Source of the DNA: Bacteroidales bacterium
GTDB lineage: Bacteria; Bacteroidota; Bacteroidia; Bacteroidales; UBA932
Assembly (NCBI GenBank): GCA_028686425.1
Contig: JAQUBZ010000001.1
Coordinates: forward strand, 50,536-114,535
Reading direction: 5' to 3'
DNA length: 64,000 bases
The notes under the pieces were generated by a model. That model had not been told where the DNA came from. It did no database searches and worked only from the letters and a program-made list of their open reading frames with translations. Numbering within the stretch: position 1 is the stretch's first letter; each line of letters opens with the position of its first letter. This document shows positions 1 to 64,000 of the stretch, in pieces. A program made the translations under genes and the position numbers.

Positions 1-344
1 CCAAAACAGCCGAAGGGGCATCAGGTGAGATTACCGATGCCGACATTGTAAAAATTATTCAGAAACTTGTAAAACAGCGCAAAGAAAGCGCAGAAATCTA
101 TGCTCAGCAATCACGTCGGGAATTGGCGGACAATGAACTTGCCGAAGCAGCCATTCTGGAAAAATACCTCCCCAAACAGCTGAGCGAATCAGAAGTCGAG
201 GAGGCATTATCTAAAATCATCAGTCAACTTGGAGTCTCAGGCCCTGCCGCTATGGGAAAGGTCATGGGAACAGCCACAAAGGCCCTTGCGGGGCAGGCTG
301 ACAGTAAGCTTATTTCAACAATTGTGAAGAAATTGCTTTCATAG
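1..344 (+). CDS. GatB/YqeY domain-containing protein (5' end outside window)
   Basis: The frame is open from the window edge. The translation ...IVKIIQKLVKQRKESAEIYAQQSRRELADNELAEAAILEKYLPKQLSESEV...GKVMG... matches the YqeY/GatB_Yqey pattern. Confidence 0.8.
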   Translation, partial: KTAEGASGEITDADIVKIIQKLVKQRKESAEIYAQQSRRELADNELAEAAILEKYLPKQLSESEVEEALSKIISQLGVSGPAAMGKVMGTATKALAGQADSKLISTIVKKLLS

Positions 345-1206
345 CATCATAGACAGGTCCGTCGTGCAGGGCAGCAGGAGTTCCCCGGTCACCGCCTTCG
401 CGGATGCTTTGCACGATAGGAATTTGTCCCAATAGTTCAAGACCATACTTTTCGGCCATCTTCCTACAGCCGTCTTTACCGAAAATATAATATTTGTTGT
501 TCGGTAGTTCAGCGGGGGTGAACCATGACATATTCTCCACAAGGCCGTAAATATGTTTGTCGATATTTTCATTTCTGAACATATTGACCCCTTTCTCTAC
601 ATCTGCAAGTGCCACATCTTGTGGCGTACTCACAATAATAGCCCCTGAAAGAGGAATATCGTGGACAAGGGAGATATGAATATCCCCTGTTCCTGGAGGA
701 AGGTCTATCAAAAGGAAGTCAAGCTCTCCCCATCTCACCTGCAAAATCATCTGTTTCAGAGCATTGCAAGCCATAGGACCTCTCCATATAAGAGCCTGAT
801 CGGGACGGGCAAAATAGCCTATGGACATCCATTTTACGCCATATTTTTCGATAGGAAAGATTATTTCCTTACTGTCCGGAGGGATTTGATCCCCCTCATT
901 GAGAGGTTTGCCGTCAACATCATAGATTTCGACAGCAGGCATGGCTCCCTCCGTACCCGTCATTTTGGGAACGGACGGACCGTAAACATCTGCATCGGCA
1001 AGCCCGACCTTGTAGCCCATTCTTGCAAGGGCAATGGCCAGATTGACAGCAACAGTTGACTTTCCGACACCGCCTTTGCCCGAAGCAATGGCGATGATTT
1101 TGCCCACTTCACTCAATTCCTGCTGATCCAAATCCAAAGGCTTCTTCTTTGCAGGCTTGGGTTGATTGGGATTGTAGGGACCTTTTATATTTTCGTAAGG
1201 TTTCAT
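310..1206 (-). CDS. mrp: Mrp/NBP35 (ApbC-type) iron-sulfur cluster carrier ATPase
   Basis: 298 aa with the deviant Walker A GKGGVGKST, DLPPGTGD, and a typical Mrp C-terminal region. ATG start. The 3' end overlaps the convergent yqeY-like gene. Confidence 0.9.
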   Translation of the reverse strand: MKPYENIKGPYNPNQPKPAKKKPLDLDQQELSEVGKIIAIASGKGGVGKSTVAVNLAIALARMGYKVGLADADVYGPSVPKMTGTEGAMPAVEIYDVDGKPLNEGDQIPPDSKEIIFPIEKYGVKWMSIGYFARPDQALIWRGPMACNALKQMILQVRWGELDFLLIDLPPGTGDIHISLVHDIPLSGAIIVSTPQDVALADVEKGVNMFRNENIDKHIYGLVENMSWFTPAELPNNKYYIFGKDGCRKMAEKYGLELLGQIPIVQSIREGGDRGTPAALHDGPVYDAMKAISSQLLK

Positions 1207-1208
1207 TA

Positions 1209-2981
1209 TTATTTGGTTTTTTCGGGAGCAACGCTCTTGAGAAATAATTCGTTCATCTGCATTTCATCAATTCTTGACGGAGCATCAGCCATCATATCCC
1301 TTCCTGTATTATTTTTAGGGAATGCGATGTAATCTCTGATAGTATCCTGTCCTCCGAACAAAGAGCAGAAACGGTCAAATCCGAAAGCGATACCTCCATG
1401 AGGAGGAGCTCCGAACTTGAAGGCATTCATCAGAAAGCCGAATTTGTACTGAGCCTCTTCATCTGTCATCCCCAGCACTTCAAACATTCTCTTCTGAATA
1501 TTGGAGTTGTGGATACGGATTGAGCCGCCGCCGACCTCTGTTCCATTCAGTACAAAGTCGTAAGCGTTGGCTGAGACCAATTCGAGGTCTTCTTTGCGAT
1601 TACTGTAAAATTTGTCGAGGTCTTCGGGTTTGGGAGAGGTGAACGGATGGTGCATTGCATAGAAACGATTGGTCTCGTCATCCCATTCCAACAAAGGAAA
1701 ATCGCACACCCACAGAGGAGCAAACACTTTAGGATCGCGCAAGCCGAGTCTGTTACCCATCTCTATACGAAGTGTTCCGAGAGCAACCTGTGTCTTGGTT
1801 TTTATTCCCGACATAATGAAAATCATGTCACCAACTCCTGCCCCCATGCCGTCTGCAATCTTTTTGAGGTCATCATGCGTGAAGAACTTATCTACGGACG
1901 ATTTGATTCCCTCTTCTGAAATTCTTATATAAACCAGCCCTTTGGCACCGACCTGAGGCCTTTTTACCCATTCTGTCAATTCGTCAATCTGTTTGCGGGT
2001 ATAAGAAGCTATACCTTCAACAACGATACCTCCGATATAGGGAGCATCATCGAATACCGAAAAATTATGCCCCTTAGCCACCCCTGTAAGATCGTTTATC
2101 TTCATGCCGAATCTGATATCGGGTTTGTCGGAACCATAGAAGCCCATCGCATCTGCATAGCTCATGCGAGGGAACTGCTCTTTGAATTCCATACCCAACA
2201 CATTCTTAAACAGGTGTTTGGCAAGTCCTTCAAATGTATTTAGCACATCTTCTCTCTCTACAAACGACATCTCACAGTCTATCTGTGTAAATTCGGGTTG
2301 ACGGTCTGCCCTGAGGTCTTCATCCCTGAAACAGCGTACAATCTGAAAATATCTGTCATATCCTGCCACCATCAGCAGCTGTTTGTATTGCTGAGGGCTT
2401 TGAGGCAGTGCATAAAATTCACCCGGATTCATACGGCTCGGAACGACAAAGTCGCGGGCCCCTTCCGGAGTAGATTTGATGAGGTATGGAGTCTCTATTT
2501 CCATGAAATCTTTGCTATCCAAATAGTTACGTGTCTCATGGGCCATTTTGTGCCTCAAGCTTAATGCTTTTTTCAAAGGATTTCTGCGAAGGTCTATATA
2601 GCGATATTTGGCACGCAACTCTTCTCCACCGTCAGACTCGTCTTCAATTGTGAACGGAGGAGTCTGAGCTTCATTCAACATATTGATTTCAGTGAGTTTG
2701 ATTTCGATATCCCCTGTAGGGATTTTGGCATTTTTGCTGTGTCTCTCTTCAACAACTCCGATTGCCTGAATGACATATTCTCTTCCAAGTCCGGAAGCCA
2801 TATCGTTCAGTTCTTTTGAGGAAGACTCGTCAATCACCAATTGTGTGATACCGTAACGATCTCTCAAGTCGATAAAACTCATGCCGCCCATTTTGCGGGT
2901 TCTCTGAACCCAGCCGGCCAAAGTTACCGTCTGACCTACATGGTCAATACGTAATTCTCCACATGTATGTGTTCTGTACAT
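1209..2981 (-). CDS. aspS: aspartate--tRNA ligase
   Basis: Class II aaRS motifs ([24 protein letters not shown]). I place the start at the internal ATG ([11 protein letters not shown]), giving about 590 aa. That is one nt after the stop of the upstream gene. Confidence 0.95.
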
Positions 2982-2982
2982 A

Positions 2983-4320
2983 TTATTCGTATTTATTAAC
3001 GTCATCCATAATTATCATTCTGTTGCCTTGAGCAAGTTGAGTTGCCCACACGAAATATCCGTTTGCACTCAAATGCACTCCATCCGTCGTGTATTCTGCT
3101 TTAAGATCGCCTTTATCGTCTTTCATCTTTTCGGCAATATCAAGATAAATATAATTGTATTTGCCGGTATTGGCTGCAAGCAGTTTGTTCAATTCCTCAA
3201 CTTTAGGATTAAATCCTTCATAGTATTTCGATTTTGGATTAAGAGGTAAAGTACTCTGAATATAAAGATATGCCTTCGGCACATCGCTCCTGATCTTCTT
3301 TATCAACTTTTCGTATGATGCCCAAAGCTCTGAAACCTTGATATCCTTGTTATTGATGATGTCATTGGTTCCTATCATAAGATATATCTTGTTGGGCTTC
3401 TCCTCTGCAATATCGTCTATTCTGTTATAAACGCCCTCAATGACGTCTCCGCTGATACCACGATTGATAACAGACGTAAACGGCAGAAGCTCTACCCATA
3501 AAGCATTGTTATTCAAGCTATTACCTAACATGATGATAAAATTATATGTATTAGGCAGAGAGTTGAATATTGATACTCTGTGTTTGTAGTAATCGGTTAT
3601 TTCTTTATATTTTCTGTCATTGGCCTTATTTAGTGCAGGAGTACCGATGTATTCTTCAATAGCCTTTGCATAAACTTCATAGCCGGCGCCATTGAGGTTT
3701 ACACCATTCCATGTGTATTTGTCGGACAATGTCCCTTTGTCTCCCACTACAACTGCAGGAATATCTATGTATTTGAATTTGCCGTTTTGAGCAGCTTCAG
3801 AGAGCTTGGTGTTGATTTCACCGACTTTTGCAATCTGTCCGGCATCCATTTTTCCGGTAGGAATGGTACCGAGATAGTATAATGCGGTCTTAGGGGCCAG
3901 AGTTTTGGCTCTGTCCATGATTTCGAGAACTCTGCTAACTGTGCTGTCGGCGGCATCTCCGTGAAGAACATCCCTCATACCTGCACTTACAAATATAATT
4001 TTAGGGTGTTTGACTGCAATGGAGTCAACTCTGTATCTTACATGTTCCGTACCGTCAAGGGCAATACCTCTGTTTCTGATCTTTTTGTTGTTGAAAAACA
4101 GCTGCCATTCACCTCTGTCCATATAATCATCACCAAGCATGACGATACAGTTGGTATCGATAGGCATTTCGACATACATGCCGTTTTTCTCATTAAAATA
4201 GTCTTCATTGGTAAACCAGGTCGGTGCAGGGACAGGAGCCAATGCTGATACAACTTCTTTGTCTTTACATGAAGTAAGCAGCACTGCCGCAAACATTAAA
4301 ATCGAAAAAATTCTTTTCAT
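2983..4320 (-). CDS. tandem SGNH/GDSL-family hydrolase lipoprotein
   Basis: 445 aa with a lipoprotein-like signal (LLTSC). Two GDSL-like blocks ([12 protein letters not shown] and [11 protein letters not shown]), each followed by GxND and DGVHL-type motifs. Confidence 0.75.
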
Positions 4321-4348
4321 ATCCTTTAATTTTTAAATATTATCTGAG

Positions 4349-5452
4349 TTATACATTGAACAAAAAGTGCATTACATCTCCATCCTGCACCACATATTCC
4401 TTCCCTTCACTGTTAAGTCTGCCCGCTGCACGGCATGCCGCCTCACTGCCGAGGGTGATATAATCTTCATATCTTATAACCTCTGCGCGTATAAATCCTT
4501 TTTCAAAATCGGTATGAATCACACCGGCAGCCTGCGGAGCCTTATCTCCCTTGTTGATAGTCCAAGCTCTCACTTCCGGCTCTCCTGCGGTAAAATAGGT
4601 TTGAAGATTAAGCAGTGAATATGCGGCCTGAATCAGCCTTACCACACCCGAATCTTTAAGTCCTATCTCTTCAAGAAACATCTTTCTCTCATCATAATCC
4701 TCAAGTTCTGCAATTTCGGACTCAATCTTTGCTGCAATAATCAAAATCTGAGCATCTTCTCCCTTAACCGCCTCTCTGACACTGTCCGTGTATGCGTTGC
4801 CGCTTCCGGCAGATGCTTCGTCCACATTGCACACATACATCACAGGCTTATTGGTCAAAAGGCATAGTTCTTTGGCAATCTTCAGATCTTCGGGATTATC
4901 AAAAGCGACTTCACGGGCATTTCTGCCCTGTTCAAGAACTGCTTTATATTTCAGAAGTACATCTACTGCACGTTTGGCGTGCTTGTCTCCGCCGGTCTGA
5001 GCCTGCTTCCGGACTTTGGACAATCTGTTGTTGACGGTATCCAGATCCTTAATCTGAAGCTCAATATCTATTATTTCCTTATCTCTTACAGGGTTGACAC
5101 TTCCATCGACATGTACCACATTCGGGTCGTCGAAACAGCGTAACACATGCAAAATCGCATCAGTTTCACGTATATTTGCAAGAAACTGATTACCAAGCCC
5201 TTCTCCCTTGCTTGCCCCTTTTACCAGGCCGGCGATGTCAACTATTTCGACCGTGGCGGGAACCACACGTTTGGGATTGACCAACTTTTCCAAGACACTG
5301 AGCCGCTCGTCCGGAACGCTTGTAGAACCCACATTGGGTTCAATTGTGCAGAACGGAAAGTTGGCAGCTTGTGCCTTAGAAGAACTTATACAATTGAATA
5401 GTGTCGATTTGCCTACATTCGGGAGACCAACTATACCACACCTTAATGCCAT
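4349..5452 (-). CDS. ychF: redox-regulated ATPase YchF
   Basis: 367 aa. N-terminal GIVGLPNVGKSTLFN, a TGS-like C-terminal domain, and an ending ...GDVMHFLFNV typical of YchF. Confidence 0.95.
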   Translation of the reverse strand: MALRCGIVGLPNVGKSTLFNCISSSKAQAANFPFCTIEPNVGSTSVPDERLSVLEKLVNPKRVVPATVEIVDIAGLVKGASKGEGLGNQFLANIRETDAILHVLRCFDDPNVVHVDGSVNPVRDKEIIDIELQIKDLDTVNNRLSKVRKQAQTGGDKHAKRAVDVLLKYKAVLEQGRNAREVAFDNPEDLKIAKELCLLTNKPVMYVCNVDEASAGSGNAYTDSVREAVKGEDAQILIIAAKIESEIAELEDYDERKMFLEEIGLKDSGVVRLIQAAYSLLNLQTYFTAGEPEVRAWTINKGDKAPQAAGVIHTDFEKGFIRAEVIRYEDYITLGSEAACRAAGRLNSEGKEYVVQDGDVMHFLFNV

Positions 5453-5477
5453 TACTATTGCGTTTACTATTAGCCGA

Positions 5478-5485
5478 CAAAGATA
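5478..5485 (-). promoter_or_regulatory. Bacteroidetes-type -7 box (TATCTTTG) upstream of ychF
   Basis: Matches the TAnnTTTG consensus on the minus strand, about 26 nt upstream of the ATG. Confidence 0.4.
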
Positions 5486-5503
5486 GTAATTTTCTTACAA
5501 TAG

Positions 5504-6778
5504 TTATTCATTTATAGCATCAACAGGATTAAGGTTGGCTGCAACACGGGCTGGAACCACTCCGGATATGACACCTATGACGGTGGCAATCAACAATCCC
5601 ATAATGACATTTCCGATGGTAAGTCTTATTTCAAGCGACCCTGCCGGGATAAACAATGTTCCGATATAGACTAACAGGATTCCCACTATGCCACCGGCTA
5701 TGGCAAGTGTTGCCGACTCTATCAGAAATTGCATTGTGATAACATATTTCTTGGCTCCGAGCGCCTTTTGGATTCCGATTTGCTTCGTTCGTTCCTTGAC
5801 CGATACAAACATGATATTGGCTATGCCGAATCCGCCGATCAACAATGAAAATCCACCGATAATCCACCCTATCATATTGACAAGTCTGAAGATTTTACCC
5901 ACTTCCTTTATGGCAAAAGACATCTGATTGATTGAAAAATTGTCCTTTTGTACGGGCTTCAGTCTTCTGTCTTTTCTCATGAGAGACTTTAACTCTCCGA
6001 TAAAGTCGTCAGTATTTACTCCCTCTTTGGGATTGATTATGATTTCTGCAGAAATCTGATTGATATTGATCAATGTTCTTGCGACTACAAGAGGTATTAC
6101 AATGGCGGCATCCGTATCGACCATACTGACGGTCGTACCTCTTGCACTTTTAAACACACCTATTACAATCGCATCTGTCGCTCCGACTTTGATGGTCTTT
6201 CCTATCGGATTATTTCCTCCCGAAAACAGCTTTTCGGCAACTTCATTACCAATAATGGCCACATGCGTTCCCTTTTGAAGTTCGGAGGCTGTAAACGATC
6301 TCCCCTTTTCTATCTCATCCATAACCATCATTTCCCAATCGGTTGTGGCTCCAATCACCCTTCCCGACTCAAAAGAGTTACCCTCAAATTTGACGGTTCT
6401 TGTAAACTGACAGCTGAATGTTATTCTGTCGTAGGTTGAACAATTGTTCTTAAGATACAGATAGTCCGAATACGAAATACGCGGTCTTTTCCTGTATTCC
6501 CACCATTTGAACACCCCGCCATCACCCTCTTCAGGCCCCATGGGATATTGATCCACAAATACAAGCTCACTTCCAAACGAGTCAAACCCCTCTCTGATAC
6601 TATTTTGGAGCGAATCCACCACTGTAAACACAGCTACTATGGAAAATATGCCGATGCAGACTCCGAGCAACGATAAAAACGTTCTGAATTTATCAATTTT
6701 CAATTGAGAAAGAGCAAAGTCAATACTTTCACTCACAAGCTTTAAAATGCTTATAGCATTCTTTTTTAAATTATTCAT
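5504..6778 (-). CDS. ABC transporter permease (MacB/FtsX family)
   Basis: 424 aa. N-terminal TM helix, a large periplasmic MacB_PCD-like region, and C-terminal FtsX TM helices (KERTKQIGIQKALGAKK). Confidence 0.85.
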   Translation of the reverse strand: MNNLKKNAISILKLVSESIDFALSQLKIDKFRTFLSLLGVCIGIFSIVAVFTVVDSLQNSIREGFDSFGSELVFVDQYPMGPEEGDGGVFKWWEYRKRPRISYSDYLYLKNNCSTYDRITFSCQFTRTVKFEGNSFESGRVIGATTDWEMMVMDEIEKGRSFTASELQKGTHVAIIGNEVAEKLFSGGNNPIGKTIKVGATDAIVIGVFKSARGTTVSMVDTDAAIVIPLVVARTLININQISAEIIINPKEGVNTDDFIGELKSLMRKDRRLKPVQKDNFSINQMSFAIKEVGKIFRLVNMIGWIIGGFSLLIGGFGIANIMFVSVKERTKQIGIQKALGAKKYVITMQFLIESATLAIAGGIVGILLVYIGTLFIPAGSLEIRLTIGNVIMGLLIATVIGVISGVVPARVAANLNPVDAINE

Positions 6779-6790
6779 TTTAAGTCCTCC

Positions 6791-9445
6791 CTACAATCCT
6801 ATCTTTCTTTTCAGTTCCCTTATGGTGTCAAAAGCCTCCAAAGGGGACATTTTGTTAATATCAATTCGTTTGAGTTCATCTTTAATATCAAGCAGCAAAG
6901 GATCATCAAGCTGATACAAAGACAATTGTATTGGCTTGCTTTCAGCCTTTTTCGCTGATTTGGCTTCATTTCCCTTTGAACCCTCAAGGGATTTCAGTTT
7001 CTTTTCGGCTTGTCTGACCACCGTCTCAGGCATACCGGCAAGCTTGGCGACATGAATACCGAAACTGTGAGCAACTCCGCCTTCACACAATTTACGAAGA
7101 AATATGACCTTTCCATCAACCTCTTTGACCGAGATATGATAATTGTGAACTCTCTCATAAAGAGATTCGAGATCATTAAGTTCGTGATAATGAGTGGCAA
7201 ACAGAGTTTTAGGGCAAGGATTGAAGCGATTGTCCTCCCCTTCATGCAAATATTCAACAATAGACCACGCTATGGACATGCCGTCATAGGTACTTGTTCC
7301 TCTTCCTATTTCATCAAGCAGAATGAGAGAGCGTTGCGATACATTGTGAAGTATCGTGGCCGTTTCAAGCATTTCGACCATAAATGTCGATTCCCCCTTT
7401 GAAATGTTGTCGGAAGCACCCACTCTGGTAAAAAGCTTGTCGATAAAGCCTATTTGGGCCCTTTGCGCCGGCACGAAGCAACCAATCTGAGCAAGAAGCA
7501 CAATCAGTGCAGATTGTCTCAGAAAAGCAGATTTACCTGCCATATTAGGCCCTGTCAATATAATAATCTGCTGAGAGTTATTACTCAAATAGAGGTCGTT
7601 GGCAATATACTCCTCTCCCGGATTCATCATTGTCTCTATTACGGGATGCCTTCCACCTGTAATCCCGATCTCGAGAGAATCGTTCATTTCAGGACGGCAA
7701 TAGTGATTGGTTACAGCAAGCTGCGCAAATCCGACAAGGCAGTCAAGCGAGGCAATCGTTGTCGCATTTCGCTGAATGACCTGAATATTATTCCGTATTT
7801 CTGCAACCAACTCTGTATATAACTGTGTCTCAAGCTCTAAAATCCTCCCTTCAGCACCCAGGATTTGTTCCTCATACTCTTTTAATTCCGGAGTAATATA
7901 CCTCTCGGCATTTACCAGAGTCTGTTTCCGAATCCAGTCGGAAGGCACTTTGTCCGAATGGGTGTTGCGGACCTCAAGGTAATAGCCGAACACATTATTG
8001 TAACTTATTTTCAGAGAGGAAATTCCGGTCCTCTCTTTCTCCTGTTGCTGTATTTGAAGCAGAATATCCTTTCCGTGATTGAGGGTATTGCGCAACTTGT
8101 CGAGATCTTCATTCACACCGGTGGCAATCACGTCACCCTTACCTATCTGAGAGGCGCACTCCTGCAAAATGGAGCAGGTAATGGTCTCATTCAATGCCGT
8201 ACAACCATCCAACGAGGAGATAAATTCTGAAAATACATCGTCAGCACTCGATCCACCGCTACCACTCAGCAGCTGCTTTATTTCGGCAACATTTTTTAGG
8301 CCTCTTCCCAATTGAAGCACCTCTCGAGGAGCGATTTTCCCTGCTGCCGCCTTAGATACAATCCTTTCAAGATCTCCGATATTCCCTATCGCCGTCTGTA
8401 CCTTCTCCCTCAACTCTCCGTCGGCGACAAAGGCCGATACCACATCATAACGATGTTCAATTTTAGAAATATCCTTCAAAGGCATTGAGAGCCACTCCTT
8501 CAAAAGCCTTGCCCCCATCGGCGAAGAACACCTGTCTATGACCGAAAGAAGCGATCTGCCCTCATTCCCCCCGAAAGAATTGAATATTTCCAGATTACGA
8601 AAAGTAAATCTGTCCATCCATACAAAATCGCCCTCATCTATCCTTGAAATGGCCCGAATATGTCCCAGACTGCTATGTTGTGTCATTTCAAGATAAAAAA
8701 GAACAGCACCTGACGCACTGATGCCGAGTGGAAGCTGCTCTACCCCGAAACCTTTCAGCGATTCGAGACCGAAATGGGTACACAACTTCTTACGACACGA
8801 CTCATATACAAACGCCCATTCATCAAGAGTCGAAATATACGCGATATTGCCAAATCTCTTTCGAAATCCATCCTGATACCCTTTTTCAATCAAAATCTCT
8901 TTCGGGGACATATTTGAAAGAAGCACCTCAATATACTCCATCGACCCCTGTGCTATCTTAAAAGTACCCGTGGATATATCGAGAAAGGCTATTCCGGCCT
9001 TGTCCGATGTGTTACCTGTCCGGGTATCCTTATTAAAATAGACAGCTGCCAGAAAATTGTTCTCGTCTTGCCGAAGCAGATTGTCGTTGTATGCCACTCC
9101 GGGAGTAACAAGCTCCGTGACACCCCTCTTGACGATTTTTTTGGTCAATTTGGGGTCCTCAAGCTGGTCACACACCGCCACCTTATACCCTGCTTTGACA
9201 AGCTTGGGCAAATAAGTGTCGATGGCATGGTGCGGAACTCCTGCTAATTCAGTATAAGTGCCTGAACCTGTGGCTTTACGCGTAAGAACAATACCCAACA
9301 CTTTACTCGTAATAATTGCGTCTTCACCAAAGGTTTCATAAAAATCACCCACCCTGTACAACAGCAGAGAATCGGGATAATTTGATTTTATCTCGAAAAA
9401 CTGCTTCATAAGCGGAGTTTCTGCTACTTTCTTTTTATCATTCAT
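6791..9445 (-). CDS. mutS: DNA mismatch repair protein MutS
   Basis: TPLMKQFFEIK N-terminus, Walker A GPNMAGKS, and DEIGRGTSTYDG. I prefer the internal ATG (MNDKKK...) over the ORF-track start at 9493. Confidence 0.95.
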   Translation of the reverse strand: MNDKKKVAETPLMKQFFEIKSNYPDSLLLYRVGDFYETFGEDAIITSKVLGIVLTRKATGSGTYTELAGVPHHAIDTYLPKLVKAGYKVAVCDQLEDPKLTKKIVKRGVTELVTPGVAYNDNLLRQDENNFLAAVYFNKDTRTGNTSDKAGIAFLDISTGTFKIAQGSMEYIEVLLSNMSPKEILIEKGYQDGFRKRFGNIAYISTLDEWAFVYESCRKKLCTHFGLESLKGFGVEQLPLGISASGAVLFYLEMTQHSSLGHIRAISRIDEGDFVWMDRFTFRNLEIFNSFGGNEGRSLLSVIDRCSSPMGARLLKEWLSMPLKDISKIEHRYDVVSAFVADGELREKVQTAIGNIGDLERIVSKAAAGKIAPREVLQLGRGLKNVAEIKQLLSGSGGSSADDVFSEFISSLDGCTALNETITCSILQECASQIGKGDVIATGVNEDLDKLRNTLNHGKDILLQIQQQEKERTGISSLKISYNNVFGYYLEVRNTHSDKVPSDWIRKQTLVNAERYITPELKEYEEQILGAEGRILELETQLYTELVAEIRNNIQVIQRNATTIASLDCLVGFAQLAVTNHYCRPEMNDSLEIGITGGRHPVIETMMNPGEEYIANDLYLSNNSQQIIILTGPNMAGKSAFLRQSALIVLLAQIGCFVPAQRAQIGFIDKLFTRVGASDNISKGESTFMVEMLETATILHNVSQRSLILLDEIGRGTSTYDGMSIAWSIVEYLHEGEDNRFNPCPKTLFATHYHELNDLESLYERVHNYHISVKEVDGKVIFLRKLCEGGVAHSFGIHVAKLAGMPETVVRQAEKKLKSLEGSKGNEAKSAKKAESKPIQLSLYQLDDPLLLDIKDELKRIDINKMSPLEAFDTIRELKRKIGL

Positions 9446-9481
9446 AGTGACAAAAATACCAATAATTTTCTCTTTAAATGT

Positions 9482-9489
9482 TATCTTTG
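9482..9489 (+). promoter_or_regulatory. -7 box (TATCTTTG) upstream of the serine hydrolase gene
   Basis: TAnnTTTG match 37 nt upstream of the ATG at 9526. Confidence 0.4.
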
Positions 9490-9525
9490 TCAAACAATTT
9501 TTTAATCAATTAAAATACAACAATA

Positions 9526-10671
9526 ATGATAAGAAAATCTTCTCTTCTACTCTCCTTTTTCCTAATGCTTTCCGTTACGGCCTGCACAAGCGACCCGACT
9601 GCAAAGTTTGAAAAAGAAATGGATACCTTCCTGAAAGATATTCAAAATGTCGGCATGGGTGTTGCCGTTGTCAAAGACAATCAGGTTATATACAACCACT
9701 CCTTCGGAGTCAAAAACCTTGATACCCAAGAGGCTGTAACAAATGAAACACTATTCAGAATAGCCTCCATCTCCAAATCATTTTCAGCCACATCAATGAT
9801 GCAGCTTCGCGAACAGGGGCTTGTATCGCTCGATACGGACGTCAGCGAACTTATGGGATTTCCTATCAGAAACCCGAAATATCCCGAAACAGTCATCACT
9901 CTTGCCATGCTGATGTCCCACACTTCAAGCCTTAACGACAATGAAGGATATTTTACCCTTGATGTCATCAATCCTGCCACCAATCCCAACTGGGCCAACT
10001 GCTACAACGATTACGAACCCGGCAAAGGTTACGAATATTGCAATCTCAACTTCAACATGACGGGAACTTTCATCGAAAAGCTTTCAGGTGAAAGATTTGA
10101 CCAATACGTCAAACACCACGTACTCGACCCTCTCGGTCTATACGGCGGTTATTGTGTAGATTCGCTTGACACTTCACGTTTCGCCACACTTTACGAATAC
10201 AACAACAAGGCAGACTCTCTTGAAGCTTGTCCCGAAGCATACGCACCGAGATCCGAACAGATCAGGAACTACACCATGGGATACTCCACTCCTGTATTTT
10301 CTCCGACAGGAGGGATGAAGATTTCAGCTCTCGACCTCGCAAAATACATGATGATGCACATGAATTACGGAACTTCCCCTGATGGTGTCAGGATTATTTC
10401 AGAAGAGAGCTCAAAGATAATGCAGACCCCTCTTTCAGATCCGGAACACTACGGAATGGCTTTGTGGGTAACCGATGAATATACTCCGGGAATCAAACTT
10501 GTCGGACATACGGGAGGTGCTTACGGCCTAAGAAGCGCAATGTTTTTCAATCCTGCGGAAAAATACGGATTTGTTGTCATCAGCAACGGTTCAAAAGATG
10601 TTGCAAGTGACGGCAAGACCGATATTCTGACAGGTCCAATCCAATTAATGTATAAATACTTTGTCAAATAA
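9526..10671 (+). CDS. serine hydrolase (beta-lactamase/PBP4* family) lipoprotein
   Basis: 381 aa with a lipoprotein signal (SVTAC), the SxxK motif SISKSF, and a YxN-like motif. Fits the class C beta-lactamase-related fold. Confidence 0.8.
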   Translation: MIRKSSLLLSFFLMLSVTACTSDPTAKFEKEMDTFLKDIQNVGMGVAVVKDNQVIYNHSFGVKNLDTQEAVTNETLFRIASISKSFSATSMMQLREQGLVSLDTDVSELMGFPIRNPKYPETVITLAMLMSHTSSLNDNEGYFTLDVINPATNPNWANCYNDYEPGKGYEYCNLNFNMTGTFIEKLSGERFDQYVKHHVLDPLGLYGGYCVDSLDTSRFATLYEYNNKADSLEACPEAYAPRSEQIRNYTMGYSTPVFSPTGGMKISALDLAKYMMMHMNYGTSPDGVRIISEESSKIMQTPLSDPEHYGMALWVTDEYTPGIKLVGHTGGAYGLRSAMFFNPAEKYGFVVISNGSKDVASDGKTDILTGPIQLMYKYFVK

Positions 10672-11968
10672 CAGAAACATAAAGCAAGTGCGTCCCAAGA
10701 AACGCCACTACGATAACCAGCCTGATGAAGGTTTCCAACGTGATGGCTTCGATGATTACAATCGCGACGGCAACCGTGGCAGCAATTGCAACGGTGATAA
10801 TGACCATTTCTGTTTTGGCGGTGACCGCAATGAAAATCGTGATGATGATTACTCTGTAAACGGCTGCGGTCGAAGTGAAGGTTACATTGGTAATTTTTCA
10901 AAGGTGCGTCCCAAGAAGAACTTGGGACAGCACTTTTTGACAGATCAGGCGATTGCCGGCAAGATTGTCGATTCCTTACAGTCAGACGGCAACGTCCTTG
11001 AAATAGGCCCCGGCATGGGAGTACTCACACAGTACCTCCTCCAAAAAGACAACATTTTACTGAAGGTCATTGAAATAGATACCGAATCCGTCCAATACCT
11101 TCTGGAACATTTTCCGAAGCTCGCTCCAAACCTTTATGAAGCAGACTTCCTTAAAATGGATTTATCCAAACTATTTTCAGGACACCATGCAAAACAATCT
11201 GACAATAACGACAGCAATACCAACCGCCCCGCCACCACCGATGACGACAACAGTATCTCAACTTTTGCTTCCGCTAATCATACCGTAGCTACAAACAATG
11301 ACATCGTTTCGGCCATAGATGACGCCAACGCCGACAATGCCACGACTGCAGATTATGATGACAGTATAATGCAATCAGCAGGGCAGCCGGATACAACCAA
11401 ACCATTTTCAGACAATACCCTTGACTCACTCAACGCTGACAGTTACATCAACGCCGGCATTTCTGAAACAGCACTGTCCGGAAATACATCCAAACAATTT
11501 TCAGTAATAGGAAACTTTCCATACAACATCTCCTCCCAGATTTTCTTCAAGATTCTCGACTACATTGACAGCGTGCCGGAAATTGTCTGCATGCTGCAAA
11601 AAGAAGTTGCAGAACGCCTTGCAGCCCCTCCGGGAAGCAAAACTTACGGCATCCTTTCCGTGTTGCTCCAGACGTGGTATGACATCGAATATCTCTTTAC
11701 AGTCGGAGAAGGCTCTTTCCTTCCACCACCAAAAGTCAAATCAGCCGTGATAAGACTCAAACGCAACAACCGTACTCAACTTGGCTGTGACAGTGACCTG
11801 TTCAAACGCATCATCAAGACCACTTTTAATCAGCGCCGCAAGACCATACGCAATTCCATCAAACCCCTTCAGCTTGAACTACCTCCCGACACACCATTCC
11901 TCGACAAACGCCCCGAACAACTATCCGTAGAAGACTTCATCCTCCTGAGTCAGACACTCCAAGCATAA
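10661..11968 (+). CDS. rsmA: 16S rRNA (adenine1518/1519-N6)-dimethyltransferase RsmA/KsgA carrying two in-frame insertions
   Basis: KsgA motifs VRPKKNLGQHFL, EIGPGMGVLT, IGNFPYNISSQIFFK and PPKVKSAV. No ATG start is available. Candidate starts are TTG 10661, GTG 10688 and GTG 10904. At 435 aa it is about 170 aa longer than typical KsgA. Confidence 0.85.
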   Translation: MSNNRNIKQVRPKKRHYDNQPDEGFQRDGFDDYNRDGNRGSNCNGDNDHFCFGGDRNENRDDDYSVNGCGRSEGYIGNFSKVRPKKNLGQHFLTDQAIAGKIVDSLQSDGNVLEIGPGMGVLTQYLLQKDNILLKVIEIDTESVQYLLEHFPKLAPNLYEADFLKMDLSKLFSGHHAKQSDNNDSNTNRPATTDDDNSISTFASANHTVATNNDIVSAIDDANADNATTADYDDSIMQSAGQPDTTKPFSDNTLDSLNADSYINAGISETALSGNTSKQFSVIGNFPYNISSQIFFKILDYIDSVPEIVCMLQKEVAERLAAPPGSKTYGILSVLLQTWYDIEYLFTVGEGSFLPPPKVKSAVIRLKRNNRTQLGCDSDLFKRIIKTTFNQRRKTIRNSIKPLQLELPPDTPFLDKRPEQLSVEDFILLSQTLQA

Positions 11969-11970
11969 CA

Positions 11971-12006
11971 TATTACCAATCCCACGACTATTACCAATCC
12001 CACGAC
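11971..12006 (+). repeat. 18-bp tandem direct repeat x2 (TATTACCAATCCCACGAC)
   Basis: Two adjacent exact copies lie immediately after the rsmA stop. Confidence 0.9.
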
Positions 12007-12037
12007 ATCACAACATCACAAACGGCGTATCTTACGA

Positions 12038-12096
12038 CATACTGCGATGTATTTTACGGCATACTGCGATGTATCTTCACGCATACTGCGATGTAT
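12038..12096 (+). repeat. 22-bp-period tandem repeat x3 (core CATACTGCGATGTAT)
   Basis: The core starts at 12038, 12060 and 12082. Confidence 0.9.
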
Positions 12097-12226
12097 CTCC
12101 CGTCCAGAATATACATCCGAGCAGCAACACAAACCAATCCATCACGGAACATCACCGGAGCCGCCATCCCCGAAACCATTACAAGGACTTCCGTCACGGA
12201 ACATCACCGGAGCCTTTCACCCCGAC

Positions 12227-12264
12227 CACCCTGTGGCAATCAGACCCTTGAAAGCCACGGGGTG
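12227..12264 (-). repeat. REP-like hairpin repeat, inverted orientation relative to the other copies
   Basis: CACCCTGTGGC-N16-GCCACGGGGTG, an 11-bp stem with one G-T pair. It is followed by the reverse complement of the conserved spacer. Confidence 0.85.
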
Positions 12265-12331
12265 GAAAGTGGCAAAAATACAATCGCGGCCAGACATACG
12301 CCAGAGGCATCATCGCTGAAGCAAGCGATTT

Positions 12332-12369
12332 CACCCTGTGGTGATCATAGCCTCGAAAGCCACGGGATG
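12332..12369 (-). repeat. REP-like hairpin repeat, degenerate copy
   Basis: CACCCTGTGGT-N16-GCCACGGGATG, about 105 nt after the previous copy. Confidence 0.7.
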
Positions 12370-12649
12370 GCAATACGTCATCGCGGAGACGCTTCTCCCC
12401 GTAAAGCCAATCCCTCCCAGACACACATCAAAGCCATCAACAGACACTATTATTACAATCACTCTCGGACCATTTGGATACAGCCCCAACAGCAACCTAC
12501 AGCTGCAATCACTGAAATACATTGCAAATGGACCCGGATTTCTACGCCGAAGTTTTGTGCAATAAGTTTCTGATTCTTGTTGTCACATAGGGCTTTTGTG
12601 GGTTTGTGCACCTTGTGATTATTCGTTGCATACACTGACAACTGCTTAT

Positions 12650-14314
12650 TTACCAATATTTTACCTGAAGAATTATTGGCAAGTGGTCACTGACACCACC
12701 GTTATACCGAGGACCGATATGAGTACGAAAAGGCTTGAACCCGAGATATGTCTTATCTTTTTCAGTAATGTATTCATTTTTGTAAATATCCATGTTGCAA
12801 TACGGCCTCATATTTTCAGAGACTAAAAATTGATCGATCAGCTCCCAGATGCCTCTGTACCTGATGGAACCTTCTCCATTTTCAGCTATTTCGACCGCAA
12901 GATTATTAAGGGGGACATTTTGCAGGGCTTCTCCGTCCGGGGTATCATTAAAGTCCCCCATCACGATTATCCCTTGACGAGAAGCAGGTATTGTCTGATA
13001 ATCAGCCACTTTGCCAAAAATATGATTGTCAGAACAAATGATCCGATCTGCCTTAGCAATAGAATCGATTTTCATTTTCAGAGTATTTGATGCAGACATC
13101 CTTTTGCCTGATGAAGCTTCTGTCCCGCTTATTTTTGAAGGCCAATGATTTACGAAGATGTGCAGTGTGTCCCCCGATTGCATGAAGTGTGTAGCTCCTG
13201 TTTCAGGATGGCTTTGCGATTTGTGAGAATGACTTTGCGACTGGTGAGGATTATTTTCAGAGATGGATAATGTGTCCGAAGTGGAATATTTTTCAGAGGT
13301 GGAAGGCGAGCCCGTAGAAGTGAGTTGGTCAGAGGCTGAAGGCGAGCCCGTAGAAGTGAGTTTGCCGGAGACTGGAAGTGTGCCCGTAGAAGTGAGTTGG
13401 TCAGAGGCTGAAGGCGAGCCCGTAGAAGTGAGTTTGCCGGAGACTGGAAGTGTGCCCGTAGAAGTGAGTTTGCCGGAGACTGATAGTGTGCCGTCTGGAG
13501 ACAGAAGTATTCCTTTCACGTATAGAATATCACGAGTAGTTGTCTCCGGGATTGTCACAGGTATGGCCTCTACTGTCAGCACTCTGAATCGGTCTTTTCT
13601 ATATAGCATGGCCACATCTATGCCTCGTTTGTCCGGGCTGTCGCGGTGCACAATCGAATAATTGAGCCTGTACAAAGGCGTTTCCTTCAATAGTTGATTG
13701 AGAACAAATCTGTTTTCGACCTCGGCAAATCCGATAATTATCGGGAAATCACCATATTGCTGTGATATTGAAATAATTGTCTTGGCAATGCTGTTACGTT
13801 TACGAATAAACTTTTTCCAACTCCAATGATATTTGCCGCCATAAGAGAAGTCCTCATCATCAGTGAGTTCGTCATTGAAAGGATCAAAATAATTCTCAAG
13901 ATTCCAAAACATCATCGTAGCCTTTGTGCCGGATTTCTCCTCATGGCTTTCCTCTTTGCTGCTTTCCACCCCGTGGCTTTCAAGGGTCTGATTGCCACAG
14001 GGTGAAATCGATGAAGTCGTTAGCTTCAGCGATGATGCCTCCGGCGTGTGTCTGTGCGGGATTGGATTTTTGCAGGTGTCCACCCCGTGGCTTTCGAGGG
14101 TCTGATTGCCACAGGGTGAAGTCGCTGGCTTCAGCGATGATGTCTCCGGCGTGTGTCTGCGCGGGATTGGATTTTTGCTGCTGTCCACCCCGTGGCTTTC
14201 GAGGGTCTGATTGCCACAGGGTGAAGTCGCTGGAGACGATGGAGACATGTATATCTGAATATTTGTCGAAAGCAGCCATACAAATGCTACAAAGATTATA
14301 TATAGATTTTTCAT
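12650..14314 (-). CDS. endonuclease/exonuclease/phosphatase (EEP) family protein with repeat-derived insertions
   Basis: EEP motifs (MFWNLENYFDPF, FAEVEN, IFVNHWPSK, MGDFND, GGVSDHLPI). The signal-peptide-like start MKNLYIIFVAFVWLL is at 14314. An alternative start, MMFWNL, is at 13915. Confidence 0.75.
   Translation of the reverse strand: MKNLYIIFVAFVWLLSTNIQIYMSPSSPATSPCGNQTLESHGVDSSKNPIPRRHTPETSSLKPATSPCGNQTLESHGVDTCKNPIPHRHTPEASSLKLTTSSISPCGNQTLESHGVESSKEESHEEKSGTKATMMFWNLENYFDPFNDELTDDEDFSYGGKYHWSWKKFIRKRNSIAKTIISISQQYGDFPIIIGFAEVENRFVLNQLLKETPLYRLNYSIVHRDSPDKRGIDVAMLYRKDRFRVLTVEAIPVTIPETTTRDILYVKGILLSPDGTLSVSGKLTSTGTLPVSGKLTSTGSPSASDQLTSTGTLPVSGKLTSTGSPSASDQLTSTGSPSTSEKYSTSDTLSISENNPHQSQSHSHKSQSHPETGATHFMQSGDTLHIFVNHWPSKISGTEASSGKRMSASNTLKMKIDSIAKADRIICSDNHIFGKVADYQTIPASRQGIIVMGDFNDTPDGEALQNVPLNNLAVEIAENGEGSIRYRGIWELIDQFLVSENMRPYCNMDIYKNEYITEKDKTYLGFKPFRTHIGPRYNGGVSDHLPIILQVKYW
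13293..13490 (+). repeat. 36-bp tandem repeat array (two alternating unit types, about 5.5 units) inside the EEP gene
   Basis: Units start at 13311, 13347, 13383, 13419 and 13455. Each begins CCCGTAGAAGTGAGTT. They are in frame (12 aa each). Confidence 0.9.
13966..14224 (+). repeat. three tandem REP-like units (hairpins at 13966-14005, 14080-14119, 14185-14224)
   Basis: Each unit is CCACCCCGTGGCTTTC(A/G)AGGGTCTGATTGCCACAGGGTGA plus the conserved spacer ..CCTCCGGCGTGTGTCTG(T/C)GCGGGATTGGATTTTTGC... Unit lengths are 114 and 105 nt. Confidence 0.9.
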
Positions 14315-14324
14315 AGTCGTGGAT

Positions 14325-15272
14325 TTACATTGCAAGACAACGTTTGATTTGTCGATCTTTAATATGAAACATACTTTTCAGTTCTTTGGCAGCAGATTGC
14401 TTCTCTTCAAGAGTCAATTGCGTATAAGCTTTTTTGCGAAACCGAGGAACTATCTTATTATCAATGTATTCGCAAATAACCATATCGTCATGTTCTATTG
14501 GTTTGAAATGACCGCGTTCATTGGAAAGCAATTCCGAAATATTATAACGACGTTTATTTTCAATGGTTTCTAAAGTTATAGGAGGCAATATCTCATGAAA
14601 AGGAAGAGTATCTTTTTCCTGTTCTCGAGACCACTCTTCATCCGACACCCTATTTAAATGATATAGAAAACGCCTCGCAGTTGTGAAATAATTTTCAGCT
14701 ATTACTATTTCAACGAAAGACTCTGGAAGAATAATACCCTGCGGAGTCAATTTATAATGCGAAGGAATCTTTCCATTTTGAGGCAAATAGTTTCTTGGAA
14801 TACGCCTGCAAGTCTCTGGTAATAAGTCTTGTTGTTTAATGCCTAAGATATCTTTAACATGTAAATCTTTTGTAAAATAACAATTGATTGATGAAAAAGG
14901 ATATGCAAATGAAGTGGTACATACACCATGATGAATGGGATTTCTTAAAATATAACTTGCAACGGCTGTGGCATGGTGCACTCCAACAATAGTGTTACAA
15001 AAAATCTTTTTTTCACCAAGTCTTCCTTTCCTAAAATATCTACTATTGAAGTGTTTGGTAACACTAAGTCTGAAAACTTTCATAAAAGCAGATGGATTAT
15101 CGCTAAGTAACATCAGATGAATATGATCAGACATTAATGCGTAACAAATCAATTTAGAATTAGTGGCATAAAGTGATAATGCCAGACTATTCCGGGCAAA
15201 AAGATAATCATTTGAATCCCTGAAAAGGACTTCATTATGAGATGAATAGCAAATGTGAAATAATTCTGTCAT
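14325..15272 (-). CDS. IS200/IS605-like Y1 (HUH) transposase, RAYT-type, with a C-terminal extension
   Basis: 315 aa with an ATG start. HUH motif in SDHIHLML (H50-I-H52) and a catalytic-Tyr motif SYILRNPIHHG (Y107), at the spacing expected of Y1 transposases. Flanked by palindromic repeats. Confidence 0.7.
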   Translation of the reverse strand: MTELFHICYSSHNEVLFRDSNDYLFARNSLALSLYATNSKLICYALMSDHIHLMLLSDNPSAFMKVFRLSVTKHFNSRYFRKGRLGEKKIFCNTIVGVHHATAVASYILRNPIHHGVCTTSFAYPFSSINCYFTKDLHVKDILGIKQQDLLPETCRRIPRNYLPQNGKIPSHYKLTPQGIILPESFVEIVIAENYFTTARRFLYHLNRVSDEEWSREQEKDTLPFHEILPPITLETIENKRRYNISELLSNERGHFKPIEHDDMVICEYIDNKIVPRFRKKAYTQLTLEEKQSAAKELKSMFHIKDRQIKRCLAM

Positions 15273-15398
15273 GAATCTACCTCCTCAATCTTTCTAAAAA
15301 TTAAACAAAGAATTTGTATAGAAACAAAGTTATAAAAGAAGTTACATTAACTGCAAATAAAAGTGAAGATCTGGAAGAAATTTCTTTTTTAAGGTACT

Positions 15399-15540
15399 CA
15401 CATCGTGGCTTTCTACCCCTTGATTGCCACGAAGTGGATTGGTTGGCTTCGGAGAGGATGCCTCCGGCGTGTGTCTGTGCGGGATTGTATTTTTGCCCCC
15501 TCCACATCGTGGCTTTCTACCCCCTGATTGCCACGAAGTG
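15399..15540 (+). repeat. two REP-like units, sequence variant (hairpins at 15399-15438 and 15502-15540)
   Basis: CACATCGTGGC-TTTCTACCCC(T/C)TGATT-GCCACGAAGTG, with the same spacer (CCTCCGGCGTGTGTCTGTGCGGGATTGTATTTTTGC) between the two units. Confidence 0.85.
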
Positions 15541-15549
15541 AATTAAAAA

Positions 15550-15623
15550 GCTATCGTAACAGGAGCGACGAAGCCATCATCAGAATATCATTATCACGGC
15601 TATCGTAACAGGAGCGACGAAGC
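15550..15623 (+). repeat. perfect 25-bp direct repeat (GCTATCGTAACAGGAGCGACGAAGC) spaced 49 bp apart, spanning the SNF transporter stop codon
   Basis: Copies at 15550-15574 (just beyond the stop) and 15599-15623 (within the last codons of the gene). Confidence 0.95.
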
Positions 15624-16938
15624 GTATTATAAAGAAGACCGTTTCAAGCAGCCATTGCGGAATCTTGAGCGTTCCGTGGTTGGTCAATTCGTCAAAGGCA
15701 GCCGTTTTGCCAAGTCTCCATCCTACAAAAATCACTATCAGCAATCCCCCTATCGGCATCAGGACATTGGAGGAAACATAGTCAAACAAATCAAAAATAT
15801 TCATTCCGAATAGTTTGACACCGCTCATTGCCCCTTGAGACAACGAACAGAAACATCCGAGCAAAAGAATTATTCCAAAAGCAATGGCCACAGCCCCGCC
15901 TCTTTTCATCTTAAACTCTTCAATCAGGTAAGAGACAAACACTTCAAGCAGTGAAATGGATGATGTCAGAGCGGCAAGCAGCAATGTTACAAAAAACAGT
16001 ATTGCGATTACACCTCCAAGCGGTAGAGAGGCAAAGATTCTCGGTAAAGTTATAAATACAAGGCCAGGACCTTCTCCCGGACTGATTCCAAAAGCAAATA
16101 CCGCCGGCATAATTGCACATCCTGCAATGATTGCAAAAAGAGTGTCCGCAATAGACGTATAGGCCGAACACTTCATTATATTTTCATCCTTGCTCACATA
16201 CGAGCCATAAGTCATTATCGTGCCACATCCCAATGAAAGCGAAAAAAATGCCTGTCCGAGCGCAGCGAGAAAAGTTCCGGATGTAACTTTCGAAAAATCA
16301 GGCTTGAACATATACGATACCCCTGCTCCGGCGCCCTCAAGTGTCAGAGAGCGTATAGCAATTATAATCACCATTACAAACAACATCGGCATCATCATTT
16401 TGGTATATTTTTCTATACCTTTCTTGATTCCTGCCAGCACCACAAATGCAGTAAGAGCCATAAAAGCAAGGTGATACAACAAAGGTTTGACGGGTGACGA
16501 GACAAAATCGCTGAACATTGTCGCATGATTGGCTTCACTTCCCGCCCTCGTAAAATCGAACAAAACCGCTTTTACCAGATATTCTATCGACCATCCTCCC
16601 ACAACACTGTAAAACGACAATATGCAGATGGATGCCAGCACTCCGAAAATTCCGATTATCCCCCATTTTGAGCCGGGAGCGAGAACGCGAAATGCCCCGA
16701 ACACATTGGACTGGCTCCTCCTTCCGAGGATAAATTCTGAAAACATAATCGGAAGGCACAGCACGAAAACAAATACAAGGTAAATAATGATAAATGCCGC
16801 CCCTCCGTTTTCCCCCATCAAATATGGGAACCTCCATAAATTGCCAAGCCCTATCGCCGAACCGGCCATGGCCACAAGTACTCCGAACCTGCTGCCGAAA
16901 TTGTCGCGTGAAGAGACTTCTATGTTGTTAGTTTTCAT
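15580..16938 (-). CDS. sodium-dependent transporter (neurotransmitter:sodium symporter/SNF family)
   Basis: 452 aa, multi-TM, with the NSS signature GLGNLWRFPYL near the N-terminus. The ATG start overlaps the folA 3' end by 11 nt. Confidence 0.9.
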   Translation of the reverse strand: MKTNNIEVSSRDNFGSRFGVLVAMAGSAIGLGNLWRFPYLMGENGGAAFIIIYLVFVFVLCLPIMFSEFILGRRSQSNVFGAFRVLAPGSKWGIIGIFGVLASICILSFYSVVGGWSIEYLVKAVLFDFTRAGSEANHATMFSDFVSSPVKPLLYHLAFMALTAFVVLAGIKKGIEKYTKMMMPMLFVMVIIIAIRSLTLEGAGAGVSYMFKPDFSKVTSGTFLAALGQAFFSLSLGCGTIMTYGSYVSKDENIMKCSAYTSIADTLFAIIAGCAIMPAVFAFGISPGEGPGLVFITLPRIFASLPLGGVIAILFFVTLLLAALTSSISLLEVFVSYLIEEFKMKRGGAVAIAFGIILLLGCFCSLSQGAMSGVKLFGMNIFDLFDYVSSNVLMPIGGLLIVIFVGWRLGKTAAFDELTNHGTLKIPQWLLETVFFIIRFVAPVTIAVIMIF

Positions 16939-17761
16939 TGGTTAAGTATTGTATGAACTGAAAATCGAAATTGGTCTTTGTGTCGTGAAACACTTCACTT
17001 TCCCAGATTATCCTCCATTTTGAGGAGTCTATCTTTGGAAAATATGTATCTGCGTCATCTATTATAGTCTTGACGGAGGTTATGTAGAGACGATACGCTC
17101 CGGGCATGGTCTGCCGGTAAATTTCACCGCCGCCGATGACAAAGATTTCGTCACGGGAAGCCATTTTCAGGGCCTCTTCAATAGAAGGAGCAACCATTGT
17201 GACCGTAGCAGCTGCTCCGGCAGCAGCGCCGACAGCAGCCCCACCCCCAACACTTCCCCCGACACAAACAGCAACATCCCCGGCAGCAGCGCCGACAGCA
17301 TCCACGGACCCCCGGACAACACTCCCGGCAACAACCCCGACAGCAGCCCCACCCCCGACACTTCCACCGACACAAACAGCAACATCCCCGGCAGCAGCGC
17401 CAACAGCAGCCACGGACCCCCGGACAACACTCCCGGCAACATCCTCGACAGCAGCCCCGACAGCAGCCCCGCCCCCGACACTTCCCCCGACACTTCCACT
17501 GGCCACGACATCACTCCCAACTGCAGCAAAGGCAGCCTTCTCCACGGTCAGGCTGCGGCTGACAATAATATTTTCACGAAGTGGTAAAGGCTTGCAACCC
17601 AACGACTCCCATGTGTGCCGCCCCATAATGACAGTTCCATTTTTAGTAAGCTTCTTAAAATATTTCAGGTCCGCAGAAATATGCCAAGGCATCCGGTTCC
17701 CACGACCGATCGCCATATTTTCAGAAGTGGCAACTATCAATGAATATCTCTTGCTTGTCAT
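16928..17761 (-). CDS. folA: dihydrofolate reductase with a ~115-aa Gly/Ala/Val-rich repeat insertion
   Basis: DHFR motifs ([47 protein letters not shown]). The ATG at 17759-17761 overlaps the thyA stop (ATGA), suggesting translational coupling. Confidence 0.85.
17233..17500 (+). repeat. 108-bp GC-rich tandem repeat (about 2.5 units) inside folA
   Basis: CAGCAGCCCC(A/G)CCCCC... recurs at 17233, 17341 and 17449. The period is 108 bp (36 codons). It is C-rich on the + strand and has no stops in several frames. Confidence 0.9.
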
Positions 17762-18552
17762 ACGGCAATGGGGGCCTTTATTCCCGGCCACGGGTTATAA
17801 TTTGTTAGCGTAAAATCCTCATATTCAAATGAATATATGTCTTTTTTATCCAGATTGATCGTCATTTGCGGAAGAGACCTCACTTCTCTCGAAAGTTGTG
17901 TTTCCACCTGCTGAAAATGGTTCAGATAGATGTGTGCATCTCCCAGAGTATGAACGAAATCGCCCAACTCATATCCACACACCTGTGCAATCATTTGTGT
18001 AAGAAGAGCATACGAGGCAATATTGAACGGCACTCCTAAAAATACATCGGCACTTCTCTGATAGAGCTGGCAGGAGAGGCGTCCGTCCGCAACATAAAAC
18101 TGAAACAGGCAGTGGCACGGAGGAAGGGCCATGGAATCGATTTCTGCCACATTCCAAGCGGAAATGATGTGTCTGCGCGAATCGGGATTGCGTTTGAGTT
18201 GATCAATAAGATTGGTCAGCTGATCTATTGTACCTCCGTCCGGCGCAGGCCAGCTTCTCCATTGATGTCCATAGACCGGACCAAGCTCTCCTCCGGCATC
18301 AGCCCACTCGTCCCAGATGGTCACTCCGTGATCATTGAGATATTTAATATTGGTACTCCCGGAAATAAACCACAGCAATTCGTAAATAATTGACTTCAAA
18401 TGGACTTTCTTGGTGGTCAGAAGCGGAAACCCTTCGTTGAGATTAAAACGCATCTGATAGCCGAAAATGCTCTTTGTTCCGACTCCCGTGCGGTCACTCT
18501 TGACCACACCATTATCCATTATATGTTGAAGAAGATCTAAATATTGTTTCAT
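17758..18552 (-). CDS. thyA: thymidylate synthase
   Basis: 264 aa. [15 protein letters not shown], the active site ALPPCH, and a canonical ThyA length. Confidence 0.97.
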
Positions 18553-18569
18553 GATAAAAGTTTGGTAGG

Positions 18570-18577
18570 CAAATATA
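18570..18577 (-). promoter_or_regulatory. -7 box (TATATTTG) upstream of thyA-folA
   Basis: TAnnTTTG match on the minus strand, 18 nt upstream of the thyA ATG. Confidence 0.4.
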
Positions 18578-18679
18578 CACTTTTTTCATTAACGAGGCAC
18601 CCTGCAGGACAACTTTTGGATAAATACACCCGGTATGAAGATGCTTTATCATGATGCAGCGTGAGTTTCGGGGAGGATA

Positions 18680-18760
18680 CCTCCGGCGTGTGTCTGCGCG
18701 GGATTGTATTTTTGCTGCTGTCCACCCCGTGGCTTTCGGAGGCTTGATTGCCACGGGGTG
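18680..18760 (+). repeat. single REP-like unit (spacer plus a perfect 11-bp-stem hairpin)
   Basis: CCTCCGGCGTGTGTCTGCGCGGGATTGTATTTTTGCTGCTG followed by CACCCCGTGGC-N16-GCCACGGGGTG, between thyA and the ATPase gene. Confidence 0.85.
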
Positions 18761-18886
18761 TAATCGATGGCTTCTGCGATGATGGCCACGGCGTGGAATC
18801 GTGGGCTTCGGACCGCAAATTGTCATGAAATGCAATTGACGGCAATATTATTTTTGCCAAACTGTTGCAAGAGTTTATAATATTCG

Positions 18887-18894
18887 TATATTTG
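18887..18894 (+). promoter_or_regulatory. -7 box (TATATTTG) upstream of the AAA+/DUF4143 gene
   Basis: TAnnTTTG match 22 nt upstream of the ATG at 18916. Confidence 0.4.
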
Positions 18895-18915
18895 CAAGTA
18901 AGACTTTGGATTATC

Positions 18916-20076
18916 ATGATAAATAAAAGTATTATGGAGTACGAAAGAATTATGAAACTTGCTGACGCTCAGAGCGAAAGCCTATTTTTATGGGGTGCTC
19001 GTCAAGTCGGCAAGAGTACATTGGTCAAAAAACTCTTTCCTGAAGCAAAGATTTATGACCTTCTGATGAGTGATGAATATGGTCGGCTAATACGACGTCC
19101 ACAACTCTTACGTGAGGAACTTGAGCATCTTGATGAAAACACATTGGTCATTATTGATGAAATTCAAAAAATCCCTCAACTTTTGGATGAAGTTCATTGG
19201 CTGATGGTCAATCGGGGCATCCGATTTATTCTTTGTGGTTCAAGTGCAAGAAAATTAAAACGTATAGGAACAAATCTTTTAGGTGGGCGAGCTTTGCCAC
19301 AAACATTATTTCCTTTGGTAAGTGCTGAGATTCCGGATTTTGATTTGATACGGGGTATCAACAACGGAATGATCCCGCGGCATTACACTATCGATAACCC
19401 CAAGAAACGATTGCAGGCATACATCGGAGTCTATCTTAAAGAGGAGATTCAAGAAGAGGCGCACGTGCGGCAATTAGCCTCTTTTAATAGATTTATGGAT
19501 ATTGCAGCGCAATCTGATGGAGAGATTGTCAACTACTCCGATATCGCACAAGATTGCGGTGTAAGTGCAAGTACTGTAAAGGAGTATTTCAATATTCTGA
19601 ATGAGACTCTTATCGGCTATATGATACCTGCATTTACACTTTCGAAGAAACGGAGAGCAATTCTGGCTCCGAAATTTTACTATTTTGATGTCGGAATTGT
19701 GAATCACCTGCTTAACAGAACAAATCTGATGCCCGGATCTGCAGATTTCGGACATGCATTCGAGCATTTTATGATACAGGAGATTATAGCATATTTAGGA
19801 TATAGCGAGTCAGATGAGAAACTATCATATTGGCGCACTGCCGGAGGTTACGAGGTTGACGCCATTATTGGCAACGGACGCATAGCTATTGAATTCAAAA
19901 GTTCAGAGGAAATTCAATCCAAACATACAAAAGGTTTGAAAGCTTTTTGTGAAGATTTTCCGGATGCAAGAGCAATAATCGTTTCTCTCGACCGAAATCG
20001 CAGAACACTTAATGGTATCGACATATTTCCAGCTATGGAATTTCTGAAAATGTTGTGGGAAGGCACAATCATTTAG
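18916..20076 (+). CDS. AAA+ ATPase (AAA_14/DUF4143 type) with a C-terminal PD-(D/E)XK-like motif
   Basis: Walker A GARQVGKST, Walker B VIIDEIQ, and a C-terminal YEVDAII...IAIEFKS restriction-endonuclease-like motif. I use the first ATG (18916); the ORF-track start is TTG. Confidence 0.8.
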   Translation: MINKSIMEYERIMKLADAQSESLFLWGARQVGKSTLVKKLFPEAKIYDLLMSDEYGRLIRRPQLLREELEHLDENTLVIIDEIQKIPQLLDEVHWLMVNRGIRFILCGSSARKLKRIGTNLLGGRALPQTLFPLVSAEIPDFDLIRGINNGMIPRHYTIDNPKKRLQAYIGVYLKEEIQEEAHVRQLASFNRFMDIAAQSDGEIVNYSDIAQDCGVSASTVKEYFNILNETLIGYMIPAFTLSKKRRAILAPKFYYFDVGIVNHLLNRTNLMPGSADFGHAFEHFMIQEIIAYLGYSESDEKLSYWRTAGGYEVDAIIGNGRIAIEFKSSEEIQSKHTKGLKAFCEDFPDARAIIVSLDRNRRTLNGIDIFPAMEFLKMLWEGTII

Positions 20077-20173
20077 AATAATGATTGATAAATTCTTTGG
20101 GAAAGTTATTTGCCCCGATGCGAAAATTATGGATAATTGATTATCAACAGATTAAGCGTTCAGTGGTACAAAA

Positions 20174-20728
20174 TTATTCGGCATAGATGATGCTTGCCAT
20201 CTTTTGTGTTACCTCAGCTGGAATCAGGTTATTCTTGATGGCATCTGTATGAATGTGATAATTGATTTTTGATAGTTCACGTTTCGCAGTCCATCCAATC
20301 AGTTTCTGCTCTTCAGACTTAAGTCGTTGGAATTCTCTTATTAAATACACTTTGAATTCCGGACTAATCCACATAGCAAATTCAAATGCAATGTCTCGGT
20401 GCGCAAACGTACCGCCATATCTGCCCGTTTTTGCGATGATACCAATTGCGTTAGTCTTTTCCATCCATTCTTTGGCACTTAATCAATAACTATTCAATCC
20501 GGCTTGACTTTTAATTATGTCGAATTCGACACAATTAAACTCCGGGTTATTTAATTTTTCCCAAATGCCCAAAAATTCAATGGTGTTCCTATTTCTAAGC
20601 CAATTAGAAAAGAAAAAGTCTCCATCTTTTGCTTTCATCATATCAGTCAAACTGATGTAGTCAGAATCATTGATGTTCGTTATGGTGACAGGAGTGTCTT
20701 TAACTATGATTGTTTTATTCTTTACCAT
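20174..20728 (-). pseudogene. KilA-N domain protein gene, disrupted (in-frame TGA and 3' truncation)
   Basis: The two ORFs 20483-20728 and 20174-20464 share one frame and are separated only by the TGA at 20483-20485 (...AGLNSY*LSAKEWMEKTNAIG...). The product ends abruptly at ...IIYAE. Confidence 0.7.
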
Positions 20729-21001
20729 ATTGGTCAAATTATTTATTTTTGGATGAACTACACAAAGGTACAGATTATTGCTCCATTCCCGAAAGAAAAC
20801 TCCCGGCCTCATTTCTGCGGTCGGGTGGAAAAGGTAAATTCAAATCGGTAGAGGGATCACGCGCGTACGGTTTTATGCCCATCAACACCACAAAAGTCAG
20901 CAACCATTTGTATTGTATATTTGCGATGAGCGGAATTTTCGTATGGATCTATGATTGCGGAGAATAGGGTTATATTCACCGCACGATTTACGTGAAATAT
21001 A

Positions 21002-21032
21002 TTTGAAAATGCGGAGAATAATCGTATATTTG
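21002..21032 (+). promoter_or_regulatory. complete Bacteroidetes-type promoter for Fic (-33 TTTG, 19-nt spacer, -7 TATATTTG)
   Basis: TTTG at 21002-21005 and TATATTTG at 21025-21032, with the ATG at 21053. Confidence 0.55.
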
Positions 21033-21052
21033 CCGCAAATAATGCGGATATT

Positions 21053-22156
21053 ATGAGAAAAATCTATGTGTGGCAGCAGGATAATTGGCCTGTATTCAAT
21101 TGGAATAAGGATGCCGTAAGTGCATCTCTTGGAAAAGTACGGCAGAAGCAGGGACATCTTGTAGGCCGTATCAGCGCCTTAGGATTTGAGGTGCAAAGCA
21201 ATTCCGTGCTTGAAGCCATGACAGAAGAGGTTATCAACTCTTCTTCTATAGAAGGAGTGAACCTCAATCCGACATCCGTCAGATCTTCAATCGCCAGACA
21301 TCTCGGTCTTGAAATTGAAGGCATCAGGGAAAGCGACCACTATACTGATGGTATCGTCCAGATTGCCATTGATGCGGCACGCAATTACAATGGCAATCTC
21401 ACTGAAAGCAACCTGTTCAATTGGCACTCCGCACTGTTCCCAAGCGGAAGGAGCGGAGTGTCCCCGATAACTGTAGCAGCATACCGTATTGGAGAAGAAC
21501 CAATGCAGGTAATCTCCGGCACATTCGGCAAAGAGAAGATCCATTATGAGGCTCCGGCTTCTTCAGATGTGCCAGCCATGATGAACGAACTGCTGACGTG
21601 GGTCAATTCTAACACCGACATTGATGCTGTTCTCAAAGCGGCCATCACTCACCTATGGTTTGTCACCATTCATCCATTCGATGATGGCAACGGACGTATT
21701 ACCAGAACCATTACCGATATGCTTCTTGCCAGAGCCGATGGGATGCCGCACAGATATTATAGCATGTCTGCTTCTATCAACAATATGAAGACAGAGTACT
21801 ACGATGTTCTTGAGAAGACTCAAAAAGGCAATCTTGACATAACTGAATGGCTTCTGTGGTTCTTGAAATGCCTTGAAGCGGCTGTTGACTCTACAGAAAA
21901 GGTAATTGACAAGGTTATAGAGAAAGCTGCATTCTGGGAGAAGTGTCGCCGCATTCCAATGAACGAACGCCAGACAAAGATGGTCAATATGTTGTGGAAT
22001 GGCTTCGATGGCAAACTCAAATCATCTAAATGGGCTAAAATCTGCAAATGCTCCGAAGACACGGCTTTGCGAGATATTTCATTTTTGGTTGATGAAGGTG
22101 CCCTCCGTAAATCCGATGAGGGGGGACGAAGTACCAACTACGAACTGAACATTTAA
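21053..22156 (+). CDS. Fic family protein (probable AMPylator, autoinhibited class)
   Basis: 367 aa. Fic motif HPFDDGNGRITR, an upstream (S/T)xxxE(G/N) inhibitory motif (SSSIEG) in the same polypeptide, and a wHTH-like C-terminus. Confidence 0.9.
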   Translation: MRKIYVWQQDNWPVFNWNKDAVSASLGKVRQKQGHLVGRISALGFEVQSNSVLEAMTEEVINSSSIEGVNLNPTSVRSSIARHLGLEIEGIRESDHYTDGIVQIAIDAARNYNGNLTESNLFNWHSALFPSGRSGVSPITVAAYRIGEEPMQVISGTFGKEKIHYEAPASSDVPAMMNELLTWVNSNTDIDAVLKAAITHLWFVTIHPFDDGNGRITRTITDMLLARADGMPHRYYSMSASINNMKTEYYDVLEKTQKGNLDITEWLLWFLKCLEAAVDSTEKVIDKVIEKAAFWEKCRRIPMNERQTKMVNMLWNGFDGKLKSSKWAKICKCSEDTALRDISFLVDEGALRKSDEGGRSTNYELNI

Positions 22157-22212
22157 CTGTTTTCTGCATCATTACAAGGCTGATAAAGCCGTAATGAAAT
22201 ATACACTAAAAA

Positions 22213-22239
22213 AAAGCGGCTCCGTGATGGAGCCGCTTT
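22213..22239. terminator. bidirectional hairpin terminator between Fic (+) and the beta-barrel gene (-)
   Basis: AAAGCGGCTCC-GTGAT-GGAGCCGCTTT, an 11-bp GC-rich stem flanked by an A-run and a T-run. Confidence 0.75.
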
Positions 22240-22267
22240 AGTTATGAGTATTTGCAATAATCTCAGG

Positions 22268-23293
22268 TTAGAAGCGGATTCCCAATTTCAATTGTGGGAA
22301 TGTAAATGCTCTAAGGTTGTGATTCATTGCATAGTAAGCGTCTTGTCCCTGTACTTGTAAGTGCATTAGAGAGTATTGGTAGCAAACCGGTGCAACTTCA
22401 AATCCGAGGATTAAACCTTCAGAAATAGAGTAGCCGACACCTGCAGTAATACCTGCTCCAAATCCCAATACCTGACCTGCTCTGCCTGATGCTCTGTACA
22501 TAGCGATGTCGTCATATCCGACTCCGCTTGATGAAGAAGCATCTCCTGATCCCGCAGGTGGATTTTGTGTTGTTCCACCAAAATTGGTATCATCAGTTAC
22601 AGTTTGTCCTGTATAAGGATAATATGCTTCGATACGGGCCATCTTGAATTGTCCGAATATACCCAGATAAGGGCTTATTCTCGGGTTCTTAACATTGAAA
22701 TAGTAGTTAGAACCAATCTGAGTCATCAAACTGTGAGTAACAGCTCCAAGGATAGCTTTCTGTGCGTAGATATCACCTACACCTACAGTCGGCGTTACAT
22801 AAGAAGGGTCGAGGTGACGTTGGTTGAGATAACCAAGACCTGTGCTTACACCTTCAATGAAATCCTTGTGAGGTTGCATGTTGACATTGTAAGCAGCCAT
22901 TAAGTTGATATCGAATCTGTTGGAAACGAAGTATCTTCCCTGAAGGCCTGCAATGTTAACAAGGCTGTTAGCGTTCAATGACCCCGTATTCAAAACGTAT
23001 GTTGACAAATCGGCAGAGATATAGTCGTTACCCAATCCAAGAATCTCACTTTCACCTGAATATGCGGTAATTGCACTGGAAAGACCTATACCCGTACTTG
23101 TTCCGTCAGCATTTGGCAATAGATAGTACAGACCGGTGATATCGTTGAAGAATTGTCCCTGACCCAATACAAGGTCTATCTGCCATTGTCCCTTTTTCGG
23201 AGCAAACATACACTCACAACTCTCTTTCGGTTGTGCCATTGCAGGCACAACCATAAAGATAGTTAATAGTAATATGCTTAATTTTTTTAACAT
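22268..23293 (-). CDS. putative outer-membrane beta-barrel protein, function unknown
   Basis: Signal peptide MLKKLSILLLTIFMVVPAMAQP, alternating Gly/aromatic-rich strands, and a C-terminal ...LKLGIRF (terminal Phe). Lies 37 nt downstream of the 955-aa lipoprotein gene. Confidence 0.5.
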   Translation of the reverse strand: MLKKLSILLLTIFMVVPAMAQPKESCECMFAPKKGQWQIDLVLGQGQFFNDITGLYYLLPNADGTSTGIGLSSAITAYSGESEILGLGNDYISADLSTYVLNTGSLNANSLVNIAGLQGRYFVSNRFDINLMAAYNVNMQPHKDFIEGVSTGLGYLNQRHLDPSYVTPTVGVGDIYAQKAILGAVTHSLMTQIGSNYYFNVKNPRISPYLGIFGQFKMARIEAYYPYTGQTVTDDTNFGGTTQNPPAGSGDASSSSGVGYDDIAMYRASGRAGQVLGFGAGITAGVGYSISEGLILGFEVAPVCYQYSLMHLQVQGQDAYYAMNHNLRAFTFPQLKLGIRF

Positions 23294-23330
23294 TTTTGTT
23301 GTCAATTTTAAATTAATCACTTGTTAGAGA

Positions 23331-26198
23331 TTATTTTATAAGTTTAGCTACAGCAGCATCGTATTCAGCCTTTGCAAGAGCAAGTTCTTTTTCTGCAGTT
23401 GCAAGAGCAGCCTGAGCTTCAGTTAAATTATTTTCTGCAACTTCAATTGCTGTCTGGATTGGATCGTAACCGGCTTCATACTGAGCCAACAATCTCTTAG
23501 CATCCTGATAAGCTTTTTCAGCGTTGTTAATATTTGCTACGATACCTATTACATAAGCATTGAACGCAGTCTTGTAATCTTGATATACGGCTTCAAAATC
23601 AGCACCTGTATATCCTGAAACGTTAGCGGCAGCAGTGTAAGCATCATCAAGAGCAGTCTTAATACTTACCAAGTGACCAATTGTATGGTTAACCTTGTCA
23701 AGTCTGTCTTCCCAATCTTTCTTAGCAGCTGGGTAGTCTTTCAAATACTTATTAGCTATTTCAAGTTGTTTGCCTTTCAAAGTGTATGCACCGTCTTTGA
23801 TTGCAGCATTGAAAGCAATTTCAGTCTTAACGATAACACCGTCTTTCTTACCTGTCAAAGCAATCATTGCTTCATTGTAAGCAGCAGTCTTAACGTCTTC
23901 TTTATCCTGAGCAGCCTTTCTTGCAGTCTCAAGAGCGTCGAAATCGACAGCAAGCTGGTCAACGAATGCTCTCAAAGCTTCGAGAAGTTCTTTATTTGTT
24001 GACTGATTAGCTACATCTTCGTATGCTTGTTGAGCTTTGAAGTAGTCGAACAACATTGAACCAACAAAATAAGATTTAGCAGGGTCAACATTAGGAGTTC
24101 CGAAGTCATTAAAGTCGTTATTAAATCCTGTAACACCTTTCTGAAGGTTTTCAAGGATAATACCTAATTTTTCAGTGTAAATTACATTGGCTCCATCGAA
24201 GAATACAGCCATATCAGGTTGAGTGAATGTTTCAACAGAGAAGTTCAAAGGAAGACTCTTAACAGTATTGTAGTTTGCAGGAGAGAATGTTTTACCCCAG
24301 AAAGCACAAACTGCTTTTTGGTATTCAATCTCAGTTGCAGGAACGAAAGCTGGATCAGTGAACAATGTTGGTGCATCTTCATCATAAGTAAGGCCATTGA
24401 AATACAATTGTCCAACTGTAAGGTCCATTGAATAATCAGTCCAAGTTCCATCAGTCATACTTCTAAGAACTTTAACGAAAGCATCGTTATCAGGATCTGA
24501 AGGAAGAGTCCAATAATTACCCCCATTACCATCATTGGCAATTTGATAACCTAACCAAGGATCAACGTCACCATAAGCAGAACGAGCTCTGAAGTCAGCC
24601 CCACCGTCAGTACCTGAGAATTTGGCTTGAGTGAAACCACCGATAACAAGATCACCAACGAAAGTAGTCTTTACGGTAATTTCTTTGTAAGTAATAGAGT
24701 CATGAGCAGCAGCAGCTTTACCAATGTAAGCAAGTTTTGCTTTTGCAAAGCCTACAAGAGCATTGTAAAGAGATAGAGAGTCAGCTTTTGAAGCTGCACC
24801 ACCTACATAACCCAATTTATAGTCGTTAGCTGCAAAAATAAGTTGATCGATAGCATCAACAAGAGCTTTCTTGGCAGCAGCGGTATTAGCCTTAATGATA
24901 GAGTTGTCTTCCATCAAAGCACGAGTATCTTCGTAATCTTTCTTTGCCTTGTCAGCAGCTTTTTTCAAAGCTTCAATATTGGTAGCGGCATTTGCAGCAA
25001 CCCATTCTCTTTCAAGAGTGGCAACGATAGTTTCAAGACCATTAGCAACAACTACAGGAGCGGCTATAGTATCACCGGTAGAAACTTCTCTTACTTTTTT
25101 GCTTCCACCTGCAAGAACATAAGCCTTGTCGGCATACTGTGCATGAATCTTAAGAGTATCACTTTCTGTACCTACAACAGCATCAACAAAATGAAAATCA
25201 AGAGGAACTGTCTTGTTCCAAGCTGAACCTTCAACACTTGCATAAGTGGTATAAGGGTAAGCATAAGCAAGGAATCTTGCAAACAAAGGAACTGCAAACA
25301 ATTTCTTGTCAAAAGTGTAATTGTTCTTGATAGTTCCGATATCGATAGTTTTACCCTTTGCAGGAAGAGCAGCTTCAGCAGCTTCAACTTCAGCCTTGTA
25401 AGATTCAAAACCTTCGCAGAAAGTGTTAACCATATAGAACACACTGTCCTGAGTGATTTGATACTTGTTATAGTTCAACTTATCCATCGAATCCTGATAT
25501 TTTTTCAGCTCTTTGTTCCATTGTTCCATATCGGCATCTTTGGTAATGCTTGCCAAATAAGCCTGCCAGTATGCAAGTTCGTCAGCTGCATCATTCATGT
25601 CAGCAGTGTATTTAGCTTTCCAGTCGATTGAATCGTTAAGAGAATACTTAGCTGCCCATAAAGCTGCTTCAGCTGCGGTTACACCTTCAACTGCAGTATC
25701 ATAAGCTGCCAATTTAGCCTTATACTCACTGATAACTGTAGTAAGAAGAGCTGCTTCCTCCGGAGTAAGTCTCATCTTTGCAACTTCAATCTTAGCCAAA
25801 GCCACTCTTAAAGCTTCTTCAGCTTCAGCGCGTGCCTGTTTAGCTTGTGCAAGAGCAGCAGCCTGGCGTTCTTTCATGTTATTGATCTCAAGGGTGAGAG
25901 AGTCAATTTCGAGTTGATTTTGAGCTTTTGTAAGTTCATACTCAAGCTCCTTAATCTTTACTTCAACTGCTCTGAAATTGGCATTTTCCTGAATTAATGC
26001 AGCTTCAGCAAGTACACGTACAGCATTTGCTTTCTGCAAGTCTGCATCTGCGAGTCTTAGTTGAGAGAGAGCATCAAGATAATCGGCCTTAGCCAATCTC
26101 AGTTCTTGAATACCAACAGGCTCAACATAATCAATACAAGAAGTGAAAAGACTGCCGGCAGCAATCATAATCACTAATGAATAAATAATCTTTTTCAT
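23331..26198 (-). CDS. large coiled-coil surface lipoprotein, function unknown
   Basis: 955 aa with a lipobox (GSLFTSC). Long Ala/Glu/Lys-rich heptad-like stretches at both termini flank a globular middle. I recognised no family motif. Confidence 0.6.
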   Translation of the reverse strand: MKKIIYSLVIMIAAGSLFTSCIDYVEPVGIQELRLAKADYLDALSQLRLADADLQKANAVRVLAEAALIQENANFRAVEVKIKELEYELTKAQNQLEIDSLTLEINNMKERQAAALAQAKQARAEAEEALRVALAKIEVAKMRLTPEEAALLTTVISEYKAKLAAYDTAVEGVTAAEAALWAAKYSLNDSIDWKAKYTADMNDAADELAYWQAYLASITKDADMEQWNKELKKYQDSMDKLNYNKYQITQDSVFYMVNTFCEGFESYKAEVEAAEAALPAKGKTIDIGTIKNNYTFDKKLFAVPLFARFLAYAYPYTTYASVEGSAWNKTVPLDFHFVDAVVGTESDTLKIHAQYADKAYVLAGGSKKVREVSTGDTIAAPVVVANGLETIVATLEREWVAANAATNIEALKKAADKAKKDYEDTRALMEDNSIIKANTAAAKKALVDAIDQLIFAANDYKLGYVGGAASKADSLSLYNALVGFAKAKLAYIGKAAAAHDSITYKEITVKTTFVGDLVIGGFTQAKFSGTDGGADFRARSAYGDVDPWLGYQIANDGNGGNYWTLPSDPDNDAFVKVLRSMTDGTWTDYSMDLTVGQLYFNGLTYDEDAPTLFTDPAFVPATEIEYQKAVCAFWGKTFSPANYNTVKSLPLNFSVETFTQPDMAVFFDGANVIYTEKLGIILENLQKGVTGFNNDFNDFGTPNVDPAKSYFVGSMLFDYFKAQQAYEDVANQSTNKELLEALRAFVDQLAVDFDALETARKAAQDKEDVKTAAYNEAMIALTGKKDGVIVKTEIAFNAAIKDGAYTLKGKQLEIANKYLKDYPAAKKDWEDRLDKVNHTIGHLVSIKTALDDAYTAAANVSGYTGADFEAVYQDYKTAFNAYVIGIVANINNAEKAYQDAKRLLAQYEAGYDPIQTAIEVAENNLTEAQAALATAEKELALAKAEYDAAVAKLIK

Positions 26199-26268
26199 AA
26201 AAAAAAATTTGTTAAGTGTTTATTATTTATTGGTTAAACATAAATGAATTCAAAGTAATTCACGGCCT

Positions 26269-26299
26269 CAAATATAGATATAAAATCCAACTTTTCAAA
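26269..26299 (-). promoter_or_regulatory. complete Bacteroidetes-type promoter for the lipoprotein/beta-barrel operon
   Basis: On the minus strand, TTTG (26299-26296), a 19-nt spacer, then TATATTTG (26276-26269). The ATG is at 26198. Confidence 0.5.
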
Positions 26300-26340
26300 A
26301 TAATTTGTTAATAAATAGTTGTTTTTTGTTGAAAAATCAT

Positions 26341-28407
26341 TTAAAAAAATCTAACTCTGTTGTCTGTAATATCGGCTGCATCGGCCAAAACGGTCTGCAT
26401 AATATTCATCCTGTAAGAAGAAATCTGTGCATTACCGGTCTTTGCATCATTCTCGGTAAAGAATGTACCTGTCTCTTTATCAGACACTTGGAATACATAC
26501 ACCCCTATATCGCCTGCAATAGGCCCGCAGATTACACCCTGCTCGGCTCCGGCAACGGCTCCGATAAATTTAGGGTCCAGCGACTGATTCTGTAACGAAC
26601 CGAAAGATACACCGTTCTGATGGCTTACGGTAGTGCCGAGTACTTCGGCAATCTGCTCAATAGTAGTGCAATCCTTTATCTTTTCGGCAATTTCGGCTCT
26701 ATTCTTCTCAATCTTCTTCTCGCTTGCAAGGTTCATTCTTATCTCTTCCTGAACATCTTTCAAAGGGGTAATCCCTGCTTTGCGTGTCTCGGTGACAGCT
26801 GCCACATAGTAGTACTTGTTGTCAACTATAATCACTTCGGATACGTCTCCCTTCTTGGTCCCTTTGTCGAAAACCCAGCGTACAAGCTCGCGAGCATTCT
26901 CGCACACTCCCACGCGTTTGGTACTTTCAACCATGTTGTTCATAGGTATAACCGGAAGATTATCGGCCTTTACAGCCTCTGCAAACTTCTCGAACTTACC
27001 TGCACACTTGTCTGCAAGTTCGGTGGCTTTCATCAGATAATCTCTGTATGTCTCTTCGGACGGAAGTATATTTTTTACAAATGTGGCAAGCTGAACTTTA
27101 TCCACAGGCTTGGTCCTCTCTTCAACATACAACACGAACCACGCCTGAGAATTGGTCAATTTGACTTTTATCACTTTGCCTTCCTGCGGATCGAATACTA
27201 CGTTGAAAGCGTCAAGACCGTTGGCCAACAGACCTTCCTGATTAATCCATCCCATTTCTGTAAAGTCAGGTGTAACCTTTCCGGCCTTTTTGGCAGCAGC
27301 CACAAGAGAGTCGGCAGAAGATTCGTTCTGAAGAGGAAATGTAGCATAATGTATCTTGGCAGAATCGGCAAGCGACTTGGCGGAAACAACTCTTGCCGCA
27401 GAGAAACTCTCATCGGTAGTATGAATTGCACTTACCCCGCTTCTATCCTTACCGAAAGCATATTCCGCATATTCGGGAACGGATTCGAGCTGGCTCTTCT
27501 TATAATAATAGGTATCCCACTTGCCGTCGGAGTTGAGAGCGACAAAATTCTTTAAATTGTCGGCTGTCTTGAAATCTTCATAAAGAGAGTCGAAATTCTG
27601 CTTTGTATTGTCAATATCCTCCTGTGAAGGGACCACTTCAAACAATACATACTCTATATCCCTGTTGGCAGGCTGTTTCATATTGCTCTTGCGGGCATTA
27701 TAGAAATCCTTGATCTCCTGTGCTGAGACGGTAATTGTCGAATCCTGCTCAAATCCTGCAGGTATCATCACGAAATCGACATCTGAAATGACGTTATTCT
27801 CCAATATGGCACGTCTTAACTCAACGGCACTCTGAATGTTGCTCTTTTCGATAAGAGAGGCATATTTGGTATATAACTGCTGCTTGTAAACAGCATTTTC
27901 AAGATAATTCCAATAGAAATCGGCATTGCCTGAAGCATCGCTGCCGGCAGATTGAATAAACTGTGCAAGAAGCTCTCTGCTGAACACTCCGTCCTGTCCG
28001 ATAAACATCGGCTGCTGAGCAAGTACGGGAGAGACCTGATTGCCCTGACTGAGATCTACTATCTCATCATCACACACTGCAACACCTGCTTTGGTTGCTG
28101 CAGGAATAAATACCTCCTTGTCGAAGATAGACTGCCATGCAGCATCTCTGAGAGCTGCCTGTCCCTCTTCATCTGTTGAACCCTGACCTGTCAGCTCGGA
28201 AAGTTTTGTATAATAGTTAAGCTCTTCATAAAAATCTTTATACGAAATAGCCTTGCCGTTCATCTCACCAACTTTATTCTCCGATGAAAACATTTGAAAT
28301 GTTGAGCGCAGTGTGTCCGGATCGACAATAAAGGACAACAGAGCCACAGCAATAAGAATCGTTATTAGGATTCCGAATTTGACGCGAATTTTCTCTAGGA
28401 CCGCCAT
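26341..28407 (-). CDS. periplasmic chaperone/peptidyl-prolyl isomerase, PpiD-like
   Basis: 688 aa. N-terminus MAVLEKIRVKFGILITILIAVALLSF (membrane anchor) followed by SurA_N-like and parvulin-like regions. Lies in the position expected for Bacteroidales synteny. Confidence 0.8.
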   Translation of the reverse strand: MAVLEKIRVKFGILITILIAVALLSFIVDPDTLRSTFQMFSSENKVGEMNGKAISYKDFYEELNYYTKLSELTGQGSTDEEGQAALRDAAWQSIFDKEVFIPAATKAGVAVCDDEIVDLSQGNQVSPVLAQQPMFIGQDGVFSRELLAQFIQSAGSDASGNADFYWNYLENAVYKQQLYTKYASLIEKSNIQSAVELRRAILENNVISDVDFVMIPAGFEQDSTITVSAQEIKDFYNARKSNMKQPANRDIEYVLFEVVPSQEDIDNTKQNFDSLYEDFKTADNLKNFVALNSDGKWDTYYYKKSQLESVPEYAEYAFGKDRSGVSAIHTTDESFSAARVVSAKSLADSAKIHYATFPLQNESSADSLVAAAKKAGKVTPDFTEMGWINQEGLLANGLDAFNVVFDPQEGKVIKVKLTNSQAWFVLYVEERTKPVDKVQLATFVKNILPSEETYRDYLMKATELADKCAGKFEKFAEAVKADNLPVIPMNNMVESTKRVGVCENARELVRWVFDKGTKKGDVSEVIIVDNKYYYVAAVTETRKAGITPLKDVQEEIRMNLASEKKIEKNRAEIAEKIKDCTTIEQIAEVLGTTVSHQNGVSFGSLQNQSLDPKFIGAVAGAEQGVICGPIAGDIGVYVFQVSDKETGTFFTENDAKTGNAQISSYRMNIMQTVLADAADITDNRVRFF

Positions 28408-28468
28408 TTTTGTTTAGTTTTAGTTAATTATTCTTTACTTTTCAATACTCTTGTTTGGAAACGAAATG

Positions 28469-28476
28469 CAAAAGTA
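28469..28476 (-). promoter_or_regulatory. -7 box (TACTTTTG) upstream of the ppiD-like gene
   Basis: TAnnTTTG match on the minus strand, about 60 nt upstream of the ATG. Confidence 0.35.
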
Positions 28477-28507
28477 AACAAAAATCTATTATAAGATGCA
28501 GGTTAGG

Positions 28508-29158
28508 TTAAAAACGTTGCATCAAAGGACCAATAAAATTTACAGAATCCATATAAAAATGTGTAGAATCCTGCATAACCGAGTATGAATCGAATGGTCT
28601 TTTTATAATAGCATTCCTTGCCATCTCATCCGATTCCATCCCGTATCCCTGCATCATTCCCTGTTCGGATGATAGTTTTACATAACAGTTTGTATATATT
28701 TTCTTCTCTTCCTGATTCCAATAGATAGTGTCACTCTCCATCTGTTCCCCTTTTATATAGTTGATTATCACCACATCACCGAATACCGACCATGACTCCT
28801 GCCCCACTGTCGTGACGTGTTTGGCCTCCTTGGCGGTTATCTTGGTCTCAAGCTCTCCCGCCTCCGTATATGCAAATACATTAAATCCATCGGGATAATA
28901 TTCGTAACCTACCTGCACCGAATCCTTTACATAAGAATATCTCTTCATCGTGGGAGCTTTCATCCTCATCGTGGCACTCCCTTTCTCGGACTGGGTGATC
29001 GAGACATCCTTAACTATCTGTACGGGGACCTTCTCTGCATCTATCGGCTGATAGTCGTCCGACCCCTTACACGAATAAATCATAAAAACCATTATAGCCG
29101 TCAAAATAAATTTGACAGCTATAACGGGTATTATTGTATATCTTGAATGATTGTTCAA
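28508..29158 (-). CDS. lptC: putative LPS export protein LptC
   Basis: 216 aa. N-terminal TM anchor, an OstA/LptC-like beta-jellyroll pattern, and a position next to TPR/OMP/coaX as in other Bacteroidales. TTG start in the ORF track. Confidence 0.5.
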   Translation of the reverse strand: MNNHSRYTIIPVIAVKFILTAIMVFMIYSCKGSDDYQPIDAEKVPVQIVKDVSITQSEKGSATMRMKAPTMKRYSYVKDSVQVGYEYYPDGFNVFAYTEAGELETKITAKEAKHVTTVGQESWSVFGDVVIINYIKGEQMESDTIYWNQEEKKIYTNCYVKLSSEQGMMQGYGMESDEMARNAIIKRPFDSYSVMQDSTHFYMDSVNFIGPLMQRF

Positions 29159-30478
29159 TTATTTCTGGGTTCTTACGGTTGTGCTCTCTCTCATTCCTGC
29201 ACAAGATACTGTGTATGAAGAGCCGTCAATGAGGTCGTACATGAAGGCATCTGCCTGCATCGGGAAATAGCTGCGGTATTGGGCGGCAAGCTTGTTGGCC
29301 TCTTCTGCAAGAGACTCGTCGGCATTGCGTGCTTTCACCATATAATCAACTGCTACCCAGAACGGTGCTCTCGCTTCAACTTCATTACCCGTGCATTTCT
29401 GAGAACCCCATACCGTGCCGATCAGCAGATATGCCTTTCCTGCAAGTTCCGGTTTGATATCAATCACCTTCTTGGCGGTATTGACAGCACTTGCAGCCTT
29501 ACCCATCTTCTTGAAATAGAATGTTGCAAGCTCAAAATAGTAATCGGCTGCCTGAGACACATCCGTTCCCTCCACCATCTTGATGGCATCTTCAAGGGAA
29601 GCGGCCGCCATATCGTTCTTGTCGCGTGAAGAGTATAATTTGTAGAGATAGTACGCACTGCTTGCAGAAGGGTCAATCTTGTGAAGAGACTCGACTGCCT
29701 GAAGGAACAATTCTGTCTCGAGACAATCCGAAGAGCTCAACATCTTGACCATGCTCGATACAACATCTTTGTCTTCGGGATTGGCATTGTATCTCGGAGT
29801 ATATAGGGCAACAAGGTTGTCACATGAAGCCACACCGCTCTCCATGAGCAATGATTCAACATCGTGCTTGGCTGAAATATAATATTCGGGTTTGGGATTC
29901 TCTTCGATAATACAATCTATATCCTCGATTGTAGTGGTATAGTTGCTCATCACTTCTTCAGCGGTCAGAAGAGACTTTTTGTACAATTCCACTGCAAGCT
30001 GCATCCGTTTGACATAAACGACAGGGCTGCAGTTGGCGCAGATAGAACCGATAATCTCGGAAAGAGCATCATATTGCTTTTTGATATTATCACCGTAACA
30101 ATTGAAACTGATTATATCCATTGCCTTATTGTCGAGACTTTTAATCTTATATTTCGGATAATATTGTGCGCGTATATCATGCAGCATTATCAAGGAGTCG
30201 AGAATTTCCTGTCTGCGCACTGCATTTTTCTCTCCCTTTATCTCGTGACGCAAGATAGTCTGACCATTGATAAATAGATTCTGGCTTGCGGTCGGAGGGC
30301 AGAGAGATATGGCTTTTCTCCAGAAAGGAGCTGCTTCGGCATAATTCTTCTGCTTTACAAACTCTGCATAGTATGAGAGATATTTGACACATTCGGCACT
30401 GTCTTTTCCATATTTGCCTTGAGAAAAAGATGGAACTGCAAGTAGAACTGCGAAAAGGATAACTACAATTTTCTTCAT
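29159..30478 (-). CDS. tetratricopeptide-repeat protein (secreted)
   Basis: Signal peptide MKKIVVILFAVLLAVPSFSQ, then repeated TPR-like helical pairs (YAEAAPFWRKAI..., AADYYFELATFYFK...). I chose the internal ATG as the start. Confidence 0.7.
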   Translation of the reverse strand: MKKIVVILFAVLLAVPSFSQGKYGKDSAECVKYLSYYAEFVKQKNYAEAAPFWRKAISLCPPTASQNLFINGQTILRHEIKGEKNAVRRQEILDSLIMLHDIRAQYYPKYKIKSLDNKAMDIISFNCYGDNIKKQYDALSEIIGSICANCSPVVYVKRMQLAVELYKKSLLTAEEVMSNYTTTIEDIDCIIEENPKPEYYISAKHDVESLLMESGVASCDNLVALYTPRYNANPEDKDVVSSMVKMLSSSDCLETELFLQAVESLHKIDPSASSAYYLYKLYSSRDKNDMAAASLEDAIKMVEGTDVSQAADYYFELATFYFKKMGKAASAVNTAKKVIDIKPELAGKAYLLIGTVWGSQKCTGNEVEARAPFWVAVDYMVKARNADESLAEEANKLAAQYRSYFPMQADAFMYDLIDGSSYTVSCAGMRESTTVRTQK

Positions 30479-30525
30479 ATTTTCAGTTTTTTTTAAATCG
30501 AGCGACAAAGTTAATAATTTTTATT

Positions 30526-31857
30526 TTATTGATACAATGGTTTCATAAACCAAATATCATGCAAATTAAATGAAAGAGTGAAAAGGAAGTACCTTTCCCT
30601 TATCATATTATTGGTCATGCTCCCCTTCTGCCCCATGTCTATTCCGAAAGAGATGGCGTTGTAATAACGGAACACCGGAAACGAAATACCCAATGTAATG
30701 CCCTGCGAGGCAATCTTGTGGCCATTAAGGGTAAAATAGGAGTTATCGTAATAAGCTCCCACCTTGTATGTCAACTTCTTGGCATAGTATCTGACATCGT
30801 ATCTGTTGGGAGTATATTCCATGCCGACCTTGAACGATTGAGATACCGAGGGCTTGAAATCAATCCCCGGAGTGGCTTCAAACTCCGTGGAAGACCAATC
30901 CTGACGGACGTAGTCCAAACCCACCATCCATTTGTCTTTGTCCCTGAAAGTGATTCCCACTCCAATCTCCCGAGGCACCGATTGATTAATATCGGTACGT
31001 ATGAAATTGATTGTATCCGTGACACTTGTCGATACTCCGTAAGCATATCTCGTCTCTTCCCCTTTCAATGTGGATGGCAACTGATATGTAGCCCCTATTA
31101 TCATGGAAGTATTGGCGTTGAGAGGCTGCTCGTATTGAAGTCCGAACTTTCCCGAAACACCTCTTATCACATGAGTCCACCCCGACTTGATAGTCCTGTA
31201 AGTGGTATTGGTGGTAAAATAGGCACTGCTGTAACGGTTGATGGTGCCGAAATAACACACAGCCTCGGCTCCGACACTCAATCTGTCGAAAAATGTGGCC
31301 CCGTATCCCATAAAACCTCTGTAAATACCTCCCTGCCCCACTTTATTGTAAACTATATTGCCCATTTCGGCTACAATCTCCTTATCTGTCTCGGACGAAA
31401 TAAATTTGTATCCGACATTACTGTAAGGAGTGATACCTATCTGCATTGCCGAACTCTTATAAATTGGAAATGAGGCTATTATGTGGTGCATATTGAAGGT
31501 GTTGTTGACTGTGGTCAACTTGTCCGAAGATACGGATCCGACAGCCGTTGCCGCATTGGCGGAAAAATATGTATTCTTCTGTTCCACTCCGAAGTCGAGC
31601 ATAAAAGACTGTTTCTCTCTTGCGGTCACAGCTGCAGGATTGAGATAGTTGATATATCTGACATTTCTGTCTCCAATCCCGATGCCTCCCATTGAGCGGT
31701 TATAGGTGGTTCCCTGCTTTACCAAATCCCCTATACCGAATAGAGAATACGGAGTAAATCCCATTTCGGCCGTAGAGGTTTGCGCAAATGAATTTGTTGT
31801 CGTATATAATGTTGCAGAACAAATTACAAAGACAAATAATAATAATTTTTTATACAT
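30526..31857 (-). CDS. outer-membrane beta-barrel protein, function unknown
   Basis: Signal peptide MYKKLLLFVFVICS...AQ, followed by amphipathic beta-strand periodicity throughout. The start overlaps the coaX stop by 8 nt. Confidence 0.55.
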   Translation of the reverse strand: MYKKLLLFVFVICSATLYTTTNSFAQTSTAEMGFTPYSLFGIGDLVKQGTTYNRSMGGIGIGDRNVRYINYLNPAAVTAREKQSFMLDFGVEQKNTYFSANAATAVGSVSSDKLTTVNNTFNMHHIIASFPIYKSSAMQIGITPYSNVGYKFISSETDKEIVAEMGNIVYNKVGQGGIYRGFMGYGATFFDRLSVGAEAVCYFGTINRYSSAYFTTNTTYRTIKSGWTHVIRGVSGKFGLQYEQPLNANTSMIIGATYQLPSTLKGEETRYAYGVSTSVTDTINFIRTDINQSVPREIGVGITFRDKDKWMVGLDYVRQDWSSTEFEATPGIDFKPSVSQSFKVGMEYTPNRYDVRYYAKKLTYKVGAYYDNSYFTLNGHKIASQGITLGISFPVFRYYNAISFGIDMGQKGSMTNNMIRERYFLFTLSFNLHDIWFMKPLYQ

Positions 31858-32692
31858 TTTTGGTTTCAACATAATGCCGCGCTATTTGGGACAAACCCAT
31901 CAGTACTAAATTATAAACTACAAAGATGGTGTTTTTTCCCTCTCTTTTTAATAAATCCGCAAAATAAATTGCATCTCCTCCCGTAAAAATAACCGTCCTG
32001 TCGGGATGCGATGCCATATATCCCTGTATTTCAAACATTATGCCGAGAATATTTCCTGCGGCGAGAGAAGTATCCAAATCGGTCCCGATTGTACTTATTT
32101 CCAAAACGTTATGTTTCTCCAGAAAATCATTCGGATTGAGCAGGGGAATACGCTGCGTATAATAGCTCAACGCTTTGTATCTGGTATTCAGCCCCAGAGA
32201 AATAGTGCCTCCGAGATACTTCGCCTTTTGAGGGGTATCAAACAGACCTGCATCTCTGCGACCGTTGATATACTCCACCGTTGTCGCCGTACCGAAATCG
32301 AATACCATCAGATCCTTGTCGGGGAACAAATTGTTGGATGCGAGAATTGCTGCCATTCTGTCTGCCCCCATACCATCGGGCATATTTTCAAGTACCTCAA
32401 AATCAGATACATCTCCCTCTTCCGACAGAAGTGAACGGACCATATCGAGATCCAGCACCACAAGACGGCGGCAACATTTTGTCCTGAGCACTTCCTCAAG
32501 CTCTCTGTCATCCTTTCGTACATTACTCAATACCGCAACTTCGAGAATCTGACGATTACACTCCTTCTTTATGGTCCTTACTATAAATGATGATATATCG
32601 TCTCCTCCGTAACGGATTATCTTTCCTATGGTATTACCTGTTGAGAAAGCTATTTTACAGGCAGTATTTCCTATGTCTATCAGTAAATTCAT
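31850..32692 (-). CDS. coaX: type III pantothenate kinase
   Basis: 280 aa. MNLLIDIGNT (phosphate-1), DFGTATT, and FTGGDA motifs of the CoaX/ASKHA fold. Confidence 0.9.
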   Translation of the reverse strand: MNLLIDIGNTACKIAFSTGNTIGKIIRYGGDDISSFIVRTIKKECNRQILEVAVLSNVRKDDRELEEVLRTKCCRRLVVLDLDMVRSLLSEEGDVSDFEVLENMPDGMGADRMAAILASNNLFPDKDLMVFDFGTATTVEYINGRRDAGLFDTPQKAKYLGGTISLGLNTRYKALSYYTQRIPLLNPNDFLEKHNVLEISTIGTDLDTSLAAGNILGIMFEIQGYMASHPDRTVIFTGGDAIYFADLLKREGKNTIFVVYNLVLMGLSQIARHYVETKNV

Positions 32693-32699
32693 ATTTTCA

Positions 32700-35600
32700 T
32701 TAAGGGTGCAAAGGTAATATATCTTGCAATAAATGCACAGCCTTTTCTATTTTGTTGACTCCCGATACCTTAATGTACAATTTCTTGTTCTGCTCCGTAA
32801 GCGTATAACGTCTGCCGAATTTCTGAAGATTGTCAAGAACCTGGGTAAAGTCGGAGCTTTGATAGAAAGGAGACATCTGATTGCTCACAAAATAGGCCAA
32901 CATTACATTATTTTTAAGTACAATTCTCTCTATTCCAATCTTTTGCGCTTCTCTGCGCAATCTTACAATGTTGATGAGTTCCCTCAATTGTTCAGGTATG
33001 GGACCGAAGCGGTCAGTCATTTCGGATTCAAATCGGACTATACTGCTCTCATCCGACATTGCATCAAGCTCTTTATAAAGTCTGATTTTCTCGGCCGGAA
33101 TGGATACATATTCATCCGGAATCAATACTTCAAGGTCTGTTTCTATCTGACAATCAATATTTTCCATAAATAATTGAGGGAGAGAGATACTGCTGCGCTT
33201 CTTTTCGATAGTTGTGGAAGAGCCATCTGTCCCCTCCAATGCTCCCGATGCAGTCAATTCGCTCATCGCTTCATTCAGAATCCTCATATATGTTTCAAAT
33301 CCAATGTCGGCTATAAACCCGCTCTGTTCGGCTCCCAACAGGTTACCGGCCCCCCTTATATCCAGATCCTGCATTGCAATATTGAATCCGCTCCCCAAAT
33401 CGGAGAAAGCCTCTATAGCCTTGATTCTTCTTCGAGCATCATCGGTAAGGGTAATAATAGGAGGGATAATCAGATAACAATATGCCTTCACATTTGAACG
33501 CCCTACCCTTCCCCTCAGCTGGTGAAGATCGCTCAATCCGAAATTCTGAGCCTGATTGATAATTATGGTATTGGCATTCGGAATATCTATGCCGTTCTCT
33601 ATAATCGTGGTACTGAGCAATATCTGATAATCTCCATCTATAAAGTCGAGAATCTTCCGCTCAAGAGTCTGCGGATCCATCTGCCCGTGAGCAACACATA
33701 TATTGACATCTGGACAAATCCGCTGAATAATATCCTTTACGGCAAGGATGTCTTCAACTTTATTGTGAAGGAAGAATACCTGCCCTCCCCTCTCAACTTC
33801 CTGATTGATAATATCCGCTATGACATCTTCATCAAAATTGATTACTTCGGTATATACCGGCAGTCTGTTGGGCGGAGGAGTATTTATAATGGAAAGATCC
33901 CTTGCTCCGAGAAGGGAGAATTGAAGCGTCCTCGGAATAGGAGTAGCCGTAAGTGTCAGTGTATCAACCGATAACTTCAATTGTTTGATGGTTTCCTTGG
34001 CACTTACCCCGAATTTCTGTTCTTCGTCTATAATCAGCAGACCCAGGTCTCTGAATTTGATTTTTTTATTGAGAAGTCTGTGTGTTCCGATGATGATGTC
34101 AATCCTGCCGTTCTCTATATTCTGCTGTATCTCCTTGATTTCGTTGGTATTACGCAATCTGCTGATATAATCGACTTTACATGGGAAATTCTTTAATCTC
34201 TCTGAAAATGTGCGATAATGCTGCAGTGCCAGAATAGTTGTCGGAACAAGTACCGCCACCTGCTTGCTGTCACATACCGCCTTAAATGCCGCCCTGATGG
34301 CAACTTCCGTCTTTCCGAATCCCACATCTCCGCAGACAAGTCTGTCCATCGGATGACTGCTCTCCATATCTTCCTTTATGGCTTTTGTCGCTTTCTGCTG
34401 ATCTATGGTATCTTCATACATAAACGAGGACTCAAGTTCGTTCTGCAGATATGAGTCCTCCGAAAATGCAAAGCCTTCGCTCTTCTCTCTCTGAGAATAG
34501 AGCTTTATGAGGTCCTGTGCTATATCCTTTACTTTGTCTTTAGTCTTGGTCTTGAGAGTTTCCCACGCCTTTGTACCCAATTTGTAAATCTTCGGAGCCT
34601 CACCGTCCCTTGATTTGTATTTGGAAATCCTGTGAATACCGTGAATAGATACGAATATTACATCGTTGTCCTTGTAAATCAGCTTAATGGCTTCCTGAAC
34701 CTTTCCGTTGACATTGGTCTTGACCAATCCGCCGTATCTTCCCACACCGTGATTGATGTGAACCACATAATCTCCTATCTGAAAAGCACTTAATTCATTA
34801 ATGGTAAGTCTCTCGCTCCTTGCAACCTCCCTCTTTATCTTTATTTTGTGGTATCTTTCAAATATCTGATGATCAGTATAATAGCAATTTTTTGATACCT
34901 TGTCGATATATCCCTCATGGAGTAGCACCTGCATAAATTCCGGTCTTGCTCCATCCCCTATATCTCTCAATATCTGTTTAAGTCTCAGTGTCTGCGCATC
35001 ATTAGGGCTTAAAATATTAACCTTATAACCCAGCTCCTGCTTCTGTTTTATATCTTGTGAAAGTATTTCAAAATTCTTGTTGAACGTGGGCTGCGGAATC
35101 ACTTCGCAACTATTATTTATTTCATCCCTCAAATCCCACACAACAGCCCCCTCCGGCAAAATATTCCAAAAATCGACATAATCTTTTTTGTCGAAATTGT
35201 CATACAGGTTGGGGAAAATTTCAACACTTTCGACAGGATTGATCGAAAGTTGCGTATTTATGTCGAACTGTTTGATGGATTCTATCTCTTCTCCGAAAAA
35301 ATCTATTCTGTACGGGTGATTGTCCGAATATGAAAATATATCGATAATTCCACCTCTGAGAGCAAATTGTCCGGGTTCGCACACAAAATCGACTTTGACA
35401 AAGTTGAAATTGAACAGCAATTCTTTAATAAAATCGTGAGAAAGTTTGTCGCCCACCGCCATTTTCAGGATGCTTTCCTTTGTTTTGGCCGATTTTAAGA
35501 CTTTTTCCTCAAGAGATTCGGGATATGTAACAATAATAAGGGGAGATTGACAAGAGTTGTGATGTTTGTCAAGCAATTTCGCATCAATGACAAAATTGCC

Positions 35601-35957
35601 CTCTTTTTCGACAGTGTTCCAATCTCTGATTATTCCCTTTCCCTTAAATGAAGCTATTGCAGACAATACGGCAGTGCGTTGAACTTTGGCTGTAGCCTCT
35701 TTCAATTCGCTTCTGTCCTGCGTAGTGGGAAGATAATAAATACACTCTTCCGTAAAAAAATTATCAAAATCACTTGTCAGCAGATAGGCATTCTTCTTGG
35801 TGTCCGCCACAATTACATGCACAGACCTTGTATCGATAGAAGATACCACCGAAGCTATATAGACAGCCTTGGCCGAAATCGTAAAACAATTGATAAATGA
35901 TGCTTTTGTTATATTATTTGATATTTCCACCAAAATCGATTGTTTGGTATAAAGCAT
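32700..35957 (-). CDS. mfd: transcription-repair coupling factor
   Basis: 1085 aa. CarD-like domain (GDYVVHINHGVGRY), SF2 helicase motifs (GDVGFGKTEVA, DEEQKFG), and a TRG region. Confidence 0.95.
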   Translation of the reverse strand: MLYTKQSILVEISNNITKASFINCFTISAKAVYIASVVSSIDTRSVHVIVADTKKNAYLLTSDFDNFFTEECIYYLPTTQDRSELKEATAKVQRTAVLSAIASFKGKGIIRDWNTVEKEGNFVIDAKLLDKHHNSCQSPLIIVTYPESLEEKVLKSAKTKESILKMAVGDKLSHDFIKELLFNFNFVKVDFVCEPGQFALRGGIIDIFSYSDNHPYRIDFFGEEIESIKQFDINTQLSINPVESVEIFPNLYDNFDKKDYVDFWNILPEGAVVWDLRDEINNSCEVIPQPTFNKNFEILSQDIKQKQELGYKVNILSPNDAQTLRLKQILRDIGDGARPEFMQVLLHEGYIDKVSKNCYYTDHQIFERYHKIKIKREVARSERLTINELSAFQIGDYVVHINHGVGRYGGLVKTNVNGKVQEAIKLIYKDNDVIFVSIHGIHRISKYKSRDGEAPKIYKLGTKAWETLKTKTKDKVKDIAQDLIKLYSQREKSEGFAFSEDSYLQNELESSFMYEDTIDQQKATKAIKEDMESSHPMDRLVCGDVGFGKTEVAIRAAFKAVCDSKQVAVLVPTTILALQHYRTFSERLKNFPCKVDYISRLRNTNEIKEIQQNIENGRIDIIIGTHRLLNKKIKFRDLGLLIIDEEQKFGVSAKETIKQLKLSVDTLTLTATPIPRTLQFSLLGARDLSIINTPPPNRLPVYTEVINFDEDVIADIINQEVERGGQVFFLHNKVEDILAVKDIIQRICPDVNICVAHGQMDPQTLERKILDFIDGDYQILLSTTIIENGIDIPNANTIIINQAQNFGLSDLHQLRGRVGRSNVKAYCYLIIPPIITLTDDARRRIKAIEAFSDLGSGFNIAMQDLDIRGAGNLLGAEQSGFIADIGFETYMRILNEAMSELTASGALEGTDGSSTTIEKKRSSISLPQLFMENIDCQIETDLEVLIPDEYVSIPAEKIRLYKELDAMSDESSIVRFESEMTDRFGPIPEQLRELINIVRLRREAQKIGIERIVLKNNVMLAYFVSNQMSPFYQSSDFTQVLDNLQKFGRRYTLTEQNKKLYIKVSGVNKIEKAVHLLQDILPLHP

Positions 35958-37137
35958 TCAGTTCATCCATATTGATTGAACCCTGTTTATACCATTGTTC
36001 TATTTGTTTATCAAATTTGTCAAAAATAATATTTTCCACAGGAGCAAGTCTTTGAATATAACCTGTTCCTTTACAGTTATATAGGAGTGCAAAATTGAAA
36101 TAGTTCCTGCCGTTGCCCCTCTTTATCGGAAATACTTCGGCTCTTCTTTCAAGTGCCTTATCGCACAATACACAATTGTCTGGATTCATATTATCGGCAT
36201 TGCTTCCTCTCTTTACCACCTCTGCAGGAAGTTTGTCACCACTCTTAACAAACAATGGAACAGCCACACTTACAGGAGGATAACCCAATATAGTCCACAT
36301 CGTGGTTAATTCTGGAGCTTCTCCTTTTTTGATTCCCTTTACAACTATTGAAGCAGAAGTGCTTCTTCTCGGAATAAAATCCTGATCAACAAACCATCCG
36401 TTAGGTGTAATTTCCTTATTATCCATCAAATCGATATTTAATAATGAATTATGGAAACTTCTTGATAGAGAGTTGAATATCCATTGAGGGGTAATATCTC
36501 CATGTTCAACTACTCTTCTTAATATAATATTGCTTGCCGTGGTGTATCTTATGTATCCCATACCCTCATTAATGCGGCCCGTATATGAATGATTGGTATA
36601 TACGAGATAGCCTTCAGGAGCTATTTTAGAGTCATTTACATCCACTTTTCTCCATTCGGTATTATTCACTTCATAGTAGGCAGCTCCACCTTCGGCATCT
36701 ATAACTCCGAAATTGGCCTCGACACCCAACGGACGTTTCATCTTATCGAGCAATTTTTCAAAGTCTCTGAGTGTCTTGCAGCATGCCAATGCCTGAAACA
36801 TCACCTCTCCCTCCCTGTCGGCTGCTTTATCTTCATCTTCTTTAAGATTGTAAGATGCCGTATTCATTATCGAAAATCCCGTCTCATTGGTTCCCGTCCA
36901 TGCTTCTCCATATTGTACAGGACTGTTAACCAATGCAATAAAGGCATATTTTATATCTTTGGATCTGCCAAAATATTCTATTCTGTTGTTTAATTCACCT
37001 GTATCTCTGTGTTTCCATAACAAAGGTCTTCCGTCAGGGGTAACTTTACCTGTAAAAATTGCAGATGTACATGCTCTCGAATAATCGGCAGGAATAAACA
37101 ATAACAGAGCCACTACGGCCAATAATAATTTCTTCAT
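35914..37137 (-). CDS. secreted Ntn-hydrolase (C45/choloylglycine-hydrolase-like)
   Basis: 407 aa. A signal peptide is followed directly by Cys (..SRA-CTSAIFTGKVTPDGRPLLWKHRDT), the pattern of N-terminal-nucleophile Cys hydrolases. The family assignment is tentative. Confidence 0.5.
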   Translation of the reverse strand: MKKLLLAVVALLLFIPADYSRACTSAIFTGKVTPDGRPLLWKHRDTGELNNRIEYFGRSKDIKYAFIALVNSPVQYGEAWTGTNETGFSIMNTASYNLKEDEDKAADREGEVMFQALACCKTLRDFEKLLDKMKRPLGVEANFGVIDAEGGAAYYEVNNTEWRKVDVNDSKIAPEGYLVYTNHSYTGRINEGMGYIRYTTASNIILRRVVEHGDITPQWIFNSLSRSFHNSLLNIDLMDNKEITPNGWFVDQDFIPRRSTSASIVVKGIKKGEAPELTTMWTILGYPPVSVAVPLFVKSGDKLPAEVVKRGSNADNMNPDNCVLCDKALERRAEVFPIKRGNGRNYFNFALLYNCKGTGYIQRLAPVENIIFDKFDKQIEQWYKQGSINMDELNALYQTIDFGGNIK

Positions 37138-37156
37138 AATAATAAATTGTTATAAA

Positions 37157-38188
37157 TCAGGAAAATAAGTCATTATTTTTATATCTTTTCAAACCAAGAT
37201 GCTTATATGCAAGGTCTGTAACCTCTCTACCTCTCGGAGTTCGATGAATAAAACCCTCTTTTATAAGGAAAGGTTCATAAACCTCCTCCAAAGTACCTAC
37301 ATCTTCACTTATGGCAGTCGCAATGGTACTTGCCCCCACAGGACCTCCCTTAAATTTCTCAATAATAGTGGAAAGTATCTTATTATCAATCGAATCAAGA
37401 CCTCTTTTATCAATATTCAGAGCATTGAGGGCTATTTCGGCTATATCAATATCAATAATACCGGTACCTTTAACCTGGGCGAAATCCCTTACCCTTCTCA
37501 ATAACGAATTGGCTATACGAGGCGTTCCGCGACTTCTACATGCGATTTCAAGGGCAGCCTGATCTTTTATTTCAATATTCAATATATCCGCACTTCTTTT
37601 GATGATTTTAAGCAATACATCCGAATCATAATATTCGAGATGGGCCTGTATTCCGAAACGAGCCCTTAAAGGAGAGGTCAGGAGACCACTTCTTGTGGTG
37701 GCACCTATCAATGTAAAAGGATTGAGAGAAATCTGTACGGAACGAGCACCGGGGCCTTTATCTATCATTATATCAATGGTATAATCTTCCATTGCAGAAT
37801 ACAGATACTCCTCCACGACAGGAGAAAGTCTGTGAATCTCATCAATAAACAGTACATCACCCTCTTCAAGAGAAGTCAAAAGACCTGCGAGATCTCCCGG
37901 CTTGTCGAGCACCGGACCGGAAGTAATCTTCATATTGACACCAAGCTCATTAGCCACTATATAAGCCAGAGTGGTCTTACCCAATCCGGGAGGGCCGTGA
38001 AGCAAAATATGATCCAAAGCCTCACCACGGAGCAAAGCGGCCTTCACGAAAATCTTTAAATTTTCGATAACCTTGTCCTGACCCGAAAAATCGGAAAACT
38101 CCTTAGGACGAATCTGCTGATCAACATCCTTCTCCTTAAGCTGAGTCTCCACCCTCGGATCAAATTGAATATCTTTCTCTTTGGACAT
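37157..38188 (-). CDS. ruvB: Holliday junction branch migration DNA helicase RuvB
   Basis: 343 aa. Walker [10 protein letters not shown], Walker B LFIDEIHR, sensor motifs, and a RuvB C-terminal wHTH. Confidence 0.97.
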
Positions 38189-38316
38189 ATCTAAAAGGTA
38201 TTAACAACACAAATATAAATAATATTAAAATTTTAAATATTTATTTCTTTATTTTTAGAGGTGTTGATAATGTTAATAAGTTTAAAAAAATTATTTATCA
38301 ATATTTTATTAACATA

Positions 38317-38351
38317 AAATAAACACTCCCGAAGTATTGAAGTGTTTATTT
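38317..38351. terminator. AT-rich hairpin in the frdB-ruvB intergenic region (possible terminator)
   Basis: AAATAAACACT-N13-AGTGTTTATTT, an 11-bp stem about 210 nt past the frdB stop. Confidence 0.3.
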
Positions 38352-38562
38352 TAATGTTTAAATTCAGAGCTTTACAATAAATGAGTATTTTAGTTGTTGA
38401 TAACTGTCTATATTTTTTAAATAAACTTTCAACATCACCTATTGTTAATAAAGTTATGATAAAAAATGTAAAAGTCGATTTGTACTTTTCAATAATATTA
38501 TTAAGTGAAAAAAGTTATCAAAAACATTCAACAAAATATCAACACTAAATAAACAGATATTG

Positions 38563-39372
38563 TTAATCTTTCAACTTGGCAGACAAAAATTCCCTGTTAA
38601 GTCTTGCAATATGCGAAACTTTTATACCCTTAGGACATTCCATCTCGCAAGCTCTTGTATTAGTGCAAGATCCGAAACCAAGTTCGTCCATTTTGGCAAC
38701 CATGGCCTTTGCTCTTTTAGCACCCTCTATCTTACCTTGAGGTAATAAAGCGAGAGAACTTACGCGGGCGGCAACGAACAACATTGCAGAACCGTTCTTG
38801 CAAGTGGCCACACAGGCACCACAACCTACACAGGCAGCGGCATCCATACTTTCATCAGCATTTTCCTTTTTGATAGGAATGGCATTTGCATCGGGAACAC
38901 CACCTGTATTGACAGAAATGAACCCACCTGCCTGAAGTATCTTATCAAATGCACCTCTGTCAACAACAAGGTCCTTTATAACAGGAAAACCTTTACTTCT
39001 CCAAGGCTCGATGGTAATAGTATCTCCATCTTTAAACTTGCGCATGTGGAGCTGACAAGTGGTAATATCGTTGTCCGGTCCGTGTGCACGACCATCAATA
39101 TATAGAGAACACATACCGCAGATACCTTCCCTGCAATCGTGGTCAAATGCGACAGGTCCGCTATGAGTAGTGCCGTCGAGACCCACTACGCCTCCCCTGC
39201 AACCTTTATTAATAGCGACAGGCTCTTTACATTCGTTGATAAGTTGCTCATTCAGAATATCCATCATTTCAAGAAATGAGGAGTCCGGAGATATGTTGTT
39301 TACTTTGTAAGTTTCAAAATGACCTTTGCTTTTAGCATCTTTCTGACGCCATACTTTTAATGTTAAATCCAT
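38563..39372 (-). CDS. frdB: fumarate reductase/succinate dehydrogenase iron-sulfur subunit
   Basis: 269 aa. Cys clusters [20 protein letters not shown] and [12 protein letters not shown]. Contains an extra 22-codon segment just before the first cluster. Confidence 0.93.
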
Positions 39373-39383
39373 GATAATCCTCC

Positions 39384-41327
39384 TTAATCTTTATAGTTAC
39401 GGGTAGCAACTTTTGCAAATTCAAATTTCAAAGGCTCTTTATGCAATTCAGGTTCCTGAGAGTCACCTTTATACTCCCATGCGCTTACATACATATAGTT
39501 GTCGTCATCACGCTTGGTTTCGCCCTCTTCGGTCTGCATCTCTTCACGGAAGTGGCCGCCGCAAGATTCTTTGCGGTTGAGAGCATCTCTCGTCATGAGT
39601 TCACCTATTTCCATAAAATCTGCAACTCTGACCGCTTTTTCCAATTCCTGATTAAATTCGTTGTTCTCTCCCGGTACAAATACATCTTTCCAAAACTCTT
39701 CTTTAAGAGCTTTGATTTCTTCAATAGCCTTCTTCAAACCCTCTTCATTGCGGGCCATACCTACATATTCCCACATGATGTGTCCGAGCTGCTTGTGGAA
39801 AGTATCGACACTCTTTGTCCCTTTTATTGAGAATACCTTATTGATACGCTCCTGAATATTCTTTTCAGCCTCTTCAAAAGCAGGATTATTAATATCAGTC
39901 TTAGGCTCCTGAATCTTACCTGCAAGATAATCACCTATAGTATAAGGAAGTATGAAATATCCGTCTGCAAGACCCTGCATCAGTGCAGAAGCTCCCAAAC
40001 GGTTTCCGCCGTGGTCTGAGAAGTTGGCTTCACCTATGGCATACAACCCCGGAATTGTGGTCTGAAGATTATAATCAACCCATATACCTCCCATGGTGTA
40101 GTGAATGGCAGGATATATCATCATAGGCTCCTTATAAGGATCGACATCTGTGATTTTCTGATACATCTGGAACAAATTACCGTATTTTTCGGTAATCTTG
40201 TCTTTACCCAACCTTTCTATAGCACTCTGAAAATCAAGGAAAACAGCTTTTCCCGTATTATTTACTCCATAACCTGCATCACAACGCTCTTTAGCGGCAC
40301 GCGAAGCGACATCGCGAGGTACAAGATTACCGAAAGCCGGGTATCTTCTTTCGAGATAATAATCTCTGTCCTGTTCAGGAATCTGAGAGCCTTTAATCGT
40401 CCCTTTACGGAGCTTTTCTACATCTTCCTTCTTCTTCGGAACCCATATACGTCCGTCATTTCTCAAAGATTCGGACATAAGGGTCAGTTTGGACTGCTGA
40501 TCTCCGTGTACAGGAATACATGTAGGGTGAATCTGTGCAAAACAAGGATTTGCGAAGAAAGCACCTTTCTTGTAGCATTGCCAAACTGCCGAACCGTTGC
40601 TGTTCATCGCATTGGTCGAAAGAAAATATGTATTACCGTAACCGCCTGATGCCAGAACGACAGCGTGAGCTCCGTGTCTTTCAATCTTACCTGTTACCAG
40701 ATTACGGGCTATAATACCTTTGGCTTCACCATTAATCATCACCAAATCAAGCATTTCATGCCTTGGATATGATTTAACAGAGCCTTTTGCTATCTGACGG
40801 TTGAGGGCTGCATAAGCGCCGAGCAACAATTGCTGACCGGTCTGTCCGCGGGCATAGAAAGTTCTCGATACCTGTGCTCCTCCAAAAGAGCGGTTGTCGA
40901 GTAATCCGCCGTAATCTCTTGCAAAAGGAACCCCTTGCGCCACGCACTGATCGATAATATTATTGCTGACTTCGGCAAGACGATATACATTGGCTTCCCT
41001 GCTGCGATAGTCTCCACCTTTAATAGTATCGTAAAATAGACGATATACGGAATCGTTATCGTTTTGATAGTTTTTGGCAGCGTTAATACCACCTTGTGCC
41101 GCAATCGAGTGGGCACGGCGAGGTGAATCGCTGATGCAGAATACCTTTACATTATATCCAAGTTCGCCTAATGATGCAGCTGCAGAAGCTCCACCAAGTC
41201 CTGTCCCAATGACGATTATTTCTAATTTTCTCTTATTGGCAGGACTGACTACCTTGATATGGGACTTGTGTTCTGTCCATTTCTGCTGAAGTGGTCCATC
41301 CGGAACGTGTGAAATTAATTTAGTCAT
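39384..41327 (-). CDS. frdA: fumarate reductase/succinate dehydrogenase flavoprotein subunit
   Basis: 647 aa. FAD-binding [13 protein letters not shown], the covalent-FAD region [18 protein letters not shown], and a C-terminal helical domain. Confidence 0.95.
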
Positions 41328-41447
41328 ATATTCTTGTAATTAATTCTTTATGAATAATAGTGAATTGCAAATATCACACATTTTTCTCAAAAAACAGAGA
41401 TAATTATAATTATTTGTAACTTTACCCATTATTTAAAAAGGATTTTT

Positions 41448-43670
41448 ATGAAAAAACTCACCACTACAATTCTGATCGTATTATTTTGTGCAGTTACAAA
41501 TGCAGTAATGGGTAACAACGTCAAACCTGTCAATTTCATCCCTCTGCCGCAAGAGGTGACGTATAATGACGGTACATTTCTGATGGACAATCAGTTAGTA
41601 TTATGTACCGCAAATGCGGACAAATTCAATATAGGTTATCTCGCCAAACATCTCAACAGGGTGTTTGACTTTACAGTATCTCAATCGTCCAAAACGAGTG
41701 GAACCAATTATATTCGCTTTGTCAGAGAAAGCTCAATGGGAGATGAAGAATATAGGTTAGTGGTTGATAATAAGGGTATTACCATTACCTCCAAGACAAA
41801 AGCGGGTGAATTTTACGCCATTCAGACACTATTGCAGATGATGCCGGCAGAAATATATGCCCCTCTTGAAGGTCCTAATCGTATGTTGCTCAAACAATGG
41901 ACTTTACCTCAAATTAAAATATCCGATTTTCCAAGATTTGTGTATAGAGGCAACATGTTGGATGTATCGAGAACATTTTTTGACAAACAATATATTTTGA
42001 GACATATAGATTGGCTTGCATACCATAAAATAAATAAATTTCATATTCACCTTGCTGACGATAACGGTTGGAGAGTTGAGATTAAGAAATATCCTCTCCT
42101 GACAGAGAGAGGTGCATGGAGAGGATATGGAGAAGCGCTCGTACCTTCATTCAATTCCGGAAAAGCAAGATACGGCGGTTTTTATACTCAAGACGATATA
42201 AGAGAGATGGTTGCATACGCTGCGGAGCGCAACATCGAAATTATTCCCGAAATAGACCTGCCTGGTCACTCCAAATCGGTGACATCCACCTACCCGGAAG
42301 TTTTATGCAAGACTTCTGCCGAATTTTTAAGCGTGCAGGGTGAGGGGAAAAATGTATTTTGCGTTGGAAATGAAGCCAATTACAAGATGCTCGACAACAT
42401 TATGAAAGAGATTTCCAAACTGTTTCCGAGTGAATACATCCATATAGGAGGAGATGAAGTTCAAATGAAAGCATGGAAAGAGTGTCCTGATTGTCAGGCG
42501 CTTATGCAAAAAGAGGGGATGACTGACGAGAAACAGCTGCTCGGCTATTTTGTGGGGAGAATGGAAAAAATACTCCAAAAATACGGTAAGAAACTTGCAG
42601 GATGGGATGAGATAGTAGAAGACAACGAACTTCAGCCAGACAGCAGAGTATATGCGTGGAGAAGAATGAACGTTGCTTTAGCTGCAATTCAGAAAGGGAG
42701 ACCTACCGTTACACAAATAGGAGAATACTGCTACATAGATATGAAATATTCCCCTATCGAAAGAGGGCACAATTGGGCTGGAATAGTTTCCCTTGAAAAG
42801 ATGTATTCATTCGACCCGATAGGATCATTCAACCTCTCAAAAGAGCAGGAAAAACTTATCATCGGACCACAGGCGGGACTATGGGCCGAAATGTTGATAT
42901 TTCCACCTCATTTCTCCGAATATCAACTATATCCGAGACTATGTATCCTCTCTGAAATAGGATGGACATTGCAGGATAAGAGGGATTTCAAAGATTTTGA
43001 GAATAGATTGACACTCTCTCATTATGAAAGATTATACGACATGGGGATTGCTTTCAGACTGCCGTATCCTACGGTGACATACCAAAACAACACAATAGAT
43101 GTTGAAGCCCCTGCTCCATCACTTGTAGTGAGATATACCATGGATAAGAGCGAACCTACAATCAACTCACCTGTTTTCAGCGGAAAGATTATTACCGATA
43201 CACCTCAGAATTTCAGGTTTGCCACATTTTTTGCAACAAACAAGAGTATAACGGTACCTGTTCCCGATGTAGAGGTATATATGACCCCCGAAGTAAAGGT
43301 CACCACATCATTGAAAGCCAATAAATACACCAATACCACAACATTGGAGGATTGGGATTTCGGCACATATTTCAGGACAGCCGATGCTCCCGTAAAAGGC
43401 GACTGGCTGATGTTTACGTTTACCGAACCGGTTAAGTGTCAGACTATCAAAGTAAATACCAATATTCCCGTAACTCAGTTCTGGGGAGTCACGGACGGCC
43501 ACGTAGAATATAGTTATGACGGCATTAACTTTATTGATGCAGGACAATTCGACATACATAACAGTGTTACAATAGAACATATATCCGCCGAAGTCAAAGC
43601 AGTAAGGATATTGATAGACGGAAGCGGAGAAGAAAAAGCAATTGCTATTCAAGATTTGAGGATACAATAA
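41448..43670 (+). CDS. beta-N-acetylhexosaminidase (GH20) with a C-terminal discoidin-like domain
   Basis: 740 aa with a signal peptide. GH20 catalytic region (HIHLADDNGWR, IPEIDLPGH, HIGGDEV). Confidence 0.9.
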   Translation: MKKLTTTILIVLFCAVTNAVMGNNVKPVNFIPLPQEVTYNDGTFLMDNQLVLCTANADKFNIGYLAKHLNRVFDFTVSQSSKTSGTNYIRFVRESSMGDEEYRLVVDNKGITITSKTKAGEFYAIQTLLQMMPAEIYAPLEGPNRMLLKQWTLPQIKISDFPRFVYRGNMLDVSRTFFDKQYILRHIDWLAYHKINKFHIHLADDNGWRVEIKKYPLLTERGAWRGYGEALVPSFNSGKARYGGFYTQDDIREMVAYAAERNIEIIPEIDLPGHSKSVTSTYPEVLCKTSAEFLSVQGEGKNVFCVGNEANYKMLDNIMKEISKLFPSEYIHIGGDEVQMKAWKECPDCQALMQKEGMTDEKQLLGYFVGRMEKILQKYGKKLAGWDEIVEDNELQPDSRVYAWRRMNVALAAIQKGRPTVTQIGEYCYIDMKYSPIERGHNWAGIVSLEKMYSFDPIGSFNLSKEQEKLIIGPQAGLWAEMLIFPPHFSEYQLYPRLCILSEIGWTLQDKRDFKDFENRLTLSHYERLYDMGIAFRLPYPTVTYQNNTIDVEAPAPSLVVRYTMDKSEPTINSPVFSGKIITDTPQNFRFATFFATNKSITVPVPDVEVYMTPEVKVTTSLKANKYTNTTTLEDWDFGTYFRTADAPVKGDWLMFTFTEPVKCQTIKVNTNIPVTQFWGVTDGHVEYSYDGINFIDAGQFDIHNSVTIEHISAEVKAVRILIDGSGEEKAIAIQDLRIQ

Positions 43671-44464
43671 TGAATTTGGAATTTTTTGCAACAGCCGGTG
43701 GCATACCGGTTCACATACTTGATTATAAGAAAGGAGATAAAACACTCATCTTACTGCACGGTTATTTGGAAACCATGTATATATGGAGTGATTTTGCAGA
43801 TTTAATGGCCGAACATTACCGTGTTATCACCATAGACTTGCCCGGTCACGGCCTATCCGGTTCGGCAGAGGTCAATTCTATGGATTTTGATGCCGGAGCA
43901 GTCAAAGGTGTGTTGGATAAATGTGGTGTTTCCAAAGCATATATAGGAGGACATTCACTCGGTGGATATGTCACGCTGGCCTGTTGCAGACTATTTCCGG
44001 AAGTTTTTGAGAAAGCAATCCTCTTCAACTCCAATCCGTATTCGGATCCTCCCGAAAAGTCCTGCGACCGGGAGAGGGAAATAAAGATTATCGAGGCCGG
44101 AAAGTTGGCTGCACTTGTCTCAAGCTCTCTGCCTAAAATGTATAAAGAGAGCAATCTGCGCCGACTTGACGAGAAAATAAGGGAGACCATCGAAATAAGC
44201 GAAACCCACGATCCTCAAGGGATTGTGGCTTCCCTCAGGGGTATGCAGCAAAGACCTGACAGTCAACAATTTCTGTCGGAAACCTCTATACCTTTTATGT
44301 TTATAGGCGGTGATTCCGATACAATACTTCCTTTGGACAAAGTAAAAGAGATGCAAACCGAATTTCCCAAGGTAAAATACACCATCATACCGGAGACGGG
44401 ACACAACTCTTTTGTCGAGGACCCTGCCTCTACTGCTCAAGCGGTCATAGACTTTTTGGGATAA
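43670..44464 (+). CDS. alpha/beta hydrolase
   Basis: 264 aa. HGYLE oxyanion region, nucleophile elbow GHSLGG, and a C-terminal GHNSF. The start overlaps the upstream stop (TAATG). Confidence 0.8.
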   Translation: MNLEFFATAGGIPVHILDYKKGDKTLILLHGYLETMYIWSDFADLMAEHYRVITIDLPGHGLSGSAEVNSMDFDAGAVKGVLDKCGVSKAYIGGHSLGGYVTLACCRLFPEVFEKAILFNSNPYSDPPEKSCDREREIKIIEAGKLAALVSSSLPKMYKESNLRRLDEKIRETIEISETHDPQGIVASLRGMQQRPDSQQFLSETSIPFMFIGGDSDTILPLDKVKEMQTEFPKVKYTIIPETGHNSFVEDPASTAQAVIDFLG

Positions 44465-44470
44465 ATACCT

Positions 44471-45655
44471 CTACCACAGAAAGTTATTGAAAGGATACCT
44501 GCCCGCGTGAATCTCTGCAACCATCTTGTACAAGTCGTTGCGGAGTTTGTCGAGGCGTATCTTTTCCTTGGCCGAAATGAATATGCAGGGGGTATTTTCC
44601 TTTGAAATCCAGGAATTTTGAAGATCCTCCAAAGTATAATTTTTGGTTGACTTTTCATCAATCGAAAATTCGTCATACTCTTCGTACCTATAGGCATCTA
44701 TCTTATTGAATACCATATATAAAGGCTTATTCTTGGCGCCGATGTCGGCAAGTGTGTTGTTTACAATTTTAATCTGCTCTTCAAAATTGGGATGAGAAAT
44801 ATCGACCACATGAACCAGAATATCGGCCTCCCTTACCTCGTCAAGGGTACTCTTGAAAGATTCGACAAGCTGTGTCGGCAATTTGCGGATAAATCCTACG
44901 GTATCGCTCAAAAGAAAAGGAACATTTTCGATAACCACCTTTCTGACAGTAGTATCGAGAGTTGCAAACAATTTATTTTCAGCAAATACATCACTTTTGG
45001 CCAACAGATTCATGATGGTGCTCTTGCCTACATTCGTGTATCCCACCAAAGAGATTCTCACCATTGACCCTCTGTTGCCCCTCTGAGAAGCCATCTGTCT
45101 GTCAATCTTCTTCAGTTGCTCCTTGAGTTTGGATATCTTGTCTAAAATAATACGCCTGTCACTTTCGAGCTGACTTTCACCCGGACCCCTCATATTGAGA
45201 CCACCTTTGCCGCCCCTCTGTCTTTCAAGGTGTGTCCACATACCTGTCAGTCTCGGCAGAAGATACTGATATTGAGCAAGTTCCACCTGTGTCTTGGCGT
45301 AAGCCGTCTTTGCCCTCTGTGCAAAAATATTCAATATCAGGCCGGTTCTGTCCACAATTTTCACACCTGTCTCCTTTTCTACATTTCTCATTTGGGACGG
45401 ACTTAATTCGTCATCAAATATGATGTAGTCGGTCTCGTTCTCTTTTACAAACGAAGCTATTTCCTCGAGCTTCCCACTTCCGATATATGTCCTGGAATTA
45501 GGCTTCTCAAGACGTTGTGTAAATCGCTTATTTCCAATCACTCCTGCTGTTTCTGCAAGAAATTGCAATTCATCAAGATAATCATTGACCACTCTCTCAT
45601 CGTCCTGCTGCCCTATAACGGCAACAAATACCGCCGTCTCCTGTCGATTCTCCAT
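44471..45655 (-). CDS. hflX: GTPase HflX
   Basis: HflX N-domain, then the G-domain GYTNVGKST, DTVGF and NKID. I prefer the internal ATG (MENRQETAV...). Confidence 0.93.
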   Translation of the reverse strand: MENRQETAVFVAVIGQQDDERVVNDYLDELQFLAETAGVIGNKRFTQRLEKPNSRTYIGSGKLEEIASFVKENETDYIIFDDELSPSQMRNVEKETGVKIVDRTGLILNIFAQRAKTAYAKTQVELAQYQYLLPRLTGMWTHLERQRGGKGGLNMRGPGESQLESDRRIILDKISKLKEQLKKIDRQMASQRGNRGSMVRISLVGYTNVGKSTIMNLLAKSDVFAENKLFATLDTTVRKVVIENVPFLLSDTVGFIRKLPTQLVESFKSTLDEVREADILVHVVDISHPNFEEQIKIVNNTLADIGAKNKPLYMVFNKIDAYRYEEYDEFSIDEKSTKNYTLEDLQNSWISKENTPCIFISAKEKIRLDKLRNDLYKMVAEIHAGRYPFNNFLW

Positions 45656-45747
45656 TTCTGTTAGAAGTTGTTTTAATTTTCTACAAAAATATAAACTATA
45701 TTTGTATGAGAAATTATTTTTTAACAAACATAAACCATTTATTATTT

Positions 45748-46872
45748 ATGAGACGTCTTTTATTATTGGCAATGATAGTAATTATTTTGCCTTTTACAGC
45801 TTTTTCTCAAGGACGACTGAGAGACTACGGGATTGCTCCCGGTATTTTCAAAACAGGTACTTATAATGCCATAACCGATGTTCCCGGTGTCAAAGTGGGG
45901 CAGGTTACCATCATCAAAGGTGACGATATTCGCACAGGCGTTACCGCCATTGTTCCTCACGAGGGCAATATTTTCAGAAAAAAATGTCCTGCTGCCATAT
46001 ATATCGGCAACGGATTCGGCAAACTTGCAGGATATTCACAAGTAAAAGAGCTTGGTACCATTGAAACCCCGATAATTCTGACCAACACACTCTCTGTTGC
46101 TCAAGGTATAGAGGGGCTGATTACCTACACTCTCAAACAATACGGTAACGAAAATGTCCGTTCCGTCAATGCCGTTGTGGGAGAAACCAACGATAGCGGC
46201 CTGAATGACATTCAAAAGAGGGTAGTCACTTCCAAACATATACTTGAAGCTATCTCAAAAGCATCTTCCGGTCCTGTAGAAGAGGGGAGTGTGGGTGCAG
46301 GAACAGGTACCATCTGCTTCGGATTTAAGGGAGGAATCGGTACTTCTTCTCGTGTGATTCCTGCCTCTCTGGGGGGATATACGGTAGGTGTGCTGGTACA
46401 GTCCAATTATGGAGGAGTAATGGAAATTGACGGAGTTCCCGTCGGCAAATTGCTCAATCATTACAGTTTTCAGAAGGCGGTAGAGACCGATTTAAGCCCT
46501 GACGGGTCTTGTATGATGGTTGTAATAACAGATGCTCCGGTAGATGCCCGCAACCTTGAAAGAATGGCAAAGAGAGCGATGCTCGGTCTTGCCAAAACAG
46601 GAGGTATTGCCTCAAACGGAAGCGGGGATTATGTTATTGCACTCTCTGTCAACAAAGACAACCTGATTGACGAGAATACCAAATACTACCTGCCTACCCT
46701 GCTTCACAACGAAGATATGTCGGCTTTGTTTGAAGCCACTATAGAAGCCACAGCCGAAGCTCTGTGGAACTCTCTGTTCAAGGCAACACCGGTTACAGGA
46801 TATAAAGGATATACATCAAATCCGATACCTGTAGATAAGGTAGTTGAGTATATAAAGGCTGCAAAGAAGTAA
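45748..46872 (+). CDS. P1 (DmpA/S58) family aminopeptidase
   Basis: Signal peptide MRRLLLLAMIVIILPFTAFSQG. DmpA-like motifs GVTAIVP and GAGTGTICFGFKGGIGTSS (autoprocessing region). Confidence 0.8.
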   Translation: MRRLLLLAMIVIILPFTAFSQGRLRDYGIAPGIFKTGTYNAITDVPGVKVGQVTIIKGDDIRTGVTAIVPHEGNIFRKKCPAAIYIGNGFGKLAGYSQVKELGTIETPIILTNTLSVAQGIEGLITYTLKQYGNENVRSVNAVVGETNDSGLNDIQKRVVTSKHILEAISKASSGPVEEGSVGAGTGTICFGFKGGIGTSSRVIPASLGGYTVGVLVQSNYGGVMEIDGVPVGKLLNHYSFQKAVETDLSPDGSCMMVVITDAPVDARNLERMAKRAMLGLAKTGGIASNGSGDYVIALSVNKDNLIDENTKYYLPTLLHNEDMSALFEATIEATAEALWNSLFKATPVTGYKGYTSNPIPVDKVVEYIKAAKK

Positions 46873-46894
46873 ATCAGATGTTGCCGGATAAAAT

Positions 46895-46931
46895 AACCGC
46901 CCCGAAAGATTTTATTCTTTTCGGGGCGGTT
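46895..46931. terminator. bidirectional hairpin terminator between the dmpA-like gene (+) and tonB (-)
   Basis: AACCGCCCCGAAA-N11-TTTCGGGGCGGTT, a 13-bp stem. Confidence 0.8.
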
Positions 46932-46954
46932 TGCGCTATGAAAAATGAAATTTA

Positions 46955-47647
46955 CTATCTTAATTGGAATATAACAGGGAATGTGTAAGTTACTTTTACA
47001 GGACGTTCTCTTTGTTTACCGGGTTTCCATTTTGGAGAACTCGATACGATACGAACTGCTTCTTTGTCAAGAGATGAGTCAACACCTCTAAGTACGACAA
47101 CGTTACTTACAGAACCATCAACATTAACTGTAAATTGGAGAGTTACACGACCTTGAACGCCATTCTCCTTTGCAATCTCAGGATATACGAGCTTGCCGTT
47201 AACCCATTTGGAGAAAGTGTTGGCATCACCACCCATGAAGGTAGGTTTCTCTTCAACCAATGCAAACGGAATAGCTTCTTCTTCAACGACTTCTTCTCCA
47301 ACGTCAGCTTTATAGTCCATAATCTCAACACCCAAAGACTTATCATCCTCAGTATTGAAGATAATATCGTCTTTTACTTCAATATTATCGTCAACGATAT
47401 CGATGACATCTGAAAGAACAGGAATTTTAGGCATTTCCGGTGGAAGTTCAGGCTGTTCATTCGTTACAGGGATCATTTCTTCTTCAACTTCTACTTTGGT
47501 TTCTTGTCCAAGTGAAGAAACCGCCTTTTCTTTAGTTGACCATTCGAATGCAAGGAGAACTACTCCGAGAACGAGAACTAAACCAATCTCTCTGAACAAT
47601 AGCTTTTTGTTAGTGAGATCTGCTTTTGGTGTTTTTTTGATTTCCAT
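46955..47647 (-). CDS. tonB: energy transducer TonB
   Basis: 230 aa. N-terminal TM anchor, a Glu/Pro-rich linker, and a C-terminal TonB_C domain (YPEIAKENGVQGRVTLQFTV...G). Confidence 0.85.
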   Translation of the reverse strand: MEIKKTPKADLTNKKLLFREIGLVLVLGVVLLAFEWSTKEKAVSSLGQETKVEVEEEMIPVTNEQPELPPEMPKIPVLSDVIDIVDDNIEVKDDIIFNTEDDKSLGVEIMDYKADVGEEVVEEEAIPFALVEEKPTFMGGDANTFSKWVNGKLVYPEIAKENGVQGRVTLQFTVNVDGSVSNVVVLRGVDSSLDKEAVRIVSSSPKWKPGKQRERPVKVTYTFPVIFQLR

Positions 47648-47762
47648 ATTATTAATTAATCTAATGTTATAATCGTTATATTGTGTAAAATTAAAAATAA
47701 AAAATTATTTCCCACAATTTTTGTTGATAAATATTTTCATTAAAATCATAATAAGCTTAAAA

Positions 47763-48710
47763 TCAAGCCTTTAAAATTTTCATATCATAAAGGACATTGT
47801 TAGTATTTTTTACTGCGGCTGCGCTTTTTGCAAACAGCTGCTGTTCTTCCTCATTCAAATCAAGTTCGATGATCTTCTCACAACCGGTGTTGCCAAGTAC
47901 GGCAGGAACTCCGATGCAAAGGTCTTTTTGACCATATTCTCCATCAAGATATACGCAGCAAGGGAATACTTTCTTTTCATCCATGATAATAGATTTGACC
48001 ATTACGGCAGCTGCAGCTCCCGGAGCATACCATGCAGAAGTTCCGAGCAGTTTGGTAAGGGTGGCTCCACCGACCATTGTATCGGCGACAACCTTGTCGG
48101 CCGCCTCTTTTGATAACAAACTTGTTACATTTGTGCATTTATAAGTTGCCTTATTGATAAGAGGTATCATTGTGGTATCACCGTGTCCGCCTATAACGAT
48201 TCCTTCTACGTCTGCCGCTGCAACATTCAGAGCCTGAGACAGATAATAGTTAAATCTGCTGCTGTCGAGCAATCCTCCCATACCGATTACTCTATTTTTA
48301 GGGAGACCTGTCGATTTAAGGGTAAGGTAGGTCATTGGGTCCATAGGGTTGGCAATAATTAGGAATATTGCGTTTGGAGAGTGTTGTAGAGCGTTTGAAA
48401 CAACATTGTTAACGATACCGGCATTAACACCGATAAGTTCTTCTCTTGTCATGCCTGGTTTACGGGGCATACCTGATGTGATGATAACTACATCAGAGTC
48501 GGCAGTTGCCTTATAGTCATTGGTTACACCTTTTATTCTGCAATCAAATTGATATAATTTGGCAGTTTGCATCATATCCATTGCTTTTCCTTCAGATACG
48601 CCTTCTTTGATGTCCAACAATACTATTTCTGAGGCATATTTCATGTGCAGTATAGCATTTGCACAAGTTGCGCCAACATTTCCGGCGCCTATTACAGTTA
48701 CTTTTGCCAT
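47763..48710 (-). CDS. mdh: malate dehydrogenase (LDH-like)
   Basis: 315 aa. VIGAGNVGAT Rossmann motif, GMPRKPGMTR substrate loop, and GGHGDT. Confidence 0.95.
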   Translation of the reverse strand: MAKVTVIGAGNVGATCANAILHMKYASEIVLLDIKEGVSEGKAMDMMQTAKLYQFDCRIKGVTNDYKATADSDVVIITSGMPRKPGMTREELIGVNAGIVNNVVSNALQHSPNAIFLIIANPMDPMTYLTLKSTGLPKNRVIGMGGLLDSSRFNYYLSQALNVAAADVEGIVIGGHGDTTMIPLINKATYKCTNVTSLLSKEAADKVVADTMVGGATLTKLLGTSAWYAPGAAAAVMVKSIIMDEKKVFPCCVYLDGEYGQKDLCIGVPAVLGNTGCEKIIELDLNEEEQQLFAKSAAAVKNTNNVLYDMKILKA

Positions 48711-48748
48711 TGTTTTACAATAATTTATATTTTATATTTTTTATTATT

Positions 48749-48756
48749 TAATTTTG
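48749..48756 (+). promoter_or_regulatory. -7 box (TAATTTTG) upstream of ybeY-mnmG
   Basis: TAnnTTTG match. It is followed by the same 14 nt (CCGCAAATAATGCG) that follow the Fic -7 box. Confidence 0.4.
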
Positions 48757-48834
48757 CCGCAAATAATGCGCCAAGTTTTGCACGCGCAAAACGGCGCAAA
48801 GGTAATTATATTTATCGATTAATGTATTTCTTTT

Positions 48835-49299
48835 ATGGTTAGTTTTTTCTCGGAGGATATTAAATTCGTATTAAAGCAAAAGAGGCTTATCTCTAAATGG
48901 TTAAAGGAGTTAGCTCAATCTCACGATTATAAAATCGGAGCACTTAATTATATCTTTTGTTCGGATAAGTATCTTTTAGACATCAACATACGGTTTCTCG
49001 GACACAACTATTTTACAGATATTATTACGTTTGACTACTCTGCCGATTATAATGAGACATTCCCGACAGGATATATCAGCGGTGATATATATATAAGTAT
49101 AGATACGGTCAGGGCTAATGGGGAAACATATAAGGAAGGATTTGAAAGAGAGCTGCTTAGGGTGATAGCACATGGGTTGCTTCATTTGATTGGCTTTGAT
49201 GATACTTCCGAATCGCTTCAGAAGAGTATGACGGAGCAGGAAAACAAAGCTTTGCTTTTATTTGATGAACTTTCCCATAAAGTTGCCGATAATGGATAA
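48835..49299 (+). CDS. ybeY: rRNA maturation RNase YbeY
   Basis: 154 aa with the metal-binding motif HGLLHLIGFDD. Confidence 0.93.
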   Translation: MVSFFSEDIKFVLKQKRLISKWLKELAQSHDYKIGALNYIFCSDKYLLDINIRFLGHNYFTDIITFDYSADYNETFPTGYISGDIYISIDTVRANGETYKEGFERELLRVIAHGLLHLIGFDDTSESLQKSMTEQENKALLLFDELSHKVADNG

Positions 49300-51295
49300 C
49301 ATATACGATATTATAGTAATAGGGGCAGGGCATGCCGGCTGTGAAGCTGCTGTTGCCTCGGCAAGACTTGGTTCAAAAGTGCTGCTTGTTACAATGGACA
49401 TGAACAAGATTGCCCAGATGTCTTGCAACCCTGCTATCGGAGGAATTGCGAAAGGTCAAATCGTCAGAGAGATTGATGCACTCGGCGGGTTCACCGGAAT
49501 TGTCACGGATGCTTCCACAATTCAATTTAGGATGTTGAACCGGTCAAAAGGTCCGGCAATGTGGAGTCCTCGTGCACAATGCGATAAATTATACTATTCT
49601 CTGAATTGGAGGTATATCCTCGAAAACACCTGTAACTTAGATATTTGGCAGGATTCTGCGACTTCAATATCTTTCTTAGAATCGAATATTTTCGGAGTTC
49701 ACGTATCAATGGGTGCAATATTTAAATGTAAAGCGGTTATTTTGACTGCCGGAACATTTCTCAATGGCAAACTTTTTATAGGAAATGAAATGGCGGAGGG
49801 GGGTAGGATAGGGGAGTTGTCTTCATACGGACTGACCGAGTTACTTAAATCTAAAGGATGTACCACTGCGAGAATGAAAACGGGAACACCTCCGAGAATA
49901 GATGTCCGTTCTTTGGATCTCAATTCTTTGGTGTTGCAGGAAGGAGATGATGTTCCTTCGAGATTTTCATATCTGCCGATTCCTTCTCCGATTCAATCAG
50001 GAGTTGCTCAGAAAAATTGCTACATCGTGCACACCAACAAGGAGGTTCACGATATTCTTAGAACAGGCTTTGATCGCTCCCCTCTCTTTACCGGAAAGAT
50101 ACACGGCATCGGTCCACGCTATTGCCCCTCTATCGAAGACAAGTTAAGAACTTTTGCCGGTAAGGATGCACATCAATTATTTTTAGAACCGGAAGGGTGG
50201 GACACTTATGAGTATTACCTCCAAGGGTTCTCTTCTTCTCTTCCATTGACCGTACAACTCGAAGCTCTCAGAGCAATCAAAGGTTTTGAAAATGTAAAAA
50301 TATTCAGACCTGCGTATGCAGTCGAATACGATTACTTTGACCCTACGCTGTTATATCCGTCTCTTGAGTCAAGAGTGATTCCCAATTTCTTTTTTGCCGG
50401 ACAGGTTAATGGAACTACCGGATATGAAGAGGCGGCAGCTCAAGGTCTGATGGCAGGAATAAATGCACATCTCAAAATTAACGAAAAGGAGCCATTTGTG
50501 CTCAGTCGTGATAAGGCATATATAGGAGTGCTGATTGATGACCTGATTAACAAAGGGGTTGATGAACCATATCGAATGTTTACCTCAAGAGCAGAATACC
50601 GAATTTTGTTGAGACAGGATAATGCCGATTTCCGCCTTACCGAACCGGGGCATTCACTTGGTCTTGTCGATGAATACAGATACCAATATACGATGAGAAA
50701 ATACGATTTGACAAATGATATAATTTCATTTTCAAATAGTACATCCGTCAAACCGGAAGAGATAAATACATATTTGTCATCCATTAATTCTGCACCTATT
50801 TCTTCTAAAAAGAAACTTTCCGATATATTGACACGTCCGGATGTCTCTATCTCCGAATTGTTAAAAAATGTTCCACGTGAAACATCTTTTATTTTTCAGG
50901 ATGATTTTGATGATAAAATCAATAATGTATTAGAGAATGGCATGGTTTCTACCAATACGTCTGCAGTGCTGATTGCTCTTCCGTGGTCTGCCATGAAATT
51001 TAACGGTATCGTAGGAGCCAATGATTATTTAAAAAACGAGATTATTGAATCGGCAGAAATACAAATTAAATATCAAGGATATATTGAAAGGGAAAAAAGA
51101 ATAGCAGATAAGATTTTGCGACTTGAATCCTTAACTATTCCGGATAATTTTGATTTTTCAAAGGTGACCTCACTATCTATTGAATGCAGAATCAAACTCA
51201 ATCGATATAAACCCCAGACCATAGCACAAGCTTCACGTATTTCAGGTGTCTCTCCGGCCGATATTTCTGTTCTGTTGATTTACTTTGGCAGGTAA
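49292..51295 (+). CDS. mnmG: tRNA uridine-5-carboxymethylaminomethyl(34) synthesis enzyme MnmG
   Basis: YDIIVIGAGHAGCEAA FAD motif, GPRYCPSIEDK, and the C-terminal QASRISGVSPADISVLLIY. The ATG at 49292 overlaps the ybeY stop by 8 nt. Confidence 0.95.
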   Translation: MDNIYDIIVIGAGHAGCEAAVASARLGSKVLLVTMDMNKIAQMSCNPAIGGIAKGQIVREIDALGGFTGIVTDASTIQFRMLNRSKGPAMWSPRAQCDKLYYSLNWRYILENTCNLDIWQDSATSISFLESNIFGVHVSMGAIFKCKAVILTAGTFLNGKLFIGNEMAEGGRIGELSSYGLTELLKSKGCTTARMKTGTPPRIDVRSLDLNSLVLQEGDDVPSRFSYLPIPSPIQSGVAQKNCYIVHTNKEVHDILRTGFDRSPLFTGKIHGIGPRYCPSIEDKLRTFAGKDAHQLFLEPEGWDTYEYYLQGFSSSLPLTVQLEALRAIKGFENVKIFRPAYAVEYDYFDPTLLYPSLESRVIPNFFFAGQVNGTTGYEEAAAQGLMAGINAHLKINEKEPFVLSRDKAYIGVLIDDLINKGVDEPYRMFTSRAEYRILLRQDNADFRLTEPGHSLGLVDEYRYQYTMRKYDLTNDIISFSNSTSVKPEEINTYLSSINSAPISSKKKLSDILTRPDVSISELLKNVPRETSFIFQDDFDDKINNVLENGMVSTNTSAVLIALPWSAMKFNGIVGANDYLKNEIIESAEIQIKYQGYIEREKRIADKILRLESLTIPDNFDFSKVTSLSIECRIKLNRYKPQTIAQASRISGVSPADISVLLIYFGR

Positions 51296-51305
51296 TTTCA
51301 TAATT

Positions 51306-51323
51306 TTGTTCCACGTGGAACAA
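51306..51323. terminator. perfect 18-bp palindrome between the convergent mnmG and GNAT genes
   Basis: TTGTTCCACGTGGAACAA is its own reverse complement. It could be a terminator hairpin or a protein-binding site. Confidence 0.45.
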
Positions 51324-51327
51324 ATAA

Positions 51328-52005
51328 TTATTCCATAGGATAACTAAATATTGCACTATTGGAGTCCAATTTGAAATCTTTGGATAAAGGCTTCAATAGG
51401 GTATATGGAATGTTGGTGGGATTGGTCTGATAGGGCAGAGGGGGATTGATTTTGGCTTCCCTGATGATGTAGTCAAGCATAATGTGACTCCATTGAAAGT
51501 AATTTGATTTCAATCGTGAATCCCTCAATTTGAATAATTCAACTGCCGATAGTTTTGAGATGTGAGCGCCGTTTTCAAATAGCGGGAGGTCGTTGGATCT
51601 GTAAATGGGGGTTGTAAATCCGACGTTTTGGTAGAAGTCTATCAAACGCGGTTCGGCAGGTCTAAGCAGTAAAAAGTCCCAGCCAATCTTAGACGCACCT
51701 GCGCTGATATAGTTGATTAATGACGAAGAATAGCCTTTGTTTCTATACGATTTAAGTGTACCTACACCATAAATATACAAACCGTGATAATAGGTTCTCA
51801 GACCGTTTGTCCTTTTGGAAGATACATAAGAAATGCCTATGGTATGAAGGGCGGATACAATCTTTCCATCCATTTCATAGACAAAGGAGGCTTTAGATGG
51901 ACAGTGGTTAAAAAAAAGATCCAAGTATTTGGCATCTGTCGTGAAACATTCTTTACAGATAGCGCGAATACTCGGATAATCTTGTTTGGTAGCCGGCCTT
52001 ATCAT
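51328..52005 (-). CDS. GNAT family N-acetyltransferase
   Basis: 225 aa with the acetyl-CoA loop GVGTLKSYRNKGYSSSL. The start overlaps the upstream stop (ATGA). Confidence 0.7.
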   Translation of the reverse strand: MIRPATKQDYPSIRAICKECFTTDAKYLDLFFNHCPSKASFVYEMDGKIVSALHTIGISYVSSKRTNGLRTYYHGLYIYGVGTLKSYRNKGYSSSLINYISAGASKIGWDFLLLRPAEPRLIDFYQNVGFTTPIYRSNDLPLFENGAHISKLSAVELFKLRDSRLKSNYFQWSHIMLDYIIREAKINPPLPYQTNPTNIPYTLLKPLSKDFKLDSNSAIFSYPME

Positions 52006-53792
52006 TGAGAAACCTGTGTGTCTATTTTATAAATAGTGTTGATTAAAGCAGCGTATTTCTTATGAATAGGACTTCTCTTGAGCTTCAATGTCTGAGAAAG
52101 CATATTGTTGGCAACACTCCATTCGTCGTTGACCAATTTTTCAAATTTGATGGCCTCATGTGCCGCAAGTTTGGAATTGACAGCTTCGACTTCTTTGTGC
52201 ATTCTTTTGATGATAGGCTCTTTTGTAATCAAATCATCATCATCCTTATATGCTATTTTTTGTCTGGCGGCAATCTCTTTAAGTGCAGCAATGTGCGGAA
52301 CGATAATGGCGGAAGCAAATTTCTGGTTTTCGCCGATGACAATGCAGTTGTCGATTAAAGGTGAATTTTTCAAAAGATTTTCGATAGCCTGAGGAGCTAT
52401 GTATTTGCCGGCAGACAGTTTGAAAATTTCCTTTTTACGGTCCGTAATCTTCAAATATTTGCCATCAACGAGAGTTCCTATATCTCCTGTGTGGAGGAAA
52501 CCCTCTTCGTCAATGACTTGTTTAGTATATTCCGGATCTTTATAATAGCCGAGCATGACATGAGGACCGCGTGTCAGAATTTCACCGTCTTCGGCAAATT
52601 TCAATTCAGTGCCACCCATCGGTTTGCCGACAGTACCTATAATATTGTATCCGTCAGCAGGGCTGTTTACTGCAATTACAGGAGAGGTTTCAGTCATACC
52701 ATACCCTTCAAAAATATGAAGTTTGGCAGCATTGAATGTCCTTACAATCTTGGCCTGAATAGATGAACCTCCGGAAACTACAAGCATTTCGTGCCCTCCG
52801 AACTTCTCCCTCCACTTGCTGTAAACAAGTTTGTCCGCAAGTCTCTGTTTGGCTAAATACAGCTTGTGAGTATTGTAATTGTCAAAGTTATTGGCAAAAT
52901 TCCATGCCCAATTGTAAACTATACGTTTGAATCCTTTCTGTGCTTTCCCGGCAGATTCAAGCTTGCTATACATCATCTCAAGGACACGAGGCACTCCACA
53001 GAAGCCATCTGCGTGACAATCAGCGAGATCCGTTGCTATTGTAGCCAAACTTTCGGCGTAATAAATACTAATGCACAGTTCCTGATATTCATAATTCATG
53101 GTCCTTTCGTAGATATGGCAGAGAGGTAAGAAACTGACCATCCTGTGGCTGCTGTTTTTGGTCTGTCTTATGGCATGACCGTGAGAGTTGGACATCATGT
53201 TGTAGTGTGAAAGCATCACACCTTTAGGGGTACCGGTGGTTCCGGATGTATAAATGATGGTGGCCAGGTCATCAGGTCCGATTTCCTGCTTGTTCTTTTC
53301 CACAACGGGAGCAAATTTGTCCTTATTGTCGCGTCCCAACTGATAGAGTTGAGACATGCAATAAAGCTCTGTCGAATCATCCATCAATATGACCTTGACA
53401 GGACGAGTTATCTCTTCAATCACCGGACGAACCTTAGTGTAAAGGTTGATATTGCCGATTATTATGATTTCGGCATCGGAATGGTTAAAAATATGGGTAT
53501 AGTCATCATGGCTTAATGTACTGTAAACAGGTATGTGAACCATTTTTGCCAAATTGGAGCCCATGTCGATAAAATTCCATTCAGGACGATTGTTACATAG
53601 AGTGATAATCTTTGTCCCCTCCCTGTATCCGAGAGCCAACAAACCGTAAGCTACATTATATGAATATTCGATATAGTCGTCAATACTGTATTTTATCCAT
53701 TTTCCGTGAATTTTCCGCGCCAAAATATCATCTTTCGGAGGAAAAGATGCTTTAAGATTGGTCAGCAGGTCAAAAGTTCTAATAATTTCCAT
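52002..53792 (-). CDS. long-chain fatty acid--CoA ligase (AMP-forming)
   Basis: 596 aa. AMP-binding motif IIYTSGTTGTPKGV, GYGMTE, and TGDIG...DRKKE. Confidence 0.85.
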   Translation of the reverse strand: MEIIRTFDLLTNLKASFPPKDDILARKIHGKWIKYSIDDYIEYSYNVAYGLLALGYREGTKIITLCNNRPEWNFIDMGSNLAKMVHIPVYSTLSHDDYTHIFNHSDAEIIIIGNINLYTKVRPVIEEITRPVKVILMDDSTELYCMSQLYQLGRDNKDKFAPVVEKNKQEIGPDDLATIIYTSGTTGTPKGVMLSHYNMMSNSHGHAIRQTKNSSHRMVSFLPLCHIYERTMNYEYQELCISIYYAESLATIATDLADCHADGFCGVPRVLEMMYSKLESAGKAQKGFKRIVYNWAWNFANNFDNYNTHKLYLAKQRLADKLVYSKWREKFGGHEMLVVSGGSSIQAKIVRTFNAAKLHIFEGYGMTETSPVIAVNSPADGYNIIGTVGKPMGGTELKFAEDGEILTRGPHVMLGYYKDPEYTKQVIDEEGFLHTGDIGTLVDGKYLKITDRKKEIFKLSAGKYIAPQAIENLLKNSPLIDNCIVIGENQKFASAIIVPHIAALKEIAARQKIAYKDDDDLITKEPIIKRMHKEVEAVNSKLAAHEAIKFEKLVNDEWSVANNMLSQTLKLKRSPIHKKYAALINTIYKIDTQVSQ

Positions 53793-53828
53793 ATTATAAA
53801 TTAAGAAGTTGTTTCAATTTAAGTGTTG

Positions 53829-53836
53829 CAAAAATA
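53829..53836 (-). promoter_or_regulatory. -7 box (TATTTTTG) upstream of the acyl-CoA ligase gene
   Basis: TAnnTTTG match on the minus strand, 37 nt upstream of the ATG. Confidence 0.4.
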
Positions 53837-53862
53837 CAAAAAAACAATAATCTATAAAAAAC

Positions 53863-53891
53863 AAGGGGATTAAATCGCTTTTAATCCCCTT
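53863..53891 (-). terminator. rho-independent terminator downstream of gcvH
   Basis: AAGGGGATTAAA-TCGCT-TTTAATCCCCTT, a 12-bp stem. On the minus strand it is followed by a T-run (GTTTTTTAT). Confidence 0.7.
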
Positions 53892-53914
53892 AACACATCA
53901 CATTGATTTACAAA

Positions 53915-54286
53915 TCAGATTATTTCCTCGTACTGCGCTGCAGATAGAAGAGTATCAAATTCCGAAGCGTCGGACAACTTGATCTTTATCATCCATCCTG
54001 CTCCGTATGGATCTTCGTTGATAAGTTGTGGAGAATTTTCCAATTCGGCATTGAATTCGACAATCTCCCCTGAAACAGGCATAAATGCATCAGCAACAGT
54101 CTTTACAGCCTCAATAGCTCCGAACACCTCTTCTTTGGCAAGAGTTTCGCCCTGTGTCTGAACATCGACAAATACGATATCGCCCAATTCACTCTGAGCA
54201 AAATCTGTAATACCAACGGTGGCAATATCGCCATCAACTTTAATCCATTCGTGGTCTTTTGTGTATTTTAAATTAGCAGGAATCAT
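53915..54286 (-). CDS. gcvH: glycine cleavage system protein H
   Basis: 123 aa. KYTKDHEWI and the lipoyl-lysine motif IEAVKTV. Confidence 0.95.
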
Positions 54287-54336
54287 AAATATTTAAATTT
54301 GTTTTATAATTAGTAAAATTACTTAAATAACAAGCA

Positions 54337-54344
54337 CAAATATA
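54337..54344 (-). promoter_or_regulatory. -7 box (TATATTTG) upstream of gcvH
   Basis: TAnnTTTG match on the minus strand, about 50 nt upstream of the ATG. Confidence 0.4.
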
Positions 54345-54359
54345 GTAATTTTATTGCAA

Positions 54360-54950
54360 TCACAGCAATTTTAATGCCTTTTTTATCAATTCTTCTAAAG
54401 AATACCCAGAATTTTCTTTAAAAAGTGTGTTTAAAACCTTTTCTACATTTTGTTTTGTAAATCCGAGTAGAACCAGAGCGCTCATGGCTTCATCTCTTGT
54501 TGAAGAGGACTCTCCCGTGTCGAAAATAAAGTCTTTTGAAGATCCTTTGATGATTTTATCCTTTAATTCAAGGATGACACGTTGAGCTGTTTTGAGGCCT
54601 ATACCCTTGACACTCTTGATTTTATTGACATCCTGAGAGATGATGGCATTTCTTATCTCATCAGAATTCAGGGATGAGAGCATCATACGTGCAGAATTGG
54701 GACCGATACCCGAAACAGAAATCAGCTGAATAAATATTTCGCGCTCCTCCTTGTCATAGAAGCCGTAAAACAGTTCATCATCTTCACGTATATGGTGATA
54801 GAGATAGACTGTAACGAGATTGTTGCCCGATTTTTGCAGTTTGGAATAAGTGCCCAGCGAAATCAGAATCTTATATCCGATGCCGTAACATTCGACTGTG
54901 ATTTCGGTAGGGGTCAATTCCGCCAGATTACCTTTGATATAATCGTACAT
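54360..54950 (-). CDS. ruvA: Holliday junction branch migration protein RuvA
   Basis: 196 aa from the internal ATG (MYDYIKG...). HhH motifs (VSGIGPNSA, VKGIGLKTAQR). The longer ORF-track version would run into the sufS promoter and start. Confidence 0.93.
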   Translation of the reverse strand: MYDYIKGNLAELTPTEITVECYGIGYKILISLGTYSKLQKSGNNLVTVYLYHHIREDDELFYGFYDKEEREIFIQLISVSGIGPNSARMMLSSLNSDEIRNAIISQDVNKIKSVKGIGLKTAQRVILELKDKIIKGSSKDFIFDTGESSSTRDEAMSALVLLGFTKQNVEKVLNTLFKENSGYSLEELIKKALKLL

Positions 54951-55018
54951 TTTTGAATAATTGATATTAATTGAGGTAAAAATATAGCTTTCTGCTAAAA
55001 TAACCAAGTTTGTTTTGC

Positions 55019-55026
55019 TATTTTTG
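55019..55026 (+). promoter_or_regulatory. -7 box (TATTTTTG) upstream of sufS
   Basis: TAnnTTTG match 29 nt upstream of the ATG at 55055. Confidence 0.4.
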
Positions 55027-55054
55027 CAAATTATTATGAGTAAGAAATATTGAA

Positions 55055-56284
55055 ATGGAGACAATAAATCAAATAAGAGCACAATTTTCGGCTTTGCAGC
55101 AGCAAGTGTATGGAAAGCCGCTGGTGTATTTCGATAACGCTGCCACTTCACAAAAACCGCTGACAGTTCTCGAGTTACAGCAGAGGATGAGTTCAGGCAT
55201 AAATGCAAATATTCACAGAGCCGTTCACAAGTTGAGTGCAGATGCCACCGAATTGTATGAAACAGGGAGGGATGAGGTCAGAAAATATCTCGGCGCCGAC
55301 TCTCGCGAACAGATAATATTCACTTCGGGAGCAACAGCAAGCCTCAATCTTGTCGCCTCTTCTTTCGGACACCAATTTCTGAAAAACGGAGACAAGGTCA
55401 TACTGTCCGAAGCCGAACATCACTCAAACATAGTCCCGTGGCAGATTATATGTGAAAGAGTCGGAGCGCAAATAATGGTGCTGCCTGTCAACATTCGGGG
55501 TGAAATATCAGTGGATCAGTTCTCCGAAATGCTTGACGAAAAGGTGAAAATAGTCGCCATTACTCATGCTTCCAATGTGCTCGGAGTTGTAAATCCTATT
55601 AAAGAGATTGTTCAAATTGCTCATTCAAAAGGAGTTCCTGTATTAGTTGACGGAGCACAGGGGATTATTCACTGCGATTTTTCGGTGAAGGATCTGGATT
55701 GTGATTTCTATGTATTTTCAGGACATAAAATATATGCCCCCACCGGAATAGGGATTCTTTACGGTAAAAAAGAGCTGTTGGAGAAGATGCCTCCATACAT
55801 GGGGGGCGGAGATATGGTAGATACTGTTACTTTTGAGAAGACCACATACGCTCCACTTCCCCTCAAATTTGAAGCCGGAACCCCCAATTTCATAGGAGCC
55901 GCATGTCTTGCACCGGCCCTTCAATTTGCATCTTCTGTGAGACAAAGTGCTGAAATAAAGCTGTATGAAAGAGAGATGACGGCATATATGATAAAGGAGT
56001 TGGAGAATATCGAAGGATTGACGATTTGGGGAAATCCTTCAAACAGAGAGTTGAAAATCCCTGTATTTTCATTCACGGTAGAGGGAACTCATCCTTCGGA
56101 TTTGGCTCAACTACTTGATAAAATGGGAGTTGCCGTGAGGTCGGGACTTATGTGCGCAGAGCCGTTAATCCGCAAATTTTCAGCAGTGGGGATGGTGAGA
56201 GCTTCGCTGGCCCCATATAACACAAAAGAAGAAATAGAAATATTTATTGCCGGACTGAAAAGGGCGATAAAGATGTTAAGATAA
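55055..56284 (+). CDS. sufS: cysteine desulfurase SufS (class V aminotransferase, group II)
   Basis: 409 aa. PLP-Lys region FSGHKIYAPTGIG, HHSNIVPWQ, and the catalytic-Cys loop RSGLMCAEP. Confidence 0.9.
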   Translation: METINQIRAQFSALQQQVYGKPLVYFDNAATSQKPLTVLELQQRMSSGINANIHRAVHKLSADATELYETGRDEVRKYLGADSREQIIFTSGATASLNLVASSFGHQFLKNGDKVILSEAEHHSNIVPWQIICERVGAQIMVLPVNIRGEISVDQFSEMLDEKVKIVAITHASNVLGVVNPIKEIVQIAHSKGVPVLVDGAQGIIHCDFSVKDLDCDFYVFSGHKIYAPTGIGILYGKKELLEKMPPYMGGGDMVDTVTFEKTTYAPLPLKFEAGTPNFIGAACLAPALQFASSVRQSAEIKLYEREMTAYMIKELENIEGLTIWGNPSNRELKIPVFSFTVEGTHPSDLAQLLDKMGVAVRSGLMCAEPLIRKFSAVGMVRASLAPYNTKEEIEIFIAGLKRAIKMLR

Positions 56285-56294
56285 TCATAACAAT

Positions 56295-56762
56295 ATGGAA
56301 AATAGCACTATAAAGAGTTCCAAAGAGTTAGAGGAAGAGATTGTTTCAGAGTTTTCTCTCTTTGATGAGTGGTTAGACAAGTACGAATACATCATAGAGC
56401 TCGGCAAAAGTCTGCCAATCATTCCGGAAAAAGATAAAACCGACTCCAATTTGATTAATGGGTGTCAGTCAAGAGTATGGCTATCAAGCGAATACAGAGA
56501 TGGGAGGGTGTATTTCAAGGCCGACAGCGATGCGATTATCACCAAAGGTATTATCTCTCTGCTGATAAGAGTATATAACGGACAGACACCGGAAGAGATA
56601 TTGAATTCCGATTTCTCTTTCATTGAAAAAATAGGCTTGAAGGAGAATCTTTCTCCTACCCGTGCAAACGGTCTGCTATCAATGATAAAGCAGATTAAAA
56701 TGTATGCATTGGCATACGAGGCCGAAAATAATAACAAAGAACAAGCAGATTATGGAAAATAA
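56295..56762 (+). CDS. sufE: SufE-like sulfur acceptor protein
   Basis: 155 aa. The conserved Cys is in INGCQSRVW, and the gene lies immediately after sufS. Confidence 0.85.
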   Translation: MENSTIKSSKELEEEIVSEFSLFDEWLDKYEYIIELGKSLPIIPEKDKTDSNLINGCQSRVWLSSEYRDGRVYFKADSDAIITKGIISLLIRVYNGQTPEEILNSDFSFIEKIGLKENLSPTRANGLLSMIKQIKMYALAYEAENNNKEQADYGK

Positions 56763-57072
56763 GGAGACAAATAGTCTGGAACAGGATATAATCACGGCTC
56801 TGCATCAGGTGTATGATCCGGAAGTGCCTGTCGATATTTATGAGTTGGGGCTGATTTACGGAATAGATACAGACAAGGACAACAATGTAACTATCACAAT
56901 GACACTTACCGCTCCCAATTGCCCTATAGCCGATCAGGTTATAGAAGATGTGAAAGAAGCCGTACTTGATGTTCCGGGAACCAAAGATGTGAAAGTAAAT
57001 CTCGTCTTCGAGCCGGAATGGAATATAGATATGATGAGCGAAGCAGCCAAGTTGGAATTAAATATGTTGTAA
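56752..57072 (+). CDS. DUF59 (SufT/PaaD-like) iron-sulfur assembly protein
   Basis: 106 aa from the internal ATG. VYDPEVPVDIYELGLIY and TLTAPNCP motifs. Overlaps the sufE end by 11 nt. Confidence 0.8.
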   Translation: MENKETNSLEQDIITALHQVYDPEVPVDIYELGLIYGIDTDKDNNVTITMTLTAPNCPIADQVIEDVKEAVLDVPGTKDVKVNLVFEPEWNIDMMSEAAKLELNML

Positions 57073-57081
57073 ACTGAAGAT

Positions 57082-57528
57082 ATGATTGTTCTGACATTGG
57101 GGACCAACCTCGGAAATAGAAGCAACAACTTGATAATTGCCCGTGAAAAGTTGTCTCGGAGGATTGGAGCAGAAGTTGAGATTGAGTATTCTGAAATATT
57201 GGAAACCAAAGCAATAGGATTTAATGGGAATGATTTTTTAAACCAGATTGCTGCATTTGAATCCAATATTGAACCCGAAAAGATGCTTGATATTTGTCAA
57301 TCAATTGAAATAGAGATGGGTAGAAAGAAACATGTGGCTCAATATGATAAATACGGGAACCGAATATTTGAAAATAGAATAATTGATATTGACATTCTCC
57401 TTTATAACGACTGCACCATTAAGAGTGACAGACTTACGGTGCCTCATCCGCAAGTATATCAGAGACCGTTTATAATCGAATTATTCAACACCTTGCCACA
57501 AGAAACAAGAAATAGAATAAACATTTAA
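57082..57528 (+). CDS. folK: 2-amino-4-hydroxy-6-hydroxymethyldihydropteridine diphosphokinase
   Basis: 148 aa. LGTNLG, RIIDIDIL and LTVPHP motifs of HPPK. Confidence 0.9.
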   Translation: MIVLTLGTNLGNRSNNLIIAREKLSRRIGAEVEIEYSEILETKAIGFNGNDFLNQIAAFESNIEPEKMLDICQSIEIEMGRKKHVAQYDKYGNRIFENRIIDIDILLYNDCTIKSDRLTVPHPQVYQRPFIIELFNTLPQETRNRINI

Positions 57529-57532
57529 CAAT

Positions 57533-59071
57533 ATGACACAAGAAGAAGTATTTAAAAATTTGATTGCTCATGCAAAAGAGTACGGATTTATTTTCCCGTC
57601 AAGTGAAATCTATGACGGATTGAGCGCTGTCTATGATTATGGACAGATGGGTGTTGAAATGAAAAACAACATCAAAAAATATTGGTGGGAATCGATGGTC
57701 CGTCTTAATGAAAACATTGTGGGAATTGATTCGGCAATCTTCATGCACCCGCGTATATGGGAAGCTTCAGGCCACGTAGGGGCATTTAACGACCCTCTTA
57801 TCGACAACAAGGACTCCAAGAAGAGATACCGCGCGGACGTATTGATAGAGGACTATTTGGCCAAGCTCGAAGAGAAGATGAACAAAGAGGTGGAAAAGGG
57901 TCGCAAGAAATTCGGGGACTCTTTCAATGAAGAACAGTTCAGGGCTACCAATCCCAATGTGCTCAGAAGCAAGACCAAATGGGACGAAGTGCATCAGCGC
58001 ATGACAGAAGCTCTCAATCAGAACGACCTTGTTGCACTGAGACAGCTGATTATCGACTGCGAGATTGCATGCCCAATTTCGGGAACTAAAAATTGGACAG
58101 AAGTACGTCAGTTCAACCTCATGTTCAGCACTCAGCTGGGAAATATTTCGGACGAGTCGGGCATTATATATTTGAGACCGGAGACGGCACAGGGAATCTT
58201 CGTGAATTTCCTGAATGTGCAGAAAACCGGCAGAATGAAGATTCCTTTCGGCATCGCCCAGATAGGTAAGGCGTTCAGAAACGAGATTGTCGCAAGACAA
58301 TTTATTTTCAGGATGAGAGAATTTGAACAGATGGAAATGCAGTTTTTTGTCCGTCCGGGAGATGAGATGCAATGGTTCAAAAAATGGAAAGCAACGCGTT
58401 TAGCATGGCATAAAGCTCTTGGTCTCGGAGATGAAAAATACAGATTCCACGACCATGAGAAGCTTGCACACTACGCCAATGCTGCGACAGATATCGAATT
58501 TGAATTTCCGTTCGGCTTCAAAGAGCTTGAGGGAATACACTCGCGCACCGATTTCGATTTGAGCCAGCATCAGAAATTCAGCGGAAGAAAGATGCAGTAC
58601 TTCGACCCTGAAACCAACGAGAGCTACGTTCCTTACGTAATCGAGACATCAATAGGATTGGACAGAACATTTTTAGCCATACTGTCATCGGCCTATACGG
58701 AAGAGAAACTTGAAAACGGAGAAGAGAGAGTTGTCTTGAGAATACCTCCTGCAATCGCTCCCGTCAAAATGGCTGTACTTCCACTTATAAAAAAAGACGG
58801 TCTTCCTGAAAAAGCACACGAAATAATGAACACACTGAAGATCGATTTCAATTGCCAATACGATGAAAAAGACAGCATCGGTAAACGTTATCGCCGTCAG
58901 GATGCAATCGGGACACCATTCTGCATCACTGTCGATCATGACACACTTAACGATAATTGTGTGACGATAAGATATCGCGACACAATGACACAGGAAAGAG
59001 TTCCGATTGATGCTTTGAGAACAATCATGGACGAAAAGGTCAATCTGAGGTCTCTTCTCGGAAAACTTTGA
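57533..59071 (+). CDS. glyQS: glycine--tRNA ligase (dimeric class II)
   Basis: 512 aa. YLRPETAQG, FRNE, and the class II motif-3 region, plus a C-terminal anticodon-binding domain. Confidence 0.95.
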   Translation: MTQEEVFKNLIAHAKEYGFIFPSSEIYDGLSAVYDYGQMGVEMKNNIKKYWWESMVRLNENIVGIDSAIFMHPRIWEASGHVGAFNDPLIDNKDSKKRYRADVLIEDYLAKLEEKMNKEVEKGRKKFGDSFNEEQFRATNPNVLRSKTKWDEVHQRMTEALNQNDLVALRQLIIDCEIACPISGTKNWTEVRQFNLMFSTQLGNISDESGIIYLRPETAQGIFVNFLNVQKTGRMKIPFGIAQIGKAFRNEIVARQFIFRMREFEQMEMQFFVRPGDEMQWFKKWKATRLAWHKALGLGDEKYRFHDHEKLAHYANAATDIEFEFPFGFKELEGIHSRTDFDLSQHQKFSGRKMQYFDPETNESYVPYVIETSIGLDRTFLAILSSAYTEEKLENGEERVVLRIPPAIAPVKMAVLPLIKKDGLPEKAHEIMNTLKIDFNCQYDEKDSIGKRYRRQDAIGTPFCITVDHDTLNDNCVTIRYRDTMTQERVPIDALRTIMDEKVNLRSLLGKL

Positions 59072-59091
59072 AATAAATAGAACTTTAACCG

Positions 59092-59129
59092 CGAGTACGG
59101 ATAGAAATGGGAATAATTATCCGTACTCG
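59092..59129 (+). terminator. rho-independent terminator downstream of glyQS
   Basis: CGAGTACGGAT-N16-ATCCGTACTCG, followed by TTTAAAATT. Confidence 0.65.
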
Positions 59130-59145
59130 TTTAAAATTGGAAAAT

Positions 59146-61059
59146 ATGAGAAGAATAGCAGCACAATTATTACTTTTTACAGCTTTAATCACGGTGGCAT
59201 CATGTAGTTTGTTTGAGAAAAAATATTTGGATGTGGCGCCCTCTGTGGCCAATCTTACCAATAAAGAATCAAACGAACAGATAATTACCATAAAGACCAA
59301 ATCGGAATGGAAAATAACCTGCTCCGAAGCTTGGGTTAAAATATCCCCCAAAACGGGGATTGGAGAGATGGATGTAAAGATCTCTTCATCATACAATAAC
59401 ACCGGCACGGAGAGGAAATCGACCATAACAGTTACCACTGCCGATAAGCATCCATTGACTTCATCCGTAGCGGTAAGTCAGCCGATGTCCTACCTCACAC
59501 TGTCGGACAAAGAACTGTTTTTCGATAAAAACGGTGAGACCAAAACCGTCAGTATTCAATCAAATGTCAATTGGAAAATGACCTCCGATGGAGATTCATT
59601 AATCTCATTTTCAGCCAATACAGGGACAGACGACGGGACACTTTCCATAAAATGCCTTGCCAATCCGCAGAGGAGGATAAAAAATTACGTTGCAACATTT
59701 TCATACGCCGGCGGATTTGCAGAGACACTTAATATAACTCTGGATCAGCAGTACAATGAAAAACCGGAGAAACCGGAATTGATACTTCCTGAAAATGGGG
59801 CTGTAGAAGTCTCCAGAATAGCGACCTTCAAATGGAAAAGCAGTGATGAAGAAGGTGACGAACTGTACAGCACACTTTATTACTCCACAGACAACAAGAC
59901 ATGGGATTCACTTGCTCCGGTATCCGATTTTATTCTGGAGAAGGCGATAGCTCTCAAGTCGGAAACAAAATACTATTGGTATATATCTGTAGATGACGAC
60001 CATGGCGGAATAGTCAAGTCTGATGTATGGTCATTCACCACCACTAAAGGGGGACTTCACGACCATGGTTCGTATGCAGTATATCAGGAGAGCGATAAAG
60101 CTGTTCCGAGTACACTTGTATTTGTGGGTGACGGATTTACGGCCGTTTCTCTTGCCGAAAAAGACGGAGTTTACGATAAATATATGGATCAGGCAATCGA
60201 GGCATTTTTCAGCATAGAACCATATAAAACGTACAGAAATTATTTTAAGGTGTATAAAATGTATGCCGAATCCGAAGAAGAGGGAGCTACCATGACCAAA
60301 GAAGGCATTTCAAAGAAGACTGCATTCGCAGCAACCTTTACCGGAGACGGAACGGGGATGAAATGCGATAATGAAACGCTATTTGACTTTGTGTCGGGGA
60401 TTGAAGAGATTGATGTGGACAGCGTATTGACCATCTTGGTGGTAAATCAGCAGAAATATGCCGGCACTTGTTGGATGTGGACTTCCGGAAGGGCTATTGC
60501 AATATGCCCTATTAGCGATTTGAGTGCAGAAAAGGGAAGTCAGACACATTTTAACAGTCTTGTCCTTCATGAAGCTGCGGGACACGGATATTCGCATCTT
60601 GCCGATGAATATATCTCTTCTGCCAATAAGGGAAAGACAATAGATGATGATTCAAAAGCCAAACTTGAAAATTATCAGAGCTATGGATGGTATTTTAATG
60701 TCTCGACCAAAAGTGATCCGAGTGCTGTCCCATGGGCACCATTTATAGGCAGGGCGGGATATGAGGGTGTAAATGTCATAGAGGGCGGATATTTGTTCTC
60801 CTATGGAGTGTGGAGGTCGGAGTCTATAAGCTGTATGATCAACAATATAAATTATTATAACGTTGCGAGCAGATATAATATTGTACAAAAAATCTTCAGG
60901 GTGGCAGGTGAAGAGTTGACTTTTGAGAAGTTTCTTGAAAATGACAAGAGAGGAGAAGTTGCCGTTGAAGCTGCTGCCGCATCAAATATGCTGGTTAAAT
61001 CGGCCGGAAAGAAATTTATCCCTTTAGCTCCGCCTGTGGTTATTGACAATGGACGATAA
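59146..61059 (+). CDS. M64-family metallopeptidase lipoprotein with N-terminal BACON-like domains
   Basis: Lipobox (ITVASC), two BACON-like repeats (..KSEWKITCSEAWVKISP.., ..NVNWKMTSDG..), and the zinc motif HEAAGHGYSHLADEY. Confidence 0.8.
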   Translation: MRRIAAQLLLFTALITVASCSLFEKKYLDVAPSVANLTNKESNEQIITIKTKSEWKITCSEAWVKISPKTGIGEMDVKISSSYNNTGTERKSTITVTTADKHPLTSSVAVSQPMSYLTLSDKELFFDKNGETKTVSIQSNVNWKMTSDGDSLISFSANTGTDDGTLSIKCLANPQRRIKNYVATFSYAGGFAETLNITLDQQYNEKPEKPELILPENGAVEVSRIATFKWKSSDEEGDELYSTLYYSTDNKTWDSLAPVSDFILEKAIALKSETKYYWYISVDDDHGGIVKSDVWSFTTTKGGLHDHGSYAVYQESDKAVPSTLVFVGDGFTAVSLAEKDGVYDKYMDQAIEAFFSIEPYKTYRNYFKVYKMYAESEEEGATMTKEGISKKTAFAATFTGDGTGMKCDNETLFDFVSGIEEIDVDSVLTILVVNQQKYAGTCWMWTSGRAIAICPISDLSAEKGSQTHFNSLVLHEAAGHGYSHLADEYISSANKGKTIDDDSKAKLENYQSYGWYFNVSTKSDPSAVPWAPFIGRAGYEGVNVIEGGYLFSYGVWRSESISCMINNINYYNVASRYNIVQKIFRVAGEELTFEKFLENDKRGEVAVEAAAASNMLVKSAGKKFIPLAPPVVIDNGR

Positions 61060-61116
61060 GGATACGGAAAGACAGCTTGTCAATATATAGAAAAATCAGG
61101 CTGTAAATTGCAAGAT

Positions 61117-61146
61117 TCCCCTTTCAGATCAGGTTCTGAAAGGGGA
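61117..61146 (+). terminator. rho-independent terminator downstream of the M64 peptidase gene
   Basis: TCCCCTTTCAGA-TCAGGT-TCTGAAAGGGGA, a 12-bp stem, followed by TTCTTGTT. Confidence 0.75.
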
Positions 61147-61190
61147 TTCTTGTTAATAAATCGACAAATAAAAGCAATACAACGAACATA

Positions 61191-61313
61191 AATGCTAATT
61201 ACAAAGAGCAATTTAAAACTAAAAATGCTAATTAGAAAGAGCAATTCAAACAAAAAATGCTAATTACAAAGAGCAATTTAAAGTAAAAATGCTAATTGTA
61301 AAAAACATTTAGT
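61191..61313 (+). repeat. 32/33-bp tandem repeat, about 3.7 units (AATGCTAATTACAAAGAGCAATTTAAA..)
   Basis: Units start at 61191, 61224, 61256 and 61288 (the last is partial). The array lies immediately upstream of the promoter and start of the 61344 ATPase gene. Confidence 0.9.
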
Positions 61314-61320
61314 ATCTTTG
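61313..61320 (+). promoter_or_regulatory. -7 box (TATCTTTG) upstream of the second AAA+ ATPase gene
   Basis: TAnnTTTG match 24 nt upstream of the ATG at 61344, directly after the 32/33-bp tandem repeat. Confidence 0.4.
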
Positions 61321-61343
61321 CAACCGAAGTAAAAATCAAAATT

Positions 61344-62531
61344 ATGGAAGATCTGATTAAGATTTATATTAGGCTGCTGCGAGAAACAGAAGAAAAGGCG
61401 TTAAGATATTTATATCCGAATGTCGATTGGAATGAGCGCTGTATCGCAATTATTGGAGCAAAAGGTGTGGGAAAGACAACGATGTTGCTGCAACATATCA
61501 AAGCAACCTTTGAAAATCACAACGAAGCACTTTATGCGAGCCTGGACAATACATGGTTTGCAAATCATACCATTTCGGACTTGGCAGACGAGTTCTATAT
61601 CAATGGCGGAACTCATTTGTTTTTAGACGAAATTCACCATTATCCAAATTGGGCAAAGGAAATAAAGAATATTTACGATAGTTTTCCAAAACTGAACATC
61701 GTATTTACGGGTTCTTCACTATTGCAAATTTATAAATCGACTACGGATCTTTCAAGGAGAGTTGTCTATGAACAGTTGGAAGGGTTGTCTTTCAGAGAAT
61801 TTTTGAAATTTGAAAATATAGCCGATTTTCCTCTCTATTCGCTGCGGGATATTGTGGAAAACCATCAGGAAATCGCTTTCAATATAACGGAGCATATAAA
61901 AATAATACCACTGTTTAAAAAGTATCTCAAATCGGGATATTATTTGTTTTACAAACAGGGACTGAAAAAATACGATTACAAATTGCAGGAAGCAATTAAT
62001 AATGTGATAGATGTAGATATTCCTGCAATAGAAAATATTGAGTTTGCTTCCCGGTACAAACTAAAAAAATTGTTGGCAGTGCTCTCGGAAATGGTGCCAT
62101 ACACTCCTAACATTGTCGAATTAAGCCGGGCTATTGACACAAGTCGAAATGATACAGTCAAATATTTGTCCTTGTTGGAAAGCGCAAAACTGCTAAATCT
62201 GATATCGTACAAAGACAAAACAATAGGCAATCTGACAAAACCGGACAAAGTATTGCTCAACAATACTAATATTTCTTATTTGTTTGGGAACACGGCAAAT
62301 ATCGGCAGTACGAGAGAGACGGTTTTCGTCAATCAGGTGAGCGCCGTTGCCGATGTTTATCTTGCAAGGCAGGGGGACTTCATTGTGGAAGAATACACTT
62401 TTGAAGTCGGGGGCAAATCAAAATCATTTGATCAGATAAAAGATATTCCAAATAGTTTTGTCGTTGCAGACGACATAGAGGTCGGATATAAAAACAGGAT
62501 TCCTCTCTGGTTGTTTGGAATGCTGTATTAA
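61344..62531 (+). CDS. AAA+ ATPase (AAA_14/DUF4143-like), second copy of this family
   Basis: 395 aa. Walker A GAKGVGKTT, Walker B LFLDEIHH, and a C-terminal DF..EVGGKSK nuclease-like motif. Same architecture as 18916-20076. Confidence 0.75.
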   Translation: MEDLIKIYIRLLRETEEKALRYLYPNVDWNERCIAIIGAKGVGKTTMLLQHIKATFENHNEALYASLDNTWFANHTISDLADEFYINGGTHLFLDEIHHYPNWAKEIKNIYDSFPKLNIVFTGSSLLQIYKSTTDLSRRVVYEQLEGLSFREFLKFENIADFPLYSLRDIVENHQEIAFNITEHIKIIPLFKKYLKSGYYLFYKQGLKKYDYKLQEAINNVIDVDIPAIENIEFASRYKLKKLLAVLSEMVPYTPNIVELSRAIDTSRNDTVKYLSLLESAKLLNLISYKDKTIGNLTKPDKVLLNNTNISYLFGNTANIGSTRETVFVNQVSAVADVYLARQGDFIVEEYTFEVGGKSKSFDQIKDIPNSFVVADDIEVGYKNRIPLWLFGMLY

Positions 62532-62803
62532 CAGTCAGGGACCATCAAGGCGGTTGAAATGTTGCGGATATTTTAATTTAATTAATATGTGTTGTGTTGA
62601 GATGCAACATTTCACGCTTTGACAGAGAAAAAGATTTATATTTAAGCCATTGTATTTTATTTGTTATTAGTGACAGACACCGTTATTTCAGGATTCTGAG
62701 TAGCCGGCACAAAATCGAATAAGGCTGCGTGTCATTTACGACTGCAAAATTACTTGGTCCCGGTGGTAACATTTATAACCTTTTCATAATCTTTTTATAA
62801 TCC

Positions 62804-62887
62804 GAAAATAATCTTTTGCGACCCTGAAACGGCTTGAAAATAATCATTGCATAATCTGAAAATAATCCGAAAATAATCCGAAAAATC
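62804..62887 (+). repeat. reiterated GAAAATAATC motif (4 exact copies and 1 degenerate copy)
   Basis: Exact copies at 62804, 62836, 62858 and 62869, and a degenerate copy at 62880. The last three are spaced 11 bp apart, upstream of the histidine kinase gene. Confidence 0.85.
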
Positions 62888-62955
62888 TTGAAGATTGTTT
62901 AAAATTTGCTACATTGCGCTGCACTTCCGGAGTATTATGGGATTGTGTTATTAGT

Positions 62956-64000
62956 ATGAAAAAGAATTTTGTTTACATCCTGCTTGTTGTCATTATTGCA
63001 TTTGCCGCTTTGCTTATTTCACAAGGATTGTGGATGCGGTATGCTGTCGATAAGAACATTAAGGATATGAATGAGTCATTTCAGGAGTGCTTTAAGAAAA
63101 CGATATCGGAGACTCTGGCCTATTCCATGTCAAAATACAACATTGAATATGTTACTGATGAGGAGTATGATGAAGTAAAGAAAAAAGAAAATCCGGTTGA
63201 AGTAAATATCAAAAAAGATAGTGAAAAAACTCTTGCCTCAATCAAGATAGAAAATGCCCTGATTGCCTTATCCATACGGGAAGATTCTTTTAAATTCTCA
63301 AAATTGGACACGTTACTGACCAACCAACTCAATAGAGATGGACGTGTGGTATCTTCCTGTATCACACTTGAAGATATAAGTGCAAATAAGATATTGAAAG
63401 AGATCAGGCACGACAACAATGCCAAAAGTACTTCATTATATGTTAACACATATATTGCCGAACGAAAGATTGACGTCTCTTCACAGTCGTATCTGATTAA
63501 AGCAGAATATAAAATCGGGCAATCCGGCTACCTGCAGAAATTGGGCATAGTCGCTATTGTTTCAATTATTGCATCAATTGTGATAGTCTTGGTGCTGTTC
63601 TTCCTGCTTCTTATGATTAATCGGCGTTGTGATGAGATTTCCAATATGGAACGTTCGTTCCATGGGGCCATTCATGATTTGAAATCTCCTCTGGCGTATG
63701 CCTATTTTCAGTTGTTGTCATTAGAGGAAAGGGAAACGGATATGGCCAAAAAAGCATCCCTTTCTATTGCAGCGGACCGCGTGCTCTTTTTGACCAATAA
63801 GATCATGAGGCTGTTGAAATCTGCCCATAATTTTCGCAAAATAGAAAAAACAGATAAAAAAGAGGTTCCTTTGTATGAAATGATGGAGCAGGTCGTGGTT
63901 GAAATGCGCATAATGTTTCCAAATAAAGAGATCAATTTTATAAACAATATTGCAGCGGACTTTACAATACGGGCATTGCCCGACCTTATGGAAGCCTGTC
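62956..64000 (+). CDS. sensor histidine kinase (3' end outside window; absent from the ORF track)
   Basis: I translated it by hand from the ATG at 62956, and it stays open to the window end. Two TM helices and the H-box FHGAIHDLKSPLA (HisKA). Confidence 0.8.
   Translation, partial: MKKNFVYILLVVIIAFAALLISQGLWMRYAVDKNIKDMNESFQECFKKTISETLAYSMSKYNIEYVTDEEYDEVKKKENPVEVNIKKDSEKTLASIKIENALIALSIREDSFKFSKLDTLLTNQLNRDGRVVSSCITLEDISANKILKEIRHDNNAKSTSLYVNTYIAERKIDVSSQSYLIKAEYKIGQSGYLQKLGIVAIVSIIASIVIVLVLFFLLLMINRRCDEISNMERSFHGAIHDLKSPLAYAYFQLLSLEERETDMAKKASLSIAADRVLFLTNKIMRLLKSAHNFRKIEKTDKKEVPLYEMMEQVVVEMRIMFPNKEINFINNIAADFTIRALPDLMEAC

Follow-up and report, generated by a model that had tools for sequence, protein, structure and literature searches.

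A 108-bp coding minisatellite in the sole-copy folA of an uncultured Bacteroidales bacterium

Can a dihydrofolate reductase (DHFR) whose coding sequence is interrupted by a long, GC-rich tandem repeat still be an enzyme, and how might such a repeat have come to lie there? The question was raised by the folA gene of a Bacteroidales bacterium, which lies in the window analysed here (the whole stretch of 64,000 nucleotides). An earlier note on this DNA, made from its letters and open reading frames, had described the repeat and called its occurrence in folA remarkable. The gene, its repeat, the predicted protein, the rest of the genome and related sequences in other assemblies were therefore inspected.

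The folA gene and its repeat

It was found that folA occupies positions 16928-17761 of the minus strand, encoding 277 aa plus a stop from an ATG at 17761, and that its product matched the Pfam family DHFR_1. In the list of open reading frames (ORFs) the gene was contained in a minus-strand frame of 287 aa with a GTG start (16928-17791); the ATG at 17761 was taken as the start because it agreed with the N-termini of homologues. On the upstream side lies thyA (thymidylate synthase, 264 aa; ORF at 17758-18552, minus strand; PF00303 recorded on orthologous genes). Its stop codon and the folA ATG share positions 17758-17761, as expected from the ATGA overlap reported earlier. On the downstream side, an ORF encoding an SNF-family transporter (15580-16938, minus strand; PF00209 recorded on orthologous genes) overlaps the 3' end of folA by 11 nt. 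The three genes follow one another on the minus strand as thyA, folA and the transporter gene, each overlapping the next.

The insert comprises 111 aa (residues 76-186; 17204-17536, minus strand), as delimited by its composition, by the confidence of structure prediction (pLDDT) and by homologues that lack it. Its presence had been recognized in the earlier note, but the size given there, ~115 aa, was corrected to 111 aa. It begins with AAF after a left flank ending in SLTVEK, and it finishes with AAAT. Ala (29%), Gly (26%), Val (25%) and Ser (9%) together make up 89% of its residues, and G occupies the first codon position in 86% of its codons.

By Tandem Repeats Finder, a 108-bp tandem array of 2.2 copies was located at 17217-17458 on the minus strand (93% matches, score 421). 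The 108-bp period was as described before, but the earlier count of ~2.5 units was too high. A repeat search placed the two full units at 17217-17324 and 17325-17432 (minus strand), which were 94% identical; 6 of the 108 positions differed, 2 of them non-synonymous and 4 synonymous. These six differences (A/T, C/A, T/C, T/G, C/T and G/C) showed no adenine-specific pattern of the kind expected from DGR-type targeted mutagenesis. The same program also detected a perfect 12-bp subrepeat of 2.2 copies at 17472-17497 and degenerate 12-bp arrays at 17209-17239, 17310-17350 and 17386-17471, all on the minus strand. The folA repeat is thus a coding minisatellite by its arrangement, with head-to-tail units and periods of 108 bp and 12 bp, both of which are multiples of three.

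The GC content of the insert was about 0.67 (up to 0.675), compared with ~0.43 in its flanks, and the plus strand showed a strong excess of C; the composition scan thereby agreed with the C-rich plus strand and elevated GC noted previously. Among 44,269 windows of 200 nt across the 2.2-Mb genome (mean 0.416, sd 0.05), the insert was the most GC-rich.

The insert was free of stop codons in two of the three frames on each strand, which gave rise to three overlapping spurious ORFs, and the frame scan bore out what had been said of them. One is an antisense ORF of 225 aa, rich in Pro, Thr and Ala, at 17136-17813 on the plus strand, lying wholly within folA and thyA on the opposite strand; the others cross the insert at 17167-17529 and 17178-17375 on the minus strand. 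A gene or domain on the antisense ORF or in the insert peptide was rejected, with 0 Pfam families matched.

Predicted fold, sole copy and related enzymes

Against PF00186 (DHFR_1, cut-off 25 bits) the 277-aa product scored 169.1 bits, and the match fell into two halves, residues 7-79 aligning to profile positions 3-76 and residues ~189-273 to positions 73-157. The N-terminal part (residues 1-75; 17537-17761, minus strand; positions 3-65 of DHFRs in the PDB) contains the Met20-loop region, the catalytic Asp31 (Asp27 in E. coli), alphaB, betaB, alphaC and betaC. The C-terminal part (residues 187-277; 16931-17203, minus strand; positions 75-158 of DHFRs in the PDB) contains betaD, alphaE, the GGG motif, alphaF and betaF-H. 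In the structure alignment, residues 7-70 were aligned to 3-65 of Geobacillus DHFR (1zdr) and to 3-64 of E. coli DHFR, and residues 190-272 to 75-158 of 1zdr, indicating that the insert stands in place of the short loop between betaC and betaD (the CD loop; residues ~64-72 in E. coli). From the fold nomenclature of E. coli DHFR, we take this loop to be part of the adenosine-binding subdomain. Homologues differ in length at exactly this point, so that the assignment to a variable surface loop made in the earlier note was upheld.

The equivalents of E. coli W22, D27, F31, R57, G95-G96, Y100 and T113 formed invariant columns in an alignment of 23 sequences; these residues, together with M20, are catalytic and ligand-binding positions of the E. 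coli enzyme. Their counterparts M24, W26, D31, F35, R62, G210-G211, Y215 and T228 are all present in the 277-aa protein, and with the DHFR_1 score this showed that the recognizable DHFR blocks had been retained, as claimed earlier.

A model was obtained with AlphaFold2 from the 23-sequence alignment. The pLDDT was 82-96 over most of both halves (85-96 for the core; mostly 82-92 in the N-terminal part and 86-96 in the C-terminal part) and below 50 for insert residues 80-182. By Foldseek, the model matched E. coli, Klebsiella and B. subtilis DHFR with an E value of 2e-14 and target-normalized TM scores of 0.85-0.88. A confident DHFR core around the insert is consistent with the earlier suggestion that the enzyme may still fold. 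According to the model, the product would keep its DHFR core intact and carry a disordered excursion, the 111-residue loop, which is predicted to emerge from the adenosine-binding subdomain and to point away from the active site; it is most likely that the 277-aa protein retains enzyme activity. A left-handed beta-helix of the hexapeptide type was considered for the 36-aa unit and rejected, as Val recurs at a spacing of 4 rather than 6 (judged by eye) and AlphaFold gave no confident structure. An intein or other self-removing insert was likewise rejected: the insert peptide begins with AAF and ends with AAAT, and it showed 0 Pfam matches, no Rfam match and no significant fold.

To what extent the organism depends on this gene was examined in the genome assembly (2.22 Mb, 51 contigs, 92% complete). 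The earlier note had named a second folA or a thyX bypass as grounds for refutation, and both were looked for genome-wide. In this 92%-complete genome folA was the only match to DHFR_1, and neither ThyX nor an RibD_C-type reductase (PF01872) was found, the control searches being positive in 5 named genomes and in 14 of 14 genomes, respectively. ThyA produces dihydrofolate, and thyA is intact here, so DHFR activity is presumably required. We accordingly expect the organism to need DHFR activity, FolM-type short-chain reductases being beyond the reach of such family searches. In a 2.2-Mb organism without RibD_C, riboflavin synthesis would be either missing or encoded on the missing 8% of the genome.

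Inserts at the CD loop were also observed in other DHFRs. A folA from the same genus (L011) carries ~45 aa rich in Q, S, E and P at the same loop, and two further same-genus sequences (L008 and L013) likewise carry inserts. Among metagenomic DHFRs, CD-loop inserts were seen in P0052 (245 aa, ~85 extra), P0061, P0039, P0019 and P0003. Taken over same-genus and other DHFRs, these inserts comprise 15-85 aa and are unrelated in sequence. They resemble the folA insert in being placed at the same point, between betaC (NIIVSR) and betaD/alphaE (VxSLEEA), and in being low-complexity and probably disordered around an intact DHFR core; they differ from it in being rich in Q, S, E, P and T or of mixed composition, and in being shorter than 111 aa. 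Among the best 150 cluster representatives, the 111-aa insert was the longest, and within-species copy-number variation was seen for the folA insert only.

Several further observations were made on these sequences. In the P0052 insert, reiterations resembling VTVAGVPGG and VTVVGVPKE could be discerned by eye. P0035 (594 aa) matches DHFR in four stretches and may be a fusion or a tandem DHFR. In the clade P0020-P0034 (171-198 aa), an insert rich in Ala, Gln, Glu and Val (…AAEEVQVNAADAQEIQAAAAQ…) lies in another loop, just before FIIGG, and the members differ by blocks of 8-17 residues. One same-genus folA (L010, G003:C24:116777-117276) looks disrupted: its open frame stops after 125 aa, and its C-terminal half can be matched only if three in-frame TGA codons are allowed or a different frame is used.

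Could the loop be functional at the protein level, as a Gly/Ala/Val stretch rich in GxxxG that serves self-association, contact with a membrane or partner, or an entropic spacer, its copy number tuning the activity, stability or inhibitor sensitivity of DHFR? The insert is more hydrophobic than is usual for a passenger loop, with Kyte-Doolittle means over 19 residues of up to 1.89, and contains 14 GxxxG motifs, which leaves room for a function or for a cost. In a shorter allele, described below, ~35 insert residues of the same composition were retained in all six samples, and CD-loop inserts recur across related DHFRs. However, the inserts of relatives such as L011, L008 and L013 are unrelated to that of folA in sequence and composition, suggesting tolerance rather than a conserved function. 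AlphaFold gave the insert no structure and no family matched it, and the 2 non-synonymous and 4 synonymous changes between its units are too few to reveal constraint. A function of this kind was therefore judged unlikely. Very unlikely in our estimation is the specific proposal that the loop is a tunable module, in which self-association, membrane contact or aggregation alters the abundance, localization or inhibitor sensitivity of DHFR. If it were true, 108-bp slippage would act as a heritable, reversible dial on a core enzyme, and the locus would be a graded, in-frame contingency locus in a housekeeping gene. The insert is probably a near-neutral passenger sequence.

Alleles in other assemblies

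The evidence on alleles came from independent assemblies, and the exact copy number is accordingly that read from assemblies only. A protein of 201 aa (P0001) was found to be encoded on contigs L025-L030, which come from six different samples (ENA, one; Logan, five). This allele was identical in all six samples, and its protein flanks were the same as those of the window folA. Over 1.8-6.6 kb, the DNA of the six contigs showed 99.1-99.8% identity with the window, indicating that they belong to the same species. Alleles with 2.2 and 0.2 copies of the 108-bp unit thus coexist in one species.

The 277-aa and 201-aa alleles differ by 76 aa. In the DNA alignment with L025-L030, 228 nt (12 + 2 x 108) were absent from the shorter allele, at 17228-17455 on the minus strand, a placement that is ambiguous within the repeat. 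Relative to the short allele, the window folA therefore has one additional GGGGCTGCTGTC (12 nt) and 216 nt, exactly two 108-bp units. The unit-number variation that the earlier note had proposed to seek across isolates was in this way recovered from assemblies, with six samples carrying the allele shortened by 2 x 108 + 12 nt. The deletion joins the first unit to the partial third one at equivalent points, where both read TGCCGG. A shared stretch of only 6 nt excludes k-mer collapse as the origin of the junction. Moreover, ~60 nt of the 108-bp unit have no counterpart in the short allele. As these could not be rebuilt from it, the short allele would be the derivative of a two-unit deletion, and we infer that it descended from a unit-bearing ancestor.

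In a second MAG (GCA_028708885.1), folA was split between two contig ends, with the break within the repeat. The contig with the C-terminal piece (L032) matched the window at 100% identity across 2432 nt, a stretch that takes in 1.6 units. On the other contig (L031), T-to-G and A-to-G differences from the window were observed at ~2320-2382, the end of JAQVXY010000016.1, which lies in the folA repeat. L031 looks error-rich at this end, and the partial protein on deposit, MDD4670702.1, is perhaps no genuine allele. The corresponding 'third allele' of this MAG (P0005) was not counted, its contig tail carrying G-biased, error-like mismatches. A single contig from the JGI metagenomes (Ga0172377) was also 100% identical to the window and ends at 17493, inside the repeat. 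Ga0172377 is a sample id named in a study of a municipal landfill (PMC9723747). Protein searches for additional alleles returned none beyond those of 277 aa and 201 aa.

The complete 277-aa product, with the full 2.2 copies, was recorded from one contig of one assembly only, which raises the question of whether the long allele is an artefact, with a wrong number or order of units arising from short-read assembly of a repeat or from a strain mixture, or else a decaying gene, with a non-functional 277-aa form in a strain that salvages thymidine or folate. The breaks of other assemblies within the repeat would fit such an account, as would the G-biased differences in the L031 tail, which resemble sequencing errors, and the lack of RibD_C in the genome, a hint of auxotrophies. 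Against an artefact, the units differ at 6 positions, which allows long k-mers or read pairs to tell them apart, and 1.6 units were base-for-base identical in an independent MAG; the junction of the short allele is not one that k-mer collapse can create, so that the length variation is real either way. The intact frame, the full set of invariant residues and the intact thyA speak against decay. We regard an artefactual or decaying long allele as distinctly improbable. Since long alleles tend to break contigs, they are under-sampled, and counts of assemblies do not reflect allele frequencies.

Origin and meaning of the repeat

The genome contained no other copies of the 108-bp unit, and its 12-mers were essentially limited to the folA spot. 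In 40 relatives no match to the insert was found, all matches being confined to residues 1-77 and 182-277; the nearest DHFRs, with 72% identity over the N-terminal half, comprise 161-162 aa and have no insert. A dispersed or foreign element was rejected on these grounds, and we conclude that the insert is a local, species-level expansion. Two other candidates were dismissed. A REP or hairpin repeat of the neighbouring RAYT-like system was not supported, as only one 11-nt palindrome and no dispersed copies were found and the fold z was -1.38. An RNA element or intron was not supported either, with 0 Rfam matches, an RNA fold z of -1.38 relative to shuffled sequences and no hairpin.

It may be proposed that copies of a 12-bp unit, GGG GCT GCT GTC (Gly-Ala-Ala-Val), accumulated and drifted apart within the betaC-betaD loop at the protein surface. 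Nine of these units, a block of 108 bp, would later have been repeated in tandem as a whole, giving a repeat of higher order. The length of the loop would change by slipped-strand mispairing or by unequal recombination among the units; since both periods are multiples of three, such changes would leave the frame intact. We hold with reasonable confidence that the repeat is a coding minisatellite of the slippage or unequal-recombination type in a tolerant surface loop, the enzyme being functional and the insert a nearly neutral passenger.

The folA repeat does not stand alone in this genome. There were 113 tandem-repeat loci, 110 of them with a period of at least 9, and in 73 of these 110 the period was a multiple of three (binomial p = 1.5e-12 vs one third). 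In-frame arrays were found at the N-terminus of an S4/pseudouridine synthase (RluB-like; 10 x 17 aa, RPRRPYTRRSDSDSQSE; G000:C33:50230-50744), in the C-tail of TatC (6 x 13 aa, GC-rich units; G000:C8:3380-3625), in the linker that joins the two ABC domains in an ABC-F ATPase (6 x 8 aa, ATSASAVA; G000:C8:2163-2307), in CinA (2.4 x 15 aa; G000:C14:7534-7641) and in an RlmI-like methyltransferase (3 x 8 aa; G000:C24:2211-2281). In the window itself, 3-4 kb from folA, an EEP-family (Exo_endo_phos_3) gene has two in-frame arrays (13293-13492 and 14012-14233) with periods of 36/72/108 bp and 105 bp. The folA repeat is read as one case of a broader tendency in this lineage to low-complexity, in-frame repeats in conserved proteins. 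The earlier description as remarkable is toned down by the other in-frame repeats of the genome and by the loop inserts of relatives.

Two further observations concern repeats outside folA. The 105-bp units of the EEP-family gene resembled, by BLAST, a region at ~18681-18795 upstream of thyA. A dispersed tandem unit of 127-129 bp (…CTGACCCCATCAGCC…CTTCCCTCAGGGAAGC…) with a palindromic core was present on at least 4 contigs at 97-100% identity (G000:C37:331-706; C28:36305-36595; C26:26811-27082; C6:11830-12083); it is probably an element that is mobile or of the REP type.

A role of the repeat at the level of nucleic acid, in which its strongly G-rich sense strand (a possible G-quadruplex in DNA or mRNA) slows transcription or translation in the thyA-folA-transporter operon and the copy number determines how strongly folA and the gene downstream of it are expressed, was judged highly improbable: the repeat holds one of the two G>=4-tract quadruplex-type motifs genome-wide (loops <=12) and 2 of the 30 with G>=3, but 0 motifs with canonical loops of <=7, its RNA fold was no better than shuffles (z = -1.38) with 0 Rfam matches, and the short allele lacks most of the G-tracts in six samples, which implies that they are dispensable.

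The folA insert, read as a passenger minisatellite, may be compared with known systems. In the literature searched, nothing relevant was found on repeat inserts in the CD loop of bacterial DHFRs. The closest known analogue is the GGDN repeat polymorphism in the DHFR-TS of Plasmodium vivax, with three units in type A and two in type B, for which no clear association with antifolate resistance was reported (PMC4580362). Common to both are in-frame, Gly-rich repeats in the DHFR domain whose unit number varies within a species; the P. vivax repeat is tolerated by the enzyme, and the same is predicted for the folA insert. The P. vivax units are 6 aa long and present in 2-3 copies, one unit (residues 98-103) being deleted, whereas the folA repeat is hierarchical, with 36-aa (108-bp) units of 4-aa subunits, a total of 111 aa and alleles 76 aa apart. 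Moreover, the P. vivax enzyme is a eukaryotic bifunctional DHFR-TS, and the folA product here is bacterial and monofunctional. The Plasmodium DHFR insert probably lies in a different loop, nearer the N-terminal part.

With bacterial intragenic VNTRs and contingency loci the repeat shares head-to-tail units, gain and loss of whole units of the slippage type and length polymorphism among strains. In classic contingency loci, short units frame-shift genes on and off, mostly genes for surface or restriction-modification functions. In contrast, the frame of the folA repeat is always kept and its host is a sole-copy core metabolic enzyme. A phase-variable contingency locus was rejected, since each allele keeps the reading frame and all periods, like all length differences observed, are divisible by three. 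The results support the view of the folA insert as an intragenic, in-frame VNTR that is predicted to form a disordered loop; the gene that it occupies and its length make it notable.

DHFR serves as a textbook example in work on enzyme dynamics, folding and drug resistance. Here, nature provides an allelic series in which the loop of one core is lengthened by 35 or 111 residues, next to relatives with no such addition. Such a series offers a test of how much disorder the adenosine-binding subdomain tolerates and of whether loop length affects catalysis, stability or antifolate binding. Loci of this kind break short-read assemblies, and MAG catalogues therefore contain too few of them. Among uncultured Bacteroidales, coding minisatellites extend to sole-copy core genes.
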